DNA of 64,000 nucleotides from Armatimonadota bacterium (GTDB taxonomy: Bacteria; Armatimonadota; Fimbriimonadia; Fimbriimonadales; Fimbriimonadaceae), in contig JBAXBU010000007.1 of NCBI GenBank assembly GCA_037141835.1, positions 365 to 64,364 of the forward strand. The letters run 5' to 3'. Numbering within the stretch: position 1 is the stretch's first letter; each line of letters opens with the position of its first letter. The notes under the pieces were generated by a model. The model made no database searches. It saw only the letters and a program-made list of their open reading frames with translations, and had not been told where the DNA came from. This document shows positions 1 to 64,000 of the stretch, in pieces. Made by a program: the position numbers and the translations under genes.

Positions 1-78
1 ATAGTAAACAGAGATCCAAGAGCGACAAACCGGAAACATATTCGACGCATCGTTAGCCTACAGCATATTCGATATTGG

Positions 79-1263
79 TTATTCTTTGAGAACCCTTAGT
101 AAAGCGACAAAATCAATCAGCTTTCCTAGTTGGCCACTGTAATCGGGATTTTGGCTATCGATGTCTCGACCAGAGACATTCAGGGCATTCCTTATCTCGT
201 GAGGTGATCGTCTTGGACAACTAGAAAGTGCTGCGGCAAGGCAACCGGATACGATGGGAGCAGAGAGAGAGGTTCCCGACCAAACCGCACTACCTCCGTC
301 ATACCACGCGCTGAGGACGCCAGAAGCTGGAGCAGCTACCCTTGCCACCGAATTCCAATTGCTAAATGGTGCCTTGGTATTGTCAGACATTAGTCCAGTT
401 ACACAAATGACATTCGAGTATCCAGCTGGATACAGGGTCATATTTGAAGCGTTGTTGCCAATTGGTGATACTATAACGGATCCGGACTGTTCAACCCAAT
501 CAAGAAGACCTGGGAAACCTGCAAGTTGATTGCGTGAACCAAGGCTTAGGTTGATGATCTTTGTGTCATTTTCCACGCAAAACACGACCCCTTGTAGGAC
601 CGACCAGGAGTCGCCGACTCCGTCACTGTCGGCTGACTTAGCGATGACAAGAGGTGTATTTGGAGCTATCTGAAGGATAACTCCTGCTACCATTGTCCCG
701 TGTCCTGCTCCTTCATCAAAAGCGCCATTAAGATTAGTATCCAAGTTGCGAGGTGAATCGTTGATGGATCTTGAACTAGGAACAAATGACATTCCCGCGA
801 CGACATTATCAAGGATTGAAGGCTGGCTAAATGAGACACCAGTATCGACAATTCCAACCTTTAAATTGGAGGACAGAGTGGCGAGGGGAACAAAATTGAT
901 CTGCTTGAATATGCCCTTGTTGATGGCGGCAGAGGTTTCTCGGTCAAAGATAGCGGCAACCGAACTTCCGTGACTACTATAATTCCCTCTAAAGCTGGTT
1001 AGGGCTTCGTCTTCGGCCCAAACAATTCGTTCATCTGACTCTAAAAATTGGGAATACAATTGTCCGGATTCGCCTTCAACCTCCAATCTTACGAACGGTG
1101 ACTTACCGGCTTGCTCACAGTCAAGGATGAACGGATAGTCCCTTACTAAGGCAGCAATATCTGTTGGGTCTTTGAACCTGACAATTATTCCGCGGGCTTT
1201 GGATTGGCAAAAGAGAGTTAGAAAAGCAGCTACGGCAAAAAGCAGACGATAGTGAGTATTCAT
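79..1263 (-). CDS. Secreted S8 (subtilisin-like) serine peptidase
   Basis: Signal-peptide-like N-terminus; catalytic triad motifs GIVDTG, GAGHGTMVAG, WSGTSLSAP. Confidence 0.93.
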   Translation of the reverse strand: MNTHYRLLFAVAAFLTLFCQSKARGIIVRFKDPTDIAALVRDYPFILDCEQAGKSPFVRLEVEGESGQLYSQFLESDERIVWAEDEALTSFRGNYSSHGSSVAAIFDRETSAAINKGIFKQINFVPLATLSSNLKVGIVDTGVSFSQPSILDNVVAGMSFVPSSRSINDSPRNLDTNLNGAFDEGAGHGTMVAGVILQIAPNTPLVIAKSADSDGVGDSWSVLQGVVFCVENDTKIINLSLGSRNQLAGFPGLLDWVEQSGSVIVSPIGNNASNMTLYPAGYSNVICVTGLMSDNTKAPFSNWNSVARVAAPASGVLSAWYDGGSAVWSGTSLSAPIVSGCLAAALSSCPRRSPHEIRNALNVSGRDIDSQNPDYSGQLGKLIDFVALLRVLKE

Positions 1264-1499
1264 GGGGGAACCAAACTTTGTGAAGAGCTCAACAAAGTGG
1301 GGTATTGGCTCCTCTCAAGTCGGTTCATTCCTTGCTTGATGCAAACCAAGACCTGACAGAAAAACCAATTTTCCGGTTTGGCGACGAACGCCGTATTGGA
1401 TGCTTCAGCGGAGAATCCAAAAATTCAAAAAGTTATTGTAAATAGGCGACAGAATTTGCCAGTGCCACCAGTTTCGAATTTTATCTAAGGACAGAAAGG

Positions 1500-2684
1500 T
1501 TATTTTCTCAATAAGAACATTAGATTCTTGAAGTCTAAAAGCCTTCCGAGCTGTCCTCGATAGTTCAAATTAATACCGTCAATATCCCGTCCGGAGTTTT
1601 TTACGGCTGACCTTATCTGGCTCGGTGTCTTAAATGGTTTGGCCGAAAGCCCTGCCGCTATACAGCCGGTAACAAGGGGAGCAGAAAATGATGTCCCAGA
1701 CCAAACGGCAGTTCCACCGTCGTGCCAGGCGCTCAATATTCCTGTTGCCGGTGTAGAAACCATTGCCTTTGACTCCCAATTGCTAAATGGCGCTTTGGTG
1801 TTGTTGGGTAACAATCCTGAACAGCAAATAACGCTAGAATAGCCAGCCGGGAAGAGAGTCATTTTTAAGCCATTATTGCCAATCGGAGAAACAATAACAC
1901 TTCCCGCATCACTAACCCAATCAAGGAATTCCGAAAAACCTGCGAGGTGATTGGGAGACCCTAGGCTTACATTGATAACCTTTGCTCCGTTCTCAACACA
2001 AAAGACAACTCCCTTCATGACTGACCAAGATGTTGCAATCCCGTCGCTGTCCGCAGACTTGGCTACAACAAGGCGGGTATTTGGCACAATCTGAAGAATG
2101 ATCCCGGCAATCATGGTTCCGTGTCCAGCGCCTTCATCAAACTGACCATTAAGGTTTGTATCAAGATTTGTTGGGACATCGTCAATTGTCGGCGAACCAT
2201 GTACGAAGCTCGCGCTGGCGACCACGTTCCTTCGAATCGATGGTTGAAACCTTGAAACGCCTGTGTCGACGATACCTACTCGAATTGGCAAAAGCCTTCG
2301 GGTTAATCCAGACAAATTAATCTGTCTCCAAATGCCAGTATTCAAAGCAAAGGTTGCGGTTCGATCATATATTGCGGCAACGGAACTCCCATGACTACTT
2401 TGATTTTCTGGAGAATCAAACTCCTCTTCTTCTTCAACCCATACGATACGGACATCCTGACCTAATGCAAGTTCAAGTGCCTCCATATTTGAACGGGAAA
2501 CTTCAAATCGAACAAATGGAGATAACCCAGCTACCTCTACTCCGAAGATTTGTGGGTAATCGGCGACAATGGAAGGTATTTGAGCCGGATCGACTACTCG
2601 CGCAATGACACCATTAGCCAATGCAATATTGATGGTTGCCATCAATGAGATGAGAGTTATGAGAACACGAAGGTTTTTTTTCAT
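1500..2684 (-). CDS. Secreted S8 serine peptidase, paralog of 79-1263
   Basis: GIVDTG, GAGHGTMIAG, WSGTSFSAP. Likely start MKKNLR at 2684, overlapping the CHAT stop codon (ATGA at 2681-2684). Confidence 0.93.
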   Translation of the reverse strand: MKKNLRVLITLISLMATINIALANGVIARVVDPAQIPSIVADYPQIFGVEVAGLSPFVRFEVSRSNMEALELALGQDVRIVWVEEEEEFDSPENQSSHGSSVAAIYDRTATFALNTGIWRQINLSGLTRRLLPIRVGIVDTGVSRFQPSIRRNVVASASFVHGSPTIDDVPTNLDTNLNGQFDEGAGHGTMIAGIILQIVPNTRLVVAKSADSDGIATSWSVMKGVVFCVENGAKVINVSLGSPNHLAGFSEFLDWVSDAGSVIVSPIGNNGLKMTLFPAGYSSVICCSGLLPNNTKAPFSNWESKAMVSTPATGILSAWHDGGTAVWSGTSFSAPLVTGCIAAGLSAKPFKTPSQIRSAVKNSGRDIDGINLNYRGQLGRLLDFKNLMFLLRK

Positions 2685-5329
2685 TGTGAGTAGCCGCCAA
2701 ACATTACGAGAGATCCCCAATAAGCCGGATCAACAAATTTAGATTTTATGTCCGCCCTTGCTTCACAAAGTGAAGAACTGACCGACTTTCCATCTTTTAG
2801 TTTACGATAGAATGAGCCAAATCCGTACTCGGCCACCTGGTCATTGAGTGGCCAAAGCGACCCAATAACGACTTCGCTCCGCCTTGCTAAAAAAGCTCGT
2901 GCGAGCCCTTGAGGCTCCCAGCCTGATGGTTGTCCCATTGACGCGGAATCGCAAGAAGCGAGGGTTGCAAATCTTGTTCGAAAAGATGATCGGGCAATAT
3001 CGCAAGCCAAAAGATGTCCATCCTGAAGCTGAATACTCGAGAACATCGGATTTTCGTGGTCATATTTTCCGTGCCCCGCGACGTGGATGAGATCAAATGT
3101 CTGATCTGCCGTGGACTTCAAAATTTCATCCACCGTTGAAAAGATTTTTGCGTCCGGAAACAAAGAACGAATTTGTTCGACTTCACATTCAATATGAGGG
3201 AGGTCTTTCCGTGAAAAATACCAAATTCCAACTTTGGGGTTAGAACCTAGGACATGTTGATCGGGAGATGTTCCTGCACTTGACCGAAGATGGAGTACGG
3301 TTTCCTGAGGAGTAAGAAGAGCCCAGGGGATTTGGTAGGCAACGTCTTCGAGGCAAACATGAAGAATGTTGTGATGCGACTCCAAAAATTCAACGCCTAA
3401 GTCTGCCCTTAGGCGGTCCAATTCTTGATTCAATCGTTTCACATCCGATTCAAATCCAGACAACGGTGCCATGAGCTCAAAATGAATCCACCGAAGTCTT
3501 TTGATGAGATCCTCTCTGGTCATCTTAAGTCGCCTACCTTTTTCCCTCGATAACCAAGCTGAGCCTTGAGTCAAGAAGACGAAAGAGTTGACCGGAATTG
3601 GAGATAATGCAGATCTTTCAGGTGTCCCCTCAAGCAATTGGTTCACCCCAATTTGTTCGAGATATTCTCGGACAAGGGATGGTTTGCTTTGAGTTCCTTT
3701 TTCAAGTTGCCGCAAAGGTCCACCGGGAAGTTGATCGCCGCCTTCTGCCGAAACTTCCTGTCTAATTTGACTCAGGATAGATTGAGCTTTCTCGTTAAAC
3801 GAATTCGAGCTCCCAAGCATAAATTCGTCGAGCAATGTGATCGATCTCAAGTCCGAAATGACTTGAATTGCTTCCTTAATCGAGGTAGTCGAATTCCTTT
3901 CGATCAGCAGGCTCAGGTAACTCCGAATGCTCACTAAACATGGTTGGATCAAGCTCGTTCTAGCGGTAACCGACGAAAGCTTGGCTCGATAAGACAATAT
4001 TGCCTTAACCATCTTCCGATATTCAGATAGGGCTGTTTGAACTGATTCAGCTTTATTGGCACGAATAGCATGGATTCGCCAAGCCTCGTTCACAAAGCCA
4101 AATCGTCGAATGATCCGACTGGCTTCAGCCAATATCTCTTCATTTTCCTTTGTGATCGACGCAAGATCCAGCAGAGCACCAACGAGGAAATGGAACATGC
4201 GTCTTTTGCGCAGGTCCACAATGGATTCCTTCAGCACCTTTTCAGCTTGCTTTTTTCTTCCTAAAGCAATTTCGGACCGTGCAACTCCGATTTGAGCAAG
4301 ATTTACCAGAGCTAGATCACCGAACTTTCGATAGATTCGGGCAGCTCGAACGTACAAGCCTTTTGCCTCTGTCGCATTTCCTTGAAATAGTTTTACGTCT
4401 CCGAGTCCTACCAGACTGTTACCGAGATTAAGTGGCGACTGGTGGATACCCTTAGAATGAATCGCGGATTGAAAAGCGTTTCCCGCCGATTCAAAAACTT
4501 GAAGCACCAACCAGGCGTCGCCAAGAAATTGACCCAACCGTGCAAATTCTAAGGAGTCCGGATCAGACAGGGATCTAAGCTCTGAAAAAATTCTGATCGA
4601 CTCGTCCGCCTCACCCATCAACAGATGGCATTGCCCAACGTTAACTTGAGCGTGGCGACTATAGGCTGTGGCTCCCATCTCCGCCATTGAGTCTCTTGCC
4701 TCGGCGGCCAATGCGAAAGTCTTGCTCGGAAAATCGGTATAGAGAGCGGCGCTCGACGCTCCTAGGAGAGCAGATGCCGCCTCTAATTTGAACGGCGAGT
4801 TCCTGAGGCATTCGAATGCTCGGGCAAAGCACCGGCGAGCGTCATGATGGCGGTCTGCCCAGAGATAAGCATTTCCCGTATTTAACCAAGCCCGTCCAGC
4901 GAGACCCAACTCGCCTAATGCTTCCAACTTAACCGCAATCGATTTTCCCAGCCGAACAGCAGAATCTGTCTTGCCTGCTCGAGCAAGGCTATCGATGGCC
5001 CCGGTTTTAAAACTGATCTTTTCGATCGATCCTTTCGCAAGTGTTCCGGAGTGGACAAATGCCTTTGCACTAGAATCCCAGTTTCCTCGGATTCTTTCCA
5101 ATGCGCCTTTTGCACGCCACGCAAATGATGGATCATCCCCGAACTTTCCAACGATTTCCCACCCTTCGGCAAGATTCCTAGCCGCAATTGGGTTTTCGCC
5201 AAGTAGCTTCGCAACCCGGAGAAAGTATTGTTCGGAAAATCCGGACGGTGGTTTGTGAGTCTTTAGTAGGGCCCTTTTGCTGGTTAAGTCAGCTCTTTCA
5301 AAGTTCTCCAGCAGGCTAAGTGTTTCCAT
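2681..5329 (-). CDS. TPR-repeat + CHAT (caspase-like, clan CD) protease
   Basis: Ala/Leu-rich helical TPR-like repeats over the N-terminal ~450 aa; C-terminal CHAT motifs LIHVAGHG and TLASCDS, followed by GLARAFL..VIGSLWPLND and YWGSLVMFG. Confidence 0.9.
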   Translation of the reverse strand: METLSLLENFERADLTSKRALLKTHKPPSGFSEQYFLRVAKLLGENPIAARNLAEGWEIVGKFGDDPSFAWRAKGALERIRGNWDSSAKAFVHSGTLAKGSIEKISFKTGAIDSLARAGKTDSAVRLGKSIAVKLEALGELGLAGRAWLNTGNAYLWADRHHDARRCFARAFECLRNSPFKLEAASALLGASSAALYTDFPSKTFALAAEARDSMAEMGATAYSRHAQVNVGQCHLLMGEADESIRIFSELRSLSDPDSLEFARLGQFLGDAWLVLQVFESAGNAFQSAIHSKGIHQSPLNLGNSLVGLGDVKLFQGNATEAKGLYVRAARIYRKFGDLALVNLAQIGVARSEIALGRKKQAEKVLKESIVDLRKRRMFHFLVGALLDLASITKENEEILAEASRIIRRFGFVNEAWRIHAIRANKAESVQTALSEYRKMVKAILSYRAKLSSVTARTSLIQPCLVSIRSYLSLLIERNSTTSIKEAIQVISDLRSITLLDEFMLGSSNSFNEKAQSILSQIRQEVSAEGGDQLPGGPLRQLEKGTQSKPSLVREYLEQIGVNQLLEGTPERSALSPIPVNSFVFLTQGSAWLSREKGRRLKMTREDLIKRLRWIHFELMAPLSGFESDVKRLNQELDRLRADLGVEFLESHHNILHVCLEDVAYQIPWALLTPQETVLHLRSSAGTSPDQHVLGSNPKVGIWYFSRKDLPHIECEVEQIRSLFPDAKIFSTVDEILKSTADQTFDLIHVAGHGKYDHENPMFSSIQLQDGHLLACDIARSSFRTRFATLASCDSASMGQPSGWEPQGLARAFLARRSEVVIGSLWPLNDQVAEYGFGSFYRKLKDGKSVSSSLCEARADIKSKFVDPAYWGSLVMFGGYSQ

Positions 5330-5870
5330 CTCCAGACTCGTCGATCACGATCGGAAGAAGGATCGTGATCGTTTCATTTTGTAGGGAAAGTGGCTCAATG
5401 TTCGCCGCTTGGACGTCCAACTCAAATTCACCATTTTCGCCACAAGGTGAGCTCATTTGTCCAGACCAAACTGTCCAACCAGGTTCGGATGTTCGCCCCC
5501 AAATACGCCAACCGTTGGGAATGTCTTCTAACTGGATTCTTACTTCAACCTCTTCCGAAACAAATTTGAACTGGGTTACCGTGCCTCGTGCAAAGCCGAG
5601 AAGTGGCTGAGGACGAAAAATCTGAGCAATCGAGAACTTCCGATTTGTTTCTGGCATCATCGCCTTGACTTTGTCTATAAGATTTAGCGGCGCGGAACGA
5701 TGCTGAACCTCAAGAGAACGATGGATGGTTCGATACTGCTCGATGACCAATACTTCGGTGTCAGAGAGCAAATCGCGCGGAGCCTCAGTGCTCCTGGCTA
5801 AGTCCCAAAGCTCAGCCAATCGTAATTCAGTTAGGTTCGATTGCATGTTCAAATACTCAAGAGGACTCAA
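5316..5870 (-). CDS. Hypothetical 184-aa soluble protein, putative anti-sigma factor/CHAT partner
   Basis: Overlaps both the sigma gene and the CHAT gene by 14 bp; helical N-terminus and beta-rich C-terminus. Function inferred only from position. Confidence 0.7.
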   Translation of the reverse strand: MSPLEYLNMQSNLTELRLAELWDLARSTEAPRDLLSDTEVLVIEQYRTIHRSLEVQHRSAPLNLIDKVKAMMPETNRKFSIAQIFRPQPLLGFARGTVTQFKFVSEEVEVRIQLEDIPNGWRIWGRTSEPGWTVWSGQMSSPCGENGEFELDVQAANIEPLSLQNETITILLPIVIDESGDGNT

Positions 5871-6534
5871 TGTCCGGATTTAATTCACTTTCAAAAAATT
5901 TTGCCGAAAGAAGTGCTTTTCGAAGCCGCTCGATACATCGGGAGCGAGTCGGCCCGATCGACCCCGATGGAATATCCAACTTGGTCTTAATCTCTTCGTA
6001 GCTACTTTCGTTTTCAGAATAGAGCATCGAAAGGAGCTGGGGACACTTGCCCGGTAGCTGGCTCATAACACGCCTAATTGCCCCAGATTGGATCGCTGCA
6101 ACAGTTACTTCTTCGATGGTCGCTTCTTCGTTCGCCAGCATTTCATCGAGATTCTCGATTGCGTCAAACGAAACCGCAGACTTATCGCGGTTTTGGCGGT
6201 GAAGCCGAATCGCTTCCCGAGCTGCGGTTGTCGCTAACCACTTTGGAAGGGCTAGCGCGGAATCAATACGGTCAAGATTCTTGTAAAGGATCAAAAACAC
6301 TTTTTGAAAGGTGTCCTCGGCGTCCTCATTTCTTAATCCAACTCGATAGATGGAGGACCAAACAAGCGATTGAAAGCGGTCAACCAATACGCTCCAAGAA
6401 GCGGAATCGCCAGCTTTGCACTTGCGAACCAATATTTCTAAATCTGAAACAAAAGGTTCCTTACCCATGCGTTTGGCGAGTATATCATAGGCTTTTTCTA
6501 CTTGAGCTACGGTCAATGGCGGAACAATCTTCAA
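5857..6534 (-). CDS. ECF-type RNA polymerase sigma-70 factor
   Basis: Region 2 (AEDTFQKVFLILYKNL, LPKWLATTAAREA) and region 4 (SYEEIKTKLDIPSGSIGPTRSRCIERLRK); start codon uncertain (TTG). Confidence 0.92.
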   Translation of the reverse strand: MKIVPPLTVAQVEKAYDILAKRMGKEPFVSDLEILVRKCKAGDSASWSVLVDRFQSLVWSSIYRVGLRNEDAEDTFQKVFLILYKNLDRIDSALALPKWLATTAAREAIRLHRQNRDKSAVSFDAIENLDEMLANEEATIEEVTVAAIQSGAIRRVMSQLPGKCPQLLSMLYSENESSYEEIKTKLDIPSGSIGPTRSRCIERLRKALLSAKFFESELNPDIESS

Positions 6535-6601
6535 AGTCTTTGGTTCTGGAGGGCGTATTCCAGAATTGGAGACTTGAAAACCTAGTTAATTGAACATAAA
6601 C

Positions 6602-7276
6602 CTAAATCCGCTTCCAGTATCCGCGCGGGTGAAAGGTGACCATATACTTTTCTCTCGAAGCATCATTTTCAAATGGGGGTTTGGTCTTAAGCCAATTATC
6701 CAATGCTTCCATAGGGCCAGGTCCGTGTTCCTTAAGTACTGGATGACCAAAAACGTTGGTGTCTTCAATGACCAAATAGCAACCCAACGAGACACAATGC
6801 GCCCAAACATCTAGTTCCTTTCGGACGTGAGACTCGGAGTGATCCGAATCCAAAATCACCATGACCCGCTTTCCTTCAGCCCGCGCTTTGACTTTTTCAA
6901 CAACTGATGCTTCAATCGAGGAAGCAGTGATGAACTCGACTCGAGGATGAGTCGGCAAATTGGATTGGGGCTCAATATCAATTGAAACAATTTCTCCTTC
7001 TCCCATCAAATCAAAAAGGGATGCATAGAACATCGCGCTCCCACCATCAAATGTGCCTGTTTCGATGATCAGTTGAGGACGAGTTTCATAGATGATTTCC
7101 TGCTTAATCCAAAGATCAAAGGGTATCTGCTGTACGGGGGTCCCCATCCACCTTGTGTTCTTCCAAGTGGTATCTCGACGATGAAAATAAATCAGCTTGT
7201 GAAAAAGCGTAATCGTTATCGGGGTGAGAACTCGCCAAAGGGCCGCGTTAAGTTTGAGGCGAATTCTATGAAGCAC
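6602..7276 (-). CDS. CmcI / cephalosporin hydroxylase family SAM-dependent methyltransferase
   Basis: WMGTPVQQIPFDLW, IIETGTFDGGSA, VILDSDHS, YLVIEDT motifs. Confidence 0.85.
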   Translation of the reverse strand: MLHRIRLKLNAALWRVLTPITITLFHKLIYFHRRDTTWKNTRWMGTPVQQIPFDLWIKQEIIYETRPQLIIETGTFDGGSAMFYASLFDLMGEGEIVSIDIEPQSNLPTHPRVEFITASSIEASVVEKVKARAEGKRVMVILDSDHSESHVRKELDVWAHCVSLGCYLVIEDTNVFGHPVLKEHGPGPMEALDNWLKTKPPFENDASREKYMVTFHPRGYWKRI

Positions 7277-7333
7277 ATCTTATTTTAACTGGAAACCTTC
7301 CCCAAAAGAGTCTTAGGTAACCTGAACCTAGGT

Positions 7334-8368
7334 TTGACGAACTTAAATAGCTCTCCACATCGACGATACAACCCCCTGTTAAATGAATGGGTTTTGGTTT
7401 CGCCCCACCGTACCCAACGACCATGGCAAGGGCAACAAGAAGTGGCGAATAAAGGTAGTCGTCCGGCCCATGATCCAGGCTGCTATTTGTGCGCGAACAA
7501 TAAGCGAGCAAGTGGCGATACGAATCCAGACTATCTTGATACTTTTGTTTTCGTCAACGATTTTGCTGCGCTAACCAAGGATGAGTTTTCAATTCAACCT
7601 TCGGCAAGTCCACTTTTTCAGGCTGAATCCATCAACGGCGAATGTCGAGTTATCTGCTTTTCGCCTCGTCATGATCTAACCCTTGCCGAAATGCCGGTGG
7701 AAAAAATTTCCAACGTAGTATCGCTATGGACAGACCAGTATGCTGAACTTTCTACTCAGTACGAGTGGGTGCAAATCTTTGAAAACAAGGGTTCAGTAAT
7801 GGGCTGTTCTAACCCCCACCCTCATGGTCAAATTTGGGCAAGTAGTTCCATACCTACTCTCGCTTTGAAGGAAGAAAGTTCAATGGCTTCCTACTTCGAA
7901 AGAGCCGGTACTCCAATGCTTCAGAGTATTGTTGACGAAGAGATAAGGTCGGGTGAGCGAATTGTTGAGCTGACCGAACATTGGCTCGCAATTGTGCCTT
8001 TTTGGGCGGTCTGGCCATTTGAGATTCTGCTTTTGCCGCGAATATCAGTTCCAACCCTTAACGAACTAACCCCTGATGTAGAGCTGGATCTCGCGACGAT
8101 TCTATCGCGACTGCTCATTCGTTACGATAACCTGTTTGAAACCAGTTTCCCTTACAGCATGGGCTGGCACAACGCTCCAGGTAATTCCTCTCAGCCCAAC
8201 GCATGGACCGTACATGCGCACTTCTATCCACCGTTACTTCGGTCAGCCACAGTCAAGAAGTTTATGGTCGGTTATGAAATGCTTGGCGAACCACAGCGGG
8301 ATATTACGCCCGAGCAAGCAGCCAAGATGTTGAGAGATGTCTCTTCAGTACACTATAAGCATTCATGA
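7334..8368 (+). CDS. galT: Galactose-1-phosphate uridylyltransferase
   Basis: HRRYNPL..EWVLVSPHRTQRPWQG; GCSNPHPHGQIWA active site; FPYSMGWH. Confidence 0.97.
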   Translation: MTNLNSSPHRRYNPLLNEWVLVSPHRTQRPWQGQQEVANKGSRPAHDPGCYLCANNKRASGDTNPDYLDTFVFVNDFAALTKDEFSIQPSASPLFQAESINGECRVICFSPRHDLTLAEMPVEKISNVVSLWTDQYAELSTQYEWVQIFENKGSVMGCSNPHPHGQIWASSSIPTLALKEESSMASYFERAGTPMLQSIVDEEIRSGERIVELTEHWLAIVPFWAVWPFEILLLPRISVPTLNELTPDVELDLATILSRLLIRYDNLFETSFPYSMGWHNAPGNSSQPNAWTVHAHFYPPLLRSATVKKFMVGYEMLGEPQRDITPEQAAKMLRDVSSVHYKHS

Positions 8369-9195
8369 AGATCGGAATTGCCACGTGTTACAACATCCCC
8401 GAGCCAGATATTGATGAAACGATTGTGATCGAAGCGTTTGAGCGTCGAGGGCACGAAACTCACCTGGTGCCATGGGATGAACCGACGATTGATTGGTCGG
8501 ACTTCGATGGCGTAATCGTACGTTCGACATGGAATTATCCGGATTTTTCCGAGCAATTTGCTGCCTGGATAGGACGGGCAGGCGAGGTTACGACCCTACT
8601 CAATCCTGGCACCATCATGCTGGCAAACATGGACAAAAGCTATCTGATCGACATTGCAGAGAGCGGCGTCAATGTTGTGCCAACAAAGTGGATTAATACG
8701 TCCGAGGCCGAGAGTCTTGAAAAATTACTCACGAGCAAATCGGTAATCAAGCCGGCGATCGGTGCCGGCTCGATGGATACCCAGTTTTTTGAAGTTAACG
8801 AACTCCAAGATGCGATTGCTTGGCTCAAATCAATGGGTCCAAACCGGATGTTCATGGTTCAGCCCTATTTTGAATCCATCAACACGGTCGGTGAGCAGTC
8901 AATTATCTGCATCGGACCAGAGCCCAGCCATCGTATTGTCAAGCACCCTCGCTTCGCCGGACAAGAGGAAAGTGTCGATGGTCCATTTGAATGTGGAGAG
9001 TTTGAAACATTAGCAAGGGAAGTCATTGAGCCAGTTAAGGATCAAATTTTGTACGCCCGCGTTGATCTAATGATGGACGACGCGGGAGTTTGGCGGCTGT
9101 CTGAGCTCGAGCTCATCGAACCGTCATTGTTTTTCAGTTTGAAACCAGAAGCCCTCGACTTACTCATTGATCGAGCTGAACTGATGCTTTCCTGA
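8365..9195 (+). CDS. RimK-like ATP-grasp domain protein
   Basis: VIVRSTWNY, VIKPAIGAGS, MVQPYF, YARVDL, ELELIEPSLF; ATGA overlap with galT. Confidence 0.85.
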   Translation: MKIGIATCYNIPEPDIDETIVIEAFERRGHETHLVPWDEPTIDWSDFDGVIVRSTWNYPDFSEQFAAWIGRAGEVTTLLNPGTIMLANMDKSYLIDIAESGVNVVPTKWINTSEAESLEKLLTSKSVIKPAIGAGSMDTQFFEVNELQDAIAWLKSMGPNRMFMVQPYFESINTVGEQSIICIGPEPSHRIVKHPRFAGQEESVDGPFECGEFETLAREVIEPVKDQILYARVDLMMDDAGVWRLSELELIEPSLFFSLKPEALDLLIDRAELMLS

Positions 9196-9228
9196 GAAGT
9201 AGTCCCCGGTCGATTCGTCTAGTCGAAT

Positions 9229-9642
9229 ATGGACTTTCGAATTTGGGCCCTTTTATCCGCAGTATTCGCCGGGGCAACTGCGGTTCTCGCCAAAAAAGGA
9301 GTGGATGGAGTGCCGCCAAATCTGGCCCTCTTGGTGCGAGTCGGGTTTGTGTTTGTCTTTTCCCTCGGTCTGGCATTGGCAACGAAGCAAGGGGCATTCT
9401 CCTCGCTCACCAAGTCAAACTGGATGTTTCTAGGATTTTCCGCAGTGGCAACATGGCTTTCGTGGCTGTGCTACTTCAGGGCACTACAGGGTGGTGAAGT
9501 ATCGAGGGTAGCTCCAATCGACAAACTCAGCTTTGTCATCGCAATGGTTCTCGGAATAATCTTCCTTCGCGAAAAAGTCGACGCAAAATTAATCGGAGGA
9601 GCGGCAATGATTGCGGGTGGCGTCTTGTTGACTCTCAAGTAG
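9229..9642 (+). CDS. EamA family transporter
   Basis: Four hydrophobic helices; SWLCYFRALQ..VSRVAPIDKLS. Confidence 0.9.
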   Translation: MDFRIWALLSAVFAGATAVLAKKGVDGVPPNLALLVRVGFVFVFSLGLALATKQGAFSSLTKSNWMFLGFSAVATWLSWLCYFRALQGGEVSRVAPIDKLSFVIAMVLGIIFLREKVDAKLIGGAAMIAGGVLLTLK

Positions 9643-9647
9643 GGACT

Positions 9648-10871
9648 CTATGCCGCAAGGGATTTTTCTTGCTCTGTTGCCCAGGAAGTTGCCTTGATAA
9701 AGATTTCAGGCGACACTGCCGGGAGTGTTTCTTGCACTTGCTCCCATTGTCCCAATTCGACTTCGCGTACACATTTAAGTGTCTTATCACATTGGCTGTC
9801 ACAGAAATTCCCTAATAGTGCTTCTCGAACATCGTCAGGGAGTGGTAATTCGGCGAGGGCTTCGCCCATTGGTAAATCAATGAGGGCGTCAATGAGTGAG
9901 AACATACCTAGCATAAAGTGCTTATCTGGCTTATCGAATCCGTTTTCACGGGCAGCCTGTTCGCAAATTCGAGCCCGAATCATCGCCATTCGGTATAGCT
10001 CGGGTGTCTTTCCTGGAATGCTTGTGATAACTGCAAGTGATGCCATCGTACGAATCTTCGCCGTACCAAGAAACATCAGACCCTGCTTGATTGAATCGAC
10101 TCTTTTTGGTAGTCCATTAGCAACACAGTTGACCAGTCTAAGCACCTTGTGGCAGAGTGCAACATTCGCAATAATGAGCTGTTCAAGCTCGTCCATCGTA
10201 ATTTCTGGATCTTGGATTTTCGCGAGCAAACTCAAGGACATTGATTGTACTGCTCGAACACCAGAGCCCCGAATGGTCTGAGGCTTCGCAAAAAAGTATC
10301 CTTGGAAAAGGTCAAAACCCAAAGACTTGCAAAGTTCAAACTCGGCTTGAGTTTCCACTTTCTCTGCGAGCCAGATTTGTCCCTTTCGTTTGCATCCGGG
10401 CATCTTCTTACGAAGCAAGCTCTCTTCCATGCCCATGATATCTACTTTGACAAGGTCAACCAAGGGCAAGAACTTTGCGTGCCGATCTTCAAAAATGTAG
10501 TCGTCTAAAGCGAGCTGATATCCTCGGCCTTTTAGCTCTTCAATATGGTCTGCAACCTGCTGACTCCAAACCGTATCCTCAAGAATTTCGAGGGTGACAT
10601 TTTTTGGGGGAAGTAACCTCAAGGCATCGCTCCCAAGCATGCATTCCGGAACATTGAAGAAAGCTCTTTTATTTCCCGCCAGCCGGTCTAATCCAACTTC
10701 CATGAGGACGTTGGCAAGTGAGATCACTTCATCTTCCGAAGATATTTCTTGACCAAAAGCAGTATCACTTCTGCGGTAGAGCAATTCATAGGCAACATGC
10801 CTAACATCGCGATCATAGATCGGTTGCCGTGCCATGAAAAAACCACTCTGTTCTGTTCGGGCCTGTACCAT
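9648..10871 (-). CDS. EAL + HDOD domain protein (YuxH/PdeH-like c-di-GMP phosphodiesterase)
   Basis: ARQPI, YELLYR, LEILED, LALDDY, LAEKVET, FQGYFF, then an HDOD-like helical domain. Confidence 0.9.
   Translation of the reverse strand: MVQARTEQSGFFMARQPIYDRDVRHVAYELLYRRSDTAFGQEISSEDEVISLANVLMEVGLDRLAGNKRAFFNVPECMLGSDALRLLPPKNVTLEILEDTVWSQQVADHIEELKGRGYQLALDDYIFEDRHAKFLPLVDLVKVDIMGMEESLLRKKMPGCKRKGQIWLAEKVETQAEFELCKSLGFDLFQGYFFAKPQTIRGSGVRAVQSMSLSLLAKIQDPEITMDELEQLIIANVALCHKVLRLVNCVANGLPKRVDSIKQGLMFLGTAKIRTMASLAVITSIPGKTPELYRMAMIRARICEQAARENGFDKPDKHFMLGMFSLIDALIDLPMGEALAELPLPDDVREALLGNFCDSQCDKTLKCVREVELGQWEQVQETLPAVSPEIFIKATSWATEQEKSLAA
9997..10770. repeat. Direct repeat copy 1 (774 bp), matches 11373-12146
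   Basis: Constant offset of 1376; no mismatch in the lines compared by eye; shadow ORF translations of both copies are identical. Confidence 0.9.
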
Positions 10872-11023
10872 GAGGACACAAGGGTATGACTATCCAATAA
10901 TTCTATCGGTACAAAATAGCTGAAAAATTAGGATAGAACTTTAATTCATTTGGTTTTTCAAATTTTATCATTTCAAAGTTCCCGTTCTTTTGTTAAGGCT
11001 GGTAGCGGAATCCTTTTGAACGG

Positions 11024-12244
11024 TTAGGCCGCGAGCGATCGTTCTTGCTCCTTTGCCCAAGCTACTGCCTCAGCAAACACGTCAGGTGAAACATCCCGAA
11101 GGCTGTCATTTGCCAACATCCAATTCCCGTGTTCGACGCTATGAACGTACTTCAATGTCTTATCGCATTGACTAGACTGGTTTTCGCCCATCAGTGCATC
11201 AAGAACGTCATTAGCAAGCGGGAGTTCGGCAATGACTTCCGACATTGGCATATCGGTCAAAGCGTCAAGCACCGAGAACATTCCTAAAGTAAAGTGTTTA
11301 TCCGGTGAGTCAAATCCAGATTCCTTTGCGGCTTGTTCGCAAATCCGAGCGCGAATCATAGCCATGCGATAGAGCTCGGGTGTCTTTCCTGGAATGCTTG
11401 TGATAACTGCAAGTGATGCCATCGTACGAATCTTCGCCGTACCAAGAAACATCAGACCCTGCTTGATTGAATCGACTCTTTTTGGTAGTCCATTAGCAAC
11501 ACAGTTGACCAGTCTAAGCACCTTGTGGCAGAGTGCAACATTCGCAATAATGAGCTGTTCAAGCTCGTCCATCGTAATTTCTGGATCTTGGATTTTCGCG
11601 AGCAAACTCAAGGACATTGATTGTACTGCTCGAACACCAGAGCCCCGAATGGTCTGAGGCTTCGCAAAAAAGTATCCTTGGAAAAGGTCAAAACCCAAAG
11701 ACTTGCAAAGTTCAAACTCGGCTTGAGTTTCCACTTTCTCTGCGAGCCAGATTTGTCCCTTTCGTTTGCATCCGGGCATCTTCTTACGAAGCAAGCTCTC
11801 TTCCATGCCCATGATATCTACTTTGACAAGGTCAACCAAGGGCAAGAACTTTGCGTGCCGATCTTCAAAAATGTAGTCGTCTAAAGCGAGCTGATATCCT
11901 CGGCCTTTTAGCTCTTCAATATGGTCTGCAACCTGCTGACTCCAAACCGTATCCTCAAGAATTTCGAGGGTGACATTTTTTGGGGGAAGTAACCTCAAGG
12001 CATCGCTCCCAAGCATGCATTCCGGAACATTGAAGAAAGCTCTTTTATTTCCCGCCAGCCGGTCTAATCCAACTTCCATGAGGACGTTGGCAAGTGAGAT
12101 CACTTCATCTTCCGAAGATATTTCTTGACCAAAAGCAGTATCACTTTTTCGGTAGAGCAATTCGTATGCAACATGCTTCACAGTCCGATCATAAATCGGC
12201 TGCCGCGCCATAAAGAATCCCGTGTAATCTTGTTGAACGTTCAT
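11024..12244 (-). CDS. EAL + HDOD domain protein, tandem paralog
   Basis: Same motifs; central protein region identical to 9648-10871. Confidence 0.9.
   Translation of the reverse strand: MNVQQDYTGFFMARQPIYDRTVKHVAYELLYRKSDTAFGQEISSEDEVISLANVLMEVGLDRLAGNKRAFFNVPECMLGSDALRLLPPKNVTLEILEDTVWSQQVADHIEELKGRGYQLALDDYIFEDRHAKFLPLVDLVKVDIMGMEESLLRKKMPGCKRKGQIWLAEKVETQAEFELCKSLGFDLFQGYFFAKPQTIRGSGVRAVQSMSLSLLAKIQDPEITMDELEQLIIANVALCHKVLRLVNCVANGLPKRVDSIKQGLMFLGTAKIRTMASLAVITSIPGKTPELYRMAMIRARICEQAAKESGFDSPDKHFTLGMFSVLDALTDMPMSEVIAELPLANDVLDALMGENQSSQCDKTLKYVHSVEHGNWMLANDSLRDVSPDVFAEAVAWAKEQERSLAA
11373..12146. repeat. Direct repeat copy 2 (774 bp)
   Basis: Matches 9997-10770. Confidence 0.9.
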
Positions 12245-12429
12245 TGCCCCTCTTCAAATAATGGCAATTTGCACTCCAAACCTTATAGTTGCCAACCTAG
12301 CAAAGGTATTGGGTTTAGGTTGTTTGTCATCTTCAAAAGCTTGATCCAAAGGAATTACGAAGTTTGTGCTGACTTCTCTATTTTTCTCAACCGGAATCAT
12401 TCTTGCCTTTTCAACAGTAATAGATACAA

Positions 12430-13413
12430 ATGATCGCCACGCTAGCTTTGCTTGCCCTTGTCGTTAAACCAAGTGGCATCGCCGTAATCGTTAATCAGGA
12501 GTCAGATACTGCTTCTATCGTTGATATAGCGGCTGGTACTGCTATTCATGTTCCTGTCGGTGGGGGTCCTCATGAATCGGCTGTTTCACCAAATGGCAAG
12601 CAGGCCGTTGTGACTAATTATTACAAGCCGGGAGTCGGGCCAGGATCTTCGTTAAGTGTGCTCGATCTGAACAGCAAAAAGGAATTGAAGCGTATTGAGC
12701 TGGATCGCAAAGCAATGCCTCACGGAGTTCAGTGGGTGGACGATCGCACGGTGGTGTGCACCGACGAGAGAAATCAGAGGCTTCTGTTAGTAAATATGGA
12801 CTCTGGAAAGGTTGACCGGGAGTTTCTGACAGGTCAAAACGGATCGCATATGCTGTCACTCAACCGAGGGGTCAATCGGATCGTGAGTTCTAATATGGGT
12901 GGCGGTAGCGTGACTATCTTCGATTTCAAAAGCGGTGAAAAGCTAGATACGGTTACCACCGGCAAGGAATGCGAAGGAGTTGGAATTTCCCCAGACGGCA
13001 AGACGATTTGGGCCGGGAACCGTGCCGAGGATACGATTTCAGTTATCGACTTGGCGACCCGAAAAGTGGTCAAGAAGATAGAATCCAAAGGATTTCCTTA
13101 CCGAGTTCAGTTCACTCCAAATGGAAAATGGGCACTCATTCCTCATGCCGTTTCCGGAGAATTGGTTGTTTGTGATGTTAAGGAAAGGACCGTAGTTCGT
13201 CGAATCAAATTGGGTGCAAATGGAGTGAAAATTCCTACCGACAATCCGTCTCCGGCGGGAGTATGGGCTTTTGCCAACAGTGATTTTGCTTTGGTCACCG
13301 TGCGTAACGATAACTCGGTTGTGATTGTGAATATCCATACCGGTGAAACGCTTGGCAGGATCGAGGTGCAAAAAAGCCCAGATGGTGTATCGATGAAACC
13401 GGGACGCGCTTAA
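12430..13413 (+). CDS. Secreted YncE/YVTN-type beta-propeller protein
   Basis: Signal peptide; repeated motifs GPHESAVSPNG, GVGISPDG, VQFTPNG and TISVIDL. Confidence 0.85.
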   Translation: MIATLALLALVVKPSGIAVIVNQESDTASIVDIAAGTAIHVPVGGGPHESAVSPNGKQAVVTNYYKPGVGPGSSLSVLDLNSKKELKRIELDRKAMPHGVQWVDDRTVVCTDERNQRLLLVNMDSGKVDREFLTGQNGSHMLSLNRGVNRIVSSNMGGGSVTIFDFKSGEKLDTVTTGKECEGVGISPDGKTIWAGNRAEDTISVIDLATRKVVKKIESKGFPYRVQFTPNGKWALIPHAVSGELVVCDVKERTVVRRIKLGANGVKIPTDNPSPAGVWAFANSDFALVTVRNDNSVVIVNIHTGETLGRIEVQKSPDGVSMKPGRA

Positions 13414-13517
13414 TTGCTTGAATATCCAGAAGCATCGTGAATAGAAAAATCTGACGAGTGGAAGTAAAATGAGCGTCGGGCAATCGTCTCACGCGAAGAC
13501 CAAAACTGGAGAAACAC

Positions 13518-13859
13518 ATGCCAAAATTTCTAGTCGCAATTCAGCATCCTGAAAACTACGATGGGTCTCAAGAAGGAGAGGACATGATGCGCGCAATTGA
13601 CGACTTGAACGATGAAATGGTTGACGCAGGGATCAGAATTTTCGTTGGCGGTCTTGGCTGTAACAAAAGTGCAAAGTCGTTACGGTCGGGAACCGACGGA
13701 ATGGTCCACATTACGGATGGGCCTTATCTCGAAACCAAAGTTCACGTCGGTGGATTCTGGGTTCTTGAAGTCCCGAGTATGGATGATGCTCTTGAGTGGG
13801 GTCGAAAAGCGGTTATTGCTTGCCGTGTTCCGGTCGAAGTCCGGCAATTCCTGGGATAG
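13518..13859 (+). CDS. YciI (DGPF-type) family protein
   Basis: TDGPYLETKVHVGGFWVLEVPSMDDALEW; SD GGAG upstream. Confidence 0.88.
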   Translation: MPKFLVAIQHPENYDGSQEGEDMMRAIDDLNDEMVDAGIRIFVGGLGCNKSAKSLRSGTDGMVHITDGPYLETKVHVGGFWVLEVPSMDDALEWGRKAVIACRVPVEVRQFLG

Positions 13860-13895
13860 GCACCCTTCTAAAATTTGGTGAGTCCAAGATAAAGA

Positions 13896-13970
13896 TGGTG
13901 GGCAGTACAGGGATTGAACCTGTGACCCCTACAGTGTCATTGTAGTGCTCTACCACTGAGCTAACTGCCC
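13896..13970 (-). tRNA. tRNA-Val (GAC)
   Basis: GGGCAGT/ACTGCCC acceptor stem, GCTC/GAGC D-stem, CTACA-ATGACAC-TGTAG anticodon arm, ACAGG-TTCAATC-CCTGT T-arm, encoded CCA. Confidence 0.96.
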
Positions 13971-14057
13971 CAAAGGGAACTTTCATTAAACCCCAGATTG
14001 GAGTACAAGTTCAAGGAAACAGCTTTGGAAAGAACGCTTCTTGGTTAAACTGGAACC

Positions 14058-15014
14058 GTGATTGCCATACTTCTTGCCCCTATATTGTTCGCAAAGCCCG
14101 AGGTCTCAGCGTGGGTGGTTGGCTATAACGACGAGAGCATTAAACGGTTTGAGGAACGTGCTAAACAACTTAACACCGTCTTTATGGAGTACTACACTGT
14201 CAACCCTAGCGGCATGCCAGTCCGTCGAAGTCGTTACGATAAGACATTTGCAAAGGCTCGAGAAATTGCAAAAAAGAATCAAGTTGAGTTCTTGGGAATG
14301 ATCAACAACTACTCAGATGGAGAAGGTACCGACGGATTCGAGGCCACGAGAATGACAAAAGCCGTTGCTACTTCGGAATCCAGATCCGCCCATGTTGTGG
14401 AGTTAGTGAAAATGCTCAAACAAGACGGCGCCCAGGGTGTGGACCTTGACTTCGAGTCGATGAAAGGCGATGACCGAGACCGGTACAGCACTTTTGTAGT
14501 TCTCCTTGCTAGGGCACTCCACAAAGAAGGAATGAAGCTATCGGTAACCGTTCATCCAAAACAAGAAATTTTCGGAGGCTGGGATGCCGTCAAAGCACAA
14601 GACTACAAGGCCCTCGGTTCAGTCGCAGATCGCTTTAACGTCATGACATATGATTACAGTTGGAGTACGGGACCTGAAGGCGCTATTGCTCCAAATGATT
14701 GGGTAGAGCGTGTAATAGCCTTTGCCGCGACTCAAGTGCCATCAAGTAAGATCGGCGTTGGCATTGCCTGCTACGGTTACGATTGGAGCAAGAAACCTGC
14801 TACATCGTTGGCTTGGTCGGATTTTAAGCCAAAGAACCCAAAAGTTGATCCGACAAGCGGAGAAATAATCGATGGGAATACTCACTTTAGCGGTGCCGAA
14901 GCATTCCGAACGAAGTACTTACTGGCAACAAAGTTAGGTGTCAAGTCCGTCGCCTTTTGGTACTGCGGATCAGAGGAACCGGCAATTTGGAAACTACTTC
15001 CTACTCGCCGCTAA
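14058..15014 (+). CDS. Secreted glycoside hydrolase family 18 protein
   Basis: GVDLDFE catalytic motif, NVMTYDY, IGVGIACYGYDW, terminal VAFW. Confidence 0.9.
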   Translation: MIAILLAPILFAKPEVSAWVVGYNDESIKRFEERAKQLNTVFMEYYTVNPSGMPVRRSRYDKTFAKAREIAKKNQVEFLGMINNYSDGEGTDGFEATRMTKAVATSESRSAHVVELVKMLKQDGAQGVDLDFESMKGDDRDRYSTFVVLLARALHKEGMKLSVTVHPKQEIFGGWDAVKAQDYKALGSVADRFNVMTYDYSWSTGPEGAIAPNDWVERVIAFAATQVPSSKIGVGIACYGYDWSKKPATSLAWSDFKPKNPKVDPTSGEIIDGNTHFSGAEAFRTKYLLATKLGVKSVAFWYCGSEEPAIWKLLPTRR

Positions 15015-15759
15015 GGTTCCTTAGGTTAAAGGCAATCGCTTCTTGAATGTGGAGATCCCAATATTCCCAATTGTGGTCTCCCGAAAACTCCTGATACTCG
15101 TGGTCTATTCCAAATTCAGTAAATTCTTGTTGAAGGGATCGATTTGAATCTAGCAAAAAATCTTCCGTCCCACAGTCAAAGCGCAGGGCAGGCAACGGAC
15201 TTGCATTCTTTGCAAGCTCCACCAAGTCATCTTTTCCACCTGGCGTGACTTTGCCAAACACCGGAATAAATTCTCGGATGAATGCGTCCTGGCTGTGCCT
15301 TCCGGTTTCAATCTCTTCGTTTGGATAATAGCGACCAATAGTCACCGCGCCGGAATGCGAAACCGCAGACCGAAACAACTCTGGTCGCTCTAGTGCGATT
15401 CGGAATGCTCCATATCCGCCCATCGACAGTCCGGCAGTGCACCATTTGCCTTTGATGTCAAACCAATGGTCCAGAAGGTCAGGCAACTCGTAAGCGATTG
15501 CCTGCAAGTATTGAAACCCTTGGAGCGCGTCTACGTAGAAGCCACGCCCGCCGTCCGGCATGACTACAATGAGAGGTTTGTCCGCGACATAGCGCTCAAT
15601 CGAGGTTCGGCGTTGCCAAATGGAGTGGTCGTCACTGAGTCCATGCAGCAAAAGCATGCAATGGTAAGGTCCGGGCACATTTTTGTCAGGATAGATGACG
15701 AAACTACTCGTTGCTTTTTGCAACGCCTGAGAAAAATAGCGAACCTCGTGAAGAGACAT
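15001..15759 (-). CDS. Putative esterase (alpha/beta hydrolase, tributyrin esterase/FrmB-like)
   Basis: LLHGLSDD, GLSMGG nucleophile elbow, DCGTEDFL, HNWEYW. Confidence 0.9.
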   Translation of the reverse strand: MSLHEVRYFSQALQKATSSFVIYPDKNVPGPYHCMLLLHGLSDDHSIWQRRTSIERYVADKPLIVVMPDGGRGFYVDALQGFQYLQAIAYELPDLLDHWFDIKGKWCTAGLSMGGYGAFRIALERPELFRSAVSHSGAVTIGRYYPNEEIETGRHSQDAFIREFIPVFGKVTPGGKDDLVELAKNASPLPALRFDCGTEDFLLDSNRSLQQEFTEFGIDHEYQEFSGDHNWEYWDLHIQEAIAFNLRNLSGE

Positions 15760-15767
15760 TCAGCTCT

Positions 15768-16061
15768 TTAGTGGTGATGACCAGCTTGCGGATCATACCA
15801 TTCGTTAATAAGATCCTTATCAACGTTGCTTCGATACCGGAACCAAATATACAGGTTCATAACGAAGGCAATGATTAAACCGTAGCCAAATCCATGCTTC
15901 GCGACTTCAATATCAACAACTCGGTAATCAAAGTGCCATTCCTTGCCAAGGGCAGAGGAGGCGTAGAATCCAAAAGTCGGAATAACGACCATCAAAACTG
16001 CTCCAAGTATTCGGGCAATCTTTGCATCTTCTTCCAAAATCGGCTTCTCTTGTTCTGACAT
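15768..16061 (-). CDS. Small two-TM hypothetical membrane protein
   Basis: Two hydrophobic segments; CATAAT 6 nt upstream of the ATG. Confidence 0.65.
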   Translation of the reverse strand: MSEQEKPILEEDAKIARILGAVLMVVIPTFGFYASSALGKEWHFDYRVVDIEVAKHGFGYGLIIAFVMNLYIWFRYRSNVDKDLINEWYDPQAGHHH

Positions 16062-16144
16062 ATCGTCATTATGACGCCTATCGCTAAATTTCTGTACCTA
16101 TGAATCCCGCCGGAAAACCAAATTCTGCAAATTGACGTGGAAAT

Positions 16145-16423
16145 CTATTTCAAAAAGCGATTGAGCGTTGTTCTAAGCTCCTTGACCTTTTCTTCTCTCG
16201 ACTCATAGTGATCATGCTCTTCACCAAAAACGCAGTCTTCCACGTGATGGGTCAGCAATATGACGCCGAGCTGGTCTAGCGCTGCTCGAAGAGCAGAAAC
16301 CTGGGTTAGTACATCTACGCAATATCGCTCTTCATCTAGCATCTTCTTGATGCCATTGACCTGTCCAGAAATTCTGTTGAGTCGACGCTTTGCGTCTTCG
16401 TAGGTTGGGTTTGTTTCGTTCAT
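16145..16423 (-). CDS. csoR: CsoR/RcnR family metal-sensing repressor (Cu-type C-H-C fingerprint)
   Basis: [34 protein letters not shown]; start moved to MNETN at 16423. Confidence 0.88.
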
Positions 16424-16465
16424 CCTGCCAAGCCTGTGCTTCAGGAGCATTATAACAGGACAAGA

Positions 16466-16494
16466 TTGGAGGTTAGGCAAAACCTAACCTCCAA
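16466..16494 (-). terminator. Hairpin downstream of the thioredoxin gene
   Basis: TTGGAGGTTAGG-5nt-CCTAACCTCCAA perfect 12-bp inverted repeat; weak U-tract. Confidence 0.6.
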
Positions 16495-16499
16495 AGTTT

Positions 16500-16931
16500 T
16501 TATTTCTTAATCTTTGCGGGAGATTTCGAACCACCTTTCTTGGCGGCGTCCTTGAGAAACATTGCTAACGTTTTAGCATCAAGGGCACCTTCTGCCTTGA
16601 GAACAACTTTGCCGTTCCCGTCCAGAACCATGAGTGTCGGTAAGAGACTGACTTTGTATTTCGATCCAGTCTTCTTGCCTTCTTTGTCGATATTTTGTTT
16701 TACTGTGACGAACTGCCCCAGCTTCTGAATCGCCAACTTGTCTTTATAAGTTGTTCGATCCATTTCCATACAACTTCCTCACCAATCGGCGTAGAAGTCA
16801 ACAAAGATGAGTTGCTTTGATGCCTTTGCCTGTTTCAATGCGCTACTGAGATCTCGCTTCCAATTAACTTCAGAATGAGCTAGTGACGCCAAAACGGCAA
16901 GGCACGCAATGGTAAATGTTAATTTCTTCAT
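16500..16931 (-). CDS. Exported thioredoxin-fold protein with in-frame TGA (probable selenocysteine, UxxC)
   Basis: ORFs 16779-17009 and 16500-16769 are in one frame: GAC TTC TAC GCC GAT TGG TGA GGA AGT TGT ATG = DFYADW-U-GSC-M. SD GAGG before MKKLTF; signal peptide. Confidence 0.85.
16747..16776 (-). promoter_or_regulatory. Candidate bacterial SECIS hairpin
   Basis: Immediately 3' of the TGA: AAGTTGT-ATGGAAATGGATCGA-ACAACTT, a 7-bp perfect stem with a G-containing apical region. Confidence 0.55.
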
Positions 16932-16975
16932 CGTAACCTCACATATATGATGCCACGAGTAAACTAAAAAATCAC

Positions 16976-18454
16976 ATGAGTGAAAAGCAATTCCGCCTTT
17001 ACGACTCACTTTCTCGGAAAGTGAAGCCCCTAACTCCTTCCGAGCCAGGACATCTTCGCTTTTATACTTGCGGACCTACTGTTTACTCTTACGCGCACAT
17101 CGGGAACTTCCGATCCTTCCTGTCGGCAGACTTAATTGTCCGGACTGCCCGTGCGATTGGCTGGAAAGTCACATGGGTTTCCAACATCACCGATGTTGGA
17201 CACCTCACCGACGATGACATTGCCGACGCAACGGGTGAAGACAAGATGGAAAAAGCCCTCCGATCGAAGGAAGGGGAACAGTTTCATAACGTTTGGGAAT
17301 TGGCAGAATATTATGAAGCCGCCTATCGAGAAGACTGGAAATTGTTGAATTTGGTTGAGCCAGACGTCAGGCCAAAGGCAACGCAGCACGTGCGAGAGCA
17401 AATTATTGCGGCGGAAGATCTCATTGAAAAAGGATTTGCCTACGAGACTCCAACGGGCGTTTACTTTAGCGTTGAGAAGTTCCCGAGTTACGGAAAGCTG
17501 AGTGGCAACACACAAGAAAGCCTTCGAAAAGGAGTGCGCGATGTTGTCCTTGATGAGAACAAGAAGGATCAATCTGACTTTGCAATCTGGAAAAAAGACG
17601 ACAAACACCTCATGCAGTGGTTTTCGCCATACGGCTGGGGCTTTCCTGGCTGGCATATCGAGTGCTCCGTCATGGCAAGGGCATATCTTGGAGACACAAT
17701 TGATCTCCATAGTGGGGGAGAAGATAACAAATTCCCTCACCATGAATGCGAAATTGCTCAGAGTGAATCTCTAACTGGGAAACCTTTCTGCGAACATTGG
17801 AGCCATACGGCTTTTCTTCAGGTGAACGGTCAAAAGATGTCCAAAAGCCTGGGGAATTTTTACTACGTCAGAGGCTTGATGGCAAAGGGGGCAGATCCTC
17901 TTGCAATTCGTTTCGCATTGATTTCAGGCGTATATCGAAAGAACTTGAACTTCACAGATCAGGGACTCGAAGATGCCAAAACAAACATTGATCGATTCCG
18001 AAGAGCCGATGTCGCAGTACAAGAGGCACTTGAATCGGGAGCTGAAGGAGAAGATGTACTGGGGACCGAACTCGAATCACTCTATGATCAAGCTCTTGAA
18101 GCGATGCTGACTGATCTCAATACTCCGATTGCCATCTCAAAAGCGCTTGAAGGCGCAAAAGCAATTACTCGAGATCCAATCAATAAGGCCTCCGCAATGT
18201 CAGGTGAACAATTTTTGACCAGAATCAATGATCTCCTGGGAATTGTGCGGCACCCTGTTGACTTAGAATTGCCAGAAGATTCCAAGACATCCTCTGCAGA
18301 TGAAGCTCGGATTTTGGAGCGAATTGAAGCCCGCAAGGCTGCGAAAGCTGCCAAAGACTGGGGACTTGCTGACACCATTCGAAAAGATCTACTGGCCGAA
18401 GGAATTTCGCTGACTGATAATTCCGATGGCACCGTAAGTTGGACGCTCGCGTAA
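16976..18454 (+). CDS. cysS: Cysteine--tRNA ligase
   Basis: YTCGPTVY..AHIGN, NITDVGH, GFPGWHIECS, DLHSGGEDNKFPHHECE, KMSKS. Confidence 0.98.
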   Translation: MSEKQFRLYDSLSRKVKPLTPSEPGHLRFYTCGPTVYSYAHIGNFRSFLSADLIVRTARAIGWKVTWVSNITDVGHLTDDDIADATGEDKMEKALRSKEGEQFHNVWELAEYYEAAYREDWKLLNLVEPDVRPKATQHVREQIIAAEDLIEKGFAYETPTGVYFSVEKFPSYGKLSGNTQESLRKGVRDVVLDENKKDQSDFAIWKKDDKHLMQWFSPYGWGFPGWHIECSVMARAYLGDTIDLHSGGEDNKFPHHECEIAQSESLTGKPFCEHWSHTAFLQVNGQKMSKSLGNFYYVRGLMAKGADPLAIRFALISGVYRKNLNFTDQGLEDAKTNIDRFRRADVAVQEALESGAEGEDVLGTELESLYDQALEAMLTDLNTPIAISKALEGAKAITRDPINKASAMSGEQFLTRINDLLGIVRHPVDLELPEDSKTSSADEARILERIEARKAAKAAKDWGLADTIRKDLLAEGISLTDNSDGTVSWTLA

Positions 18455-18484
18455 AGCAACAATCTGAGTTACAATAACCTCACC

Positions 18485-19039
18485 ATGAAAGTTGTCGTTT
18501 CCGCTGTTCTTGCGATTCCTGTGCTCGTGTCTCTTGTAGCTTGGAAGGGCTCAAGCGAGTTTCCCAAATTTGTCACCAACAAAACGTTATATGCGAAAAA
18601 TGACTTTCGCGGAAAGGAATTCAAAACCTTGCAGTTTGGAAAAGTGCTTTCCGGAAGTATTCCTGCACCCAAAGACCTAAAGGGCAAAGTTTTGCTCATC
18701 GATTTCTGGGCAACTTGGTGTGGTCCTTGCCGGGCAGTCATTCCTGAGATGAATGAATGGAAGACCAAATTCGAGAAGGATCTGGTTATCGTTGGGGTTA
18801 GTAACGAAAAGCCTGAAGTGATTCAGGAATTCATGAAAGGCACCAAAATGGACTACGCAGTCACGACGGATATTGACAAGACGATGTCAAAAATTCTCGG
18901 TGTCGAGGGAATTCCCCATGTCTTGATCATTTCTCAAGACGGCATCGTTCGATACCAAGGCTTTCCATCTCAAGCCGAGGACAAGCTCACGACTGAGAAG
19001 CTTGAACAGATAATCAAGGCAAATCGAGAGCTGAAATAG
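18485..19039 (+). CDS. TlpA/ResA-like thiol-disulfide oxidoreductase
   Basis: N-terminal anchor; LIDFWATWCGPC; GIPHVLII. Confidence 0.9.
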   Translation: MKVVVSAVLAIPVLVSLVAWKGSSEFPKFVTNKTLYAKNDFRGKEFKTLQFGKVLSGSIPAPKDLKGKVLLIDFWATWCGPCRAVIPEMNEWKTKFEKDLVIVGVSNEKPEVIQEFMKGTKMDYAVTTDIDKTMSKILGVEGIPHVLIISQDGIVRYQGFPSQAEDKLTTEKLEQIIKANRELK

Positions 19040-19049
19040 CTCTCGATTT
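19021..19049. terminator. Hairpin between convergent tlpA-like gene and lexA
   Basis: AAATCGAGAGCT-5nt-AGCTCTCGATTT 12-bp inverted repeat overlapping the stop codon. Confidence 0.5.
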
Positions 19050-19063
19050 GCATGAAACTTTCG

Positions 19064-19699
19064 TTAGAAGCTGTTAGCTTCGTAGTCCCGCATCAGCCCA
19101 ACAACTTTGCCAATCACTTCGGTCTGAGTTGGATCAACATCTATTGGCGGATGATCTGGGTTGCTTGAGAGAAGCTGGACACCCTTACTGGTTTTATAGA
19201 TTCTCTTAATCGTGGCTTCTTCGCCAACGCGCACCGCCATTACATCATTGCCGTGAAACGTCTTTTGTGGTCGAATGACAACAAGGTCGCGAGGCATAAT
19301 TCCATCACCAATCATCGAGTCGCCTTTGATGCGTAAGACAAATGCACCTTGTATATTTTTAACCATTTCGATTGGAACTGGAATGGTGCCCTCAATGTCG
19401 GCTTCGGCAGGAACAGTCAAAGCTCCAGCGGCAATTGATCCTAACAAAGGAAGCATGGTCACCCGAGAGTTCCCCGGTGTAAATTTCGGATGAGTGAGCT
19501 TAATTGATCGCGGAGTATTCGATCGAGAAATGTAACCCTTACGTTCAAGTGCATCCAGGTGAACGGTAACGCCACGGAGCGATCCAATTTCAAAATTTTG
19601 TCCAATTTCTCGAATCGAGGGAGGATATCCTTCGGTTTCTACGTAGTGAAGAATGAAATCCAAAATCTCTTCTTGTCGCTTAGTCAATCCCTTTGCCAT
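19064..19699 (-). CDS. lexA: SOS repressor LexA
   Basis: LTKRQEEIL..GYPPSIREIG wHTH; IAAG cleavage site; GDSM (catalytic Ser) and TIKR (catalytic Lys). Confidence 0.97.
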   Translation of the reverse strand: MAKGLTKRQEEILDFILHYVETEGYPPSIREIGQNFEIGSLRGVTVHLDALERKGYISRSNTPRSIKLTHPKFTPGNSRVTMLPLLGSIAAGALTVPAEADIEGTIPVPIEMVKNIQGAFVLRIKGDSMIGDGIMPRDLVVIRPQKTFHGNDVMAVRVGEEATIKRIYKTSKGVQLLSSNPDHPPIDVDPTQTEVIGKVVGLMRDYEANSF

Positions 19700-19705
19700 A
19701 TTGCA

Positions 19706-19727
19706 CGTCTACCTGTAGCAGTAGACG
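19706..19727. promoter_or_regulatory. Candidate LexA operator CGTCTAC-N8-GTAGACG
   Basis: Perfect 7-bp inverted repeat between the -10 box and the lexA ATG; extra half-site GTCTAC at 19745-19750 next to the -35. Confidence 0.65.
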
Positions 19728-19728
19728 C

Positions 19729-19757
19729 ATTATACGCTTAGTTTGTCTACCTGTCAA
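19729..19757 (-). promoter_or_regulatory. Consensus sigma70 promoter of lexA
   Basis: Minus strand TTGACA (19757-19752), 17-nt spacer, TATAAT (19734-19729). Confidence 0.88.
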
Positions 19758-19816
19758 GAGGGATTCGGAAAAAATCCGTCATAATAACGGAGCAATAACT
19801 TTTAAGGTGAATCTGA

Positions 19817-21571
19817 TTGTCAATTAGTGTATTTCAAGAAAAAATCATAAAGGGCGGCTGCGGAAAGTTCGTCCTGATCTTCTGTGGCGCAGCCATGGTC
19901 TTTGGTATGGCGTTCTCGAATTGTAGCCGAGCCCAAAAGCTCTCGGCAACCGATATCAAGGGTGAGAAACTAAAGACATTCGCTACGGTTGGTGATGTCG
20001 AACTACCCAACTCGATGGTTGACTTAGCGATTGAGAATCAAAAGAAGAATTCTCAGCTTTCTCAGCTTCCGCCGGAAATGCTAGAAGGGTTGCCACCGGA
20101 TTACCAACTTCAACCAATTGCTGGCGGTATTTCCCAGACAGTTCAGCTAGCCGAAGTTTACGAAATTGCAAAGGGAATGGGCTATAAGTCAGACGATGAT
20201 TCTGTGAAGCAAGCCCTTCATTTCACGAGCGAAGCAGACTTTATGGCCAATATTCTGGATAGAGGCAAGAAGTCAGGCGAGCTAAAGGAAAATGCAACGC
20301 TAAAGGACCTCGAAGAGCTCGTGAAGCCACAGCTTCAAGGAAGAACCCTCAAGGACGTATTTACCGAGCAACAAACCGAACTCAATGCGGCTCTCAAAGA
20401 CCCTCAGAAGCAGCTTGGCGTAAGACTAAGTGGTGCTCAACAGTTTGTAATTGATAAACTTTCGGCTGGAGTGAATCCAACTGACGATGAAGTCAAAAAA
20501 GGTTTCGAGAATTACGAAATCAAGCGAATTCTTGCGAAGAGCACCGGAGCGGCAACCGACGCAGCAGCAAAAACTAAAATCGACAAAGCATATGCTGACC
20601 TCAAGGCCAATAAAGGTTTTGATGAAGTCATGGATATGTATACCGACGACCCAGGTCCTGATCCGAAAAAGAAGAAGAGCGAAAATGTCATTAAGCTTGG
20701 CTTGGACCAAGTTGAGAAAATTCCTGATTTCAAATCGATTTTGAAGCTGCAGCCAGGTGCTTATAGTGAAGTCGAAAAGGTTACTGAAGGCTATTCCATC
20801 GTGAAGTACGTTGGAAAGAAAGTTGACATTCCGAAAGACTACGAAGCGAAGAAGAATCAATACAAGCAACAAAAGGTTTCTCAGGATATTCAAAAGAAAT
20901 TTAAGGAAGAACTCGACAAGGTTGAGAAGAAAATTACACCTAAATTTGAATCCAAAGCTTACGAAGCAGCCTATCGATATCAAAAAGCCATGGCGACTCC
21001 AGCTGGTCCTGCTCAAGAGCAAGAATTCAAAGCTATCTTTGACCTAGCAAAGGGAGTTGAGTCGAATGACGATAAGCCAGAAATCGCAGCAATGGTTCGA
21101 CTAGCAACTATTCAACACTTGTACGACGCCCCTGGCGCTGACAAGAATAAATTGAAAGACGATCGAATCAGTGCTATCGAGAACTACTTGGGCTTTGCTA
21201 ACAGCTGGGCTTATCGAAAAGAAGTCATTGACTCATACAAAGAGAAGGGCGACAAGACGAAGGCGTTCGAACAATTGCTCATTGCACTTGAAAAGAATGT
21301 TCGGTTCGATAGCCAAGCTCAAACAACATTCTCAGACATATCGGCTAAGTTCCTTGAACTCCAAAAGGCTGGATTGGTCACAACCGAGCAAGAAGCTCAA
21401 TATAGGGCGAAGCAAAAGCTATGGCAAGAAGACAAGGCGAAGTACGACGCGGAAGAAGCGAAGTTAAAGAAGCAAAAGGAAGAAGAGGACAAGAAAGCAG
21501 CCGAGGAAGCCAAGAAGTCCAAGGGCAGCACTCTGACACCACCGCCTCCGACGAAAGCTCCAGGCAAGTAA
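19817..21571 (+). CDS. Membrane-anchored SurA/PpiD/PrsA-like chaperone (parvulin-like)
   Basis: N-terminal TM; SurA-N-like helices; KGFDEVMDMYTDDPG..YSEVEKVTEGYSIVK rotamase-like segment; Lys/Glu-rich tail. Confidence 0.6.
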   Translation: MSISVFQEKIIKGGCGKFVLIFCGAAMVFGMAFSNCSRAQKLSATDIKGEKLKTFATVGDVELPNSMVDLAIENQKKNSQLSQLPPEMLEGLPPDYQLQPIAGGISQTVQLAEVYEIAKGMGYKSDDDSVKQALHFTSEADFMANILDRGKKSGELKENATLKDLEELVKPQLQGRTLKDVFTEQQTELNAALKDPQKQLGVRLSGAQQFVIDKLSAGVNPTDDEVKKGFENYEIKRILAKSTGAATDAAAKTKIDKAYADLKANKGFDEVMDMYTDDPGPDPKKKKSENVIKLGLDQVEKIPDFKSILKLQPGAYSEVEKVTEGYSIVKYVGKKVDIPKDYEAKKNQYKQQKVSQDIQKKFKEELDKVEKKITPKFESKAYEAAYRYQKAMATPAGPAQEQEFKAIFDLAKGVESNDDKPEIAAMVRLATIQHLYDAPGADKNKLKDDRISAIENYLGFANSWAYRKEVIDSYKEKGDKTKAFEQLLIALEKNVRFDSQAQTTFSDISAKFLELQKAGLVTTEQEAQYRAKQKLWQEDKAKYDAEEAKLKKQKEEEDKKAAEEAKKSKGSTLTPPPPTKAPGK

Positions 21572-22299
21572 CACCGAAGCTAACTTTAGTTGCTTCACCA
21601 ATCGGTAACCTCGGGGATATATCCCCGAGGGCTTCGATTGCTCTTTCTGAGGCAGATTTCTGGATTGTCGAAGACACCAGGATTAGCGCCAAGCTAGCGT
21701 TCCATTTAGGAATCAAGAAGACGATGAGGGTCGCTCACGACCACTCAGAAGATTTTCAGCTCGAAAAATTGTTAGAAGAAATCGAATCTGGAAAGCATGC
21801 CGTACTGCTTACAGATGGTGGTGCTCCTGGCATTAGTGACCCAGGCGCTAGGCTAACAGACCTAGCTCATAATCGAGGAATTGAAGTAGACGGTATTCCA
21901 GGACCAAGCGCAGTGATCAACGCGTTAATGCTTTCTGGCTTTTATGCTCAGCGGTTCGCATTTCTCGGTTTCTTGGGTCGAACGCCAGGGGATATGAAGA
22001 AAGAGCTAGAGATATTCCGAGAATCTCCTTATACGATCGTATTGTTCGAGTCTCCATTTAGGTTCAAAAATCTGTTGAAAGCAGCTGGCGAAGTCCTCGG
22101 AGACCGTCGGTACGCTATCTGCAGAGAAATTACAAAAAAAAATCAGCAAGTTTTCCGCTCAGAATTGCCGACAATTCCTAGTGAGACCGACGTGCCTTCA
22201 AAAGGTGAATTTACGATCGTAATTGAAGGGCGAAGGAAAAAACTTGAAAGGCAGAAATATGTTAATATCTTAGTTCAAGGGCAAAGTGAAAAGAATTAA
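21572..22299 (+). CDS. rsmI: 16S rRNA (cytidine-1402-2'-O)-methyltransferase
   Basis: LVASPIGNLGDIS, EDTR, TDGGAPGISDPG, IPGPSA, LFESPFR, CREITK. Start codon unresolved (see findings). Confidence 0.93.
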
Positions 22300-23239
22300 A
22301 TTAGGGAAGATTGCAATATGGGTTTCTTTGCTTGGTATTTTGGCGAGTGTGGCATTTGGTCAAAAGTCCTTTGATGAAAAGACATACAAGCTTAAACCGG
22401 AGGATGTCCTCAGAATCCAAGTGTTCAATCAGCAACAGATTGGCGCTGATATTCCAATTGGAATCGATGGATACATCGGAGCCCCATTTGTTGGCAACTT
22501 GAAAGTTGAAGGGAAGACGGTAAGCGAAGTTGAAAGCATGCTTTACACCTTGTATGTTTCAAAGCTTAAATTACGAGACCCCATTATTTCAGTCTCGATT
22601 ATTTCCTACCGGAGGCTAAAAGCAAACGTAACCGGAATGGTTCAGCGATCCACAGAATTCTTCTTTAGACCTGGAGATACGGTCATGACGCTTTTTAGTG
22701 CCAGCGGCGGAGAAGTGCCCGACCAAACCGACCTCAGAAAGGCGACTTTGCGACGAGAAGGATCTAAAGAACTCATCCCCATCGATCTCTATGCGATGAC
22801 GGTTCTCGGAGATAACTCACAGAATTTTAACCTTCAAGATGGAGACATTCTCAACATCCCTCGAGAGCAAAAGAACCGAATTCTTGTCATGGGCGCTATT
22901 AAGGCACCTGGCCTTTATCCATATCGTGAAACAATGCGTCTTGCCGATGCGATTGGTATTTCGGGAGGAGAAATCCGGTACCTATCACGACTTTCAAAGT
23001 GTTTCATCCTGAGAGAACTCCCTGGGCGACCTGGTGAATACCTCAGAATCAACGCTGATTTTGTTAAATACATTAAGAGTGGAGACTTTGCTCAAAACGT
23101 GAAGTTGATGCCGGGCGACTTGGTCTACATCACCGAGACCAATACTCCAGACGCGAATCAGTTGCAGTCAATTGCTAACTCTGCGTTCGTATTGAACACA
23201 TTCACTTCATTCTTAGGATTCAAATTCCTCAGAAACTAA
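22286..23239 (+). CDS. Polysaccharide export protein (Wza/Poly_export + SLBB domains)
   Basis: YKLKPEDVLRIQV, DGYIGAPFVGNLKVEGKT, SLBB repeats. Confidence 0.85.
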   Translation: MKRIKLGKIAIWVSLLGILASVAFGQKSFDEKTYKLKPEDVLRIQVFNQQQIGADIPIGIDGYIGAPFVGNLKVEGKTVSEVESMLYTLYVSKLKLRDPIISVSIISYRRLKANVTGMVQRSTEFFFRPGDTVMTLFSASGGEVPDQTDLRKATLRREGSKELIPIDLYAMTVLGDNSQNFNLQDGDILNIPREQKNRILVMGAIKAPGLYPYRETMRLADAIGISGGEIRYLSRLSKCFILRELPGRPGEYLRINADFVKYIKSGDFAQNVKLMPGDLVYITETNTPDANQLQSIANSAFVLNTFTSFLGFKFLRN

Positions 23240-23259
23240 TCACGCTGCGAACTTGGAAA

Positions 23260-23288
23260 GGAGGTAGGGAACCCTACCTCCTTTTTTT
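23260..23288 (+). terminator. Rho-independent terminator
   Basis: GGAGGTAGGG-AA-CCCTACCTCC followed by T7. Confidence 0.85.
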
Positions 23289-23398
23289 GTGCCATAATCT
23301 TTCTGCGATGCTTGTACTCCGACGTCAAAGCCAGTTCTCATAAGACCTCCATAGCAGGTCCGGCTTCGTCGTGAATTTTTACTTTTTACAAGCATTAC

Positions 23399-24601
23399 AT
23401 GAAGTTACCAACTCAACTTTTTTCGGCATCATTGTGTCTGCCCAACAACGCAATTTCGTTTTCAATAGCGAAAGCGTTGCGTATGGCGGCCACCGACCAA
23501 GCTGTACTTGAAACTGAGGATTGGGATTTTGATCCCGTTGCTTACGCCAATTCTGGCGGATGCGAACTCATTTTTAGGGACGACGCATACGGCCATTGGA
23601 AGGCCGAATGGAATGACAGTCAAATTGACATGTCTCCCGAAAGCGCAGTCATGGATATGAATTGGCGAGGCGAGCGACTAACCGTTGTTCGCGCAACCAT
23701 GCATAACTGTGATCGAATATGGTTCATCGTCGGCAAGACCATCGTCTTGTGTGAACAGTTTTTCCAAGCCGTTTGCACCTGGAACTCATCGGGTACGGGA
23801 GCAATAGCCGTCTTCGAAGAGGGATATTTCTCTCGAGACGAAGAACTGAGGGAGCAAATTAAAGAGAAGCAACTCTCGGATCTCGTTCTCAACGAAGACA
23901 TTCTTAGCAAACTAGCCGGCGGGGTTCGCGACTTCTTTACCCAGAAGGAGTGGTACGGACAAAGTTCAATTCCTTGGAAGCGAGGAGTAATTTTGCACGG
24001 GCCTCCAGGAAACGGCAAGACGCAAACCATCCGAGCGTTAGTGAATGAACTAAATGTTTCGACAATCTATGTTCGATCACTATACGATCGCCACTTCAAC
24101 TCAGAGAAGTGTCTTAATCGAATCTATAAACGAGCAAGGGAGACTGCCCCAAGCATCGTGATTATGGAGGATGTTGATTCACTCATCAATGACCGAAATA
24201 AATCCTACTTTCTCAACGAGTTAGACGGCTTTCGGACGTTAAGTGGTGTGATGACGGTTGTAACCACGAATCACTTAGAAAAGCTGGATGTTGCGATCCG
24301 AAATCGTCCAAGTCGATTCGATGTGGAAATCGAGTTTCCAAATCCATCGGCGGAGAGTCGGGCGGCATATTTGGGTGAATCACTTTGTCTGACGAAGCTG
24401 AAGCCTGAATTTGCTACCTTAGTGATCAAGCGAACCAAAGGTTTGTCGTTCGCTGGACTACAAGAGGTTGTACGATCCTCAATTGCTAGGCATATGAAGA
24501 TCATGAACCTGGAGAGTGCCATTACCCAGGCACTCGATGAAGTCGTGGGTGAACGGAAAGTCAACCCGACCAAAGCCAAGAAAAAGAAGCCGAGCAAGTA
24601 A
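23399..24601 (+). CDS. AAA+ ATPase with uncharacterised N-terminal domain
   Basis: Walker A GPPGNGKT, Walker B IMEDVD, SRH TTNHLEKLDVAIRNRPSRFD. Confidence 0.9.
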   Translation: MKLPTQLFSASLCLPNNAISFSIAKALRMAATDQAVLETEDWDFDPVAYANSGGCELIFRDDAYGHWKAEWNDSQIDMSPESAVMDMNWRGERLTVVRATMHNCDRIWFIVGKTIVLCEQFFQAVCTWNSSGTGAIAVFEEGYFSRDEELREQIKEKQLSDLVLNEDILSKLAGGVRDFFTQKEWYGQSSIPWKRGVILHGPPGNGKTQTIRALVNELNVSTIYVRSLYDRHFNSEKCLNRIYKRARETAPSIVIMEDVDSLINDRNKSYFLNELDGFRTLSGVMTVVTTNHLEKLDVAIRNRPSRFDVEIEFPNPSAESRAAYLGESLCLTKLKPEFATLVIKRTKGLSFAGLQEVVRSSIARHMKIMNLESAITQALDEVVGERKVNPTKAKKKKPSK

Positions 24602-24691
24602 TTGCTCGGCCCATTGGCTTGCACAGTTCTTTCGCCATCGTACTTGTCGCGACGAAAGGTACACTATGTCTTCCCGCACGGGACCTTCCTT

Positions 24692-26488
24692 ATGGATCAA
24701 TCGCGCATCCGCAACTTTTGCATCATCGCGCATATCGATCATGGCAAGTCAACACTTGCTGACCGCCTCATTGAGCGGTGCGGTGCCATTCGCGGAACTG
24801 CCCAGGAGCAGATGCTTGATTCGATGGATATCGAACGTGAGCGTGGAATCACCATCAAAATGGCGGCTGTCCGCCTTTTGTATATCGCCAAAGATGGACT
24901 CGAGTACGAGCTTAACCTTATTGACACCCCAGGGCACGTTGACTTTACTTACGAAGTATCTCGGGCTCTAGCTGCTTGTGAAGGCGCATTGCTCGTAGTA
25001 GACGCGAGTCAAGGCGTTGAAGCCCAGACCATTGCGAACGCCAGCATGGCGATGACCCAGAATTTAGAAATCGTTCCCGTCATTAACAAAATTGACCTTC
25101 CTCATGCCGACGTCGAACACGCTCGACGCGAAATTGAAATGGCAGTTGCAATCGACGCAACAGACGCCATTCCTTGTTCGGCAAAAGCGGGAATTGGAAT
25201 TGATGAAATCCTCGAAGCAATTGTTGCCAAAGTTCCTGCACCCCAGGGTGATGCGAACAAACCACTTCGCGCACTCATTTATGACAGCCACTTCGATGCA
25301 TACCAAGGCGCGGTAGCGTACATCCGGGTCATCGACGGCTCGATCAAGAAAGGCGACCGAATCCAAATGATGGCTTCGGGCAAAGACTACGTCATTGACG
25401 CCACGGGCCACTTCGGTCCCGGGCTAACGGTTAACGATGGTTTGAATTGTGGCGAAGTAGGCTTCATCGCTGCCGCCATGAAGTCCATCGGTGATGCGCA
25501 AGTAGGTGATACTGTCACCCTTAAAGAGAATCCATCCAACGAGGCGCTGCCTGGCTACCGTCAAGCCCTGAGCATGGTTTTTTGCGGACTCTATCCAACG
25601 GACGGTGATCAATACGAAGACCTTCGAGATGCGATCGGAAAGCTTAAGCTCAACGACGCTTCACTCCAGTTTGAACCAGAAACATCTGCCGCCCTCGGCT
25701 TTGGATTCCGTTGTGGCTTCCTTGGTCTTCTCCACATGGAAATTGCTCGAGAGAGGTTAGAGCGAGAATTCAATCTTGACCTGATCCTCACGGCGCCAAG
25801 CGTTGACTATATTGTTAACAAAAAAGATGGCGAAATGCTCCACATCTCGAACCCGAGCGAATTTCCGGATGCCAACGAAATTTTGAGCATCCAGGAGCCA
25901 ACCGTAAAGGCAACCATCATGGTTCCGGTTGAATATGTTGGAGCGGTCATGAACCTCTGCCAAGATCGTCGCGGAACCTACACCAAAACGGAGTATCCGA
26001 CGCCTCAGCGAGTCATTCTTTACTACACCCTCCCGCTTGGCGAAATCCTCATGGACTTCTTTGACAAGTTGAAGTCGGGAACGAGGGGTTATGCCTCCTT
26101 CGATTACGACATTGACGAGTATGTGGTCTCCGATCTGGTTAAACTTGACATTCTCCTCAACGGGGATATTGTTGATGCTCTGAGTTTCATTGTCCATAAG
26201 TCGTTCTCCTATAACCGCGGACGTGGGGTTGTTGAACAGCTTCGAAAGGTTGTACCTAGACAACAATTTGAAGTCCGAATCCAAGCCGCCATTGGTTCCA
26301 AAGTCATCGCCGCTGATACGGTCAAACCGTACCGAAAGAACGTTATTGCAAAGTGCTACGGTGGCGATATCAGCCGAAAGCGAAAACTGCTTGAAAAGCA
26401 AAAAGAAGGTAAGAAGCGAATGAAGCAAATCGGCTCGATTGAACTTCCGCAAGAAGCTTTCCTTAGCGTTCTGAAAGTTACGGAATAG
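24692..26488 (+). CDS. lepA: Translation elongation factor 4
   Basis: [56 protein letters not shown]; start MDQSRI at 24692. Confidence 0.98.
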
Positions 26489-26587
26489 TATTCAGACACA
26501 AGTTAGGACACTTTTTCATTTGCGCTGCCTTTTGTTCGGGTACCAAACAATTCAGAAATTCAAGTCATAAGGCTATAAACTGAGATC

Positions 26588-27760
26588 ATGATTCTCGCAG
26601 CTCTTGTCCTTGCCCCAACACTCTTCGTCCCGGGGTTCACAGCATACTCAGAACCAAATGACGAAGGAATTCCCATCGAGCAAAATGGCGCAGGTCCGTG
26701 GCGAGACGCTAAGCAAAGCCTCGTTTGGATTGGTGACCTTAAAGCAGGGAACCTAAGCCTTCAGTTGAAGGGCGGTAAGCCTGGAGTCAGTTTCTCGGTA
26801 CAGATAGACAACAAAATTGAAAGGGTATCCAATAGCCAAGTTGCTCAGTTCATCATTAATCGGCCTGGCTATCGAAGGATTACTGTTCACGTGTCCCCAA
26901 GCAGCTCGTCGGACTTTGGCACGATCCAAGGACTTCAGCTTGCAGGTTCTGCCCTTGAAGGCGCAAGGTTCAACCTCAAGGAACGACGCAATTGTGCAAG
27001 CGTCCACCTTAAATATCTGTTAGAAGCTACCGAAAAAGCGGAGTGGTTCTATAACGAGATTCGCCCAAAGACTGACCCCAAGTACACTTATTACGAGGCG
27101 TGTGGCTGGCACCGAGGTTATTTCGGAATCCAGGTGAACTCACCAACTGAGCGACGTATTATTTTCTCCGTGTGGGATGCCGGAAAGGAAGCAGTTGACC
27201 GAAATAAAGTCGGTGATGATAATCGAGTGAAACTGCTGAAGAAAGGGGAAGATGTCGTCGCCGGAGACTTTGGCAACGAAGGCACCGGTGGACATAGCCA
27301 CCTGGTCTACAACTGGAAAACAAATGCGGTTCATCGATTCTTGGTACACGCAGAACCAAAAGGAGACGCCACAATTTACTCTGGCTACTATTACTTCAAC
27401 GAGAAGAAGCAATGGGGGCTCATCGCTAAATTCCGAGCACCAAAAGACGGCTCCTTCATGAAAGGCTTGTACTCATTCAACGAAAATTTCGGCGGTAGCA
27501 ATGGCAATCTCCAACGCATGGCTGAGTTTGGACCCGTATTTATCGGCGGAAGCGACGGCAAATGGAAGGAACACCTCGAAGCCCAATTCTCGTGTGATGC
27601 TACAGGCAAAGCAGACCGGTTCGACTACGCGGCTGGTCCAAAGGGCGACCGGTGGATGCTGAGTAATGGCGGAGCGTTTGCCAATGGCGTCAAATTTGGC
27701 GACAAGTTCAATCGCTTCAATTCTGCGACACGACCACCAAAGGAACTCCCTACCGACTAG
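26588..27760 (+). CDS. Secreted DUF3472/DUF5077-type protein
   Basis: EWFYNEI..YTYYEACGWHRGYFGIQVNSPTERRIIFSVWD, FGNEGTGG, SFNENF recalled as DUF3472 family motifs. Confidence 0.75.
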   Translation: MILAALVLAPTLFVPGFTAYSEPNDEGIPIEQNGAGPWRDAKQSLVWIGDLKAGNLSLQLKGGKPGVSFSVQIDNKIERVSNSQVAQFIINRPGYRRITVHVSPSSSSDFGTIQGLQLAGSALEGARFNLKERRNCASVHLKYLLEATEKAEWFYNEIRPKTDPKYTYYEACGWHRGYFGIQVNSPTERRIIFSVWDAGKEAVDRNKVGDDNRVKLLKKGEDVVAGDFGNEGTGGHSHLVYNWKTNAVHRFLVHAEPKGDATIYSGYYYFNEKKQWGLIAKFRAPKDGSFMKGLYSFNENFGGSNGNLQRMAEFGPVFIGGSDGKWKEHLEAQFSCDATGKADRFDYAAGPKGDRWMLSNGGAFANGVKFGDKFNRFNSATRPPKELPTD

Positions 27761-27778
27761 AATCGGGAAATGTGACGT

Positions 27779-28936
27779 TCACGGGCGGGGCGGGTCAATG
27801 AGTGGAATAGAAAAACTAAACCTACTGCCTTTACCCGCCTCACTCTGAACCCCTATTTGGCCGCCATGGGCTTCCACGGCGAGTTTGCAAAAAGTTAAGC
27901 CCAGCCCAGTGCTTCGGGAGCGTCCGGCTTTTCTTGTTGCTACCTGACCAAACTTCTCGAAAATGAGACCAAATGCTTCTTCTGGAATACCTTCTCCGGT
28001 GTCACTCACCGAATAAACAGTCAAATTTTGTTCAAGGTTTTGAGAAACTTCGACCGTAATATTGCCCTTCAAAGGCGTGAATTTGATCGCATTGCCCAAC
28101 AAGTTAACCAATGTTCGAAGCAGCTTGCTTTCATCACCACGCAAAGGAGCCAACCCTTCTGGAACAACACTTATAAGCTCTATTTCCTTCGCTTCGCATA
28201 GCGAAGATACCTGTGCACATGCCTTTGCAACCAAGTTCCCTGGGTTCAATTCGGTGACCTGAAGTTCCAACGCGCCTGCCTCCATTTTCTCTACATCAAG
28301 CAAATCATTGATCATGCGCAGTAACGTCTCGCCTCCTTCTACCGCCATGTCTTTCATCTCCATCTGCAATGAATTGAGTTCACCGACCAATTCAAGTGTC
28401 TGCATTCCGGCGATGAGGGAAGTGAGCGGTGTACGCAAGTCGTGAATGATCATGTGTGTGAGGCTTTCACGCATCTTTTCAAGCTCCTGCAGCCTCCCGT
28501 AGCTCTTCTGTAGTTCGGCTGTGAATTCAACCTCATAATCGTGAATTCGACGATCATCCGTAACATCCTGAATTGCGAGGACTAAGTACTTTGTCTCTTG
28601 CCCAGATCGAAGGACGCGGGCGTTGAGCAACATAACTTTTCGCCCAATCCTCTGAAACTCATGAGTCAACTCAAAGTCGTTGAATACTGCTTGCTCTGGA
28701 ATGATCTCCTCAAGAAGCGTTCGTAGAGAGGGAATGTCCCATTGTCGATTTCCCAGTTCATAAATGAGCTCTCCTTCTGTTTCCGCGGGAGAAACCTGGA
28801 ACGTTTGATAGAAGGCGCGATTGGCAAAATGAACTTTCAACTGGCCATCTAAAATAATGAGGGGTCCACGAACTGTGTTAACAATGCTTTGGGCAAAGTC
28901 TTGGATGTCCTCAATTGCCGGAGCTAATGGCGTCAC
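27779..28936 (-). CDS. Cytoplasmic PAS sensor histidine kinase
   Basis: PAS segment, H-box IHDLRTPL, N-box [25 protein letters not shown]. Confidence 0.93.
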
Positions 28937-28971
28937 GAAACGAACCTACAATTCCCAGATGCCCGAAAAGA

Positions 28972-29172
28972 ATGAAAAGAAATGCAATTCATCTTGTACA
29001 TGACGGCGAACATGCCTGTCTTGACGCAAGGCTAGTTCTTTTCCAGGCGCTAAACTATCTCGATGCCGCCGCCTACCCGGACACAAAGGTCTCGAAAGAC
29101 ACCATCTTTGTATTCGAGATCAATCGGCAACATATAGCCATTTGGAAGTTGATTCCTAGATCGGTTCGCTAA
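28972..29172 (+). CDS. Possible small hypothetical protein (66 aa)
   Basis: ORF fills the otherwise empty 28937-29174 gap; no recognisable motif. Confidence 0.3.
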   Translation: MKRNAIHLVHDGEHACLDARLVLFQALNYLDAAAYPDTKVSKDTIFVFEINRQHIAIWKLIPRSVR

Positions 29173-29174
29173 AT

Positions 29175-30014
29175 CTAGAAGCTCTTCAATTTCGCCAAAT
29201 CTCTTTCGTGTCCCTCATTCTCAATTGGAGTCTCAAGCAGAATTGGAATATTCTCAAACCGCTGGTCGTTCACCAGTAGTCGAAACCCTTCTTCACCAAT
29301 TTCGCCTTCTCCAATATGAGCATGGCGGTCCTTTTTACTGCCGAGCCCACCGATCGAATCATTGCAATGAACAGCGACCAGCCGATCAAAGCCAATAACT
29401 GACTCAAATTTGGTAAAGGTTTCGTTAAATGTTTCGGGAGTTCGAATGTCGTATCCAGCCGCGAAAATGTGGCAAGTATCAACACAAATCGCCACGCGTT
29501 TATCTCCATTGAGCCCGTCCAAAACAGCCTGGAGCATTTCAAAGGTTCCCCCCAAGGAAGTGCCAGTCGCCGCCGTGGTTTCCATGACGAGCATCACCGA
29601 AGGATCCGAATCGCTTAAGGCTTTCTTTGCCCCAAGAACGGCCAAGCGAATTCCTTCGTCATAGCCTTGCCCGACGTGCGCCCCAATGTGGGAGTTCAGA
29701 TACTTGATGCCGTACTGAGCACATCTATTCATCTCGTCGGTGAGTCCCGCAATCGACTTTTCCCGCAACTCCTCTCCAGCCGCCGCCAAGTTAATGAGAT
29801 AAGAATCGTGGCAAACAACCTCGGTGATCCCGGTCTCATTGCAAGCCAGTTTGTAGTCCGCAACCATCTCATCCGTAATTGGTTTCGCCTTCCAGAGCTG
29901 AGGACTTTTTGTAAAAACCTGAATTGCGGTACAGCCAATTCTCTTTCCTTCGCGAACGGCCCCGCCAAGGCCATTCTTAATTGGCATATGTGCCCCGACG
30001 AGTTTAGCGATCAT
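29175..30014 (-). CDS. nfo: Endonuclease IV
   Basis: GAHMPI, IQVFTKSP, HDSYLINL, METTA, CVDTCHIFAAGYD, HCNDS, DRHAHIGEG, LETP. Confidence 0.97.
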   Translation of the reverse strand: MIAKLVGAHMPIKNGLGGAVREGKRIGCTAIQVFTKSPQLWKAKPITDEMVADYKLACNETGITEVVCHDSYLINLAAAGEELREKSIAGLTDEMNRCAQYGIKYLNSHIGAHVGQGYDEGIRLAVLGAKKALSDSDPSVMLVMETTAATGTSLGGTFEMLQAVLDGLNGDKRVAICVDTCHIFAAGYDIRTPETFNETFTKFESVIGFDRLVAVHCNDSIGGLGSKKDRHAHIGEGEIGEEGFRLLVNDQRFENIPILLETPIENEGHERDLAKLKSF

Positions 30015-30033
30015 AAGGCAAGTCTACTTTTCG

Positions 30034-31083
30034 ATGTACACTAACGACTTCGCTATGCGACTTATTTTTACTTTTATAGGCTGTTTGTCGATCATCTCCC
30101 TCTCCAGGGCCCAAGTGCTTTTTGACGCTACAAAGGCGGAAATGGCGGGCAACGCTGACTGGGTCATCGATGCCGATCTCCACAACCTTGGTGTGAGCAC
30201 GGCCGCAATGGGGTCTGGTCAAGTTGGGGGAGGAACCGATTCGAACCCACAAAGAATCCCCAATCCTGGCTACGGAAATATCACAAATTCATCCCCAGAG
30301 ACCGCATGGACAGGCGCACTTTCAGCTTGGGGTGTCGGTCTCCTTAAGGCTGGATACAAGCCGGAAACTCTTGCATATAATAAGAAGATTACATATGGTG
30401 ATTCAAGCAATTCCCAAGACCTTTCCCACTATAAAATGTATGTTGTCTGTGAACCAAATATCTTGTTTACATTCGCAGAAAAGAAAGCAATCTTGAATTA
30501 CGTTCACGATGGGGGGAGCCTCTTTATGGTGGCAGACCACACCAGTTCGGACCGAAACAACGACGGAAAGGACTCGCTGCAAGTTTGGAATGATCTTCTC
30601 AACAATAATGGGATTGCCACCAACCCATTTGGGATTACGTTTAATTCCGACAGCGTTACGCCGGCGTCTCCGTTTGCGGATCCTTCGACATCCAACCTCC
30701 GAACCCACGGTAGCTACGGCACGGTATCCAATTTCTCGTACGCCTCGGGCTGCACAATGACGGTCAACACAACGGCAAATCGCTTCGCTACCGCCGACGT
30801 GTGGAGTTCGTCGGCAAAGAGCTCGTCAAGCGTCATGTTTGCTACTTCCACCTATGGCTTTGGTCGAATTGCGGCGGCAGGGGATAGCTCTCCTTTTGAC
30901 GACGGAACGGGGGATACCGGTGACACCCTGTTCAATGGCTGGGATGCAACCAACGACAAGCAGTTGATCATGAATACCAGCATGTGGTTGCTCAATCATC
31001 CCGCCGATGGTGTTCCTGAACCAGCTACTTTCGTTGTGATTTCCCTCGGATTGTGTGCGTTAATAGGGCGACGTCGCCGGTAA
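30034..31083 (+). CDS. Secreted PEP-CTERM protein
   Basis: Signal peptide; C-terminal VPEPATFVVISLGLCALIGRRRR. Confidence 0.88.
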   Translation: MYTNDFAMRLIFTFIGCLSIISLSRAQVLFDATKAEMAGNADWVIDADLHNLGVSTAAMGSGQVGGGTDSNPQRIPNPGYGNITNSSPETAWTGALSAWGVGLLKAGYKPETLAYNKKITYGDSSNSQDLSHYKMYVVCEPNILFTFAEKKAILNYVHDGGSLFMVADHTSSDRNNDGKDSLQVWNDLLNNNGIATNPFGITFNSDSVTPASPFADPSTSNLRTHGSYGTVSNFSYASGCTMTVNTTANRFATADVWSSSAKSSSSVMFATSTYGFGRIAAAGDSSPFDDGTGDTGDTLFNGWDATNDKQLIMNTSMWLLNHPADGVPEPATFVVISLGLCALIGRRRR

Positions 31084-31117
31084 CTTTGCCTGCGTTTGCG
31101 GTAAAACCATAGGATAA

Positions 31118-32467
31118 ATGGGCAAGTATTTTCCTGCGTTCAAAGCTTACGACGTCCGTGGGGTTGTTCCCACCGAGTTGAACCCGGAACTGGCCTACAA
31201 CATTGGTCGAGCCTACGCTGATGAGCTAGGACCGAAAACCGTCTGTATCGGATATGACATTCGCCTTTCTGGACCCGATCTTTACGATGCCTTTGCTCGT
31301 GGTCTGAACGATGCCGGAGTCGACGTCGTTCACCTCGGAATGGTTGGCACCGAAATGGTGTACTTCGCCACTGCATTCTATGGCTATGACGGCGGATGCA
31401 TGATCACCGCAAGCCACAATCCTCCTCAGTACAACGGACTTAAGATGGTCCGGCAAGAGAGTCGTCCAGTTTCGTCTGATACCGGCTTGCTCGAAATGGA
31501 GCGACGAGCTTTTGAACAGAAATGGGAAAAGACTGGCACAGGAACCAGAGTTGACCAAGACGTTTACGATGACTTTGTCCAACATCTTCTCGGCATCGTC
31601 TCTCCAAGCTCGCTAAAGCCCCTCAAAGTGCTGTGTGATGTCGGCAACGGTGCTGCTGGTGTAGCCCTTGAACAATTACTTCCTCACCTTCCGTTAGAAG
31701 TAACTAGACGTCTTTTTGAACCGGACGGCAACTTTCCGAACGGAGTTCCAAACCCGATTCTTGAAGAATCACGAGCTGAAACGGTTGCCCTCATGCACCG
31801 GGAGAGCTTTGACTTTGGCGTTGCATGGGATGGCGACTATGATCGGTGCTTCTTCTTCGACGAACACGGTGATTTCATCGAAGGCTACTACATCGTTGGA
31901 CTTCTCGCCCAATCAATTCTCAAAGACGATCCAAACCAGACCATTATTTACGATCCTCGCCTAACCTGGAATACCCTCGACATCGTGGAGAAGCTGGGTG
32001 GAAGAGCGGTTATCTGCAAGAGCGGTCACGCGTTCATCAAAGAGAAAATGCGAGCTGAAGATGCCACCTATGGCGGTGAAATGAGTGCTCACCACTATTT
32101 CAAGCAACATTGGTATTGCGATAGCGGCATGATCCCATTCTTGCTGATTGCCAAGCTAGTTTCCGATACCGGCAGGTCGCTCGGGGACCTCGTGAGAGAG
32201 ATGGTCAGCAACTATCCGTGCTCGGGAGAAGTGAACTCAACGGTGACGGATGTTCCGACGGTTCTCAAACGGGTTGAGGAATTGTACGCCGAAGGTGGAA
32301 CCATCGACCGAATCGATGGACTTTCCATTGAATATCCAAATTGGCGATTTAACCTTAGGGGTTCCAATACTGAACCAGTCATTCGACTCAATGTGGAAAC
32401 ACGAGGCGATGCCGAACTGATGAAAGCCAAGACAGCAGAATTACTGTTGGAAATCCGTAAGAACTAG
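31118..32467 (+). CDS. manB: Phosphomannomutase/phosphoglucomutase
   Basis: FKAYDVRG, ITASHNP, AWDGDYDRC, GGEMSAHHYF, NLRGSNTEP. Confidence 0.93.
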   Translation: MGKYFPAFKAYDVRGVVPTELNPELAYNIGRAYADELGPKTVCIGYDIRLSGPDLYDAFARGLNDAGVDVVHLGMVGTEMVYFATAFYGYDGGCMITASHNPPQYNGLKMVRQESRPVSSDTGLLEMERRAFEQKWEKTGTGTRVDQDVYDDFVQHLLGIVSPSSLKPLKVLCDVGNGAAGVALEQLLPHLPLEVTRRLFEPDGNFPNGVPNPILEESRAETVALMHRESFDFGVAWDGDYDRCFFFDEHGDFIEGYYIVGLLAQSILKDDPNQTIIYDPRLTWNTLDIVEKLGGRAVICKSGHAFIKEKMRAEDATYGGEMSAHHYFKQHWYCDSGMIPFLLIAKLVSDTGRSLGDLVREMVSNYPCSGEVNSTVTDVPTVLKRVEELYAEGGTIDRIDGLSIEYPNWRFNLRGSNTEPVIRLNVETRGDAELMKAKTAELLLEIRKN

Positions 32468-32583
32468 CCCGCAAATTTACTGGCTTTATCAAAACTTAAC
32501 ATAGTTTGTGAGGTTTTTGATATACTTGAGCTGTCTACTTTGCGTGTTGGGCAATGTTGCTTGACCGCTTTTGGAGGGCAATT

Positions 32584-33327
32584 ATGAAAAAAGCTTTAAC
32601 AATATTAGCGGTAGGTGCAGCGTCGGCTTCGTCTTTCGCGTCCGTCGTGTACGATGCTTTGTACACCGATTTAGGTCAAACAACTCTACGAACCATCACC
32701 AACACAGGTAGCACGCCACGAGGCAAGAAAGCCGACGTGGTAACTTTGGCTCCATTAACTGGAACCAATACGTTTTACCAATTGAACTCACTAAAGTTCA
32801 CCTTGGTTAACAGCGGTACAGCTCCGTTTTCAAACAACCTTGACGTAAACATGAAGTTCTGGGACACAAATACCCCAGGTACCGGTGCTACTACTCCACT
32901 CTTTAGCGGTGCTCAGGGCAACTACAACGTGACGTTTCAGTCATTCGCACTTACAAACGGCTTCTTTACTGTTGCGACTGTAACATTTACAAATGCCGTC
33001 ATCGTTCCAACTTCCTTAACTGCACCGACTTTTGGAGTAGAAATTACGACATCAGTTAATGGAATTACCAATGACGATGTGAGTGCAGGACTTTCTACAA
33101 TGGCCACTGGCTCACCTTTGACTGTTGGAAGTAGTACAAACGGCTGGTTCCGAGACGTCAACAATAATGGCGTTATTGATCAAGCTGAGGGAAGAATTTT
33201 CACTGGTGTAGATTCAAACCTAGCGATTGCGATTGACGCGACCGCTGTTCCTGAGCCTGCTTCCTTCGCAGTCATCGGACTTGGTCTCATTGGCCTCGTT
33301 GCTCGACGACGAAAGTCAAGCAAGTAA
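32584..33327 (+). CDS. Secreted PEP-CTERM protein (Thr/Asn-rich)
   Basis: SD GGAGG; MKKALTILAVGAASASSFA signal; VPEPASFAVIGLGLIGLVARRRK. Confidence 0.9.
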   Translation: MKKALTILAVGAASASSFASVVYDALYTDLGQTTLRTITNTGSTPRGKKADVVTLAPLTGTNTFYQLNSLKFTLVNSGTAPFSNNLDVNMKFWDTNTPGTGATTPLFSGAQGNYNVTFQSFALTNGFFTVATVTFTNAVIVPTSLTAPTFGVEITTSVNGITNDDVSAGLSTMATGSPLTVGSSTNGWFRDVNNNGVIDQAEGRIFTGVDSNLAIAIDATAVPEPASFAVIGLGLIGLVARRRKSSK

Positions 33328-33348
33328 GACTACGGTATAAACCGTTTA

Positions 33349-33384
33349 ATAAAGCCTCAAGCTATGCTTGAGGCTTTATTTTTT
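33349..33384 (+). terminator. Rho-independent terminator
   Basis: ATAAAGCCTCAAGC-TAT-GCTTGAGGCTTTAT followed by a T-run. Confidence 0.85.
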
Positions 33385-33422
33385 CGCCTCTTTTCAGCCA
33401 TAATTGAACCTGAGATCAACAA

Positions 33423-34580
33423 TTGATCACTTCCGCGCCGACCCACTATGAAACTCTTGGTGTGGGGTCCGCAGCCGATACTGACACGATACGAAAAGCA
33501 TATCGTCGGCTCGCCCAAAAGCATCATCCCGACGTAAGCGACTCTCCAGACGCTCACGACGACATGACGCGCATCAATGAAGCGTTTGAAACGCTCATGG
33601 ACGAAGCGCGAAGGGAAGAGTACGACGCCGTCTTGGCTGGTGCAGTTCGGGAAACTATTCAACAGCACTCACCGAAGAACCCCGTTCGCATCAAGTTGAT
33701 CAAGAGGCTGTATGGGCACAAGACCCCAGTCTATGGAGTATCTTTCGCCCCTGATTCAGGTCAATTGATTTCAGTAGGCTTTGACAATGAGCTCATTTGG
33801 TGGGCGCAAACCGGTGAAAAGTCTCGCCAAACAAAACTTGAATCAGGCAGTGTTTCTGTTCTCAAAGCCTTTGCCGAAGATAAGGTCGTTGCCGCCGGAA
33901 GTAACGATAGTCAAGTAAATGTCTGGTGCTTAGAAAACGAAACCGTGACTTCTTGGCGCGGTGTCCATGAAGAATGGGTCAGCTGCCTTGCCATATCTGG
34001 AGACGGTAATTCGGTCGCAGCGGGTTCAATTCACCATCACCTCAGAGTAAGCGATTCCACAACGGGGTCAGCTCGCTTTTCACTCAGAACCGAAAACTCC
34101 AGCGTTACCGCGGTGGCATTTAGTCCAGACGGAAAGTTTCTTGCATCAGGAACTGCCGATGCAAAAGTTGCCATCAGAGAAGCGAAAGGCGGAAAGTGGC
34201 TTAGGACAATTGAAAAACTTCGATCGGTCGTGACCGCGATCGCGTTTAGCTCGGACAACCGATATATTGCTGTCGCCGGAGTTGATCTTAGCATCCGAGT
34301 GTTTAACCTTGACACCGGACAACTCATCAAAATGTTATATGGCCATGAGCGCCCAATCGAAGCTCTCGCATTTCACCCTAATGGTTGGCTTTTTGCCTCT
34401 GCCTCACGAGACGGAACAATTGGATTGTGGAATGCGGCGAAAGGAATCGGAAACGTTCGCTTAGAAGCAAGTAGCCGCCCAATATGCTGTGTTGCGTTCA
34501 GCGCAGATGGAACACGGTTGGCAGCAAGCGGCCAAGATAAGGTGGTTCGACTCTTTGAAGTGATGGCAAAGCCGCTATAA
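33423..34580 (+). CDS. J-domain (DnaJ) + WD40-repeat protein
   Basis: HYETLGV..IRKAYRRLAQKHHPD; WD40 repeats (GHKTPVYGVSFAPD, GHERPIEALAFHPNG, IGLWN). Confidence 0.9.
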   Translation: MITSAPTHYETLGVGSAADTDTIRKAYRRLAQKHHPDVSDSPDAHDDMTRINEAFETLMDEARREEYDAVLAGAVRETIQQHSPKNPVRIKLIKRLYGHKTPVYGVSFAPDSGQLISVGFDNELIWWAQTGEKSRQTKLESGSVSVLKAFAEDKVVAAGSNDSQVNVWCLENETVTSWRGVHEEWVSCLAISGDGNSVAAGSIHHHLRVSDSTTGSARFSLRTENSSVTAVAFSPDGKFLASGTADAKVAIREAKGGKWLRTIEKLRSVVTAIAFSSDNRYIAVAGVDLSIRVFNLDTGQLIKMLYGHERPIEALAFHPNGWLFASASRDGTIGLWNAAKGIGNVRLEASSRPICCVAFSADGTRLAASGQDKVVRLFEVMAKPL

Positions 34581-35753
34581 CGACTTTATTATCTTGTTCG
34601 CAGCATCCAAAATCTGATTCGCCAGCAATTCGCTATCCGGCTCAACTCCAACTGAGAATCGGACGAATCCAGTACTTAAGCCCATTCGGTCACGTTCCTC
34701 TTCCGGTATTTCGGAAGAAGTGCTACAAGCTGGCATCGAAAAGAGCGTTTGGACAAATCCCAAGGAAACGGCTAAATGGCCAATTCCTTTGCGAACGAGT
34801 TCCTGCATAAATAGGTCTGCGGTTTCTCGGTCCCGACAATCGAAGGTGAATACTGCACCGCACCCAAAGGCAGGATCAGCAATTTCGGAAAATCTAGTGT
34901 GGTCTGGATGAGAAGGTAATCCCGGATACACGACAGGGTAACCGTTTTCTTGAAGTTTCCTCGAAACTGTTATGGCGTTCTTAGAGTGTTGCATTACCCG
35001 AATCGGCAGGGTCTGGAGGTTCTTGCGAATAGCGGCTGAAACCTGAGCATCCATTGTCGGACCAAGCAACATAGAACTTCCCGTATTGACATCCAGCAAT
35101 GAAGCAATGAACTCACTCGAAGCACAAACCGCTCCGCCAAGATGATCGCCCATGCCGTTAATGTATTTGGTTAGGCTGTGGACAACAATGTCAGCACCGA
35201 GCGTAGCCGGGTGAACAATAATCGGCGTAAACGTATTATCGACAACAAGTTTGATTCCTTGAGCTTTGCAAAGTTTGCTTAAAGCGACCAGGTCAGGACA
35301 CGCAAGTAATGGGTTGCTAAGAGTCTCACAGTAAACGATCTTGGTTTTGTCTGTAATGGAACGTTGAACTTCGACCAAGTTATTCATATTGACAAAACTC
35401 GTCCTTATCCCAAATTTTGGTAGCAAGTTGGCGAAGAGGGCGTAGGTGCCACCGTATACGGTACGACTGGCAACAATCTCGTCGCCAGTCTGACATAGCT
35501 GCATGACGACACAAGAAATGGCCCCCATTCCCGTCGCCATCACGCAAGCAGATTCAGTTCCCTCAAGCTGGGCAAGCTCTTCGGCGAGCAGGTGGTTTGA
35601 TGGACTTAAGTGTCGACCATAGAGGTAGCGTCCGGCAATTCCTGTCTCAAACATCTCGGTCATTTGAGCACCCGTATCAAACTCATACATGGCGGAGTCT
35701 GAAATCGGTGGATTAACATGACCGATGCCGAAGTTTGCGAAATTACGATTCAT
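34575..35753 (-). CDS. PLP-dependent Cys/Met metabolism enzyme (methionine gamma-lyase/cystathionine lyase family)
   Basis: YGRHLSP, TGMGAI, YGGT, VVDNTF, VHSLTKY (PLP Lys), AVSLG, VRFSVG. Confidence 0.92.
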   Translation of the reverse strand: MNRNFANFGIGHVNPPISDSAMYEFDTGAQMTEMFETGIAGRYLYGRHLSPSNHLLAEELAQLEGTESACVMATGMGAISCVVMQLCQTGDEIVASRTVYGGTYALFANLLPKFGIRTSFVNMNNLVEVQRSITDKTKIVYCETLSNPLLACPDLVALSKLCKAQGIKLVVDNTFTPIIVHPATLGADIVVHSLTKYINGMGDHLGGAVCASSEFIASLLDVNTGSSMLLGPTMDAQVSAAIRKNLQTLPIRVMQHSKNAITVSRKLQENGYPVVYPGLPSHPDHTRFSEIADPAFGCGAVFTFDCRDRETADLFMQELVRKGIGHLAVSLGFVQTLFSMPACSTSSEIPEEERDRMGLSTGFVRFSVGVEPDSELLANQILDAANKIIKSL

Positions 35754-35846
35754 AGTTCAATTATTGATTCTAAATCCAATAAGTTAGGCATATTTGCAAA
35801 TTTGGCTAACAAGTGAATAACAAAGTGCCGATTTTAACTAATTATA

Positions 35847-36512
35847 TTAGTTTGGGGTGACCCAATCTCGGAGATCTTCGGCAGTTAACTTTCGCAACGG
35901 ACTAACGATGCTTTTTGAAAGCTCTCGAAGAACTTCAATTAAGTATTCAAGCCGAACAGACGTTTCCACTAGTTCCAGGAAGAACTGCTTCCGAATGGGG
36001 GAGAAATCCAACATATTCGCAATAGCAAATGAGAGTTGTTCAGGATCCTCGGGAAATAGAACCTTAATCGCAAATTCTTGATTATCTACATGTTCTTTGA
36101 GCAGCGACTCGGCCAGTTCGCGGGACTCAGCACACAATTCAAACAGATGCTCGTGATCCTCCTCTTCAAGTTCAGAAATATTCTCAATCGTTCCTCGTAA
36201 GAAAGGAGCCTCAAAGTCAAATTCGCGGATTCGAAATCGTTCCACTCCTTCGACCGTAAGATCGTAACGGCCATCTTCATAACGATGAACGTCGAGAATT
36301 CTGGCTTTCGTCCCAACCAAATAAGGTTCTGATGCTTCCCCAGCTTCACCTTCGGAGCGGATTAAGGCGATGCCAAATGGAAGGTTTCTCTCCAGGCAGG
36401 ACTCTATCATGAGCCGATATTTTTGCTCAAAGATATGGAGCTGAGTCCTCGAATTTGGGAAGAGAACCAAGTTCAAAGGAAATAAAGGCAATAGTTCGCG
36501 TTCGGATGCCAT
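35847..36512 (-). CDS. LON peptidase substrate-binding domain protein (no protease domain)
   Basis: LPLFPLNLVLFP..LHIFEQKYRLMI..GTKARI. Confidence 0.88.
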   Translation of the reverse strand: MASERELLPLFPLNLVLFPNSRTQLHIFEQKYRLMIESCLERNLPFGIALIRSEGEAGEASEPYLVGTKARILDVHRYEDGRYDLTVEGVERFRIREFDFEAPFLRGTIENISELEEEDHEHLFELCAESRELAESLLKEHVDNQEFAIKVLFPEDPEQLSFAIANMLDFSPIRKQFFLELVETSVRLEYLIEVLRELSKSIVSPLRKLTAEDLRDWVTPN

Positions 36513-36579
36513 CGTAGATCACAACATTTATGGTCGAGAAAAGGTCATACTTATAGGGTTATTCATTGAACCACGTTCA

Positions 36580-38304
36580 GTGACTTTTTTAGAGGAATAT
36601 TCGGAAATGGCGGAAGATTTTCAAGACAAAAATCGTGAGCTTCAAGGAGAGATAGAGCGACTCAAACTCCGTATTAGCGAACTTGAAACGGATAAAAATG
36701 TCCCTTCTGCATCCAAGATGGAACAGCAAGTTGACGTTACGCCGATTGATCAGGCTGATGTCACTCTCCGAAGATTGGTTCAAAGAATTGCGATGATTCT
36801 TCAAGCAGAAAAGATCGTGATCATGTTCCATGACAGAGAAATGGGCGATCTTAAAGGAATTCCTCCGGCATTTGGTGTCGATGAAATTCATCTTAACGCG
36901 TTCAAAGTAAGGGCAACCCACGGAATTTCCGGAAAAGTCTTCCGGGATGGCGAACCAATCATCTACCAAGATATTGAAGCAATTCCTGAAGCCCGCGAAG
37001 AACCGTTTGGCCTCATGCATGTGGTGAACGGCGTCTGCGTTCCGCTAGTAATTGAAAAGCGTGATGATGAAAACCGAGTTATTGAAAAGAGCATGATCGG
37101 TGTTCTTCACGCGTTCAATAAGAAACATAACGAAGAATTTAATGAAGAAGATGTCCGATTGCTTGAGCGAATGGCGCGCAATGTCGGATCAATTATCGCC
37201 AACCTTCAAATGTATCGAGAGATCGTTGAAGAGAAAGAAGAATTGGCCCAGACTTTTGAGTCGCTGACGGCTGGTCTCATGTTGGTTTCTACAGATCGAC
37301 GACTGCTTCAAATCAACGCTACCGCTAGGGCTATCTTTCAGGCTCCTGCCGATAGTCTTGGCAAGAATCTTGAAGATATTGTCAAAGATACTGCGTTCCT
37401 TGGAGCAATTGAAAAGTCACTTGACGGTGCCGAGCCAGGAAAGGTTGAAACTCATTTGACCCTCGGTGGTTTCGAGAGAATTTATGAATCACAATTTGCC
37501 TCCGTTCTTGGGCAGGACGGAAAGGGAATTGGGGTTGTAGCTATCCTTGCAGATGTCACTGAAATTCGAAATATTGACCGAATGAAGTCGAGTTTCGTTG
37601 CCATGGCTTCTCATGAACTCCGAACACCGCTTACGGCAATTAAGGGCTTTTCCAGTACATTGCTCGATGGTCTTGATGATGAACTTTATGACAAGGCCGA
37701 TCAAAGAGAATTCCTTGGCATTGTTGTTGGCGAATGTGACCGGTTGCGAAGACTAATCGATGATCTTCTCAACACGAGCAGAATCGAAGCTGGTGAGTCA
37801 CTGAAGCCAAACTATACGCATGTTGACATCAAGACACTCCTTGATAAGGCGCAGAAAGTTCAACAGCAAGCTACGCACAAGCACGTTATTAAACTAGATG
37901 TTCAGGGCGATCTTCCCGACCTCATCGTAGGGGACGAAGATAAGATGGATCAAATCCTGACCAACCTTCTCAACAACGCAATCAAGTACTCGCCAAATGG
38001 TGGAGATATTGTTATTCATGCGAAGCAAGAAGGTGAAACATTGGTCATCGGAGTCAAGGATCAAGGGCTTGGAATTCCCAAGGATCACCTCCAAAAAGTC
38101 TTTGAAAGGTTCCACCGAGTTAATAACGAAGATAACCGACGAATTTATGGAACGGGTCTTGGTCTTTTCTTGGTCAAGCACCTCGTTGAAAATGTTCATT
38201 TTGGCAAAATCTGGGTTGAATCGGATCTAAATAAGGGTTCAGACTTCATTTTCAGAATTCCAACCAACATCAACATTGAAGAAGCGAAGAAAGTAACGGA
38301 CTAA
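36580..38304 (+). CDS. GAF/PAS sensor histidine kinase
   Basis: GAF (VCVPLV..IGVLHAFNK), PAS, SHELRTPL, NLLNNAIKYS, DQGLGIP, GTGLGL. Confidence 0.93.
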   Translation: MTFLEEYSEMAEDFQDKNRELQGEIERLKLRISELETDKNVPSASKMEQQVDVTPIDQADVTLRRLVQRIAMILQAEKIVIMFHDREMGDLKGIPPAFGVDEIHLNAFKVRATHGISGKVFRDGEPIIYQDIEAIPEAREEPFGLMHVVNGVCVPLVIEKRDDENRVIEKSMIGVLHAFNKKHNEEFNEEDVRLLERMARNVGSIIANLQMYREIVEEKEELAQTFESLTAGLMLVSTDRRLLQINATARAIFQAPADSLGKNLEDIVKDTAFLGAIEKSLDGAEPGKVETHLTLGGFERIYESQFASVLGQDGKGIGVVAILADVTEIRNIDRMKSSFVAMASHELRTPLTAIKGFSSTLLDGLDDELYDKADQREFLGIVVGECDRLRRLIDDLLNTSRIEAGESLKPNYTHVDIKTLLDKAQKVQQQATHKHVIKLDVQGDLPDLIVGDEDKMDQILTNLLNNAIKYSPNGGDIVIHAKQEGETLVIGVKDQGLGIPKDHLQKVFERFHRVNNEDNRRIYGTGLGLFLVKHLVENVHFGKIWVESDLNKGSDFIFRIPTNINIEEAKKVTD

Positions 38305-38325
38305 ACCGCTGAGATAAGGAATGCG

Positions 38326-38820
38326 ATGAATAAGAAGGTTGGCATTGGTCTAGCGGTCTTCCTGGCCCTTTTAGTAATTTGCTGTACTGGGATCTTCTTT
38401 TTCTTCAAATCCGCCACCGGGAAGATAATGGAGGCTGTGTCCAAAGACCAAGTCTTTGTCGCAAATGTCCTCAAGAGCACAACAAAAAACTGGGACGAAA
38501 ATGAATTCTCCAAGTTCGCTGATGATTCCTTCAACACACCCGAGAAGCGTGAGGAAACAAGGAAGCTTTTTGCGACCTTAAAAAAGAACCTCGGACCACT
38601 TGTCGAATTAGGTGAGGTAACAACAGGAACAAAGGCTTTTAAGGCCAATAGTGAAGGGAACGGACAAGGATTCTTTGTTTCGTTAACCGCGAAGGCAAAG
38701 TTTGAGAAAGGCAATGGAGTTTTCACTGTCGTGGTCAAAAACTACAAAGAGCAGATGAAAATCACTTCCATAAGCCTTGATCCTGACAAGGCACCGGCAT
38801 CTGGTTCAAAGAGTCCCTAA
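38326..38820 (+). CDS. Hypothetical membrane-anchored protein
   Basis: N-terminal TM with CC, then a soluble alpha/beta domain. Confidence 0.7.
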   Translation: MNKKVGIGLAVFLALLVICCTGIFFFFKSATGKIMEAVSKDQVFVANVLKSTTKNWDENEFSKFADDSFNTPEKREETRKLFATLKKNLGPLVELGEVTTGTKAFKANSEGNGQGFFVSLTAKAKFEKGNGVFTVVVKNYKEQMKITSISLDPDKAPASGSKSP

Positions 38821-38869
38821 CCCCTGGTAATTGGAACTCTGATTACTCAACGAATGTTCACTATCGTTA

Positions 38870-39349
38870 GTGAAATCTCGAAAGAAAAAACCTTGGCTAG
38901 CATGGATTCTTGGATCCGCAATCTGTCTCGTTGTGCCAATGGCGATCATTGGAAAGTCATCCTTTAATGAATTAGCCGCAAGAATTGGAAAAAACAAGAC
39001 CTTCGTAAACAACTTGATTAAAGACCATTACGCAAACAAAGACACCAGTTCCTTTGTATTAGAGGGCACGCGAAAGCAAGTTCAAACCGTTCTCGATGAT
39101 GCACAAAAACAAATGGGGAAGTGCCTTGCATTTGATACCGCCGATACGATACCAACCTTTAGGGACGTCATCAGCAAAGGATGGGAGCTAACCTACAACT
39201 TGCCAGTACAATTTGAAAAAGGATACAAAACCTTTACCGTCCGAGTTCGAAATGAAGGTGATACTCAAGTCGTTGTTTCGATGTCTTCAATCGACGGAAT
39301 TACGGCGAAGAATTCAATTAAGCGGCAGATTAGGGACAGTTTGCGCTAG
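38870..39349 (+). CDS. Hypothetical membrane-anchored protein
   Basis: N-terminal TM; weak similarity to the previous gene (KFEKG/QFEKG..FTVxV). Confidence 0.65.
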   Translation: MKSRKKKPWLAWILGSAICLVVPMAIIGKSSFNELAARIGKNKTFVNNLIKDHYANKDTSSFVLEGTRKQVQTVLDDAQKQMGKCLAFDTADTIPTFRDVISKGWELTYNLPVQFEKGYKTFTVRVRNEGDTQVVVSMSSIDGITAKNSIKRQIRDSLR

Positions 39350-39929
39350 TGGATTTATAGAAATTCTCCACGATCGTGAATCCTTGCTCAGTCAACACTG
39401 ACTCAGGATGAAATTGAACGCCTTCAATTAGCAGTGATTCGTGCCGGACGCCCATGATCTCGTCGTCATCAAGTGATCTCGCCGTCACGATAAATCCTGG
39501 CGGAGGCGTTGACTTTCCGATTACGAGACTGTGATACCGAACGGCGCTAAATGGGCTTGGCATGCCCTGAAACACCCCTTTTCCATCGTGCTGAACCAAC
39601 GATGCCTTGCCGTGCATAATCTTCTCGGCCACAACAACGGGCACTCCAGTTACTTCCCCTATTGCCTGGTGCCCAAGACAAACACCAAAGACAGGAAGGG
39701 TGAATCCTGGTTGTTGCTTCAAAGCGGCGTCTAAGACGCTGAGACAAATTTTCGAGTCCTTTGGAGTACATGGACCCGGAGAGAGCATGATGCCAGCTGG
39801 CCGCATGTCGCGAATTTCCTCAAGCGAAATCTCGTCATTCCGTTTAACTGCAATTTCAGCACCACACTGTCCAAGGTATTGAACCAAGTTATAGGTAAAG
39901 GAATCGTAGTTGTCAATGACGAGAATCAC
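39330..39929 (-). CDS. Anthranilate/aminodeoxychorismate synthase component II (glutamine amidotransferase, TrpG/PabA)
   Basis: IDNYDSFTYNL, LSPGPCTP, GVCLGHQ, RYHSL, VQFHPES. Confidence 0.95.
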   Translation of the reverse strand: MILVIDNYDSFTYNLVQYLGQCGAEIAVKRNDEISLEEIRDMRPAGIMLSPGPCTPKDSKICLSVLDAALKQQPGFTLPVFGVCLGHQAIGEVTGVPVVVAEKIMHGKASLVQHDGKGVFQGMPSPFSAVRYHSLVIGKSTPPPGFIVTARSLDDDEIMGVRHESLLIEGVQFHPESVLTEQGFTIVENFYKSTSANCP

Positions 39930-39957
39930 TTCTATAGTTTGCCTGAATTCCTCAATT

Positions 39958-41076
39958 CTATTTTTGTGAATTTCTATATGGATGAAGTTCTGGCATTTTT
40001 GACGGATTGAATCGAACGCACATTATGTACGGCGGCTGATCCTGATCCCAGTGCCCATATGTCGTCGTAACTATGGTCCCGTCTCGCAAAACTTCGACAC
40101 CTGAATACCCGCAATCCCAAGTGCTGGTGTTATCCTTGAGCCGAACCCGATATTGACCAGGTAATCCTTTTTCCAAGTCGTCAAAGGACCCTATCCAACC
40201 GACCCAGTCTCCGTCGGTCACAGTGCCAGTGCCTTTTGGCGAAATGTCACGAAATCCGATAAAGAGTCGACCATCTTTAAGGTACTTGCCAACATGGCGA
40301 TCGCCAGTTAATTCTGCGGGAAGGTCCCGAGGCTCGGTCCAAGTTAGACCTTCATCCTTGCTGAAAATTACTTGTGAGTTTCGAACTCGTTTGTTTTCGC
40401 GAAGCAGCATCGCCAAAGTTTTCCCATTTGGTGATCGGATGATTCCAGGTTCACAAAGATGAAGGTCGCTCCGGTTAAGAACGACCGTTGGGGCATTCCA
40501 TGTCAATCCCCCATCGGTCGTTATGGTCCGGTATAAAGTGAAAACTCCTGTGGCTTTTTTGCTATCGGCAAAGAACCGCCCGTCATCATGGAAATACGCG
40601 GCGTACGAACCTTTCTGTCCTCTAATAGGCTCCAAGGCGCCCATGACAACAATTCCTCCCCAGTTGCCTGCAGGCTTCAATTCAGACCAGGTCGTGCCCT
40701 CATCGACCGAAAGCGAAGTTCGCGCAGGATAGAGACCTGACCATAGAAGTAATCGGGCCTTTCCGCTGGCGTCGATGAGCCGGTGAATAGTCGGTGTCTC
40801 TTTGCCTGTTGCCCAACTTGGAGGTGTTGTCAATCGTCCAGACCAAGTTAGTCCAGCATTATTGCTTCGCTTATAAAGAATCTGACCGGAGCCATGGCCT
40901 TTCGGGTAGACGCACAACACCGTTTTTCCGTCGGGCAAAAGCAGTGTTGTTGGGTGTCCAAGGTATTGTCCTTGCTCACGGTCCACAACTACCTGCAGTT
41001 CAGGTCGGCTGTTGAGGTCCACATATCGGGTGCGAAGACCAACCATGATTTGAAATCCTAAAAAAGCACTCAGCAC
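39958..41076 (-). CDS. Sialidase-like BNR/Asp-box protein
   Basis: Asp-boxes SNNAGLTW, SVDEGTTW, TTDGGLTW, SKDEGLTW. Confidence 0.85.
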   Translation of the reverse strand: MLSAFLGFQIMVGLRTRYVDLNSRPELQVVVDREQGQYLGHPTTLLLPDGKTVLCVYPKGHGSGQILYKRSNNAGLTWSGRLTTPPSWATGKETPTIHRLIDASGKARLLLWSGLYPARTSLSVDEGTTWSELKPAGNWGGIVVMGALEPIRGQKGSYAAYFHDDGRFFADSKKATGVFTLYRTITTDGGLTWNAPTVVLNRSDLHLCEPGIIRSPNGKTLAMLLRENKRVRNSQVIFSKDEGLTWTEPRDLPAELTGDRHVGKYLKDGRLFIGFRDISPKGTGTVTDGDWVGWIGSFDDLEKGLPGQYRVRLKDNTSTWDCGYSGVEVLRDGTIVTTTYGHWDQDQPPYIMCVRFNPSKMPELHPYRNSQK

Positions 41077-41118
41077 GTTGATGTCAATAGTACTTGCTTT
41101 GAACGTAAACTATGTCAC

Positions 41119-43785
41119 ATGACATTTCTCTCGGTTGCAATCTTTTCTTTGTTGTCCACAGGAGGACCTCAGGCCATCAAGGTTCCTTATGAAAAATACA
41201 CCCTCGCAAACGGGCTAAAAGTAATTCTTCATGTGGACAAAACCCTTCCAGTTGCGACAATTAACACCTGGTTCTATGTCGGGTCAAAGGACGAGCCAGA
41301 GCGAAGGAGTGGATTTGCCCACTTGTTCGAGCACTTGATGTTCATGGGCACAAACCGAGTTCCAGGTGGTCAGTTTGACCAGATTATGGAAAGGTCCGGT
41401 GGGCAAAACAATGCCTCTACCGCCGAAGATCGGACGAACTATTACTCTTTTGGACCCTCAAACTTGCTTCCTACCTTGCTCTGGCTAGATGCTGATCGAC
41501 TTGAAGATCTTGGCAAAGCAATGACCCTCAAGAAACTTGACTTGCAAAGAGATGTTGTCAAGAATGAGCGAAGGCAAAATACCGAGAACACTCCTTACGG
41601 AAAGGCCTATGAGATGATCAACAGTCTCATGTATCCCAAAGGGCATCCGTATTCAACTTCCGTGATCGGCTCTCATGAGGACCTATCTGCCGCCTCAGTC
41701 GGGGATGTCCAATCGTTCTTCTCAACTTTCTATGTTCCGAACAATGCGTCGTTGATAGTAGCCGGAGACTTCGACCCCGCGAAAATCAAGCCACTGGTAA
41801 ACAAGCTATTTGGCACCCTGCCGCGAGCAAACGATGTTCCAAGAAAGCAGGTACAGCCGTTCACTTTTCCAGGAGCCAAATTGACACTTGTTGATGCCGT
41901 TTCAGCATCAAAATCCGTTATGGTCTGGCACACTCCTCCCACCACTAAGGATGGCGATATCGAGATGAAAATCGCAGCCAAGGTCTTAGGTGACGGATTA
42001 GCAAGCCGATTGCAAGAAACACTGGTCAACAAACTCGGTCTTGCTACCGAAGCTTCTGCAGGATTGGACAGCAAATACCTTGGATCGATGTTCTATATCG
42101 ATGCAACTTTGGCACCTGCTAAGAAGCAAGGTGATATGGAAAAGGCAATCCAATCCATTATTAATGACTTGGCAAAGAATGGGCCGACGGCGAATGAACT
42201 GAAACGAATAGTCGCTAAGGAAGAGTCAGCCATTTCTTCTATTCTTCAGAATCTTGACCAAAAGGCAGACCGGATGAACGAATATGAATTCTATTACGGG
42301 AACCCTGACTCATTTCAACGAGAAATAGATGCGTACAAGGCGGTCACTCCCGCCGCAGTTAAGGCGGCTGTAGGAAAGTACTTAACTGGAAAGAACTTAA
42401 CAATCCGAGTAATTCCTGAAACCGCTCCTCCGACAAAAAATCCGCGCGATGATCAGCCGGGAATTGACAAAGCAACTCTATTCACGACCCCCAAGCCAGC
42501 GCGGATGACGATGCCGAATGGCACTTCCGTGTCTTACTGGAGTAGACCAGGTGTACCAATGTTTTCGGTGCGGGCCCATCTTAACATTGGTTCGATTGAA
42601 GATTCCAAGCCAGGCTTGAACGCAATGACTACGGAGCTCATGCTGCGGGGAGCAAATAAGTTAACTGGCGCTCAATACTCTGCTCAGCTTGATCTTATCG
42701 GCGCAAGTGTTGGTGGTGGAACATCGTTACGCGGAACTACAATTAGCCTCGAAGCACCACTCTCAAATGCCATCCAAGCCTTGGCCATGTTCCAAGGCGT
42801 GCTGTCGGCTCCTACCCTTGCCAAAGACGATTTTGACCAATACAAAGCTGAGTTACTGGCTCAACTGACCCAAGAGAATGACTCGGCCAATTCGGTGGCT
42901 CAGAAAGTAGCGAAACGAGAATTTCTGGGTAAAAGCCACCCATATGCCAAACCAGTTGCAGGAACCATCGAAAGCGTAACTGGAATAAAGTACGAAGACG
43001 TATTGTCAACCGCGAAGAAAATTCAGAAGCTGAAGCCAGAATTCTTTGTAGCCGGTGGTTGGAGCGCGGCTGACGCCAAAGCTATGTTGTCGTCTACGGT
43101 CGGAAAGTCAGCTCAGGGCAAAACGATTGGAACCACGAAATTTAGCATCCCTGCAATTCCGAGTCAAGGCGCAAGACTGGTGATTGTTGACCGACCAAAC
43201 GCCGTCCAAACGGTCATAAACGTACTTTTCCCTGCGGTAAACGTAAATGACATTGACTACCTCGAGCTTGACGGAGTTCGCATGATTTCGGGAGGAAGTT
43301 TCACGAGCCGATTGAATCAGAATTTGCGCGAAGATAAGGGATATACCTATGGGGCAGGATCGCGTCTCGCATCAGATCTTTACATAGGTTGGTTCTCGAT
43401 GTCCTCTTCCGTTCGCGCAGACGTAACTGGGGCTTCTATAAAGGAATTCCTTAATGAGATCGCTCGACTTGAAAAAGGAGATATCGATGGCACCGAAGCC
43501 GGGAAGGCTGCTCAGATTATGAGAACCGATATTGTTACTGAGTTCACTTCATTGGAAAGTATTGTAACCGTCGGTTCGTCTGTGATGGATTCCGGAGTTA
43601 CATTGTCCGATATTGACCAAAGAATCTCAAAGATTCAGGGCTTTGAAGCTCAACGCCTTAACTCGGTCGCTTCGAAGTACCTGAGCAAGAGCAAGGCAAT
43701 GTTTGTCCTTGTAGGAGACAAGGCGCAAATCTTGAAACAGATTGAAGGCCTTGGATTGCCTTCCCCGGAAATTGTAAAGCCCTGA
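41119..43785 (+). CDS. M16 family (pitrilysin/PqqL-like) zinc protease, exported
   Basis: HLFEHLMF inverted zinc motif, NASTAEDRTNY, VVKNER; SRLNQNLREDKGYTYG in the second half. Confidence 0.93.
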   Translation: MTFLSVAIFSLLSTGGPQAIKVPYEKYTLANGLKVILHVDKTLPVATINTWFYVGSKDEPERRSGFAHLFEHLMFMGTNRVPGGQFDQIMERSGGQNNASTAEDRTNYYSFGPSNLLPTLLWLDADRLEDLGKAMTLKKLDLQRDVVKNERRQNTENTPYGKAYEMINSLMYPKGHPYSTSVIGSHEDLSAASVGDVQSFFSTFYVPNNASLIVAGDFDPAKIKPLVNKLFGTLPRANDVPRKQVQPFTFPGAKLTLVDAVSASKSVMVWHTPPTTKDGDIEMKIAAKVLGDGLASRLQETLVNKLGLATEASAGLDSKYLGSMFYIDATLAPAKKQGDMEKAIQSIINDLAKNGPTANELKRIVAKEESAISSILQNLDQKADRMNEYEFYYGNPDSFQREIDAYKAVTPAAVKAAVGKYLTGKNLTIRVIPETAPPTKNPRDDQPGIDKATLFTTPKPARMTMPNGTSVSYWSRPGVPMFSVRAHLNIGSIEDSKPGLNAMTTELMLRGANKLTGAQYSAQLDLIGASVGGGTSLRGTTISLEAPLSNAIQALAMFQGVLSAPTLAKDDFDQYKAELLAQLTQENDSANSVAQKVAKREFLGKSHPYAKPVAGTIESVTGIKYEDVLSTAKKIQKLKPEFFVAGGWSAADAKAMLSSTVGKSAQGKTIGTTKFSIPAIPSQGARLVIVDRPNAVQTVINVLFPAVNVNDIDYLELDGVRMISGGSFTSRLNQNLREDKGYTYGAGSRLASDLYIGWFSMSSSVRADVTGASIKEFLNEIARLEKGDIDGTEAGKAAQIMRTDIVTEFTSLESIVTVGSSVMDSGVTLSDIDQRISKIQGFEAQRLNSVASKYLSKSKAMFVLVGDKAQILKQIEGLGLPSPEIVKP

Positions 43786-43789
43786 TCGT

Positions 43790-44173
43790 TTAGTGCCTTT
43801 TAGAGCCAAATAGCAGGATGAGTCCGATGAGGATTGATCCTGCGCCAAAATATATTGAAGCTTCTTTACCGGATGCCCTTGTCATAAAAAGCACTGCGCC
43901 TTCGAAAATAAGGCCGAAGCCGATGAACTTCGCTGTTTTGCGCCAATCTGCATCGGTATTGATGATGAACATCCATGACAAGAGCAACAGGCAAGATACA
44001 GCAAGTGCCATTGCCGCAACAAGCGGCAAATTCCCTCGGCCAATCTGCAAACCAAGATAGGCGATCAAATAAGCTACAAACCCAATTATCGGGGCTGACA
44101 GTAATATCCAGGCAGTAAAAACTTCTCGACGTTGCACGGCTTTTCGGTTATTTGAATCCTGGGAGTGGCGCAT
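43790..44173 (-). CDS. Hypothetical four-TM membrane protein
   Basis: Four hydrophobic segments; SD GGAG. Confidence 0.65.
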   Translation of the reverse strand: MRHSQDSNNRKAVQRREVFTAWILLSAPIIGFVAYLIAYLGLQIGRGNLPLVAAMALAVSCLLLLSWMFIINTDADWRKTAKFIGFGLIFEGAVLFMTRASGKEASIYFGAGSILIGLILLFGSKRH

Positions 44174-44312
44174 AGTTCCATTTCTCCATCTGATTCGTGA
44201 CTAAGGACATTTTTGGATGAAATCGGAATTGATGGAGGTTCAAGCAGAAATATTCTTTAACTTGACACCATTTAGTATTGCCGAAAACCCCCAAAGTTGG
44301 TAAAACGAAAGG

Positions 44313-45299
44313 GTGCAACGTAGCCTATTTCTTATAGCAATTCTCGCTCTCTCGATTGTCGGGTGTAGTTCCAGCCCGGAAACCAATTCCGCGACCGGAG
44401 GCGCTACCACTAAGAAACTCCGAATAGGATTTATTCCCAAAGGTTCTACCCACGAATTTTGGAAGGCAATGCAAGCTGGTGCTGAAGGTGCTGCAGCCGC
44501 GAATGACGTAGAATTGATTTGGAAAGGACCCCAAAAGGAAGATGACAAGGCCGACCAAATTAAGGTCGTAGAAAACTTCACGAATCAAAAGGTTGATGGC
44601 ATCATCATGGCTCCGCTTGATGAAGAAGCTCTGAAAACTCCATCCAAAGAAGCCATCGCTAAAGGAATTAAGATGATCATCGTCGATAGTGGTCTGAAAG
44701 ACGTTGAAACAGAAAGCTTCATTGCTACTGACAACGAAAAAGCTGGCTACATGGGCGGAGAAAGGCTAGCCAAAGCCCTTGGAGGCAAAGGAAAGGTCAT
44801 TATGCTGAGATATGCCGAGGGCTCAGCAAGCACAATGGCTCGCGAAAAAGGATTCTTGGATGCGGCGAAAAAGGGTGGGCTCGAAGTGGTTAGCGACGAG
44901 CAACATGGCGGTGCAACTCGGGAATCAGCACAAACTGCGAGTGAGAACCTTCTCACTCGATTCAAAGCCGGAGAAGGGCTCAGCATTCAAGGCATCTTCT
45001 GTCCTAACGAGTCCACTGCATTCGGCATGATGAAGGCTCTTCAAAATGGCAAGTTAACCAGCAAGGTCAAATTTGTTGGATTTGATTCATCCAAAGAATT
45101 GCTCGAAGCAGTAACTTCCGGAGAAATCGAAGGACTTGTTCTTCAAAATCCAACAAACATGGGCAAGCTCGCCGTAGAAAACATGGTCAAAGTGCTTAAG
45201 GGTGGAACGATTGAAAAGAGAATTGACACTGGTGCCATTTTGGTTGACAAAGCGAACATGGAATCTGACGAAGTTAAGGCTTTGCTTGGTAAGAAGTAG
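44313..45299 (+). CDS. Sugar ABC transporter substrate-binding lipoprotein (RbsB-like)
   Basis: Lipobox IVGC; IGFIPKG..HEFW; IATDN; FVGFD. Confidence 0.9.
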   Translation: MQRSLFLIAILALSIVGCSSSPETNSATGGATTKKLRIGFIPKGSTHEFWKAMQAGAEGAAAANDVELIWKGPQKEDDKADQIKVVENFTNQKVDGIIMAPLDEEALKTPSKEAIAKGIKMIIVDSGLKDVETESFIATDNEKAGYMGGERLAKALGGKGKVIMLRYAEGSASTMAREKGFLDAAKKGGLEVVSDEQHGGATRESAQTASENLLTRFKAGEGLSIQGIFCPNESTAFGMMKALQNGKLTSKVKFVGFDSSKELLEAVTSGEIEGLVLQNPTNMGKLAVENMVKVLKGGTIEKRIDTGAILVDKANMESDEVKALLGKK

Positions 45300-45310
45300 T
45301 TCGCCATAAA

Positions 45311-45358
45311 TCTACAAAAAAGAACCCCGCCGAATCTGGCGGGGTTCTTTTTTGTAGA
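45311..45358. terminator. Bidirectional rho-independent terminator
   Basis: 21-bp perfect inverted repeat TCTACAAAAAAGAACCCCGCC / GGCGGGGTTCTTTTTTGTAGA between convergent genes. Confidence 0.9.
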
Positions 45359-45397
45359 ACACCATTCTTTCGATTGGTGATTCCGAAGAATCTCGAA

Positions 45398-46282
45398 TTA
45401 CTGGTTCTTAGCGCCTGCGTTAATCCATCCTTCGATGATGTCAAGATCAGACTTTGCGAGTGGAGCTTTTCCTTGTGGCATCGTGGCTCTTGGACCACCT
45501 ATGGTACGGAAAAGTCCGCTGTTCATTGCATTACCAGCAACAACCTTTGCCATTACGCCTTCATAGGAATCAACTGACAAACCGGCTTTCCGATTTCCGG
45601 CACTGTGGCATGGGAGGCAGTTGGCTTTCAGAATTGTTTCAACCTGGGAGTATGTGATTGAACTAGCAGCTGGCTTCTCCTCTTTCTTTGCTCCGGCAGG
45701 TGGTACAAACGTGAATTCTTTGACATCCATAACCTCTTTTCCGAGGACAATGTCGCCTTGCGCCATTACAACGACTTCCGAATTGCTCGCCCCTCGAGCG
45801 ACACCAGTCTTCAGGTCCAAGAACAGGCTAAATGGTTTGTCATTTGCCATCTTTCCGGCATATTCTGTGACCGGATTTCCTTTAATCGTTTTGTTGCCTT
45901 TAACTGAATAATCTTTGGTTCCTTTTAGAGCATCGGCCCCAAAGAACGCGGCCCAAGCCCAAACATGAAAATCCTTTGTTGGCGCCAACGAGGCTGGCAT
46001 TTCAGTGTATGTGTTTGCTTGCTTGTTTAGGGTCCAAACCATCTTTCCGTCTGATTCAATCAACTTGGATGGCATATCAATTTTGTACATCCCTGCTTTT
46101 GAATAGGTAAGAGTTCCTTTTTCCAGCCCGCCGCTTAGCTTTGTAACTGTAAACTCAGCTTTGAGAGACTTGGCGTCTTGAAGAATTGTGACATGGCTTT
46201 TGACCACTGCCGGAAGATCAGATTGGGTTAAGAAGGCAGTTCCGAGAACCGCCATCGCAGAAGTGAGAAGAAAGAATTTCAT
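45398..46282 (-). CDS. Exported LolA-like domain fused to a C-terminal c-type cytochrome domain
   Basis: Signal peptide; LolA-like segment (GTLTYSKAGMYKID..ESDGKMVWTLNKQANTYTE..FTFVPP); CLPCH heme motif with downstream MP. Confidence 0.7.
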   Translation of the reverse strand: MKFFLLTSAMAVLGTAFLTQSDLPAVVKSHVTILQDAKSLKAEFTVTKLSGGLEKGTLTYSKAGMYKIDMPSKLIESDGKMVWTLNKQANTYTEMPASLAPTKDFHVWAWAAFFGADALKGTKDYSVKGNKTIKGNPVTEYAGKMANDKPFSLFLDLKTGVARGASNSEVVVMAQGDIVLGKEVMDVKEFTFVPPAGAKKEEKPAASSITYSQVETILKANCLPCHSAGNRKAGLSVDSYEGVMAKVVAGNAMNSGLFRTIGGPRATMPQGKAPLAKSDLDIIEGWINAGAKNQ

Positions 46283-46375
46283 AATACTAAGCCTCTAAAT
46301 TTAAACGCTTTGTTAGGTTGATAGTTTACAGCTATTCGACTGGAAAATCAGTATGTGCTAGGATTAACGGATTCA

Positions 46376-47626
46376 ATGGAAACCAAGTTAACTTTTTTGC
46401 TGTTAGGGGCAGGTTCAAGAGGAACCATGTTTGCCAAAATTCTTGCGGAGGATTACGCTCCTGGGACCCTGGTTGCGGTTGCTGAACCAAACCCTGAAAG
46501 CCGCCAGAAAATTGCCGAAATGCATAACATTCCGGTTGAACTCCAATTTGAAACTTGGGAGCAAGCTTTGTCGCAGCCTAAACTTGCCGATGTAGTGGTG
46601 AACACTACAATGGATCGACACCATGTAGATTCTGCCGTGGCAGCATTTGGCCTTGGTTACCACATGCTGCTCGAAAAGCCAATGGCAAGTACCCTCGCCG
46701 ACTGCGTAAAGATTGCCGATGCAGCCAAAAAAGCCGGGACAATTGCCAGTGTCTGTCACAGCCTTCGATACAACGATGTTTATGCTGCAGTTAGGGAAGT
46801 ACTACGATCGGGCAGAATTGGTGACATTGTCAGTGTCGACCAACTTGAAGCTGTCGAACATATTCACCAATCCCACTCATTTGTCCGAGGTAATTGGGGC
46901 AACGAAGGTAGAAGCGCTTTTATGCTTTTAGCGAAAAGCTGTCATGACATTGACATCTTGTTTGACCTTGTCCATGACGACTGTGTCCGCGTCAACTCGT
47001 TTGGATCCTTGTCATTCTTTCGCAAAGAAAACGCACCCGCGGGTGCACCGCTTCGATGCCTTGACGGTTGCCCGGCAGAGCCAGAGTGCCCATATCATGC
47101 GATGAAAGTCTACGGGACTCCCGGTAAGGGGTGGGGGCAGTCGGTTGGATTAACCATGACTGGAGACCTGCTTACGCAAGCATTGCAAAGTGGTCCATAC
47201 GGCAAGTGTGTGTTCCAAACCGATAACGACGTTGTCGATCACCAAGTCGTTTCGATGGAGTTCAAGAAAGGACAAACGGTCACCTTTACAATGACCGCGT
47301 TCACGCCATTTGGAGGTCGAAGGATTCGAATCCACGGCACGAAAGGCTATTTAGAAGCCGCTACGGAAACTCGAATAGTAGAAGTTCATGAATTTTGGGG
47401 CGAAAAGAAGCATGAAGTCATTGAGGTTCCTGCCCGAGAGGGTGGACATGGCGGAGCAGATCCTTTGGTGATGAGAACCCTTATTGAGGCAATTGAATCT
47501 GATAATCCTAGCCTGGTGACGACAAATTTAGAGAATTCGCTCATGAGCCACAAGATTGTATTTGCCTCAGAGCAGTCTCGTCGTGAAGGAAGAGTTGTAT
47601 TTCTCAATGAACTTGCGCAGAGCTAA
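46376..47626 (+). CDS. Gfo/Idh/MocA family oxidoreductase
   Basis: LLGAGSRG, LEKPMA, HSFVRGNW, KSCHDID, GHGGAD. Confidence 0.92.
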   Translation: METKLTFLLLGAGSRGTMFAKILAEDYAPGTLVAVAEPNPESRQKIAEMHNIPVELQFETWEQALSQPKLADVVVNTTMDRHHVDSAVAAFGLGYHMLLEKPMASTLADCVKIADAAKKAGTIASVCHSLRYNDVYAAVREVLRSGRIGDIVSVDQLEAVEHIHQSHSFVRGNWGNEGRSAFMLLAKSCHDIDILFDLVHDDCVRVNSFGSLSFFRKENAPAGAPLRCLDGCPAEPECPYHAMKVYGTPGKGWGQSVGLTMTGDLLTQALQSGPYGKCVFQTDNDVVDHQVVSMEFKKGQTVTFTMTAFTPFGGRRIRIHGTKGYLEAATETRIVEVHEFWGEKKHEVIEVPAREGGHGGADPLVMRTLIEAIESDNPSLVTTNLENSLMSHKIVFASEQSRREGRVVFLNELAQS

Positions 47627-47645
47627 AAGGTAAAACAAAAAAGCC

Positions 47646-49100
47646 ATGCTTGAAGCTCAAGGAATTCATAAAAGTTATGGCTTAACGAAAGCACTCATCA
47701 ATGTATCTCTCCAAATTTGTCCCGGAGAGGTCCTTGCTATTGCCGGTGAAAATGGCAGCGGCAAAAGCACATTAATGCGAATCTTGTCCGGAGAAGAAAC
47801 TCAAGACGAAGGACAGTTGATGCTTGATGAACATGCATATCATCCTAAGAATCCCCAAGAGGCACTGAGCCGGGGAGTATCTTTGGTTCATCAGGAGCTT
47901 GCCCTCTGCCCGCACATGACGGTTGCAGAGAATATTTACTTGGGTCAAATGGGTAAGGGTGGTTTTTCTCCAAAAGAGGCGGAAAAATTGGCTCGTCCAA
48001 TTCTCGAGTCATTGGGCTATCAAGATTTGGATCCTGCAAAACTCGTGCGTGATCTGTCGATTTCGCTCCAACAAGTCGTCGAGATAGCTCGGACACAAGC
48101 AATTAACTCTCAGTACGTTTTGCTGGACGAACCCACGAGCAGTTTAACAAAAAGTGATATTCGAAACTTATTTGACTTAATTAAGAGGTTGAAGTCTCAA
48201 GGCAAGGCAATTGTATATATTTCTCATTTCCTCGACGAACTTCGAGAAATTGCTGATCGAATTGCAATCTTAAGAGACGGAGAACTTATTCATCAAGGTT
48301 TGATGTCGTCAGTTTCTGAGTCCGAGATCATCCACCACATGGTAGGCCGTGATATGACTGAGCTCTTTCCACGATCCGAACGCCATGTCGGCATTGCGCT
48401 TCTTGAGGTTGACCATTTGACTGGGGCAAATAGAAAGCCCAACAATTCAACCTTTAAACTGCATCGAGGAGAAGTATGTGGAATAGCTGGCCTAAATGGT
48501 GCAGGAAGAACTGAACTACTGAGATCGATTTTTTCACTGAATGAAGTTCAATCTGGGAAAATTCAGGTCGGCTCGTCAAGTCCAACAAGCATCCGAAACG
48601 CTTGGCAACTTGGAGCAGGCTTTGTGTCCGAGGATCGTAAAGAAGAGGGGCTGGCACTTAGCATGTCGATTGCGGAGAATCTGACTTTTCCAGGTCGCAA
48701 GGGATGGAAGTTCTCAACATCAAAAAACGAGAAGGTAGCCCAAGAATTCTCAACTAAACTTCGAGTTAAAGCAAGAACGGTTCAACAAAACATCAGCGAG
48801 CTGTCGGGCGGCAATCAACAAAAAGTTGCAATCGCCAGACTCTTGCATTCCGGCTGCGAAGTATTGATCCTGGATGAGCCAACCAGGGGAATAGATATCG
48901 GCAGCAAAGCCGAAATATACGAATTAATTGATGGACTAGCAAAGGACGGGAAAGCCGTACTGATCGTCAGTTCATACCTGCCAGAATTATTGGGAATATG
49001 TGACCGAATTGCGGTCATGAGTCGCGGCGTCCTTAGCGAATTCGTTCCGGTCGCGGAAACTAGTCAAGAGAAACTTATGGAGTTGTGCGTTACATCATGA
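47646..49100 (+). CDS. Sugar ABC transporter ATP-binding protein (RbsA-like, two NBDs)
   Basis: GENGSGKST, LLDEPT, LSGGNQQK, DEPTRGID. Confidence 0.95.
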   Translation: MLEAQGIHKSYGLTKALINVSLQICPGEVLAIAGENGSGKSTLMRILSGEETQDEGQLMLDEHAYHPKNPQEALSRGVSLVHQELALCPHMTVAENIYLGQMGKGGFSPKEAEKLARPILESLGYQDLDPAKLVRDLSISLQQVVEIARTQAINSQYVLLDEPTSSLTKSDIRNLFDLIKRLKSQGKAIVYISHFLDELREIADRIAILRDGELIHQGLMSSVSESEIIHHMVGRDMTELFPRSERHVGIALLEVDHLTGANRKPNNSTFKLHRGEVCGIAGLNGAGRTELLRSIFSLNEVQSGKIQVGSSSPTSIRNAWQLGAGFVSEDRKEEGLALSMSIAENLTFPGRKGWKFSTSKNEKVAQEFSTKLRVKARTVQQNISELSGGNQQKVAIARLLHSGCEVLILDEPTRGIDIGSKAEIYELIDGLAKDGKAVLIVSSYLPELLGICDRIAVMSRGVLSEFVPVAETSQEKLMELCVTS

Positions 49101-50077
49101 AAGCGAAAGGAGTCATTGGGGTCTTTATTGCCTGGGTTCTAATTTATGTCATTTTTATGTTTCTCATCTGGCACTTTAAGCCAAGTCAGGAGCCGTTTCT
49201 CAATCCAGGCAACCTAGAACTGATGATGCGTCAAGGCGTAATCGTGGGCCTCGGCGCCATAGGCATGTCATACGTTATCATGACTGGCGGAATTGATCTT
49301 AGTCCAGGCTCAACGATCGCTTTAACAACAGTTGTGGTTGCCCTCGTGCTCAAAGCAACAAACAATCCGATTCTGGGGATCGGAGTAAGCGTTCTGGTGG
49401 GATTGATCGCTGGCCTTATCAATGGAATCTTGGTTGCAAAGCTAAAAGTAGGACCTTTTATTGTGACTTTGGCGAGTATGTTGATCTTCCGTGGTGCGGC
49501 GAAAGGTTTTGCCAATGAGCAAACGGTTGGTAGCGTTCCGGATACTTGGTTGCAGGTCTTTACCGCCTCATTAGCCAAGAGCGAACGATGGCAGCTCATC
49601 CCAAAAGGTGCATGGGTATGGGTAATCCTACTCATCCTGATGACCGTCATTCTTCATCGAACAGTTTTTGGTCGAAATGTTGTTGCCATTGGCTCAAATG
49701 AAAAGACGGCAAGACTTTGTGGAATCAATGTCAACGCCGTAAAGATCGGAGTCTATGCCATATGCGGTGTTTTTGCCGGAATTGCAGGTCTTATGCAAGT
49801 TTCTCGAGTTCAAATCGGTGATCCGACGATTGCCGCCGGCGATGAACTCAAAATGATTGCTGCCGTCGTTATTGGTGGGGGGAGCCTGTTAGGTGGGGAG
49901 GGGAACTTGATTGGTGCGGCAATTGGCACATTGATCATGACCACTATCAATATGGGATCAACTCAGCTCGGAATATCAAATTGGATTCAAGAAATTGTCA
50001 CGGGGCTCATCATTGTTGTGGCCGTTGCCTTGGACCGATACCGAATGACCCGACCCGCTAAAATTGCTTCGGCGTAG
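49097..50077 (+). CDS. Sugar ABC transporter permease (RbsC-like)
   Basis: GGIDLS, FIVTL, FGRNVVAIGSN, IAAVVIGG; ATGA overlap with the ATPase gene. Confidence 0.93.
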   Translation: MKAKGVIGVFIAWVLIYVIFMFLIWHFKPSQEPFLNPGNLELMMRQGVIVGLGAIGMSYVIMTGGIDLSPGSTIALTTVVVALVLKATNNPILGIGVSVLVGLIAGLINGILVAKLKVGPFIVTLASMLIFRGAAKGFANEQTVGSVPDTWLQVFTASLAKSERWQLIPKGAWVWVILLILMTVILHRTVFGRNVVAIGSNEKTARLCGINVNAVKIGVYAICGVFAGIAGLMQVSRVQIGDPTIAAGDELKMIAAVVIGGGSLLGGEGNLIGAAIGTLIMTTINMGSTQLGISNWIQEIVTGLIIVVAVALDRYRMTRPAKIASA

Positions 50078-51470
50078 TGATTTGAAGTTTTTTCCGGACA
50101 AATATAAACTTTGGTCCGTCCGGAATCACGGCAACAAACTCGTCATCAGTGACAAAACTAAACACTGATTCTTCATAAATTGCCGCTCCGACAAAGCCGG
50201 GTGCTGAAATCCTCGAAGCACTCAGTGCCGTGTCGATATCCAAGGCTCGTTCTACTTTGCGAGCAAACCCGCCATCGAAAAGCCGAACCACTGCCTTGAC
50301 GCTTGGATTGATCCCTTTGGCTACCAAGCAAGAGGATAAGTTGACTGCATCGTCATGGGTGGCAGATATGACTGACATGGCGGATTCAATACCGGCTAGC
50401 TTGAGGGTCTCATCATCTCGGCCGTCTCCCACAATGAACGTCACAGACTCTGCTAACAAGCTGCGATACTTGGCATTTGCGCTACTATCAATCGCAACAA
50501 CTGCGTATCCAAGCTTGGTCAGTGTTTCCGTGATGCGAAAACCAACATTGCCAATCCCAACCACGATCACATGACCACTCTCCGAGACCTTTTGGCGACC
50601 AAGAATCTCGGCAAATCTTGAAGATACAAAGTAGTCGGTAATGATCGAGTAAAGAATTGCGACTGAAGCAGAACCTAATATCATCATCAAGCATGTATAA
50701 AGCTTGACTGCCACGTTGGCATCTTTGACACTGATATCCCCATAACCTGTCGTCGTGAGCGTTGTGATGACAAAGTAAGTCGAATCAATTGGCGAGAGCT
50801 TCATGGAAGCGCTAAAAACCAATATGCTTGTAATCGACAGGATGGTAATTCCGAATAACAACCAAATGAGAAGTGGAGGAATATTCCGAAAGAAGTTCTT
50901 TACACTGATTTTCTGCTTCTTCGTTCTTCGTTTGGAAATGCTCTGATGGTTGGATTTCTGTATATCCGCTTCGCCGTCACTAGGCAAATGGACAACGAAA
51001 TTACTTTCTTCGAAATCAAATGAGCCAATAACATTCGATCCGATTGAAGCCGCCGCAAAGCTTGGAGCCGCCAAAACCGACATCGCAAGGGCTCGGTGGA
51101 TGCCTACCGACTTTTCTAACCGCTTGGCAAGGGTTTGATCAAACAATCTGGCGACCACTCGAACAGCAGGGTTGAGAGTCTGAGCGTCTAACGAAATCTC
51201 GATATTCGTTAGGTCAGAATCAGTAACCGCAATGAGTGCTTTTGCCTCATTTATCTTGGCCTCTAAAAGGATCAGGCTATCCCGGGCGTCGCCAAGAATG
51301 ACGGAAGCACCAAGCTCTCGAATCTCTCTCTCAAATTCTGCTCGAGCGGCTTCGGCGACAACGGTTACCGACTGACCCATCTGGAGCAGAAGCATCGTAA
51401 CGCGATAGCCCACCTGGCCCAAACCACAAACAATAACATGCGCCAAGGCCTTACTTGCCTCCCATTCCAC
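50058..51470 (-). CDS. Potassium channel protein, RCK(TrkA-N)-pore-RCK
   Basis: VCGLGQVG and VVGIGNVG Rossmann motifs flanking the TLTTTGYGD selectivity filter; true start may be TTG at 51446. Confidence 0.88.
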   Translation of the reverse strand: MEWEASKALAHVIVCGLGQVGYRVTMLLLQMGQSVTVVAEAARAEFEREIRELGASVILGDARDSLILLEAKINEAKALIAVTDSDLTNIEISLDAQTLNPAVRVVARLFDQTLAKRLEKSVGIHRALAMSVLAAPSFAAASIGSNVIGSFDFEESNFVVHLPSDGEADIQKSNHQSISKRRTKKQKISVKNFFRNIPPLLIWLLFGITILSITSILVFSASMKLSPIDSTYFVITTLTTTGYGDISVKDANVAVKLYTCLMMILGSASVAILYSIITDYFVSSRFAEILGRQKVSESGHVIVVGIGNVGFRITETLTKLGYAVVAIDSSANAKYRSLLAESVTFIVGDGRDDETLKLAGIESAMSVISATHDDAVNLSSCLVAKGINPSVKAVVRLFDGGFARKVERALDIDTALSASRISAPGFVGAAIYEESVFSFVTDDEFVAVIPDGPKFIFVRKKLQITTPKQF

Positions 51471-52269
51471 TCAATGCAATTCCCTTAAGGAAGTAACGCT
51501 GTGCAAAGAAAAATAGGAGAATTGTAGGCAAGATGTGTACAAGAGATGCCGCCATCACCTGCTCGAAGTTTGTCCCAAAAGTATCTTGAAACATGCGCAG
51601 GCCAATGCTGACGGTGTACTTTTCTGGAGAGTTCAAATAAATGAGCGGACCTTCAAATGCGTCCCAATGGCCCAGAAATGAAAAGAGTGCCACTGAGGCA
51701 ATCGCCGGACCAGAAAGAGGCAGAAGTATTCTCCACCAGATCCTTATGAAGCTCGCACCATCAATCATCGCCGCTTCATCAAGTTCACGTGGAATGGTCA
51801 GAAAGAACTGTCTAAGCAAGAAGATATTGAAGGCCCCGCCACCGAAGAACGCGGGCACAATCAACGGGAAAAAGGTATCAATCGCGTGCAATTTTCGCCA
51901 AACAAGAAACACCGGAATCTGGGTTACCTGGCCGGGCAACATCATGGTAGCTAACATCGTGAAGAAGAGAAAATTTCTCCACTTAAAGGTAAATCTTGAG
52001 AATCCGTAGGCTACTAATGAACCAGTAATTACCTGTGCAATTGTGCAGATCACCGTGATGAAAACAGTGTTCATCACAAACGTTGGAAAGGGTAATGCCG
52101 TCCAAGCTTTGGCGAAATTTGAGAAATCGGGATTTGCGGGAATCAGTCGTCCCGGGTCTTTGGCATACTCCGCCGACGATTTAAGCGCTGTAGAAATCGT
52201 CCAAAGGAAGGGGATCGAGAACATGAGAGATCCTAAAATAAGCAAGATGTAGGTCGGAATTCGTTTCAC
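51451..52269 (-). CDS. Carbohydrate ABC transporter permease (MalG-like)
   Basis: EAA loop ELDEAAMIDGA. Confidence 0.93.
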   Translation of the reverse strand: MKRIPTYILLILGSLMFSIPFLWTISTALKSSAEYAKDPGRLIPANPDFSNFAKAWTALPFPTFVMNTVFITVICTIAQVITGSLVAYGFSRFTFKWRNFLFFTMLATMMLPGQVTQIPVFLVWRKLHAIDTFFPLIVPAFFGGGAFNIFLLRQFFLTIPRELDEAAMIDGASFIRIWWRILLPLSGPAIASVALFSFLGHWDAFEGPLIYLNSPEKYTVSIGLRMFQDTFGTNFEQVMAASLVHILPTILLFFFAQRYFLKGIALSGMGGK

Positions 52270-53174
52270 TTTGCTTCACCTTCATAGTGAACCCAACGCT
52301 TTGACATGGCAAATTGAATGAGCGTAAAGGTCAGCAAAATTGCAAAGAGAATCCAAGCCATTGCGCTGGCTTTGCCCAATTTGAAGTACTCAAACGCGTT
52401 CCGGAAGATGTAAAGAGAATAGAACAACGAAGCATTATTAGGGCCTCCACTGGTCATGATGTAAGCGCTGGTAAACACCTGGAATGCACCAACTAACCCT
52501 AAAACTAAGTTGAAGAACATGACGGGAGATAGGCAGGGTAGGGTGATATGTCGAAACTGGGTCCAAGTTCCAGCCCCATCCAGTCTGGCTGCTTCATAAT
52601 AGCTTTCTGGAATTCCTTGCAGTCCGGCAAGGAATATGATCATTCGCTGACCGCCGATTCCCCAAAGGGACATCAGGACAAAGGCAAATAGGGTGTATTT
52701 TTCGTTTTGGAGCCATTCAATATTCGGTAAACCAAGAAACCCTAGTCCTTGGTTAAGAATGCCACTGTCTGCATTGAAGACCCATTGCCATACTAGTGCA
52801 GAGGCTACTGCCGGAACCATAGATGGTAAGTAGAACAATGTTCGATATAACCGCACTCCCTTGATTGGCTGATTGAGAAGAATTGCAATGGCAAGGGATC
52901 CCAATACGCCAAGTGGAACCGTGAGCAGGGCATAGAGAGCCGTGTTCTTCAATGATTTCCAAAACAAAGGGTCTTGGGTCAAAAGTCGTCGATAATTTTC
53001 GAGCCCAACAAACTTTGAATTGGCTAGATCATATTTGTACAACGAAAGGACAAGCGACGAAAGCATTGGCCCAACCGTGAAGATCAAGAAGCCAATTAAC
53101 CACGGGCAAATGAAAAGAAATCCCCAAAACTCCTGCCGGTCAATGAGCCGCTTTCGAGATCGCTTCTTTACCAT
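52266..53174 (-). CDS. Carbohydrate ABC transporter permease (MalF-like)
   Basis: LQGIPESYYEAARLDGA; start moved to MVKKRS at 53174. Confidence 0.93.
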   Translation of the reverse strand: MVKKRSRKRLIDRQEFWGFLFICPWLIGFLIFTVGPMLSSLVLSLYKYDLANSKFVGLENYRRLLTQDPLFWKSLKNTALYALLTVPLGVLGSLAIAILLNQPIKGVRLYRTLFYLPSMVPAVASALVWQWVFNADSGILNQGLGFLGLPNIEWLQNEKYTLFAFVLMSLWGIGGQRMIIFLAGLQGIPESYYEAARLDGAGTWTQFRHITLPCLSPVMFFNLVLGLVGAFQVFTSAYIMTSGGPNNASLFYSLYIFRNAFEYFKLGKASAMAWILFAILLTFTLIQFAMSKRWVHYEGEAK

Positions 53175-54454
53175 CCGGGTTCCTCGGCAAGCACTTTGTT
53201 GATTGCCAGGGCGGCGTGTTCGGCAACAACTTTTGCATCGGTTTCTCGACCACTCCAAAGGGCATCAAGCTCGTTATTCATGGTGGTTGTCCATTCCGCC
53301 CATCGCTCATCGATTGGCAACTGCTTTCCGCCCTTAACCGCACTAAGGAAAATCCGAATTTGAGTAGGTGGCAAGGTGGATTCAAGAAACTCAGGGCTAT
53401 TGGCGACTGCTTTTCGAGTTGGAAAGCATCGGCGGTTAGTAACATAAAGTTGTTGCTCCGTCTCTGGGCTTGTTATAAATCGAGCAAATCTCCATGCCGC
53501 TTCGGGATGCTTAGTATGCTTGGGAATAACCAACTGATTACCTTTAACGATTGTGGAGCCTGATACTGGTCCAACCGGCAATGGTACGACATCCCACTCA
53601 AAATCCTTAACTGCCTTTCGGTATCGTGGCGTCATTCCCATCCAGTCAATACTCATACCGAGTTTTCCACCTTCAAAGGTAAATGCGGAATTTGCTGCTT
53701 GAGCTGGAGTTGGCGCACAACCGTGCTTGTAGCGCAGATCTGCAACGAACTGAAGTCCGGCAACAGCTTTGGGATCGGCAAGCATTGACTTGGTGTGCGA
53801 TTCATTGAGTAGTACGCCCCCAAAACCATAAACGAAGGGAGTCCAAGTTGGAAAAATCGGAAGTGCTACTCCAAATTGAATAAATCGGTTTTGCGAATCT
53901 TTCTTGGTTATCTTCTTGGCTGAATCAACGAATGACTTGTAGGTCCATCTTCCCTCGGTCCACATTTTGTAGGGGTCTTCAACACCTTCTTTTGCAAACA
54001 TTGTTTTGTTGTAGTAAATGACGGTTCCACCAAAAAGAACGTTAAGCCCAAACAATCGGTTGTTAACTTTACACTCTTCGATAGTTTGAGGAAAGAAATC
54101 ATCCTCGTTCCAAGTGGGATCCTTTTTGGCAAGTTCCGACATATCCAAGAAGAAGTCTTTCTTTTGCAAATTCGCGAAGTTATAGTGATCAACCCGGAGA
54201 ACGTCTGGTGCCGTATCTGAAGCGAGCATGACAACGGATTTATTTGCATATGCCGAACCCGGTACTTTTAGGAACTTGACATGAACGTCGGGATTATCCC
54301 GATTGAATTGTTCGCAAAGCTGCTCTTCCAGGGCTAACTGTTCGGGGTTTCCCCAAGCCATGTACCGAATATTGATTTTTTCGTCGTTCGCGGTTGGAGC
54401 ACATGCCGAGGTAAGCAAAACAAAGGATATGATGCAGATTCTGGAAATGTTCAT
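53168..54454 (-). CDS. Carbohydrate ABC transporter substrate-binding lipoprotein
   Basis: Lipobox LTSAC; APDV, YYNKTMF, WDVVPLP, EAAWRF. Confidence 0.9.
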   Translation of the reverse strand: MNISRICIISFVLLTSACAPTANDEKINIRYMAWGNPEQLALEEQLCEQFNRDNPDVHVKFLKVPGSAYANKSVVMLASDTAPDVLRVDHYNFANLQKKDFFLDMSELAKKDPTWNEDDFFPQTIEECKVNNRLFGLNVLFGGTVIYYNKTMFAKEGVEDPYKMWTEGRWTYKSFVDSAKKITKKDSQNRFIQFGVALPIFPTWTPFVYGFGGVLLNESHTKSMLADPKAVAGLQFVADLRYKHGCAPTPAQAANSAFTFEGGKLGMSIDWMGMTPRYRKAVKDFEWDVVPLPVGPVSGSTIVKGNQLVIPKHTKHPEAAWRFARFITSPETEQQLYVTNRRCFPTRKAVANSPEFLESTLPPTQIRIFLSAVKGGKQLPIDERWAEWTTTMNNELDALWSGRETDAKVVAEHAALAINKVLAEEPGW

Positions 54455-54614
54455 CGTCCCTTCGTGAAACTATTCTAGCCCACTGACTCGGTGCATTCAA
54501 CAAAACGAGCAAAAATGCCATTTACTCTGAATAATTTGTCATTTTGAATCTAAAAAAAGTTTTCCACAATGCACAATAAGTAGAATAGATTTTTATTGAT
54601 TTTGCGGAGTTACA

Positions 54615-55526
54615 TTGAATATTAGTGATCGGTCTCAAGGTTTAGAAAACCCCTTGACAAAAGTTTCAAACAAGGCGCGATTTGTGCCCTTGTTTCTAGG
54701 TGCCATCTTCATAGTTGGAGTAGGTATTGCAACGGCTTCTACCGGAATATCTCCGCAGCAAGCTACCCCTCCCCAGTCCCCACCAAAGGCAGAAGGAACC
54801 CAAGCGCAAGTTAAGCCATTAGAAGTACCAAAAATAGTCCCAATCAAAAGTGAAGATGTTCAAGGAATAACCTTTGCTGATAAACCAGGGGTCACCTATG
54901 TTCTTGCAAGGACATTGTCTGAGCGCCTTTCGCTCGATTTGGACTTAGACAAAAACGAAAAAGTCATGACCATTGGTGACCAAACATTCACTGGCTTTCG
55001 TCGACTTTTTAATGGCAGCATCATTATTCCAATCCGTGACATTGAAAAGCTCGATGGAACACTTGAGCCAACCAAAGAAGATGGCCGAGTGACTATCCAG
55101 CACTACGCAAATATTTTTGATGTAGTAATCGGCAAAAAACGAATCGAAGTCGACAAGGCCGCCCAAGAGCTGACCGCCTTTCAGGGTGACATTGTTGTCC
55201 TTAAGTCAAATGTGAGTACCGGTCGGCCAGGTCACAATACGCCAAATGGTGATTTCAAAACTGGACCAAAAGAAAGGATGCATTATTCCCGCAAATACAA
55301 CAATGCGGAGATGCCTTACGCAGTTCAAGTCAATGGCGATGTATTCTTTCATGGCTACCCTTCAGTGCCAAGTTATCCGGCGTCTCACGGCTGCATCCGA
55401 ATGCCGTTAGGTAGAAATGGAGCCGCTAAGTACCTATTTGGATGGGTTGAGCGTGGAGTTGATGTAAAGATTTTTGGAGTCTATAGTTGGGAATCTCGCC
55501 GCACTAAGAAAAGGCGAAACGGTTAG
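54615..55526 (+). CDS. L,D-transpeptidase (YkuD) family protein
   Basis: FFHGYPSVPSYPASHGCIRM catalytic motif; N-terminal TM. Confidence 0.9.
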   Translation: MNISDRSQGLENPLTKVSNKARFVPLFLGAIFIVGVGIATASTGISPQQATPPQSPPKAEGTQAQVKPLEVPKIVPIKSEDVQGITFADKPGVTYVLARTLSERLSLDLDLDKNEKVMTIGDQTFTGFRRLFNGSIIIPIRDIEKLDGTLEPTKEDGRVTIQHYANIFDVVIGKKRIEVDKAAQELTAFQGDIVVLKSNVSTGRPGHNTPNGDFKTGPKERMHYSRKYNNAEMPYAVQVNGDVFFHGYPSVPSYPASHGCIRMPLGRNGAAKYLFGWVERGVDVKIFGVYSWESRRTKKRRNG

Positions 55527-55528
55527 CC

Positions 55529-55565
55529 AAAAAAAAAGAGCTTCCAAGTTGGAAGCTCTTTTTTT
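55529..55565. terminator. Bidirectional terminator
   Basis: A-run, GAGCTTCC-AAGTT-GGAAGCTC, T-run. Confidence 0.88.
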
Positions 55566-55582
55566 GTTAGTCGGGTTTGCGC

Positions 55583-57493
55583 CTATCCCGGAGTCAAGGT
55601 AACTTGATCGAACTTGAGTGTTGTCGGTGTGGCAATTTTGTTTGACCTCGATGGATTGACTGCTCTCACCAAGACTTTTACGGCTCCACTTGGTCCAATA
55701 TAGGCGGTTGCATTGGGAACTTGAAAGTTTGTTATTTTGTCAGTGCCAGACTGAGAAACGCTTCCAAAGTTAACATACTTGCCAGTGCTGTAATTGTAGA
55801 CAAAGTACAAGGCTTGAACAAGTTCAGTAGTACTCGTCTCAAAAGAGAACTGAAGAGTTGAAGCTGTTAAATCCGGTACTGTGAAAGTTGCAAATCCAGA
55901 AGCAACATGACCGGTACCAGCCAAAAGGATTGAGTTAACTTTGAAGTAGGAATCATCAGAGCTAATGACGTTCGCAAGGCCACCCACGCTACTGACGCCT
56001 TCAAACATCCCGATTGCATCCGGCTTTAGCGCGTCTTTTGCAATGGTCACATTGACTGGCAAAGAAGGAATGCCGTTAGCTACAACTTCCAGTGTCGCTG
56101 GTCCGGTTTCAGCTAACAACGGAACGTCAATGTTTGTTGAAACCACCAATGGGCCGGTTGCGACACCCATCGAACTATGTCCAGATGTTCGGAAGTATGT
56201 GACATGTTTTGCTCCAGTCTTATACGTGATCCTGACAAGCGGGTAGTTTGTTGCGTTCGTGCTATCGTCACCATAAAAACTGTTCTGAGAAAGACCATTT
56301 AACTGTCGCCCTTTGAGTACAGCCGATTTGCCAAGAATCAATATCGATGGAACTGAGGTGATCGTTGGTCTCCAAGAATTTTGGAACGTTCCGGCATAGT
56401 CATAAACTTCAACGTTTGAGCTAAAGTTTGTGTAAAGTGCTTGTCCCGTTGGAAGCATAAGGAAGTTGCCAGTAAAGCAAGGATGAGCGCCTCCAGTTGT
56501 TGGCGTTGGTGCTGGAACAAAGGCTCCGGTACCATCAAATTCAAAGAAGTTCGTCGGACTTGCAAAGACGCCAGGGCTTGCACCAAACAGTACGTGTCCA
56601 TTCGGCAATAAGCAAGCTGGAGCATCGGCTAAACCTAACTGTCCACCAATATTCGGAAGATCAGGAAGTGCAGCCCATGAACCGGTATCCAAGAGATTCG
56701 CTCCCGGGGTGTACATTGCATTGTGTCCAATAGCTCCAATCGCAAGAACCTTGCAAGTTGGAAGTAATACCAAAGGGCCAATTTCTTCCGAACCAGCGTC
56801 AGTTAAGAAGTCTGGTGTTGCCCCGGCAGATATCCATTTTCCTAGGGTTGGAAGATATCGCTCAGTGCCAGGTGCTGCTTCAGCGTCTGGACATAAAATT
56901 GAGCCATCTGGCATCAGTGTCCAGCCCTCTTCATCATGTCGATCTGCTTTACCGACATTGCTCATCGGGGTCCAAGTAAGAGTAGAAGCATTCAGTGCTG
57001 CCATTCTTGTATCGAACGGCATTGCAAGGGCAAATGTACCATCAGGCAGAACGGTACATTGAGCGTCGCCAATGTTGTTCCAACCTGTCGGTGCAGACAT
57101 GGATGTCCATTTATTCTTGATTGGATCGTAAATCGCACCTTTGTTGGTCCAAACAGCAGGTCCCAAATTGTATTCGCCACCCATTACGAGCAATCGTCCG
57201 TCCTTCAAAACCGCTGATGCAAAATAGAGGGGACCATAGTCTGCAGCCATACTTGCTGCTTTTTTCCAAGTCCCATTCACATAACTTCCTTTATTGTTGG
57301 GTGTCAACCGATACCAATCTGGCGACATGATGTCGTGAACCATAACTGTCCCATCGGTAAGAAGGATTGGCTCGCCAGCTTGTTGTGGACCGCCAGTCGC
57401 AACTATTTTTGTCCAGCTTTGTGCTCCAGAGACGGCGCTTAGCGCTAACGTCGCAAGGCAGGCCATTGACGACCAACTTTTCAGTGTTTTCAT
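55583..57493 (-). CDS. Secreted Kelch-like beta-propeller protein with Ig-like and C-terminal shared domain
   Basis: Signal peptide; repeats LLTDGTVM, VLKDGRLL, VLPDGTF, LMPDGSIL, LLPNGHVL, MLPTGQAL. Confidence 0.8.
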   Translation of the reverse strand: MKTLKSWSSMACLATLALSAVSGAQSWTKIVATGGPQQAGEPILLTDGTVMVHDIMSPDWYRLTPNNKGSYVNGTWKKAASMAADYGPLYFASAVLKDGRLLVMGGEYNLGPAVWTNKGAIYDPIKNKWTSMSAPTGWNNIGDAQCTVLPDGTFALAMPFDTRMAALNASTLTWTPMSNVGKADRHDEEGWTLMPDGSILCPDAEAAPGTERYLPTLGKWISAGATPDFLTDAGSEEIGPLVLLPTCKVLAIGAIGHNAMYTPGANLLDTGSWAALPDLPNIGGQLGLADAPACLLPNGHVLFGASPGVFASPTNFFEFDGTGAFVPAPTPTTGGAHPCFTGNFLMLPTGQALYTNFSSNVEVYDYAGTFQNSWRPTITSVPSILILGKSAVLKGRQLNGLSQNSFYGDDSTNATNYPLVRITYKTGAKHVTYFRTSGHSSMGVATGPLVVSTNIDVPLLAETGPATLEVVANGIPSLPVNVTIAKDALKPDAIGMFEGVSSVGGLANVISSDDSYFKVNSILLAGTGHVASGFATFTVPDLTASTLQFSFETSTTELVQALYFVYNYSTGKYVNFGSVSQSGTDKITNFQVPNATAYIGPSGAVKVLVRAVNPSRSNKIATPTTLKFDQVTLTPG

Positions 57494-57656
57494 TTGTGTG
57501 TGTCCCTTTATACCGAAAGGCTATATAAATACTAAATCCGTTCAGAAAATCAACGACTAAAGTACGGACGTATTTTTCCCAACGTTACCCACTTTGCCTG
57601 GGAAACACATGTACTAATCGTATAAATGCCATAAGAATTGATGGCAAGCCGGTGAC

Positions 57657-57688
57657 AAAAAAAGAGACCGTGCCAAATCGGCACGGTC
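57657..57688 (-). terminator. Rho-independent terminator of 57708-59711
   Basis: GACCGTGCC-AAATC-GGCACGGTC with an A-run on + (U-run on -). Confidence 0.85.
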
Positions 57689-57707
57689 CATTTCCCTTTA
57701 ACTGAAC

Positions 57708-59711
57708 CTAGTTTACGACTTCAGCCGCGCCTAATGTTGCTTGATCAGTCTTGAAAGTGAATACCGCTGGAGCGGCACCAGAACGAGTAGGATTTACTCC
57801 TCTTACGATCATCGAGACTTGCTTTGTACTGCTGACGTATAGAGCAATTTGAGCTGGCGTTAATTCCAGTACTTTCGATACACCTGTTGGAGACAATCCA
57901 AACGTCGTTACTTGCTCATAGACTCCTTTCTGCACGTTTAGCAAAGAAACAAGGGCCGAAGAGCCCGTTGCTCCTGATGCTTTGAGAAAGACTCGAAGGG
58001 TGTCTACTCCGCCGCTAAAAGGAATGGTGTAAACACTATTGAATCCAGCGACTTGACCCAATCCACTTACTGATTTGGATTGAATGTCAAGAGTGACCGA
58101 GTCCGGGCTGTACAAGCTGGTCTTGTTTCCAGACATCAAGGTACCGGCGACAGTGGTTACTCCCGAAGGAAGTACCTGGAGAAGGTCTGTGTCGGGCAAG
58201 CTGACCTTGAAACTCTTAATAAAGGTTTGCCATCTGCCATTTGTTCCGGCTCCCATACCAACAGCCCAAAATGTGCTTGAGTCATTAGGATCAAGCTCAA
58301 GATCAAAATAGTCACCCCATCGTGAGGAGAAGCCATTGTAGGTTCCAGATAGAGAATTCTCCAAAACAATTGGAGCACCCATTGTCCCTGGTGGATCTGA
58401 TGGTCGTCTTCCACTGGCCATTACTTTGCCAGGAGTCGATGAGCCAATCATCGAGAACGTCATTCCGATTCCTCCTTTCTTATCGATTTGGACAGCTGGG
58501 AAGGAATATCCATGACCGGTAGGCGGATTAACTTGTCCTGATTGGAATAGAGTCGGAGTGCCCGAAACTGGCCATCCGTTGGTTTTGAAGTCATACCAAC
58601 GAGCCGCTGGCCGCCGATCTGAACCCGAAACTGCTACGGAGTGGCTAGATAGAATTCGACCGTTCCATGACGTAGCTACCAGTTGACGTGGATCGTTTGT
58701 TTGCACCTGAACACCACCCGGACCAGTGATAAATCCTTGATCATTGTCCCATTTTGGTACAGCAACAGAAGCCTGCGTAACGTTAAACGACGAGCCAGAC
58801 TTGGTTATGGCTGTCAGAGTCATCGACGTCTGAGATTCGGTATTAACCGCATAGACAGCTGGCGTCGTAGCGTCCTCTGTCTTAGCAAGTTGGACAGTAA
58901 ACCCGCCACTCTTGAATTTGAATGGTGTTGCCGTTCCGCCATACAGGGTTGCTTTGTCAAACGCCATGATTTGAACACCATTGAATCCAGAACTGCCGGT
59001 CATGGCAAACATGTTCCCGGTCATACAAATCATATCTTTGTTGTAACCCAAGCCCGGATAGTCTAGCCAGTAGCTGTTTGATCCTTCAGTTTGCTTGTTG
59101 TCAACTTTATAAAGTTTCCAAGTTCCGGTTGGATCAGAAGTGTTTGAAACCGCAATCAGGAAGCTCGATGTCCCGTTGGTTGCTTCGTCTTTGAGCCCCA
59201 AATCAAGAACAACGAATCTCTTTGCAATTTGGTCGTAGATGACTTTGGGATCGAAATCAAATGCTTCTGGAGATATCGATTGAAAGAACTGCTGTCCTGG
59301 TTGCTCAAAGAGTTTTGTGCCAGTCTTAGTAAAGAAGGCGATGTTGGAATTAACGACTTCTACAATATGATTTGGGCCAACAGCGAGATCTGGATCGGGT
59401 GGTTCAAGACTTGTTGCCGAAATCCCAGGAAATCTGGAATTGTTTCCAAGGTTTATTCTGGATTCTGTGAGCGTTCCACCTGCAATCAGGTTGTTCAATT
59501 GCCCAAGAGGATAATTAAACTTCAATTCGTGATCCTTTTCCATAACATTTGGACGAAATGTTGTGTTGATTTGAGGATTGAATTTCTTAGTGTCGAGGGT
59601 AACGCCTAGGACCGATTTTCCGATTCCCATTGACTTGATCTGCCCAAAGGAAACAGCCGAAACGGCACTAACCAAAAGTACAGACCCAAGAGTTTTAAGC
59701 AATTTGTTCAT
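57708..59711 (-). CDS. Secreted 667-aa protein of the PPDP..GPNH family with shared C-terminal domain
   Basis: Signal peptide MNKLLKTLG; PPDPDLAVGPNHIVEVVN, FDPKVIYD, DYP, RWGDY motifs; function unknown. Confidence 0.8.
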   Translation of the reverse strand: MNKLLKTLGSVLLVSAVSAVSFGQIKSMGIGKSVLGVTLDTKKFNPQINTTFRPNVMEKDHELKFNYPLGQLNNLIAGGTLTESRINLGNNSRFPGISATSLEPPDPDLAVGPNHIVEVVNSNIAFFTKTGTKLFEQPGQQFFQSISPEAFDFDPKVIYDQIAKRFVVLDLGLKDEATNGTSSFLIAVSNTSDPTGTWKLYKVDNKQTEGSNSYWLDYPGLGYNKDMICMTGNMFAMTGSSGFNGVQIMAFDKATLYGGTATPFKFKSGGFTVQLAKTEDATTPAVYAVNTESQTSMTLTAITKSGSSFNVTQASVAVPKWDNDQGFITGPGGVQVQTNDPRQLVATSWNGRILSSHSVAVSGSDRRPAARWYDFKTNGWPVSGTPTLFQSGQVNPPTGHGYSFPAVQIDKKGGIGMTFSMIGSSTPGKVMASGRRPSDPPGTMGAPIVLENSLSGTYNGFSSRWGDYFDLELDPNDSSTFWAVGMGAGTNGRWQTFIKSFKVSLPDTDLLQVLPSGVTTVAGTLMSGNKTSLYSPDSVTLDIQSKSVSGLGQVAGFNSVYTIPFSGGVDTLRVFLKASGATGSSALVSLLNVQKGVYEQVTTFGLSPTGVSKVLELTPAQIALYVSSTKQVSMIVRGVNPTRSGAAPAVFTFKTDQATLGAAEVVN

Positions 59712-59849
59712 GATTTGGCTCGCTCTGGAACTCAAATTATATCTGGAATGGCAACGAATTTTGACGAGATTCCTCAAAGACACTTAAATGGCGTGAAATG
59801 CCATCGAACTTGAAGGTGGTATTAACGGCTTTTGAGCATGATAAGAAAC

Positions 59850-59885
59850 AAAAAAGACCGTGCCAATTTGGCACGGTCTCTTTTT
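59850..59885 (-). terminator. Rho-independent terminator of 59898-61901 (near copy of 57657-57688)
   Basis: AGACCGTGCCAA-T-TTGGCACGGTCT flanked by A and T runs. Confidence 0.85.
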
Positions 59886-59897
59886 CATGAATAGAAC

Positions 59898-61901
59898 TTA
59901 GTTTACGACTTCAGCCGCACCAAGGGTTGCTTGATCGGTCTTAAAGGTAAACACTGTCGGAGCAGCACCTGGTCGAGTTGGACTCACAGCTCTTACAATC
60001 ATTGATACTTGCTTTGTACTGCTTACGTACAGAGCAATTTGAGCAGGTGTGAGTTCAAGAGCTTTCGAAGCACCGGATGGCGTCAAGCCAAAGGTTGTTA
60101 CTTGCTCATAGACTCCCTTCTGAACATTGAGCAATGAAACAAGTGCGGAGGAACCAGTTGGTCCCGAAGCAGTAACGAAGGCTCGCAGGGTATCAACACC
60201 ACCGCTGAACGGAAGCGTATAAACGCTATTGAATCCACCAACTTGTCCCAAACCGCTAACCGCCTTTGATTGAATGTTCAAGGTGACTGCATCTTGGCTG
60301 AATAGGCTGTTCTTGTTGCCAGACAACAAGGTTCCTGCAACTGTAGTAACTCCAGACGGCATTACTTGAATAAGTTCAGAATCAGGCAAGCTGACCTTAA
60401 AGTTCTTCATGTAGGTTTGCCATCGACCGTTACTTCCTGCACCCATACCAACGGCCCAGAAAGTACTGGAATCATTTGGATCAAGTTCCACGTCGAAATA
60501 GTCACCCCATCGAGTCGAGAAGCCGTTGTATGTTCCTGAATTGGAATTCTCCAAAACAATAGGAGAACCCATGGTTCCCGGTGGATCACTTGGTCTTCGA
60601 CCTGTACCCATTACCTTTCCTGGAGTCGTTGTACCGATCATTGAGAAGGTCATGCCGATGCCGAACTTCTTGTCAATGTTAATCGCAGGGAATGAGTAGC
60701 CATGTCCAGCTGGTGGATTAACTTGACCAGATTGGAAAAGAGTTGGAGTGCCGGAAACAGGCCATCCATTAGTCTTAATGTCGTACCATCGAGCTGCTGG
60801 TCGCAAATCTGAGTTTGAAACTGCTACGTGATGGCTGGTAACGATTCGACCGTTGTACGATGAAGCAACAAGCAGTCTTGGGTCGTTCGTTTGAACGACA
60901 ACGTTACCTGGGCCAACAAGGAATCCTTGATCATATTCCCATTGAGGAACAGGAACAGAAGCCTGTGTTGTAGTTATTGCTGATCCAGATTTTGAGAGCG
61001 CAGTGAGCAGAATTGAATTTTGTGACTCAGCTTCAATCGCATAAACAGCCGGATTTGTTCCGTCAAGCGTCTTCGTGAATTGGGTCGTACCATTGTTAGG
61101 CATTGAGAACGAAGTTGGCGTTGCGGTTCCACCATAAAGTGTTGCCTTGTTGAAAGCAACGAGCTGAACACCGTTGTATCCAGTGCTTCCGTCCATTGCA
61201 AACATGTTTCCGGCCATACAAATGAGATCCTTGTTGTAGCCAAAACCAGGGTAGTCCAACCAGTATGTGTTTGATCCAACTGTTTGGAGGTTACTGACCT
61301 TGTATTGCTTCCAAGTTCCAGTAGGGTCAGATGTGTTTGAAACGCCAATAAGGAAGTCAGAGATTCCTCCAGATGTTGCAAACTTGAGACTCAAAATGAT
61401 GACAACCCATCTCTTAGCTACTTGATCATAAATAACTTTAGGATCAGACTCAAAAGGCTCAGGTGAAACCGAACTGAACCATTGGTCAAGAGGCTGTTCA
61501 AAAAGCTTGGTTCCTGTTTTAGTGAAGAAAGCAATTGAGGTATTTACGACTTCGACAATGTGGTTTGGTCCGACTCCGAGGTCTGGATCAGGTGGCTCAG
61601 CACCAGTGGAACCCATTCCTTTAAACAAAGGACTTGTCAAGGAAATTCGGGTACCCGAAAGGGTGCCACCGGCAATAAGGTTGCTGGGTTGACCAAGGGG
61701 GCGCCGTCGATCCAGTTCATGCTCGCGCTCCATCTGTGTTGCCCGAAAAGTTGTGTTAATTTGGGGTTGGAATGATTTCATGTCAACGGTCTTGCCGACA
61801 TAGGATTTTCCAACACCCATTGGTATGATCTGACCGAAGGAAACTGCCGATACAGCAGCTACCAAAAGTACAGCCCCAAGGGTTTTCAGTGATTTATTCA
61901 T
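59898..61901 (-). CDS. Secreted 667-aa paralog of 57708-59711
   Basis: Same length and motifs; C-terminal TFKTDQATLGAAEVVN identical. Confidence 0.8.
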   Translation of the reverse strand: MNKSLKTLGAVLLVAAVSAVSFGQIIPMGVGKSYVGKTVDMKSFQPQINTTFRATQMEREHELDRRRPLGQPSNLIAGGTLSGTRISLTSPLFKGMGSTGAEPPDPDLGVGPNHIVEVVNTSIAFFTKTGTKLFEQPLDQWFSSVSPEPFESDPKVIYDQVAKRWVVIILSLKFATSGGISDFLIGVSNTSDPTGTWKQYKVSNLQTVGSNTYWLDYPGFGYNKDLICMAGNMFAMDGSTGYNGVQLVAFNKATLYGGTATPTSFSMPNNGTTQFTKTLDGTNPAVYAIEAESQNSILLTALSKSGSAITTTQASVPVPQWEYDQGFLVGPGNVVVQTNDPRLLVASSYNGRIVTSHHVAVSNSDLRPAARWYDIKTNGWPVSGTPTLFQSGQVNPPAGHGYSFPAINIDKKFGIGMTFSMIGTTTPGKVMGTGRRPSDPPGTMGSPIVLENSNSGTYNGFSTRWGDYFDVELDPNDSSTFWAVGMGAGSNGRWQTYMKNFKVSLPDSELIQVMPSGVTTVAGTLLSGNKNSLFSQDAVTLNIQSKAVSGLGQVGGFNSVYTLPFSGGVDTLRAFVTASGPTGSSALVSLLNVQKGVYEQVTTFGLTPSGASKALELTPAQIALYVSSTKQVSMIVRAVSPTRPGAAPTVFTFKTDQATLGAAEVVN

Positions 61902-62010
61902 GATTCAGCTCGCGCTAATACCTGAATTATAACAGAATCCTGGGTGAAACATGCGAAGTTTGAACCATGGGCAAACTTTCTCCTGTTAATTCGACTTGTA
62001 TAATAGTCTC

Positions 62011-63228
62011 ATGCTTCGTCGAGTTCGCGAAATCTGCTTTATTTCATTGGCTATCTCACTGATTTCTTGCGGTGGATCAGGGCCATCTGTTCCTCCTGGT
62101 CCGGCAATTCATGGACAAGTCGTTGCAAGGGGTTTGTCGGCTCCGATGCTCTATGTAGCTGCCCCTGGAGAACCGACTAAGGCATACGTAATCGAGCGTT
62201 CCGGTAAGGTCAAACTACTGGTAAACGACGTCTTGCAATCAACCGATGTACTGGACATTACGGGCACGGTTGTGACCGCCGGAGAATGCGGACTGTTGGG
62301 TATTGCATTCGATCCCAACTACGCCACTAACAGGCATGTTTTCCTGCACTACAATGCCGGAAGTCCAATTGAGACTCGAATCGTCCGTTACACCATGAAT
62401 CCTGGCGGCACCTCGCTTGGAAGTCCGTTCCCGATCTTCTCTTTCCAGCAAACTTCAGAGACTAACCATAAGGGAGGAGCCATCAATTTTGGAACTGGTG
62501 GATACCTATTTATGATGACCGGCGACGGGGGCGGGGGCAACGATCCAAATAACTATGCCCAAACACCAAATTCGTTCTTTGGCAAAATTCTACGCATAGA
62601 TGTTAACACCGATGATTTTCCAAGCGATTCTAACCAGAATTACGGAATCCCTTCATCAAACCCGTGGGTCGGTGTCAGCGGAGTGAATCCGGAGATTTGG
62701 GGTTTTGGAATGAGGAATCCATTCCGGTGGTCAATAGATCCTGTTACTGGAGGATTGCTTATCGCAGATGTTGGGCAAGACGCGTATGAAGAATTGAATT
62801 ATGAGCCTGCATTTACTGGAATGAGGAACTATGGTTGGAATATGCGAGAAGCTCTCCATGCTTCTGGGAACACAGGTCCCGCATTTTTCACCCCGCTAAC
62901 GAACCCAATTCTTGAATACAGTCATGGATTTGGAGAGACAATTATTGGTGGATTTATCTATCGAGGAACGGCTCTTGATTCATCATTTCAAGGCAAGTAC
63001 TTCTTTGCTGACTACATCAGCGCAAAGATCGCTTCCATTCCTTTTTCTTTAACCGGTGCAGAAGCAAATTCGGTGGCTCAAGGCTCAATTGCCAATCATA
63101 CGTCCGCAATCAACATTAGTTTGGCTGGAGACGCGATTTCAGGGCCGGTATCGGTGACTCCCGATGCCAATGGCGAAATTATGATTTGTGATCTCAACAA
63201 CGGAACATTGATCCGCCTAATTCCTTAA
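62011..63228 (+). CDS. PQQ-dependent sugar dehydrogenase (glucose/sorbosone dehydrogenase) family lipoprotein
   Basis: Lipobox LISC; GECGLLGIAFDP, NHKGGAINFG, GKILRID, GMRNPFR, DVGQDAYEE. Confidence 0.9.
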   Translation: MLRRVREICFISLAISLISCGGSGPSVPPGPAIHGQVVARGLSAPMLYVAAPGEPTKAYVIERSGKVKLLVNDVLQSTDVLDITGTVVTAGECGLLGIAFDPNYATNRHVFLHYNAGSPIETRIVRYTMNPGGTSLGSPFPIFSFQQTSETNHKGGAINFGTGGYLFMMTGDGGGGNDPNNYAQTPNSFFGKILRIDVNTDDFPSDSNQNYGIPSSNPWVGVSGVNPEIWGFGMRNPFRWSIDPVTGGLLIADVGQDAYEELNYEPAFTGMRNYGWNMREALHASGNTGPAFFTPLTNPILEYSHGFGETIIGGFIYRGTALDSSFQGKYFFADYISAKIASIPFSLTGAEANSVAQGSIANHTSAINISLAGDAISGPVSVTPDANGEIMICDLNNGTLIRLIP

Positions 63229-63255
63229 AGTTCAAAGTTCGGATAGAATCCCAGA

Positions 63256-63624
63256 ATGGATTTAGGTTGGTGTGATGTCTGCCTTCGAGTTTCAAAGGCA
63301 GAGGCTTCGCGAAGGTTTTATCGTGACCTTGGTTTTTGGAAAGTCGAAGGTTCCGACGAAGAAGGTTGGGCAATCATTACCAATGGAACTTTGAGGCTTG
63401 GTTTGTTTGAGCCTCAATTCATGAGTACCGAAATATCTCTCAATTTCAGAGGCGGAAGCGTTGCTTCAATATGTGATGAACTTCGAGAAAAAGGACATTC
63501 TTTTACGACGGAGCCTAAACTTGTTGATGGTGGCGGATCGGCTTCTTTGATCGATCCTGATGGTCACGCAATCTTCATTGACTCTTTGCCAAACGAGACA
63601 AAGAAAGTGGATCCAATAGACTAA
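63256..63624 (+). CDS. VOC/glyoxalase family protein
   Basis: SRRFYRDLGF..LGLF..LIDPDGHAIFID. Confidence 0.85.
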   Translation: MDLGWCDVCLRVSKAEASRRFYRDLGFWKVEGSDEEGWAIITNGTLRLGLFEPQFMSTEISLNFRGGSVASICDELREKGHSFTTEPKLVDGGGSASLIDPDGHAIFIDSLPNETKKVDPID

Positions 63625-63625
63625 T

Positions 63626-64000
63626 TCATAAAGGGTCTTCTTCTGGATCGTACAAGCATCGCCCCTTGTTCTGGACGACTTCTTCTTCCTTGATGAGAGT
63701 TCCATCTAGCGATAAATATTTGCGACAAATTCGATTCTCCCTTGTCCAAACGTCACCTGACTTTTGAAATTGGTGATCCCTTTCTATCAACTCAACCCGC
63801 CATCCTGGATCTTCTTCAGACTGAATTTGACCAATCAAATGGGTTTCGCTAATTTGAAGCGAAATCCGAACCGGAAAATCATGAGGATTTTGGATCTTAA
63901 GGTCGGCATAAGGAAAGAAAATCGTAGCACCACAGCCAAAAGGCACACTTCGCCCATGGTCTGGAAAGAGGTCTAGTCCGTGACGGTGCCTCTCAACGAT
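63626..64000 (-). CDS. VanW-like protein, 3' part (gene starts beyond the window)
   Basis: Reading from the window end: IVERHRHGLDLFPDHGRSVPFGCGATIFFPYADL. Confidence 0.8.
   Translation of the reverse strand: MVERHRHGLDLFPDHGRSVPFGCGATIFFPYADLKIQNPHDFPVRISLQISETHLIGQIQSEEDPGWRVELIERDHQFQKSGDVWTRENRICRKYLSLDGTLIKEEEVVQNKGRCLYDPEEDPL

Follow-up and report, generated by a model that had tools for sequence, protein, structure and literature searches.

Introduction

Three studied systems tie a protease to the cleavage of an anti-sigma factor (PMC10028731, PMC11506125, bioRxiv 10.1101/2023.06.23.546230). In the type III-E craspase, the TPR-CHAT protease Csx29 cleaves Csx30, which relieves CASP-sigma; the inhibitor Csx30 has two domains, contacts the ECF-like sigma factor through its N-terminal part and is cut between the domains (PMC10028731). 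In DdvA/DdvS of Myxococcus xanthus, an ECF sigma factor is controlled by a CHCC zinc anti-sigma domain fused to TPR-CHAT (PMC11506125; PDB 8ROT, 8RW5). DdvA spans the membrane as a single polypeptide whose TPR-CHAT lies in the periplasm, and RseP-type intramembrane proteolysis is thought to be needed (PMC11506125). The preprint bioRxiv 10.1101/2023.06.23.546230 cites CalpL/CalpT/CalpS as a precedent for a protease-linked anti-sigma factor. As to gene context, ECF54 sigma factors of Actinobacteria have CHAT, subtilase and carboxypeptidase-(regulatory)-like neighbours, and proteolytic regulation has been proposed for them (review PMC8999054, citing Huang et al. 2015 and Casas-Pastor et al. 2021). 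ECF58 of Planctomycetes is the sister group of ECF54, and both groups are described as being without an anti-sigma factor (PMC7826278).

In this study, we analyzed a stretch of 64,000 nucleotides (the window) from the metagenome-assembled genome of an uncultured Armatimonadota bacterium, in which a first-pass annotation had proposed that a sigma factor, a small protein, a TPR-CHAT protease and two subtilases form a proteolytic signalling cascade.

Results

Gene layout and the sigma factor

The five co-oriented genes of the first-pass annotation are real: the open reading frame check found all of them on the minus strand where they had been placed, and their domains were confirmed with Pfam and NCBIfam (Table 1). 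The 14-bp overlap claimed for two gene pairs was found between the small-protein and CHAT genes. The sigma and small-protein genes are also tightly packed, but probably with a 10-bp gap instead of an overlap: among 15 close homologues, 13 begin without the 8-10 N-terminal residues of the 184-aa reading (10 have a length of exactly 176 aa), which makes ATG 5846 the probable true start. The CHAT stop and the S8a start overlap as ATGA provided that S8a, first given as 1500-2720, starts at ATG 2684, which is the position where its paralogue S8b aligns. This 4-bp overlap is kept in most loci. S8b lies downstream of S8a after a 236-bp gap.

Table 1. Coordinates of the cassette and its features in the window
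Feature	Coordinates	Strand	Remarks
ECF-type sigma-70 family sigma factor	5857..6534	(-)	225 aa from TTG start
Sigma region 2	6187-6387	(-)	
Sigma region 4	5917-6066	(-)	
Small protein, soluble anti-sigma factor by homology	5316..5846	(-)	176 aa
Small protein, longer reading	5316-5870	(-)	184 aa, TTG start at 5870
Small protein, anti-sigma domain	5652..5846	(-)	residues 1-65; AF2 secondary structure and profile
Small protein, Arg87 codon	5586..5588	(-)	Arg95 in 184-aa numbering; candidate P1 residue, conserved linker
Small protein, C-terminal Greek-key beta-sandwich	5355..5579	(-)	residues 90-164; AF2 pLDDT 82-96
Cytoplasmic TPR-CHAT cysteine protease (caspase-fold, clan CD)	2681..5329	(-)	882 aa; Pfam
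TPR array	about 4037-4909	(-)	
CHAT domain	2696-3442	(-)	
TPR-CHAT motif GAIDSLARAG	4973..5002	(-)	residues 110-119; invariant, N-terminal, outside catalytic domain
CHAT catalytic His753 (HVAGHG)	3071..3073	(-)	conserved 41/41
CHAT catalytic Cys793 (LASCDS)	2951..2953	(-)	conserved 41/41
S8a, secreted subtilisin-like serine protease	1500..2684	(-)	394 aa from ATG at 2684
S8a Asp140	2265-2267	(-)	triad
S8a His188	2121-2123	(-)	triad
S8a Ser332	1689-1691	(-)	triad
S8b, secreted tandem paralogue of S8a	79..1263	(-)	58% identity to S8a
Promoter-like bipartite element AGGTTT-N16-TGGAATA	6556..6583	(-)	67-bp gap upstream of sigma

The sigma factor matches Pfam Sigma70_r2 (3.7e-10) and Sigma70_r4 as well as NCBIfam TIGR02937 (sigma70-ECF, 64.6 bits, with a cut-off of 42.9). 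An element of the form AACCAGGTTT-N16/17-CTGGAATAA, which precedes the sigma gene by about 48 bp, is conserved in the window's own locus (WIN) and in the related loci L014, L005 and L007/L008, and this conservation is confined to the window's clade. We infer from the sequence that the element may serve as an autoregulated promoter. The window contains one match, where 0.95 are expected by chance, and its 9 genome matches against 3 for the reversed control do not allow its regulon to be resolved. For the suggested sigma regulon including the subtilases, these searches revealed nothing beyond operon membership.

Conservation and distribution of the cassette

The conserved unit consists of four genes, encoding the ECF sigma factor, the soluble anti-sigma factor, the TPR-CHAT protease and a secreted S8 protease. 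These genes co-occur in about 50 independent loci with unrelated flanks from several Armatimonadota families, in nearly all loci of sufficient length among the 45 genome and about 12 metagenome loci; the recurrence of the same gene set indicates that the arrangement is not due to chance. Three gene orders exist within Armatimonadota, and distant families of the phylum show the permuted orders sigma-CHAT-small-S8 and S8-small-CHAT-sigma. The small gene adjoins CHAT in all arrangements, whereas its adjacency to sigma is not constant; the sigma gene is found in all cassette loci of sufficient length and S8 is kept in every gene order. The survey of neighbourhoods that the first-pass annotation called for revealed a strongly conserved unit that is maintained when the gene order is permuted. 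A counterpart exists outside the phylum, in the actinobacterium Nonomuraea gerenzanensis (order S8-sigma-small-CHAT). The second subtilase had been counted as part of the cassette, but the twin is present only in WIN, L014, L021, L049 and L003; by this distribution S8b is a lineage-specific, subclade-restricted tandem duplicate outside the conserved unit.

The cassette is patchy (9/13 within the genus and 21/47 within the family), as accessory genes are. This pattern, the resemblance of the CHAT domain to PADLOC BovA of the Borvo system (9e-16) and the link of related CHAT-sigma systems to defence (PMC10028731, PMC11506125) would suit an anti-phage or abortive-infection module, in which a phage product triggers CHAT, broad proteolysis kills or arrests the cell and the sigma factor is accessory. 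We regard such a module as improbable because the flanks in the window and the related loci examined are housekeeping or metabolic genes and not defence islands, because PADLOC found no further component with a significant match, and because a dedicated anti-sigma factor and a secreted subtilisin would be left unexplained. No cas gene was found in the window flanks or among the called genes of related loci, as the first-pass annotation had stated for this stretch, and no CBASS or CRISPR island was found near the cassette.

The small protein

The anti-sigma identity of the small protein is the main new point of this analysis. The protein, at first described as anti-sigma-like, is by homology an anti-sigma factor that was previously unrecognised. 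Profile comparisons show its N-terminal domain to be homologous to zinc-type (ZAS) anti-sigma domains. The family, which comprises 88 representative clusters, carries the zinc anti-sigma signature C-x22-H-x3-C-x2-C, and 40 of 86 members have HxxxCxxC near residue 27 and a Cys near residue 5. RsiW (5WUQ) is the top PDB match for two family profiles, a weak one (E 0.0066 and 0.067), and the NCBIfam anti-sigma and RsrA models also match the family weakly (RsrA with n=1). The N-terminal ~65 profile positions pick up ORFs of 455-548 aa that neighbour ECF sigma genes and score above the Pfam cut-off as zf-HC2 proteins. The window's small protein by itself matched no Pfam family and no NCBIfam anti-sigma model; it has lost the zinc ligands and kept the conserved AP...AK..MP helix. 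The ligands are lost in the window's clade and in the permuted clade, and the cassette is retained in both.

In the AF2 model (pLDDT 83), 3-4 N-terminal helices (7-18, 29-46 and 54-63 in the anti-sigma domain) are followed by a linker and a beta-sandwich. Foldseek returned no anti-sigma match for this two-domain model and only generic beta-sandwiches for the C-terminal domain, with nothing at E<=0.001. Residues R103, G117, G139 and F141 of the beta-sandwich are invariant or nearly so, and we propose that this domain docks on, or is sensed by, TPR-CHAT. Neither a TM segment nor a signal peptide was found in the small protein, and neither its sequence nor its fold resembles Csx30. Linker Arg87 (...LLGFAR followed by G...) is present in 99% of 91 aligned family sequences, and at least 90% of A4 keep it; an alignment of 12 proteins from distant and permuted cassettes shows the G-Φ-R motif in 11 and Q-A-R in L081. 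Arg87 lies within residues 81-90 (pLDDT 59), the sole low-confidence block inside the model. This near-invariant residue is a candidate P1 position for cleavage by CHAT.

The proteases

The TPR-CHAT protein matches Pfam CHAT (7.8e-24; 85 bits, cut-off 24) and TPR_12 (1.1e-13). It is the only CHAT protein in the genome, has full-length homologues at about 30% identity, and contains neither a detectable TM segment nor a signal peptide. The catalytic His and Cys were correctly read as intact: His749, His753 and Cys793 are retained in 41/41 complete cassette CHAT proteins. In A3, the motif GAIDSLARAG shows little or no variation even among members that share about 30% identity (G110 40/41, D113 38/41, R117 39/41), and its use as a search pattern retrieved the Armatimonadota loci. 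The solved CHAT domain closest to the family profile is that of DdvA (8ROT, E 5.7e-5), with the craspase entries ranking lower. An assignment as Csx29 was rejected (16.7 bits against the 300-bit model cut-off).

S8a, which is composed of a signal peptide, a propeptide and a catalytic domain, matches Pfam Peptidase_S8 (3.8e-27), as does S8b. Both enzymes keep Asp140, His188 and Ser332 and have Sec-type signal peptides, in agreement with the first reading of the locus. The triad is intact in 49/49 cassette S8 proteins, and the closest PDB entries to S8a are AK.1 protease, subtilisin BPN' and thermitase. Every Armatimonadota cassette S8 examined has a Sec signal peptide, whereas no signal peptide or TM segment is predicted in the sigma factor, the small protein or CHAT. 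The proteins are thus expected in different compartments, which makes the peptide produced by the subtilases an unlikely ligand of the TPR array, contrary to the original suggestion.

The same separation bears on a two-step proteolytic cascade in which the TPR array binds peptides released by S8, or in which one protease processes the other (CHAT the S8 zymogen, or S8 CHAT) to pass on the signal. The retention of S8 in every order, usually with a 4-bp overlap with CHAT, speaks for such a cascade; so does the Nonomuraea S8, which is without a signal peptide and could therefore share a compartment with CHAT, and a CHAT-to-caspase cascade is known in a type III-B system (bioRxiv 10.1101/2023.06.23.546230). 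In Armatimonadota, direct contact would require an interaction before export or re-import of a peptide, and no transporter was found as a conserved cassette member in the loci examined. We therefore give this cascade little credence.

Discussion

The cassette resembles each of the described systems in part. By analogy, it would share with the craspase the logic of a protease, a two-domain inhibitor and a sigma factor. However, Cas7-11, crRNA and csx31 are absent from it, and target RNA on a Cas effector is excluded as the activating signal. With DdvA it has in common an ECF sigma factor, a CHCC zinc anti-sigma domain and a TPR-CHAT with a His-Cys dyad. In contrast to DdvA, the anti-sigma factor and TPR-CHAT of the cassette are separate, soluble and predicted to be cytoplasmic, a beta-sandwich takes the place of the TM helix, an S8 gene belongs to the unit, and CBASS and CRISPR islands are missing nearby. 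The classical soluble ZAS anti-sigma factors (RsrA/SigR and the RsiW N-domain/SigW) share the N-terminal helical domain, the C...HxxxCxxC ligands of many family members and the neighbouring ECF sigma gene; they differ from the cassette anti-sigma factor, which has an extra conserved C-terminal beta-sandwich, is obligatorily linked to the CHAT and S8 genes and has lost the zinc ligands in the window's clade.

The likeness to ECF54 is one of gene context, an ECF sigma gene next to CHAT and subtilase genes. The phylum is different, and the Armatimonadota small protein, unlike what is described for ECF54 and ECF58, is an anti-sigma factor by homology. The Nonomuraea sigma factor is closer to that of the window (33% identity, 82 bits) than is any paralogue in the window's own genome (best 51 bits). 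Its small protein (147 aa, with a weak CarboxypepD_reg match) has no detectable homology to those of Armatimonadota, and its S8, lacking a signal peptide, differs from their secreted enzymes.

Our results lead us to lean, with moderate confidence, towards the cassette being a CRISPR-independent, cytoplasmic, protease-gated switch of an ECF sigma factor. In the resting state, the N-terminal helical domain of the anti-sigma factor would sequester sigma while the C-terminal beta-sandwich engages TPR-CHAT. A cytoplasmic cue sensed by the TPR array would activate the His753/Cys793 dyad, and CHAT would cut the anti-sigma factor in its flexible linker, with a candidate site between Arg87 and Gly in G-F-A-Arg87-Gly. 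The sigma-bound anti-sigma fragment would then be lost or degraded, and the freed sigma factor would use the conserved upstream element to transcribe the operon that encodes it. Positive feedback would raise the whole cassette, with the exported subtilisin(s) as the output.

The co-occurrence of the genes is equally compatible with a sigma/anti-sigma pair that merely regulates an effector operon of CHAT and S8. In that case, CHAT would not act on the anti-sigma factor, which would sense a signal by thiol/zinc chemistry (RsrA-like) or by a ligand of the beta-sandwich, and the two proteases would be outputs with other substrates. ECF sigma and anti-sigma genes typically share a transcript with the genes that they control, the four genes form one apparent operon, and many family members (HxxxCxxC in 40/86) keep the CHCC zinc site, which is the ligand set of redox-sensing RsrA. 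On the other hand, the zinc ligands are gone in two clades that keep the cassette, CHAT and not sigma is the most constant neighbour of the small gene, the linker exposes a near-invariant Arg, and the three studied systems cited at the outset connect the protease with anti-sigma cleavage. We judge this arrangement possible, if on the unlikely side.

For the protease-gated switch, the absence of cas genes, the conservation of the unit, the anti-sigma homology and the intact catalytic residues make the protease/anti-sigma/sigma logic a well-founded hypothesis. The first-pass annotation mentioned similar neighbourhoods in other phyla and no known experimental characterisation. Sigma-factor surveys have listed such a gene context under ECF54, proteolytic regulation was proposed for it, and DdvA is characterised as an anti-sigma factor joined to TPR-CHAT.

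Results

The first-pass annotation had placed five ORFs, encoding an ECF sigma factor, a 184-aa protein, a TPR-CHAT protease and two S8 subtilases (S8a and S8b), on the minus strand of the window at 79-6534. All five were found at exactly these positions, and the codons of CHAT His753 and Cys793 lay where they had been assigned. The small gene and the CHAT gene share 14 bp, the S8a start (ATG 2684) overlaps the CHAT stop as ATGA, and both subtilases possess the Asp/His/Ser triad and Sec-like N-termini, all as described. However, the 14-bp overlap assumed between the sigma gene and the small gene had to be replaced. Of 15 close homologues of the small protein, 13 begin 8-10 residues later than the 184-aa reading, and 10 have a length of exactly 176 aa; translation therefore probably starts at ATG 5846, which leaves a 10-bp gap after the sigma gene. 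S8a and S8b are paralogues (58% identity) separated by 236 bp. The window covers positions 365-64364 of contig C7 in a genome assembly (3.5 Mb, 95.6% complete) that carries one CHAT gene and one copy of the small-protein gene.

The cassette of the window is flanked by genes for GalT, two EAL-HDOD proteins, GH18, an esterase, CysRS and a thioredoxin-like protein. These are housekeeping genes and not a defence island, which speaks against a role of the cassette in defence or abortive infection. We regard such a role as very unlikely, and the defence reading could merely name the cue to which the cassette responds. The EAL-HDOD genes, at 9648-10871 and 11024-12244 on the minus strand, are tandem paralogues (407 and 406 aa) located a few kb away; their products probably act in c-di-GMP-related signalling, with domains of a degenerate or atypical kind.

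Features of the cassette, with positions in the window unless stated otherwise
Feature	Position	Strand	Remarks
Bipartite element AGGTTT-N16-TGGAATA	6556-6583		Upstream of sigma; conserved in the window's clade; candidate promoter
ECF-type sigma	5857-6534	minus	Pfam Sigma70_r2 and r4; NCBIfam TIGR02937 above cut-off
Sigma C-terminal signature	5917-5970; 4260-4808 in L083 (Nonomuraea)		Sigma region 4 (window)
Small protein, 184-aa reading	5316-5870	minus	No family match in Pfam/NCBIfam
Arg87 (176-aa numbering), candidate P1	5586-5588	minus	Flexible linker, context G-Φ-R-[G/S/D/N]
TPR-CHAT, 882 aa	2681-5329	minus	TPR repeats and Pfam CHAT
CHAT catalytic His753	3071-3073	minus	
CHAT catalytic Cys793	2951-2953	minus	
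S8a	1500-2720	minus	Pfam Peptidase_S8; ATG 2684 proposed as start
S8b	79-1263	minus	Pfam Peptidase_S8

The neighbourhood survey suggested in the annotation showed that the cassette is real and strongly conserved, including permutations of its gene order. A pattern scan with two CHAT-protein motifs against 185,579 species genomes identified 45 loci, labelled nearly all as Armatimonadota, Fimbriimonadales, Fimbriimonadaceae or Chthonomonas, the closest of which (90% identity) is from an 'Armatimonadota bacterium' MAG. An HMM scan detected the small protein, CHAT and S8 in every locus of sufficient length, usually with sigma ahead; three lineages have a divergent sigma gene, and none was detected nearby in two loci (L031 and L057). 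The flanking genes are unrelated from locus to locus, and the overlaps within the cassette are widely kept (4 bp for CHAT/S8 and 11-26 bp for small/CHAT). All four genes are also kept in distant families of the phylum. The order sigma-CHAT-small-S8 characterizes a paralogous type within the window's own family, the order S8-small-CHAT-sigma was found at one locus, and the small gene lies next to CHAT whatever the order. The retention of gene content despite rearrangement is strong evidence for functional coupling of the cassette. That these genes form a plain regulator-plus-effector operon is rather unlikely in our judgement. The second subtilase, which had been counted as part of the cassette, is confined to the window's subclade.

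The small-protein profile matched 52 of 401 sampled genomes of the phylum. Strong full-length matches cluster in the window's family and are limited there to 21 of 47 genomes (9 of 13 in the genus), so that the cassette must be regarded as accessory and patchy. Some genomes carry two divergent copies, as in one MAG (JAIOPU01; loci L019 and L037) and in the sampled genome G129, with two matches. The CHAT proteins of the two copies are 40% and 30% identical to that of the window, and such divergent copies indicate that the family diversified into paralogous types within genomes. Some relatives of the window's clade have a 108-aa ORF without a Pfam family next to S8, located on its CHAT side or directly behind it (L008 5444-5770, L005 14681-15007 and L006 14672-14998); this ORF is missing from the window. 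An extra ORF of 124-132 aa, also without a family, lies between the divergent sigma gene and the anti-sigma gene in L010 (6916-7290), L011 and L028. A planctomycete origin, first prompted by neighbouring PSCyt/PSD genes, was dropped since the named relatives are Armatimonadota. One cassette (L025) comes from a MAG labelled 'Methanoregulaceae archaeon', on a contig of 228 kb (JADZEW010000021.1). It is nearly the same as L042, from a Fimbriimonadaceae MAG: the proteins are equally long and the S8 N-termini almost match. Mis-binning of the contig is the probable explanation, not an archaeal occurrence.

The small protein of the window gave no meaningful match in Pfam, NCBIfam or PADLOC, and its identity emerged only from analysis at the family level. 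An exhaustive profile search yielded 88 representative clusters, almost all of 170-185 aa. In 40 of 86 members an HxxxCxxC motif is found near residue 27 and, together with a Cys near residue 5, makes up the CHCC signature that is canonical for zinc anti-sigma (ZAS) factors. At the positions aligned with HxxxCxxC, the window's protein lacks both Cys and His, and the ligands are lost in its whole clade; the helix motif AP...AK..MP downstream of the zinc positions is kept there. For two family profiles, the best PDB match was RsiW, the anti-sigma-W factor (5WUQ; E 0.0066 and 0.067), in an alignment that covers the zinc helix and the conserved AP...AK..MP helix. Few members gave matches individually: zf-HC2 was matched weakly by 4 of 86, an NCBIfam anti-sigma model by 3 of 51 and RsrA by one. 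When the phylum was scanned, the profile also picked up, with its first ~65 positions, ORFs of 455-548 aa directly beside ECF sigma genes, which score 25-36.6 bits with Pfam zf-HC2 (cut-off 22.2). These ORFs are the most telling evidence for the predicted anti-sigma identity. By homology, the small protein is a Class I anti-sigma factor (ASD/ZAS, zf-HC2 type), in which the window's sequence is placed only via its family.

An AlphaFold2 model built from 51 sequences (mean pLDDT 83) contains helices at 7-18, 29-46 and 54-63, a low-confidence linker at 81-90 and then a confident beta-sandwich. Foldseek searches of this model against the PDB found nothing at E<=0.001 and returned generic beta-sandwiches only, a result that is neutral on the ASD assignment since the helical domain makes up too little of the two-domain query. 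A TM-like segment (19-residue hydrophobic segment, threshold 1.6) was present in 0 of 40 small proteins, and the protein is therefore regarded as a soluble anti-sigma factor.

The linker contains an arginine (Arg87) that is conserved in 99% of 91 aligned family sequences. G-Φ-R is kept in 11 of 12 aligned proteins from distant and permuted cassettes at an overall identity of about 15-20%; the remaining one (locus L081) has Q-A-R. Many clan CD enzymes cleave after Arg. Separase also cuts after Arg, as cited in PMC11506125. On the strength of these precedents, Arg87 is proposed as a candidate P1 residue for CHAT.

The CHAT protein of the window matches Pfam PF12770 (clan CD, caspase fold) with 85 bits against a cut-off of 24. 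His749, His753 and Cys793 are kept in 41/41 complete cassette CHAT proteins, and GAIDSLARAG is an invariant N-terminal motif of the TPR-CHAT family. The most hydrophobic 19-residue segment stayed below 1.6 in 38 of 39 CHAT proteins, the exception being a doubtful ORF. At this locus (L040, 7473-11315) the CHAT frame reads as an ORF of 1278 aa, and the S8 ORF overlaps it in a different frame, which may reflect a frameshift, an assembly error or the spurious long ORFs of a GC-rich contig. CHAT and sigma, both without hydrophobic segments, are thus taken to be cytoplasmic. The two subtilases of the window score 96 and 98 bits with Pfam. The Asp/His/Ser triad is found in both and in 49/49 cassette S8 proteins, which resemble classical secreted subtilisins and thermitase. 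All Armatimonadota cassette S8 proteins examined have a Sec-type N-terminus (heuristic scan) and a propeptide-like segment. The subtilase would thus reside in another compartment than sigma, the small protein and CHAT, which argues against S8-made peptides as the TPR input, as the annotation had suggested, and favours S8 as the output. A cascade involving S8 is accordingly improbable.

A bipartite motif search of 38 sigma-upstream regions yielded a single clade-specific element, AGGTTT-N16-TGGAATA, at 7 loci (shuffle maximum 5). It occurs once in the window, which is at chance level, and 9 times in the genome against 3 in the control, and was not found in the S8a-S8b gap. The element is a candidate promoter and defines no wider regulon. 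Generic sigma-70 promoter and terminator scans gave counts at or below shuffle expectation.

Discussion

We compared the cassette with the two systems in which a CHAT protease controls a sigma factor. The craspase module follows the same protease/anti-sigma/sigma logic, which has been experimentally shown (PMC10028731). However, the window's CHAT is no Csx29: it reaches 16.7 bits with the type III-E model (NCBIfam NF041237, cut-off 300), in the catalytic core only, and craspase PDB chains match the family profile at an E of only about 0.02. Nor does the small protein resemble Csx30, since Pfam and NCBIfam are blank and PDB profile searches give RsiW, not 8EEY; no Csx30 chain was among the best 50 Foldseek matches of its model. 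In the metagenome loci, the called genes include no cas/csx family, and neither do the ten ORFs (150 aa or longer) annotated at 7.3-21.6 kb of the window, in agreement with the CRISPR independence claimed in the annotation. Among solved CHAT structures, DdvA of M. xanthus (8ROT) is the closest; with E 5.7e-5 it outranks the craspase entries. In DdvA, a CHCC ZAS domain is joined via a TM helix to a periplasmic TPR-CHAT (PMC11506125). This ZAS-TM-TPR-CHAT chain is a single polypeptide, whereas the cassette has separate genes for the small protein and TPR-CHAT, with the hydrophobicity results given above; the CHCC motif occurs in 40 of 86 members of the small-protein family and is missing in the window's protein and clade. 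The description that fits the cassette best is that of a split, fully cytoplasmic variant of CHAT-gated sigma switches.

The gene context itself is already in the literature. For group ECF54, the review PMC8999054 reports a conserved context of carboxypeptidase, subtilase and CHAT proteins, with regulation maybe by proteolysis. In the survey by Casas-Pastor et al. (PMC7826278), ECF54 and its planctomycetal sister ECF58 are listed without an anti-sigma factor. The cassette may belong to, or sit beside, this catalogued and uncharacterised ECF54-type context. CHAT and S8 are present in the window; Pfam does not assign the beta-sandwich of its small protein to CarboxypepD_reg. Nonomuraea gerenzanensis has a similar set in the order S8 (no signal peptide), ECF sigma, 147-aa protein and TPR-CHAT. 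The start of the 147-aa gene overlaps the sigma stop, and its product matches CarboxypepD_reg weakly (E 0.005, below cut-off). The Nonomuraea sigma is 33% identical to that of the window (82 bits); the closest paralogue within the genome of the window reaches 51 bits. Homology between the small proteins of Nonomuraea and Armatimonadota was undetectable (hhalign probability 0.9%). The cassette sigmas of both share the C-terminal signature P-[SA]-GS-[IV]-GPT-[RK]-x-RC-[IL]-E-[RK]-LR, which might serve as a marker of this ECF group. The Nonomuraea locus (L083) is on NZ_LT559118.1, a record of 11.85 Mb with 10 annotated features that is named 'plasmid I' and listed in a plasmid collection; plasmid counts that include it are misleading because it is chromosome-sized. 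A tblastn search of plasmids with the CHAT protein gave matches at the CHAT-domain level only, and this record was the only informative one. In Streptomyces, two CHAT genes on plasmids lack neighbouring sigma and S8 genes.

As a whole, we favour, with moderate confidence, protease-gated release of sigma from its anti-sigma factor, with the exported S8 as output. Sigma would be held by the anti-sigma domain, and the linker would be presented to TPR-CHAT by the beta-sandwich. A cytoplasmic cue would switch on the His/Cys dyad, cleavage would release sigma, and free sigma would transcribe its own operon, including the exported S8. More tentatively, the stand-alone TPR-CHAT may sense the cue directly via its TPR array and cleave the soluble anti-sigma factor at the G-Φ-Arg linker, as a minimal three-protein caspase-like switch with subtilisin secretion as its output. 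Such a switch could be the free-living form ancestral to the fused DdvA and to the Cas7-11-docked Csx29/Csx30/CASP-sigma. The anti-sigma/protease/sigma logic at the core of the annotation is plausible and now has firmer ground in the identification of the small protein, the permuted gene orders and the conservation of the linker Arg; the S8-peptide ligand is disfavoured, and the gene context had been described before.

A sigma factor released by a CHAT protease has so far been shown only with a CRISPR-bound protease (craspase) or with one fused to a membrane anti-sigma factor (DdvA). The cassette would reduce this scheme to its simplest form, with three soluble proteins and an exported protease; it is widespread and easy to reconstitute. 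The hidden anti-sigma factor and the conserved linker Arg make concrete and cheap experiments possible, and a minimal protease-gated transcription switch has potential as a tool. The cassette also offers a handle on two questions: what activates a TPR-CHAT protease when there is no Cas partner, and how the 'orphan' ECF54-type sigma factors, for which surveys give no anti-sigma factor, are controlled.

Follow-up and report, generated by a model that had tools for sequence, protein, structure and literature searches.

A probable exported selenoprotein with a thioredoxin fold and a U-G-S-C active site in an Armatimonadota genome

Two neighboring open reading frames in the window, the whole 64,000-nucleotide stretch of Armatimonadota DNA that was analyzed, raise the question of whether the TGA codon between them ends a gene or is read as selenocysteine (Sec) within a single thioredoxin-like protein. 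The ORF list breaks this region into 16779-17009 and 16500-16769. Read on the minus strand from 16931 to 16500, the sequence opens with an ATG (16929-16931), contains 50 sense codons before a TGA (16779-16781), and continues with GGA AGT TGT and 89 more sense codons to a TAA stop (16500-16502). The first-pass annotation had joined two in-frame halves at this one TGA into a 143-aa product, and our re-reading of the sequence agrees; its coordinates, 16500-16931, also stood, and the strand, which it had left unstated, is in fact the minus strand. The joined product is MKKLTFTIACLAVLASLAHSEVNW...FVDFYADW-U-GSC-MEMD..., and its N-terminal sequence is MKKLTFTIACLAVLASLAHS|EVNW. The features of the gene are as follows.

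16500..16931, minus strand: complete coding sequence of the probable selenoprotein, 143 codons plus the TAA stop with one in-frame TGA; this architecture is common to 11 orthologues.
16779..16781, minus strand: putative UGA codon for Sec at residue 51; positional orthologues have TGC (Cys) here.
16770..16781, minus strand: redox motif U-G-S-C, at the N-terminal end of helix 52-59; orthologues have U-[GS]-S-C and Cys forms C-G-P-C.
16872..16931, minus strand: signal-peptide-like N-terminus, residues 1-20, with MKK, a hydrophobic core and A-H-S followed by E.
16937..16940, minus strand: Shine-Dalgarno-like GAGG, 6 nt 5' of the ATG, as read from the sequence.
16466..16494, no strand assigned: perfect palindromic hairpin of 10-12 bp directly past the stop codon, with a T-run on the plus side only.

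The Shine-Dalgarno sequence and the downstream hairpin that had been described for this gene are thus both seen. The hairpin at 16466-16494 lies between the stop codon and a CsoR-like gene and scores as an intrinsic terminator on the plus strand only; the genes on either side of it are both on the minus strand.

We searched 60 relatives in six frames and recovered the orthologue from five more species of the same genus (64-96% identity), each time with a single TGA at that codon. The set was then extended by a seventh species (G447; 70% identity, genome 74% complete) and by four metagenome contigs that were reached via truncated database fragments. All 11 distinct sequences (seven species genomes and four metagenome contigs) have TGG-TGA at the same codon, followed by [GS]-S-C, and because this arrangement is common to them all, the coding signal across the TGA is far beyond chance. 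Over the 75 codons past the TGA, synonymous differences outnumbered nonsynonymous ones in 14 of 15 pairs; between the genome of the window (G000) and G010, for example, 30 codons were identical, 30 differed synonymously and 15 nonsynonymously. This excess indicates that the region after the apparent stop is translated and under selection. These data confirm that the gene is real and is one coding sequence across the TGA.

A TGA at this position is only one base away from TGC or TGT, and gene callers split or shorten the gene, as might be expected if a Cys codon had suffered a nonsense mutation, leaving a dead gene, or had one base miscalled in assembly. However, the 11 distinct sequences that share the TGA come from independent assemblies and studies, the frame beyond it is open with mostly synonymous changes, a hairpin downstream of it (described below) is co-conserved, and the machinery for Sec is present. 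Conservation effectively refutes this explanation, and we give it almost no credence.

Public gene calls treat the two halves as separate (L064, 439-591 and 601-894; L066, 433-585 and 601-864; ORFs of 50 aa and 87-97 aa). The protein is present in public databases only as about 25 clusters of 81-115-aa fragments that start just past the TGA and are named "thioredoxin-related protein" or "hypothetical protein", with the N-terminal piece sometimes called as a separate 50-aa ORF. These annotations and the 25 fragment clusters would be in keeping with two genuine products, a 50-aa secreted peptide ending at the UGA and a separately made 89-aa ORF that starts at M55. However, such a split severs the thioredoxin fold before helix 1 and loses the nucleophile, and the C-terminal fragment would have neither a signal peptide nor half of the CxxC motif. 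No SD-like motif was found upstream of M55, and M55 itself is not kept, being K or S in some orthologues, while the database fragments begin at differing Met residues. We consider two separate products very improbable, and the splitting of this gene in public gene calls is a systematic mis-annotation. The practical value of reading the gene as one is an annotation fix: the fragment clusters, at least 25 in number, are C-terminal stumps with no curated model to rescue them.

Counterparts with Cys at the active site were also found. Two full-length relatives in the protein database (P0001 and P0002; 58-61% identity) have W-C-GPC, and the codon at the Sec position in both is TGC. The genes that surround the locus in the window are as follows.

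15001-15759, minus strand: esterase-D-like hydrolase, on the same strand as the selenoprotein gene.
15768-16061, minus strand: small two-TM membrane protein ending in HHH, downstream of the CsoR-type repressor.
16145..16423, minus strand: CsoR/RcnR-family metal-sensing repressor, 92 aa, C...H-x3-C, downstream on the same strand; PF02583 was matched on the orthologous neighbors.
16976..18454, plus strand: cysS, cysteinyl-tRNA synthetase, 492 aa, divergent and 44 bp from the selenoprotein start; kept at both Sec and Cys loci.
18485-19039, plus strand: second exported thioredoxin-fold protein, Redoxin/TlpA-like, with W-C-GPC and a signal peptide, located past cysS.

The contigs of P0001 and P0002 and the window share the same gene order (redoxin, cysS, then divergently the Trx gene, the CsoR-like gene, a 112-aa membrane-protein gene, an esterase and GH18), which identifies P0001 and P0002 as positional orthologues. 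The trio of redoxin, cysS and Trx is thus kept on the Cys-orthologue contigs too. Other species of the genus have more distant Cys forms, at 37-40% identity. In a small tree, ten Sec forms clustered (88/92 support), and the Sec form of G031, the Cys forms P0001 and P0002 and the distant Cys group fell into a polytomy, so no direction can be assigned to the Cys/Sec switch. The prediction that orthologues would retain the TGA in several species and align it with Cys in relatives was therefore borne out. With U-G-S-C and C-G-P-C at the same locus, this clean natural orthologue pair could reveal what Sec buys a periplasmic oxidoreductase.

The genome of the window, an Armatimonadota metagenome-assembled genome that is 95.6% complete, encodes the components for Sec synthesis and insertion. 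By profile score, selB (339 bits, cut-off 242), selA (425 bits, cut-off 268) and selD (360 bits, cut-off 125) were all found. The selD gene (L009, G000:C108, 210-1115) contains one in-frame TGA in the context TCAG-U-AAKL, and the selenophosphate synthetase SelD of this organism is itself a selenoprotein. The genome also has a tRNA-Sec scoring 70.4 bits against a gathering score of 47; its anticodon is UCA, its discriminator is G73, and the CCA end is encoded. G73 is the discriminator of the canonical serylated tRNA-Sec, and U73 is recognized by CysRS. Thus, all four genes that the first-pass annotation had proposed looking for (selA, selB, selD and tRNA-Sec(UCA)) are present. A variant genetic code was rejected: RF2 is present (478 bits) and TGA terminates 366 of 1530 long ORFs (24%), from which we conclude that the code is standard and the recoding site-specific, as had been argued from TGA serving as a normal stop elsewhere in the window.

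The presence of selB was compared with that of the TGA form across the genus. Of the 46 genomes in the genus, 12 have selB above the cut-off. Among the seven genomes in which the gene has TGA, six carry selB, including all five of the other orthologue genomes tested, and the remaining one is just 74% complete. It did not exceed the cut-off in G002, G024 or G025, the genomes that carry the distant Cys form. A tRNA-Sec was recovered from three of the five other orthologue genomes tested, and the two misses are fragmented assemblies.

It may be asked whether UGA-51 is read as another amino acid, either as Cys by a SelC*-type tRNA-ReC or as Trp or Cys by near-cognate tRNAs. Genes resembling tRNA-ReC have been reported from five of five Armatimonadota genomes with UXXU hydrogenases (PMC13582414), and at 95.6% completeness a second tRNA could be missing from the assembly of G000. 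However, ARAGORN found no second tRNA(UCA) or tRNA-ReC in that assembly, so that the only UCA anticodon belongs to a tRNA that scores as tRNA-Sec and has G73. In addition, selA and selD are intact, selD is itself recoded, and the Cys forms use TGC where the Sec trait is absent. Decoding as a different residue is therefore improbable.

We conclude that UGA-51 of the thioredoxin-like gene is very likely decoded as Sec, which would make the protein a genuine selenoprotein; actual selenium insertion at this codon is what we infer from the data above and from the hairpin described next. This agrees with the first-pass annotation, which had proposed a hidden selenoprotein with UGA in place of the nucleophilic Cys of WCxxC, and the machinery, the orthologues and the Cys pairs all support that proposal. 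The opposite pattern, an absence of Sel machinery from a complete genome with TGT or TGC in all close orthologues, had been named as grounds for abandoning it; instead the machinery is present and 11 sequences carry TGA.

Bacterial recoding of UGA would require a SECIS element in the mRNA, and one candidate was identified.

16726..16762, minus strand: candidate SECIS hairpin, 37 nt, beginning 16 nt past the UGA; it is the lowest-energy fold predicted for the mRNA that follows the UGA.

The hairpin has a lower stem of 7 bp (UGGAUCG/CGAUUCA), an AA/G internal loop, an upper stem of 6 bp (CAACUU/AAGUUG) and an apical loop of 8 nt, AUAAAGAC. RNAalifold predicted the same structure from six genome orthologues, with 96% of cells paired compared to 17-51% when the 3' partner was slid by 1-3 columns. 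Over all 11 sequences, 137 of 143 cells were paired. One pair covaries, being A-U in four sequences, G-U in two and G-C in five; the 3' change is nonsynonymous (Leu to Ser) and the 5' change is silent (ACA to ACG). The homologous 37 nt fold at -12.2 kcal/mol in G000, compared to -2.7 and -3.5 kcal/mol in two Cys orthologues. The hairpin is thus kept in all 11 Sec sequences and lost in the Cys orthologues. When the same peptide was recoded synonymously over 66 nt, 8% of recodings folded as well, a weakly significant result. More distant Sec paralogues with W-U-GWC have unrelated strong hairpins that start at a similar distance, 15-17 nt from the U of the UGA.

We compared this element with the E. 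coli fdhF-type SECIS and the bSECISearch consensus (loop of 3-9 nt, stem of 4-16 bp, 16-37 nt from the UGA, MFE of at most -7.5, and G at loop position 1 or 2). As in that model, the hairpin lies within the coding sequence shortly after the UGA, and its sizes, spacing and energy are all inside the ranges given for such elements (PMC13188914): the loop has 8 nt and the upper stem 6 bp, the apical loop lies 31 nt from the UGA, and the MFE is -12.2. In contrast to the model, neither of the first two positions of the apical loop is G; the loop retains a G at a more 3' position, and a G is bulged out of the 3' strand of the stem. The bSECIS model is known not to cover a subset of bacterial SECIS candidates (PMC13188914). 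A scan of 16450-17000 against Rfam at E <= 10 gave only chance snoRNA and miRNA matches and no SECIS family. The hairpin is a well-conserved bacterial SECIS candidate that breaks the apical-G rule of prediction tools.

A different hairpin, at 16745-16779 and starting 2 nt past the UGA, had been put forward earlier for this gene. Its cells are 87% paired with no compensatory change, five of its ten pairs are broken in some orthologues, and its loop is only 13 nt from the UGA. The two structures overlap and are mutually exclusive, and we rejected the earlier one as the weaker candidate, less well supported than 16726-16762.

We propose that SelB carrying Sec-tRNA-Sec would bind the mRNA hairpin that begins 16 nt past the UGA and thereby recode UGA-51 as Sec while competing with RF2. 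Once made in full, the pre-protein would be exported by its signal peptide, and the periplasmic U-G-S-C pair may cycle between the selenol/thiol and selenylsulfide states while reducing or exchanging disulfides of envelope proteins.

With U read as C, the predicted protein matched Thioredoxin (PF00085; 53.8 bits, threshold 23.5) and Thioredoxin_7 (PF13899; 45.9 bits, threshold 27), both matches spanning the TGA, and it also exceeded the Pfam threshold for PF13098. An AF2 model (mean pLDDT 81, core above 90) shows a thioredoxin fold of beta-alpha-beta-alpha-beta-beta-alpha topology, with the active site at the N-terminus of helix 1 and U51 immediately before helix 52-59. Residues 1-19 are disordered or helical in the model (pLDDT below 50), and the cis-Pro, P98, is invariant across orthologues. 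DsbD gamma domains gave its best structural matches (1VRS, 2FWG and 1UC7; TM about 0.8, rmsd 2.1 A), and thioredoxins came next. Among solved chains, the nearest in sequence was 2KUC, a "putative disulphide-isomerase" (E = 1e-15), with DsbD gamma domains at about 1e-10.

Export is predicted from the N-terminus, which resembles a signal peptidase I-type signal peptide: the n/h/c layout and an AxS/AxA-like cleavage site are kept among orthologues while the residues drift (FAQS|Q, FAFA|G). We also considered and rejected a lipoprotein reading of the Cys in TIAC, as position -3 is Thr and the Cys is missing in G031, L064 and L065. The locus is best explained as a single gene whose product, small and exported, is a thiol-disulfide oxidoreductase with a thioredoxin fold, a stand-alone protein of the DsbD-gamma-like (Thioredoxin_7) type with Sec as the attacking residue. 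A role as a periplasmic reductase is somewhat favored by its sequence features and homology, from which the direction of redox flow and the partners are likewise predicted. G000 also encodes a full-length DsbD of 633 aa (L063, 907-2808, G000:C112) with alpha, TM and gamma domains, which is a plausible candidate electron donor. The gamma domain of this DsbD carries an unusual C-T-N-C motif.

Although the gamma domains of DsbD (PDB 1VRS, 2FWE-H and 1UC7) resemble the selenoprotein at 28% identity and share its expected periplasmic location, the protein differs from DsbD in being a stand-alone 143-aa product that has a predicted signal peptide of its own, lacks the alpha and transmembrane beta domains, and carries Sec in place of Cys. 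The DsbD model NF001419 gave the best NCBIfam stretch, in which positions 455-572 of 574 were matched at 62 bits against a cut-off of 330. Identification as DsbD was rejected because the three-domain alpha/beta(TM)/gamma architecture is absent and the true DsbD is encoded elsewhere in G000. Two curated families share a Thioredoxin_7/DsbD-gamma-like domain with the selenoprotein. The Trx7/PDZ selenoprotein (NF041199) differs in having CxxU, with Sec second, and a PDZ domain, and TsoB (NF045694) is a 572-aa rhodanese/DsbD fusion with UxxxxU. Scores of 23.7 (cut-off 300) and 57 (cut-off 805), respectively, fall far short of membership in either family. No curated NCBIfam family, selenoprotein models included, reached its cut-off with this protein.

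Among bacterial selenoproteins, UxxC proteins with a thioredoxin fold form the commonest type. The exported ones are an established catalogue class (PMC13188914), and an earlier suggestion that exported selenoproteins are comparatively uncommon is overstated. Like the catalogued thioredoxin-like members, the protein described here has a thioredoxin fold, Sec for the first Cys of CxxC, Cys homologues and a recoding hairpin within the ORF. Compared by description, it differs in that its best model besides generic thioredoxin is Thioredoxin_7/DsbD-gamma, and in that the dipeptide between U and C is G-S or S-S rather than the G-P of the catalogued class. Within the well-known UxxC class it is a rather typical member that has yet to be catalogued, and its novelty is modest, namely a stand-alone DsbD-gamma-like subfamily with no matching curated selenoprotein model.

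Nor is Sec new to the phylum, for which the first-pass annotation knew of no described Sec use. Across 401 sampled Armatimonadota genomes, selA was above the cut-off in 212, and group 4 [NiFeSe] hydrogenases with a canonical SelC were published in 2026 (PMC13582414). The phylum has received little study, and the Sec trait is present in about half of its sampled genomes; the protein described here gives it an additional, probable redox selenoprotein of the envelope.

The conserved neighborhood bears on possible function. A CsoR-type repressor adjoins both the Sec and the Cys forms and is absent in G031, and the downstream order (window 15001-16423) is conserved at most orthologue loci. These downstream genes may form a copper, formaldehyde or thiol-stress module, and the conserved CsoR-type neighbor hints at a link between the selenoprotein and copper or envelope thiol stress. 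It is a tentative and rather doubtful possibility that the protein is the founding example of an uncatalogued subfamily of stand-alone periplasmic DsbD-gamma-like U-[GS]-S-C proteins that would be confined to an Armatimonadota clade, locked to cysS and a CsoR-type copper/thiol-stress repressor, and served by a distinct bSECIS class with no apical-loop G.

Other genes in the genome are likely recoded as well. A crude genome-wide scan for TGA-containing ORFs was very noisy (848 motif matches), and a codon-usage filter failed to rank known cases at the top, so candidates were accepted only when a Pfam domain spans U. Two outside the window passed, namely a deiodinase-like protein on the plus strand of contig C28 (TGA at about 26288-26290; FGSCT-U-PPF; T4_deiodinase, 117 bits, spanning the TGA) and a Prx-like protein on the plus strand of contig C128 (TGA at about 926-928; W-U-PFC; AhpC-TSA, 94.6 bits, spanning the TGA). 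The organism demonstrably maintains a small redox selenoproteome.

Two further TGA-spanning ORFs, both on minus strands, score well as coding sequence before and after the TGA alike: a 407-aa ORF on contig C35 (GNC-U-QNG) with no Pfam match, and a DUF2268/GldB-like ORF on contig C36 (SAG-U-TSF). These may be selenoproteins, pseudogenes or artefacts. In other families of the same order, we additionally found distant Thioredoxin_7 proteins with TGA at the first Cys (L031, L039, L041 and L043; genomes G054 and G050), with motifs such as DFYTDW-U-GWC and DFYADY-U-GSC and, in some cases, lengths of about 330 aa. At least four TGA-containing matches come from G054 alone, suggesting that Sec-Trx7 paralogues have expanded in its family.

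Follow-up and report, generated by a model that had tools for sequence, protein, structure and literature searches.

We analyzed a window of 64,000 nucleotides, the whole stretch of DNA introduced above, which comes from contig C7 of a genome assembly of 3.51 Mb in 226 contigs. An open reading frame (ORF) on its minus strand, at 19064-19699, encodes LexA, based on Pfam matches to LexA_DNA_bind (PF01726, 77.9 bits) and Peptidase_S24 (PF00717, 101.3 bits), a score of 181.8 bits against the NCBIfam equivalog TIGR00498 (cut-off, 110.95), and alignment to LexA structures, of which Thermotoga LexA is the nearest solved one. The product combines a wHTH domain (recognition helix SLRGVTVHLDALERKGYI) and an S24 peptidase domain (Ser/Lys dyad) with a cleavage site at Ala91-Gly92. 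Alignment to the E. coli and Thermotoga LexA proteins places AAG at the cleavage site, GDSM at the serine motif, and the lysine of IKR at the catalytic lysine. This ORF is a bona fide LexA. The gene and its promoter contain the following features, in which A, B, and C denote copies of one hexamer.

19064-19699, minus strand: lexA coding sequence, 211 aa
19706-19727, minus strand: palindrome CGTCTAC-N8-GTAGACG of the preliminary description, made up of B and C
19707-19712, minus strand: half-site C, GTAGAC, in the 5' leader 7 nt ahead of the ATG; close relatives only
19721-19726, minus strand: half-site B, GTCTAC, 2 nt past the -10 hexamer and inverted relative to A
19721-19750, minus strand: putative split operator A-N18-B, bracketing the promoter spacer and the -10 hexamer; conserved in the family
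19729-19734, minus strand: -10 hexamer TATAAT, separated by a 17-nt spacer from the -35 hexamer
19745-19750, minus strand: half-site A, GTAGAC, 1 nt past the -35 hexamer and followed by a conserved AAA
19752-19757, minus strand: -35 hexamer TTGACA, kept in orthologous promoters

A promoter scan gave the lexA promoter 12 of 12 consensus matches with a 17-nt spacer, so the perfect consensus promoter of the preliminary description stands. Its other readings of the local sequence are equally exact: the 7-bp arms CGTCTAC/GTAGACG flank an 8-bp spacer downstream of the promoter, and the decamer ACAGGTAGAC occurs twice, with one copy overlapping the -35 hexamer. After TATAAT, the minus strand reads GC, GTCTAC, TGCTACAG, GTAGAC, GTGCAAT, and the ATG (19699-19697), and transcription is predicted to start at about 19722, within half-site B. 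Palindromes with 7-bp arms are not rare as such. Across the whole genome, which has 754 GTAGAC/GTCTAC hexamers, three exact copies inside 45 bp are found at the lexA promoter alone.

These hexamers are scarcer genome-wide than the approximately 1715 expected from length alone, and their density is 1.5 times greater in intergenic than in coding DNA. Immediately upstream of the lexA promoter (19775-19791, minus strand) is a terminator-like hairpin with a T-run. It is overlapped by a word, (A/T)TATG(A/G)CA, that is conserved 5' of lexA family-wide. On the plus strand, this word resembles an extended -10 element (TGnCATAMT) for a divergent gene of 584 aa (19817-21571), whose product has no Pfam match.

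At other SOS genes of this genome, the hexamer occurs as a convergent inverted repeat, GTAGAC-N4-GTCTAC (N4 box). The recA promoter reads TTGACA-N18-TTATAA followed by GTAGAC-acag-GTCTAT-aatata-GTAGAC, which places the N4 box directly after the -10 hexamer. A search of both orientations at spacings of 0 to 20 with up to two mismatches was swamped by 3-nt coding periodicity, and we used one-mismatch lists and a weight matrix instead. With at most one mismatch, the genome has 10 matches to the N4 box, at least 6 of them intergenic, and intergenic DNA makes up 8% of the genome. The matrix, 22 nt long, was trained only on recA-orthologue sites from other genomes; it yields the consensus ATAGTAGAC-N4-GTCTACTAT, and GTATAC is a frequent alternative arm. 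In this genome, it found four matches that reach 19 bits, all intergenic, versus none in the reversed-sequence control, and seven that reach 17 bits (five intergenic) versus two in the control. The boxes lie ahead of the following genes, which were annotated by Pfam on crude long-ORF gene calls.

Upstream of recA: N4 box, 19.5 bits
Upstream of ruvB: N4 box, 18.3 bits
Upstream of ssb-tag (ssb, then a methyladenine glycosylase gene): N4 box, 20.5 bits
Upstream of the imuB-dnaE2 cassette (small ORF, imuB-like Y-family polymerase gene, dnaE2): two N4 boxes; 18.1 bits for the cassette
dinB: N4 box with one mismatch
AlkB-like 2OG-Fe(II) oxygenase gene: N4 box with one mismatch
Ahead of a DinB_2-family gene: weaker site
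C11:51644-51659 (L117:2145): weaker box with one mismatch, GTAGAC-ttga-ATCTAC, where a DUF881-DUF1290 gene pair begins
C93:4249-4270 (L116:2253): top box of the genome, 24.0 bits, GTAGAC-aaat-GTATAC, ahead of a 98-aa ORF (L116:2311-2607)
C73:12173-12470 (L115:2677 onward): promoter with a 23.7-bit box, plus about 300 nt of a paralogous stretch
C65:705-1005 (L119:708 onward): promoter with a 9.7-bit box, plus about 300 nt of the paralogous stretch

The 98-aa ORF behind the top box has no Pfam match and is a putative member of the regulon. The box at the DUF881-DUF1290 pair may bring cell-envelope or division genes into the SOS response. The stretches on C73 and C65 are candidates for an SOS-induced small protein or RNA, and an Rfam search of the box-driven noncoding stretches gave no match. 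They are 68% identical (E value of 1e-20), and their similarity begins precisely at the box. A possible small ORF in them has the common motif LGRFLKFAAY.SP. The C65 copy, located just 5' of the imuB-dnaE2 cassette, has its frame shifted by a (TTC)n microsatellite.

We also recorded a repeat of about 50 nt (containing ctaggttcaattcgttaccaa) at the 3' end of the box-driven element. It is present on at least six contigs (C151, C64, C128, C94, C108, and C96), and its copies are often paired, about 220 nt apart. A site with three mismatches at mraZ and another by a phage-type integrase gene are probably unrelated to the boxes. Within the window, two places that resemble the N8 palindrome of the lexA promoter were set aside: a near match at 32647 lies within a coding region and is no box, and GTCTAC-N8-GTACAC at 30022-30041, between divergent genes, is a single half-site without an N4 box. 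The GTAGAC half-site near 30022 (minus strand) is 8 nt ahead of the start of a 279-aa AP_endonuc_2 gene. The product, a xylose-isomerase-like TIM barrel, is possibly an endonuclease IV.

The N4 palindrome is kept in the same position at recA orthologues family-wide, and other genera of the family have the same boxes. All 27 imuB-like loci of relatives have an N4 box, scoring 11.7 to 23.3 bits, as do about 14 of 30 ruvB loci, where the box is absent in about half of the genus. For reference, the best score per random 220-bp window has a median of -0.7 bits and a 99th percentile of 8.1. We performed an unbiased dyad scan of 39 recA and imuB upstream regions of relatives, covering all tetramer inverted repeats at spacings of 0 to 14. 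The top six dyads (TAGA-N6-TCTA, GTAG-N8-CTAC, AGAC-N4-GTCT, TAGT-N12-ACTA, AGTA-N10-TACT, and ATAG-N14-CTAT) are nested registers of one palindrome. They occur in 5 to 10 of the 39 regions versus 0.13 to 0.39 expected. All counts over relatives overstate the statistical weight, because related genomes are not independent.

The hexamer also follows the recognition helix of LexA. We compared 74 lexA genes that encode the helix segment SLRGVT(V/I)HLDALERKGYI; besides Fimbriimonadales and Chthonomonadales, they represent two additional Armatimonadota lineages. Of the 74, 72 have an exact GTAGAC or GTCTAC within 200 nt upstream, versus none of five outgroup lexA genes. More distant Armatimonadota lexA loci (L231, L232, and L233, from genomes G062, G071, and G129) encode other helices. 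Two of these genomes have the helix SSCTVQRH, with ACAAAC-aagt-GTTTGT at lexA in one and GCAAAC-agat-GTTTAC at imuB in the other. The third has the Bacillus-like helix SSSSTVHAH and AGAAC-actt-GTTTG at lexA. When the recognition helix changes, the motif changes too but the N4 geometry does not, as would be expected if LexA reads the motif. These comparisons suggest that GTAGAC is very probably the LexA half-site of the lineage, and that Armatimonadota would hold at least three LexA specificity classes, with the N4 geometry kept in all.

The lexA promoter itself has no full box, its best canonical N4 score being 2.9 bits; across family lexA promoters, the median best score is 2.8 bits, within background. 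We found no cryptic N4 partners for A, B, or C in this promoter, and the partner positions are unconserved among 28 distinct promoters; GTATAA-N3-GTCTAC has the wrong spacing. A pair of inverted half-sites, GTAGAC-N17-19-GTCTAC, is present in 35 of 73 lexA promoters (this window and 72 relatives), the Fimbriimonadaceae group. A and B are separated by N18 in 31 of them and by N17 or N19 in two each. The consensus of these promoters is cTTGACA-n-GTAGACAAA-N6-YGTATAnT-nY-GTCTAC, and the bases past B are unconstrained (about 0.1 to 0.3 bits). The pair has 58 instances in lexA loci, counted over overlapping sets, and none in approximately 400 kb of other SOS loci. Of all elements in Armatimonadota lexA promoters, half-site A is conserved the most widely. 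The lexA promoters of Chthonomonadales and other orders read TTGACA-GTAGAC-N4-GT..., with a compact box that fills the promoter spacer and scores up to 16 bits, and thus the split A-B arrangement of Fimbriimonadaceae looks derived.

Based on these sequence comparisons, we consider it likely that GTAGAC is the LexA half-site, that GTAGAC-N4-GTCTAC is the SOS operator, and that lexA is autorepressed through isolated half-sites. LexA proteins that read GTAGAC would have the helix SLRGVT(V/I)H and be distributed across Fimbriimonadales and probably Chthonomonadales, and their canonical operator would be the 16-bp convergent inverted repeat. The predicted operators fall on or just past the -10 hexamer of recA, ruvB, ssb-tag, dinB, imuB-dnaE2, and the alkB-like genes, a position at which bound LexA would block RNA polymerase. 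RecA-stimulated self-cleavage would remove LexA from these boxes.

At lexA, the repressor most likely occupies A and B, and in this species group C as well. With so low a full-box score at this promoter, autoregulation would rest on the half-sites, an arrangement that to our knowledge is undocumented for LexA. If canonical dimers sat on both A and B, their inner subunits would overlap by 2 bp, which suggests either alternate, half-engaged binding or one bridging dimer. Under the first option, a dimer would sit on each site in turn, making one specific contact each time. Under the second, a single dimer would span about 24 bp over the -10 hexamer by means of flexible linkers. The tolerance of 17 to 19 bp would fit a flexible rather than a rigid geometry, and either binding mode should weaken autorepression relative to full boxes and give a graded response. 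We put forward only tentatively, as possible but somewhat doubtful, that Fimbriimonadaceae LexA autoregulates through a split operator used at lexA only, whose inverted half-sites, 17 to 19 bp apart, would clamp the -10 hexamer, with the compact N4 box at every other SOS gene. If true, the proposal implies a way of binding so far undescribed for LexA, and the repressor gene would respond along another curve than its targets.

The preliminary description had instead proposed that GTCTAC-N8-GTAGAC, the pairing of B with C, is itself the LexA operator and the SOS box of the organism, bound by one dimer in an E. coli-like 4-N8-4 geometry. It is a perfect palindrome with 7-bp arms at the lexA transcription start, it is built from a hexamer clearly linked to SOS genes, and an everted pair, GTCTAT-N6-GTAGAC, also occurs at recA of the closest relatives. 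However, the spacing of that everted pair is 6, not 8, and the exact N8 form has a single occurrence in the 3.51-Mb genome, at lexA, with no enrichment upstream of SOS genes. Allowing up to two mismatches gives 48 genome-wide matches, of which all but the exact one at lexA appear chance-like. Non-lexA SOS loci have no instance of the N8 form, and the everted form is missing from the enriched dyads of the 39 recA and imuB regions. Among orthologous lexA promoters, only those of about seven close relatives have it, and in these the distance between B and C is 7, 8, or 9 and the right arm C decays to GTAGAA or GTATAA. Its arm order is opposite to that of the palindrome common to all other SOS promoters, and a dimer of one geometry cannot read both arrangements. 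Because the N8 form is absent from recA and other SOS promoters and from distant lexA orthologues, we reject it as the SOS operator, a role we regard as highly unlikely. The N8 palindrome is a by-product of the back-to-back half-sites B and C and not an operator unit of the regulon. As part of the explanation we favor, C would probably be a recent addition in the species group, and its palindrome with B accidental.

Several parts of the earlier proposal nonetheless carry over. The resemblance to E. coli geometry holds for the enriched box, which is GTAG-N8-CTAC in tetramer register; the CTAC-N8-GTAG that had been noted has its arms in reverse order relative to this dyad. A new SOS motif was indeed visible in the lexA promoter, as the hexamer and not as the N8 arrangement. 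The hexamer forms part of a putative LexA motif distinct from the published LexA boxes, as had been claimed, and the suggested control of lexA through elements of its own promoter gains support in a putative form that involves half-sites only.

Other explanations of the promoter would assign the hexamers to a different reader or to none. The palindrome might be an RNA hairpin in the lexA leader that controls translation or stability, and not a protein site, since its stem would reach -13 kcal/mol (z = -3.6) if it were wholly transcribed. The promoter geometry disfavors this: a leader that starts at about 19722, within the left arm, reaches -2.9 kcal/mol (z = 0.4). The arms also show no covariation in relatives, where the right arm merely decays, and the hexamer is also found at untranscribed positions beside the -35 hexamer, all of which leaves a hairpin extremely improbable. 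A non-LexA damage regulator might read the GTAGAC motifs, with their presence at lexA reflecting cross-regulation. LexA-independent DNA-damage regulators do exist in other phyla, among them PafBC, DdrO/IrrE, and DriD. Here, however, the regulon is the classic LexA core (lexA, recA, dinB, imuB-dnaE2, ruvB, and ssb), nearly all genomes searched have one full-length lexA match each, the motif switches exactly where the LexA recognition helix does, and the geometry is that of Gram-positive LexA boxes. We therefore judge a separate regulator highly unlikely. Half-site A alone could be functional at lexA, as a relic of an ancestral N4 box that filled the spacer, leaving B and C neutral or part of the promoter context. 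This would suit both the conservation of A, by far the widest of the three, and the compact boxes of the other orders. Yet 35 promoters from divergent species retain an exact GTCTAC at position B, with nearly constant spacing and unconstrained bases after it, and conservation amid such bases needs a reader, which makes a role for A alone highly improbable. We retain the reading in which LexA would engage both A and B.

A 2021 review counts 17 known LexA motifs and leaves Armatimonadota unmentioned (PMC8565304). Our full-text literature searches found no LexA motif for Armatimonadota, and a text search for GTAGAC returned noise. GTAGAC-N4-GTCTAC combines Cheo-type geometry with a new half-site, for which we found no prior description. 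For Fimbriimonadales, and probably for Chthonomonadales, it offers an SOS box that can be tested, together with a first putative regulon comprising recA, ruvB, ssb-tag, dinB, imuB-dnaE2, an alkB-like gene, and several uncharacterized small genes. LexA is the textbook case of a transcription factor with a motif that drifts from one phylum to the next, and three helix and motif pairs in one phylum, with N4 kept, would provide a compact natural series on the change of LexA specificity. The split half-sites, found at lexA only, raise the question of how flexible a LexA dimer is on DNA.

Among known LexA boxes, that of E. coli (CTGT-N8-ACAG) is likewise a 16-bp palindrome, and autorepression there acts through operators overlapping the lexA promoter, as it putatively does here. 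The sequences differ, and E. coli lexA has two full boxes, whereas isolated half-sites are present here. The alphaproteobacterial direct repeat GTTC-N7-GTTC and the long or nonpalindromic motifs are precedents for LexA dimers tolerating altered half-site orientation or spacing between lineages, but those motifs are uniform within a regulon, while here the spacing would be N4 at the targets and N17-19 at lexA. The cyanobacterial LexA box is reportedly RGTAC-N3-DGTWCB. Comparing consensus strings only, it shares the N4-type geometry, the AC...GT core, and TAGTA-like flanks (TAGTAC-N4 against TAGAC-N4), and it differs in its arm, which is GTAC where ours is AGAC.

The Gram-positive (Cheo/DinR-type) box, GAAC-N4-GTTC, also is a convergent repeat with a 4-bp A/T-rich spacer, has an identical inner AC-N4-GT core, and lies on or beside the -10 hexamer of recA, dinB, ruvB, and similar genes. 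B. subtilis LexA is cleaved at Ala91-Gly92, as in the Fimbriimonadaceae LexA here, and the Armatimonadota lineage with the Bacillus-like helix keeps AGAAC-N4-GTTTG. The half-site here differs, being (T)AGAC or GTAGAC against (C)GAAC, with a consensus of AGAC/GTCT in place of GAAC/GTTC. The helix is SLRGVTVH as opposed to SSSSTVHGH, and lexA here is without a full box. Based on the N4 geometry and the inner AC-N4-GT core, we regard the box as a Gram-positive-type variant.

Follow-up and report, generated by a model that had tools for sequence, protein, structure and literature searches.

Do otherwise unrelated secreted proteins that share a C-terminal domain carry a signal for export or surface attachment, or a module with some other task? 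The question is raised by three genes in a 64,000-nucleotide stretch of DNA (the window) from an Armatimonadota MAG that is 95.6% complete and whose relatives are labelled Fimbriimonadaceae. An earlier note on this DNA described three minus-strand open reading frames (ORFs), encoding a Kelch-like protein and two proteins of a 'PPDP' family, and proposed that their alignable tails are a lineage-specific sorting or anchoring signal of the kind known from the T9SS C-terminal domain (CTD), perhaps marking a second route alongside PEP-CTERM. The ORFs are present as described, and the features discussed here are the following.

55583..57493, minus strand: P0001, gene for a secreted Kelch-like beta-propeller protein of 636 aa (from the ORF and its translation, Pfam and the N-terminus)
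55589..56026, minus strand: predicted C-terminal jelly-roll domain of P0001, about residues 490-635 (from the HMM envelope, BLASTP and the predicted structure)
57708..59711, minus strand: P0002, gene for a 'PPDP'-family secreted beta-propeller protein, copy 1 (ORF open to 59783)
57726..58172, minus strand: predicted C-terminal jelly-roll domain of P0002, residues 538-686 of 691 (HMM envelope)
59898..61901, minus strand: P0003, gene for a 'PPDP'-family secreted beta-propeller protein, copy 2, 667 aa (ORF)
59916..60362, minus strand: predicted C-terminal jelly-roll domain of P0003 (HMM envelope)

P0001 matches the Pfam models Kelch_1, Kelch_6 and Kelch_2 at residues 89-135, and no sequence relative of it was found in the PDB. 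The true start of P0002 is probably M25 (59711), which aligns with the position where its relatives start; the protein that represents the P0002 cluster, P0004 (667 aa), begins at the equivalent Met. The PPDP body, a propeller of about 520 residues, is uncatalogued. The full-length model of P0003 (m85fa8c269eca, pLDDT 83.6) predicts a propeller followed by a C-terminal jelly-roll, with high pLDDT throughout the body-tail junction. Foldseek matches this model to the GH43 arabinanase EndoMA1, to trans-sialidases and to the Micromonospora viridifaciens sialidase with its galactose-binding CBM32 (entries 2bzd, 2ber and 1ms5, the named examples being the sialidase with CBM32 and the lectin-like domain of T. 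cruzi trans-sialidase). Sialidases and trans-sialidases with a C-terminal lectin or carbohydrate-binding module (CBM) resemble the PPDP family in having a propeller with Asp-box and then a C-terminal beta-sandwich, but they have no sequence relationship to the PPDP proteins, and the likeness is one of predicted architecture. The N-termini of P0001, P0002 and P0003 are signal-peptide-like, that of P0001 with a hydrophobic segment; a Pfam scan gave no PEP-CTERM match (PF07589) in any of the three, and none has a C-terminal hydrophobic segment. On both counts this agrees with the earlier note, which had assigned them Sec signal peptides and no PEP-CTERM tail.

Comparison of P0001 with P0002 by BLASTP yields a single significant alignment, of residues 491-633 with residues 539-684 (27% identity, E=3e-8), and nothing significant between the bodies. 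The region common to the Kelch-like and the two PPDP proteins is only the last ~145 residues. The HMM envelopes agree to within a few codons with the tail spans proposed before, and the consensus proposed with them (G..G, S.D, G.VA, N..T..Y, Y(I/V), VR..P.R, DQ..L) corresponds to the conserved columns of 143 tails. Conserved positions include D28, N82, an aromatic residue at 88, R125, R131 and D144, numbered along a 151-residue tail segment (window 55586-56038). The accompanying claim of unrelated bodies holds for the Kelch-like protein against the PPDP proteins; P0002 and P0003, however, are paralogues with 76% identity, so that the three tails stand for only two independent types of body. 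No Pfam or NCBIfam model was matched when whole proteins and isolated tails were scanned, nor did five tails match any Pfam model at E<=10. A protein homologue search with the tail alignment returned three short fragments only, and the deep tail alignment was built from genome-search matches. The literature yielded nothing specific on an Armatimonadota C-terminal domain or on the definition of choice-of-anchor.

Searching the genome of the window with an HMM built from the three tails adds two carriers (E=2e-15 and 1.6e-12), and a sixth emerges with a deeper HMM (E=1.6e-9). Besides the three proteins described, the carriers are a BNR propeller, an S8 subtilase and a choice-of-anchor B protein, and in all six the domain is C-terminal. 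Worldwide, the profile matches 492 protein clusters (50% identity), and the protein-level survey drew on the best 150 of these. Of 256 carriers examined, 251 have the end of the domain no more than 10 residues from the C-terminus; signal-peptide-like N-termini are seen in 91 of 102 full-length representatives, and a hydrophobic 17-mer within the last 45 residues in 0 of 102 full-length carriers. The bodies include S8, S53 and M4-like or other metallo-peptidases as well as BNR, Sortilin-like, Kelch, GSDH and LVIVD propellers. Peptidases of the S8 and S53 types account for 52 of the 127 representatives clusterable by body, and for roughly one in three of the top carriers. The tail is borne as well by six or more non-protease bodies that are unrelated to each other (Kelch, BNR, Sortilin-like, GSDH, choice-of-anchor B and PPDP). 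Within the PPDP family, 8 of 108 proteins are without it; seven of these have another all-beta end region and one ends after the body.

The genome-by-genome search covered Armatimonadota and gave 39 positive genomes, with 1-6 matches in each. In the two sampled families of the window's order, 29 of 31 and 2 of 2 genomes are positive, versus 7 of 267 others; P0101, a protein with a GC-type dockerin, suggests some occurrence of the tail outside Armatimonadota. In one relative the domain occurs internally, as three copies in tandem, with a dockerin after them. These surveys support the tail as a genuine uncatalogued domain, located at the extreme C-terminus of many unrelated signal-peptide proteins in one lineage. 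The earlier note had named numerous, always C-terminal hits on signal-peptide proteins as support for its proposal: the position and the signal peptides agree with this, but the number of matches per genome and the internal copies in one relative do not.

The tail of P0001 was modeled with AlphaFold2 from a 45-sequence alignment (m3cbc0c5fe26a; pLDDT 97.2, pTM 0.90) as an all-beta domain, and the predicted fold is a CBM-like beta-jelly-roll. Foldseek comparison of this model with the PDB gave 361 matches at E<=1e-3, headed by a baseplate module of phage phi812 (TMq 0.74); CBM61, CBM4, CBM6, CBM29, a hyaluronan-binding module, MAM domains and domain III of a Cry toxin are also among the leading matches. 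Matches to CBM61, CBM4, CBM6 and CBM29 have E values of 2e-8 to 2e-5 with TMq 0.42-0.55, obtained with a predicted structure; TM-scores to CBMs are moderate (0.45-0.6), and the small-module matches closest to the tail are carbohydrate binders. As modeled, the tail has the jelly-roll beta-sandwich of about 120-160 residues that characterizes the CBM superfamily fold. The sole match of the tail profile among PDB sequences, and a marginal one, is CBM15 of xylanase 10C (1gny; E=0.003, 20 bits, 112 of 150 positions). In other proteins the jelly-roll fold is found also in protein-protein adhesion, as in MAM, and in structural roles.

The jelly-roll CBMs (CBM15, CBM4, CBM6, CBM29 and CBM61) are, like the tail, all-beta domains of about 140-150 residues on secreted hydrolases, and exchange between enzyme bodies is a further likeness. 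The tail differs from them in matching no Pfam or NCBIfam model, in being almost always single-copy and extreme C-terminal, and in occurring often on peptidases. MAM domains of meprin and enteropeptidase are similarly jelly-rolls on extracellular peptidases (Foldseek E 3e-7 to 2e-5), but they are eukaryotic, internal and engaged in protein-protein adhesion, with no sequence match to the tail. Two other identities were considered and set aside: a dockerin, which is a duplicated EF-hand-like Ca-binding segment of about 60-70 residues, as against 145 residues and a predicted all-beta fold; and a subtilase P-domain or PPC domain, as the tail matches neither PF01483 nor PF04151 and is not tied to peptidase bodies.

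The tails have moved among bodies. On a tree of 143 tails those from different bodies are intermixed, with well-supported mixed clades, and the body label must change 42 times (minimum 9, shuffled mean 63.5); Gly-rich linkers precede the tail in some members. Tails on the same body in different genomes average 24% identity. Those on different bodies average 22.4% within a genome versus 20.4% between genomes, amounting to almost no concerted evolution inside genomes. The 0 to 20 residues that trail the domain are not conserved, the identity of the last residue varies, and no motif at the terminus is conserved.

Taken with the C-terminal position and the range of bodies, the predicted fold leads us to infer that the tail is probably a new CBM-like jelly-roll family, a non-catalytic module of Sec-exported proteins that likely binds a glycan or other extracellular polymer. 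A more specific version concerns the choice-of-anchor B orthologues, which at one and the same position have this tail, PEP-CTERM or a dockerin. In an Armatimonadota genome of another family the body (the L090 orthologue) ends in a PEP-CTERM motif, then a hydrophobic helix and then a basic cluster, and in four choice-of-anchor B homologues a dockerin takes the place of the tail. This sharing of a slot is compatible with an anchor, and also with a true sorting function. PEP-CTERM and exosortase are present in the genome of the window (28 PEP-CTERM matches and one exosortase, versus six tail carriers), and tail and PEP-CTERM never occur together in the proteins examined. PEP-CTERM is, however, a 24-position motif (PF07589) followed by a helix and a basic cluster, whereas the tail is a 145-residue soluble domain lacking the tripartite signal of PEP-CTERM and sortase substrates, as the full-length carriers have no C-terminal hydrophobic segment. 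Tentatively, the tail may be a lineage-specific, non-covalent cell-surface anchor in Fimbriimonadales, attaching a small set of secreted peptidases and propeller enzymes to the cell's own envelope glycan as a second, machinery-free route alongside PEP-CTERM. It would then take over the task that PEP-CTERM/exosortase or dockerins perform elsewhere for these enzyme bodies.

A secretion or sorting signal, read by an outer-membrane export system of this diderm lineage (for example type II or an undescribed translocon) and perhaps then cleaved as the T9SS CTD is, would also explain the strict C-terminal placement, the signal-peptide-like N-termini, the restriction to one lineage and the replacement of PEP-CTERM on choice-of-anchor B orthologues. 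For Fimbriimonas ginsengisoli, the published genome description reports 21 genes for type II secretion and 19 for LPS biosynthesis (PMC4072686). We nevertheless consider such a signal unlikely, given the few matches per genome, the unconserved ends and the tandem internal copies ahead of a dockerin in one relative; the fast divergence of tails on the same body is hard to square with recognition by a conserved machine. The T9SS CTD (Por_Secre_tail, TIGR04183/PF18962) likewise folds as a beta-sandwich and, within one lineage, forms the extreme C-terminus of diverse cargo exported by Sec. The tail, by comparison, is a jelly-roll twice as large (145 residues versus a model of 72 positions), with no match to that model and no conserved terminal motif. 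T9SS typically serves tens of cargo proteins per genome, and there are six carriers here. TIGR04183 matches nothing in the whole genome, the Por_Secre_tail models are unmatched by five tails (Pfam, E<=10), and for the SprA translocon TIGR04189 gives only a 24.8-bit partial match against a cut-off of 200 bits in this 95.6% complete genome. No conserved neighbor that might be a partner or machinery gene was found in 23 tail-gene neighborhoods compared, which share nothing beyond a syntenic block of housekeeping genes (release factor, DUF1573, cytochrome c, GGDEF) and common ABC ATPases. A CBM-like fold in few copies per genome makes a binding or tethering module likelier than a new export signal. 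The earlier note had itself named internal copies, or a CBM match with few genomic copies, as evidence against its proposal, and this is largely what emerged; a machinery-read signal like the T9SS CTD or PEP-CTERM is not supported. We do not believe that a dedicated sorting machine recognizes and processes the tail, and on present evidence it does not reveal a new secretion system.

The prominence of S8 and S53 bodies, together with some metallopeptidases, and the confidently modeled body-tail junction could instead point to an intramolecular folding or stabilizing domain, or to a C-terminal propeptide of the P-domain or PPC type that is needed for maturation and possibly removed; peptidases of the S8 and S53 types commonly have C-terminal beta-sandwich extensions. 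We find this improbable for a tail that sits on so many unrelated non-protease bodies and that some PPDP-family proteins do without. Exchange of tails among bodies argues against a body-specific chaperone role, and P_proprotein and PPC are unmatched at E<=10 and absent from the top 50 Foldseek matches. Least probable of all, to our minds, is that the tail serves protein-protein adhesion or assembly, as a MAM-like or functionally dockerin-like module that would dock the enzymes on a protein scaffold at the surface or oligomerize them. The Foldseek matches to MAM domains of meprins, enteropeptidase and neuropilin and the dockerins that replace the tail would suit it, but the 23 loci have no conserved partner gene in their vicinity, tails within a genome show no sign of co-evolution, and the nearest small modules in structure bind carbohydrate.

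The glycan- or polymer-binding module that we favor would be a self-contained, non-catalytic unit attached C-terminally to Sec-exported hydrolases and propellers in Fimbriimonadales-type Armatimonadota, and by binding its polymer it would hold the attached enzyme on a surface. That surface might be the producer's own envelope or matrix, which would amount to non-covalent anchoring, or a particulate substrate, which would amount to targeting. Some observations count against a binding module. The near-absolute C-terminal, single-copy placement is stricter than expected of CBM families, peptidases are atypical CBM carriers, and the similarity to CBMs is moderate in TM-score and marginal in the CBM15 match.

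Armatimonadota are little characterized; only three formally described species are counted in a 2025 paper (PMC12731048). As judged from the model, the tail adds a new sequence family to a known fold and is most likely a binding or tethering module. In one order it labels a large share of the extracellular degradative repertoire, from peptidases to several families of propellers. Binding to the cell's own surface would make it a simple new anchoring device, usable as a handle for protein display; binding to a substrate polymer would make it a new CBM family and a hint at what the Armatimonadota that carry it feed on.

Three neighbouring minus-strand genes of the window encode proteins that share a C-terminal tail of about 145 residues:

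55583-57493, minus strand: open reading frame of P0001, a Kelch-like protein of 636 aa
57708-59783, minus strand: open reading frame of P0002, a PPDP copy; likely start Met25 at 59711
59898-61901, minus strand: open reading frame of P0003, a PPDP copy of 667 aa

A Pfam/NCBIfam scan gives Kelch-motif matches in P0001 and no family match for P0002 or P0003; Met25, which matches the start of relatives, is most likely the true start of P0002. The sole significant BLASTP alignment between P0001 and P0002 joins residues 491-633 of the former to 539-684 of the latter (27% identity, E=3e-8), with nothing significant between the bodies, while P0002 and P0003 align from end to end at 76% identity. The common tail noticed earlier is therefore real, but the "unrelated bodies" that carry it are two independent types, Kelch-like and PPDP, not three. 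The PPDP tandem and adjoining Kelch-like gene are kept at 80-97% identity in two other Armatimonadota MAGs (L016:3721-7919; L015/L017), so the array does not stem from misassembly. A glucose/sorbosone dehydrogenase (GSDH) propeller gene without the tail adjoins the cluster (61996-63228, plus strand); a GSDH body with the tail exists elsewhere (P0104). A YkuD L,D-transpeptidase gene (54615-55526, plus strand), which also encodes a weak Cu_amine_oxidN1-like region, converges on the Kelch-like gene, with 55527-55582 between the two 3' ends.

In the window's genome (3.5 Mb, 226 contigs, 95.6% complete), an HMM built from the three tails and run against all six-frame ORFs recovers two extra carriers, and a deeper HMM adds a sixth:

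contig 11: BNR/Asp-box propeller with C-terminal domain (three-tail HMM)
contig 27: S8 subtilase with C-terminal domain (three-tail HMM)
contig 112, L088:2015-3661, plus strand: P0265, choice-of-anchor B (TIGR04312, 325.9 bits), more divergent (deeper HMM)

Searching 1.84 billion representative proteins with a profile yields 492 matching clusters at E<=1e-3, of which 230 reach E<=1e-10. In an initial set of 155 proteins, 153 have the end of the domain no more than 10 residues from the C-terminus; with PPDP homologues added, the figure is 251 of 256. Weak matches in proteins of about 1000 residues from distant families of the phylum are likewise C-terminal. Bodies belong to unrelated groups: the PPDP family (about 520 residues), S8 subtilases, S53 sedolisins, an M4-like metallopeptidase with FTP propeptide, and BNR, Sortilin/Vps10-like, GSDH, Kelch and LVIVD propellers. 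A signal-peptide-like N-terminus is present in 91 of 102 full-length representatives, and a hydrophobic C-terminal segment in none of them.

Close copies of P0003 occur in Armatimonadota MAGs, and homologue source names are Fimbriimonadaceae, Fimbriimonadales or Fimbriimonas. The domain is present in 39 of the 301 genomes that were sampled across the phylum: 29 of 31 in the window's family, both of those from the other sampled family of its order, and seven elsewhere. Positive genomes have 1-6 matches each, numbers that are not exact copy numbers. One of the same genus code as the window, G209 (a single contig of 5,231,762 bases), has at least six. As in the window, genes for carriers often lie side by side (S8 gene pairs; S53-S8-S8; BNR with Sortilin-like).

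An AlphaFold2 model of the tail, predicted from a 45-sequence alignment (pLDDT 97.2, pTM 0.90), has about eleven strands. With this model Foldseek returns 361 PDB matches at E<=1e-3, all jelly-rolls, including a phage phi812 baseplate module (TMq 0.74), CBM61, a mannanase CBM, CBM4, CBM6, CBM29, a hyaluronan-binding module, MAM domains of meprin and enteropeptidase, and Cry toxin domain III. Conserved positions comprise two glycines, S-x-D, G-Q-V-A, N-[WY]-x-T-x-x-[YW]-[DE], Y-[VI], an R, P-x-R and a late D. The earlier note held that a match to a known carbohydrate-binding module with few genomic copies would tell against its reading; the predicted CBM-like fold and the few matches per genome largely point that way. 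The 45-sequence profile has a single, marginal PDB sequence match, to CBM15 of Cellvibrio xylanase 10C (E=0.003, 112/150 positions).

Modelled at full length (pLDDT 83.6), P0003 has a beta-propeller with the jelly-roll after it. The structures that this model matches best, the GH43 endo-arabinanase EndoMA1, trans-sialidases and a Micromonospora sialidase with a galactose-binding module, have the same build. The PPDP body is predicted to be a propeller similar to sialidases and GH43 enzymes. An Asp-box-like motif in this body, S-x-D-x-G-x-W (SDPTGTW in P0002 and P0003), is one residue short of the canonical S-x-D-x-G-x-T-W; the motifs W-x-D-Y-P and R-W-G-D-Y are invariant. The family is large (582 protein matches at E<=1e-10), and among the matches listed every displayed source name is "hypothetical protein". 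PPDP is probably a new Fimbriimonadales family of secreted, glycosidase-like proteins. The tail is present in 100 of 108 PPDP-family proteins; seven of the eight that lack it have a different all-beta end region.

The earlier note likened the tail to the T9SS CTD, as a candidate sorting or anchoring signal that may operate alongside PEP-CTERM/exosortase. That a machinery reads it so now seems improbable. The tail is low in copy number against 28 PEP-CTERM matches (and one exosortase) in the same genome; the tails lack a transmembrane helix, their terminal residue is not conserved, and their short trailing extensions vary. Across 23 carrier neighbourhoods no candidate partner gene is shared, the sole recurring block being release factor, DUF1573, cytochrome c and GGDEF, and searches gave no T9SS CTD match and no SprA above cut-off. 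Tails on the same body in different genomes diverge fast (mean 24% identity), with no within-genome co-evolution seen (22.4% vs 20.4% identity), and no known sorting signal replaces the tail in the eight PPDP proteins lacking it. Exchange among bodies also argues against a signal. A tree of 143 tails, built on a short domain and with many weak branches, requires 42 body-label changes (minimum 9, shuffled mean 63.5) and has well-supported clades that mix PPDP, S8 and S53 tails, indicating that the module has been swapped among genes; an S53 tail (P0005) groups closest to the PPDP tails of the window, with moderate support (88). Internal positions, which the earlier note held would tell against a signal, are found in one relative, P0101 (839 aa, from the representative search and probably from another lineage). 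It has three tandem, divergent internal copies before a Cys-rich GC-type dockerin-like end (NF041540, 26.9 bits, just below the cut-off of 29). A folding or pro-domain is an equally doubtful reading of the tail, and a protein-adhesion module no less so.

On balance, the tail appears to be a new sequence family of CBM-like jelly-roll fold, a putative binding or tethering module on exported enzymes, whose target would be the cell's own surface or the substrate. Its almost absolute position is counted as evidence for anchoring, and tail and PEP-CTERM never occur together in the proteins examined. The most telling sequence evidence for an anchoring role comes from the choice-of-anchor B body; the NCBIfam name reflects bodies found with alternative C-terminal anchors. 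Within the window's order, each of the six orthologues has the tail at its end, the sole orthologue found in another Armatimonadota family (L090:1408-3162, minus strand) has a PEP-CTERM end (29.1 bits, cut-off 20.7), and four close homologues have a dockerin-like end. The set (P0265, L090, P0355, P0371, P0377, P0383) thereby shows three C-terminal devices, a natural experiment within one phylum on the purpose of the C-terminal slot.

The jelly-roll fold and the design of an enzyme plus C-terminal jelly-roll are already familiar. What is new is the tail family, with its strict placement and its restriction to one lineage; the analysis defines two families that are uncatalogued. This is a solid annotation-level discovery, not a new kind of system, and would be weightier if the anchoring reading were proven. 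For the cultured relative, Fimbriimonas ginsengisoli Gsoil 348T, the genome paper (PMC4072686) reports genes for type II secretion and for LPS biosynthesis. Degradative enzymes held at the surface or on the substrate would fit the lifestyle of this relative.
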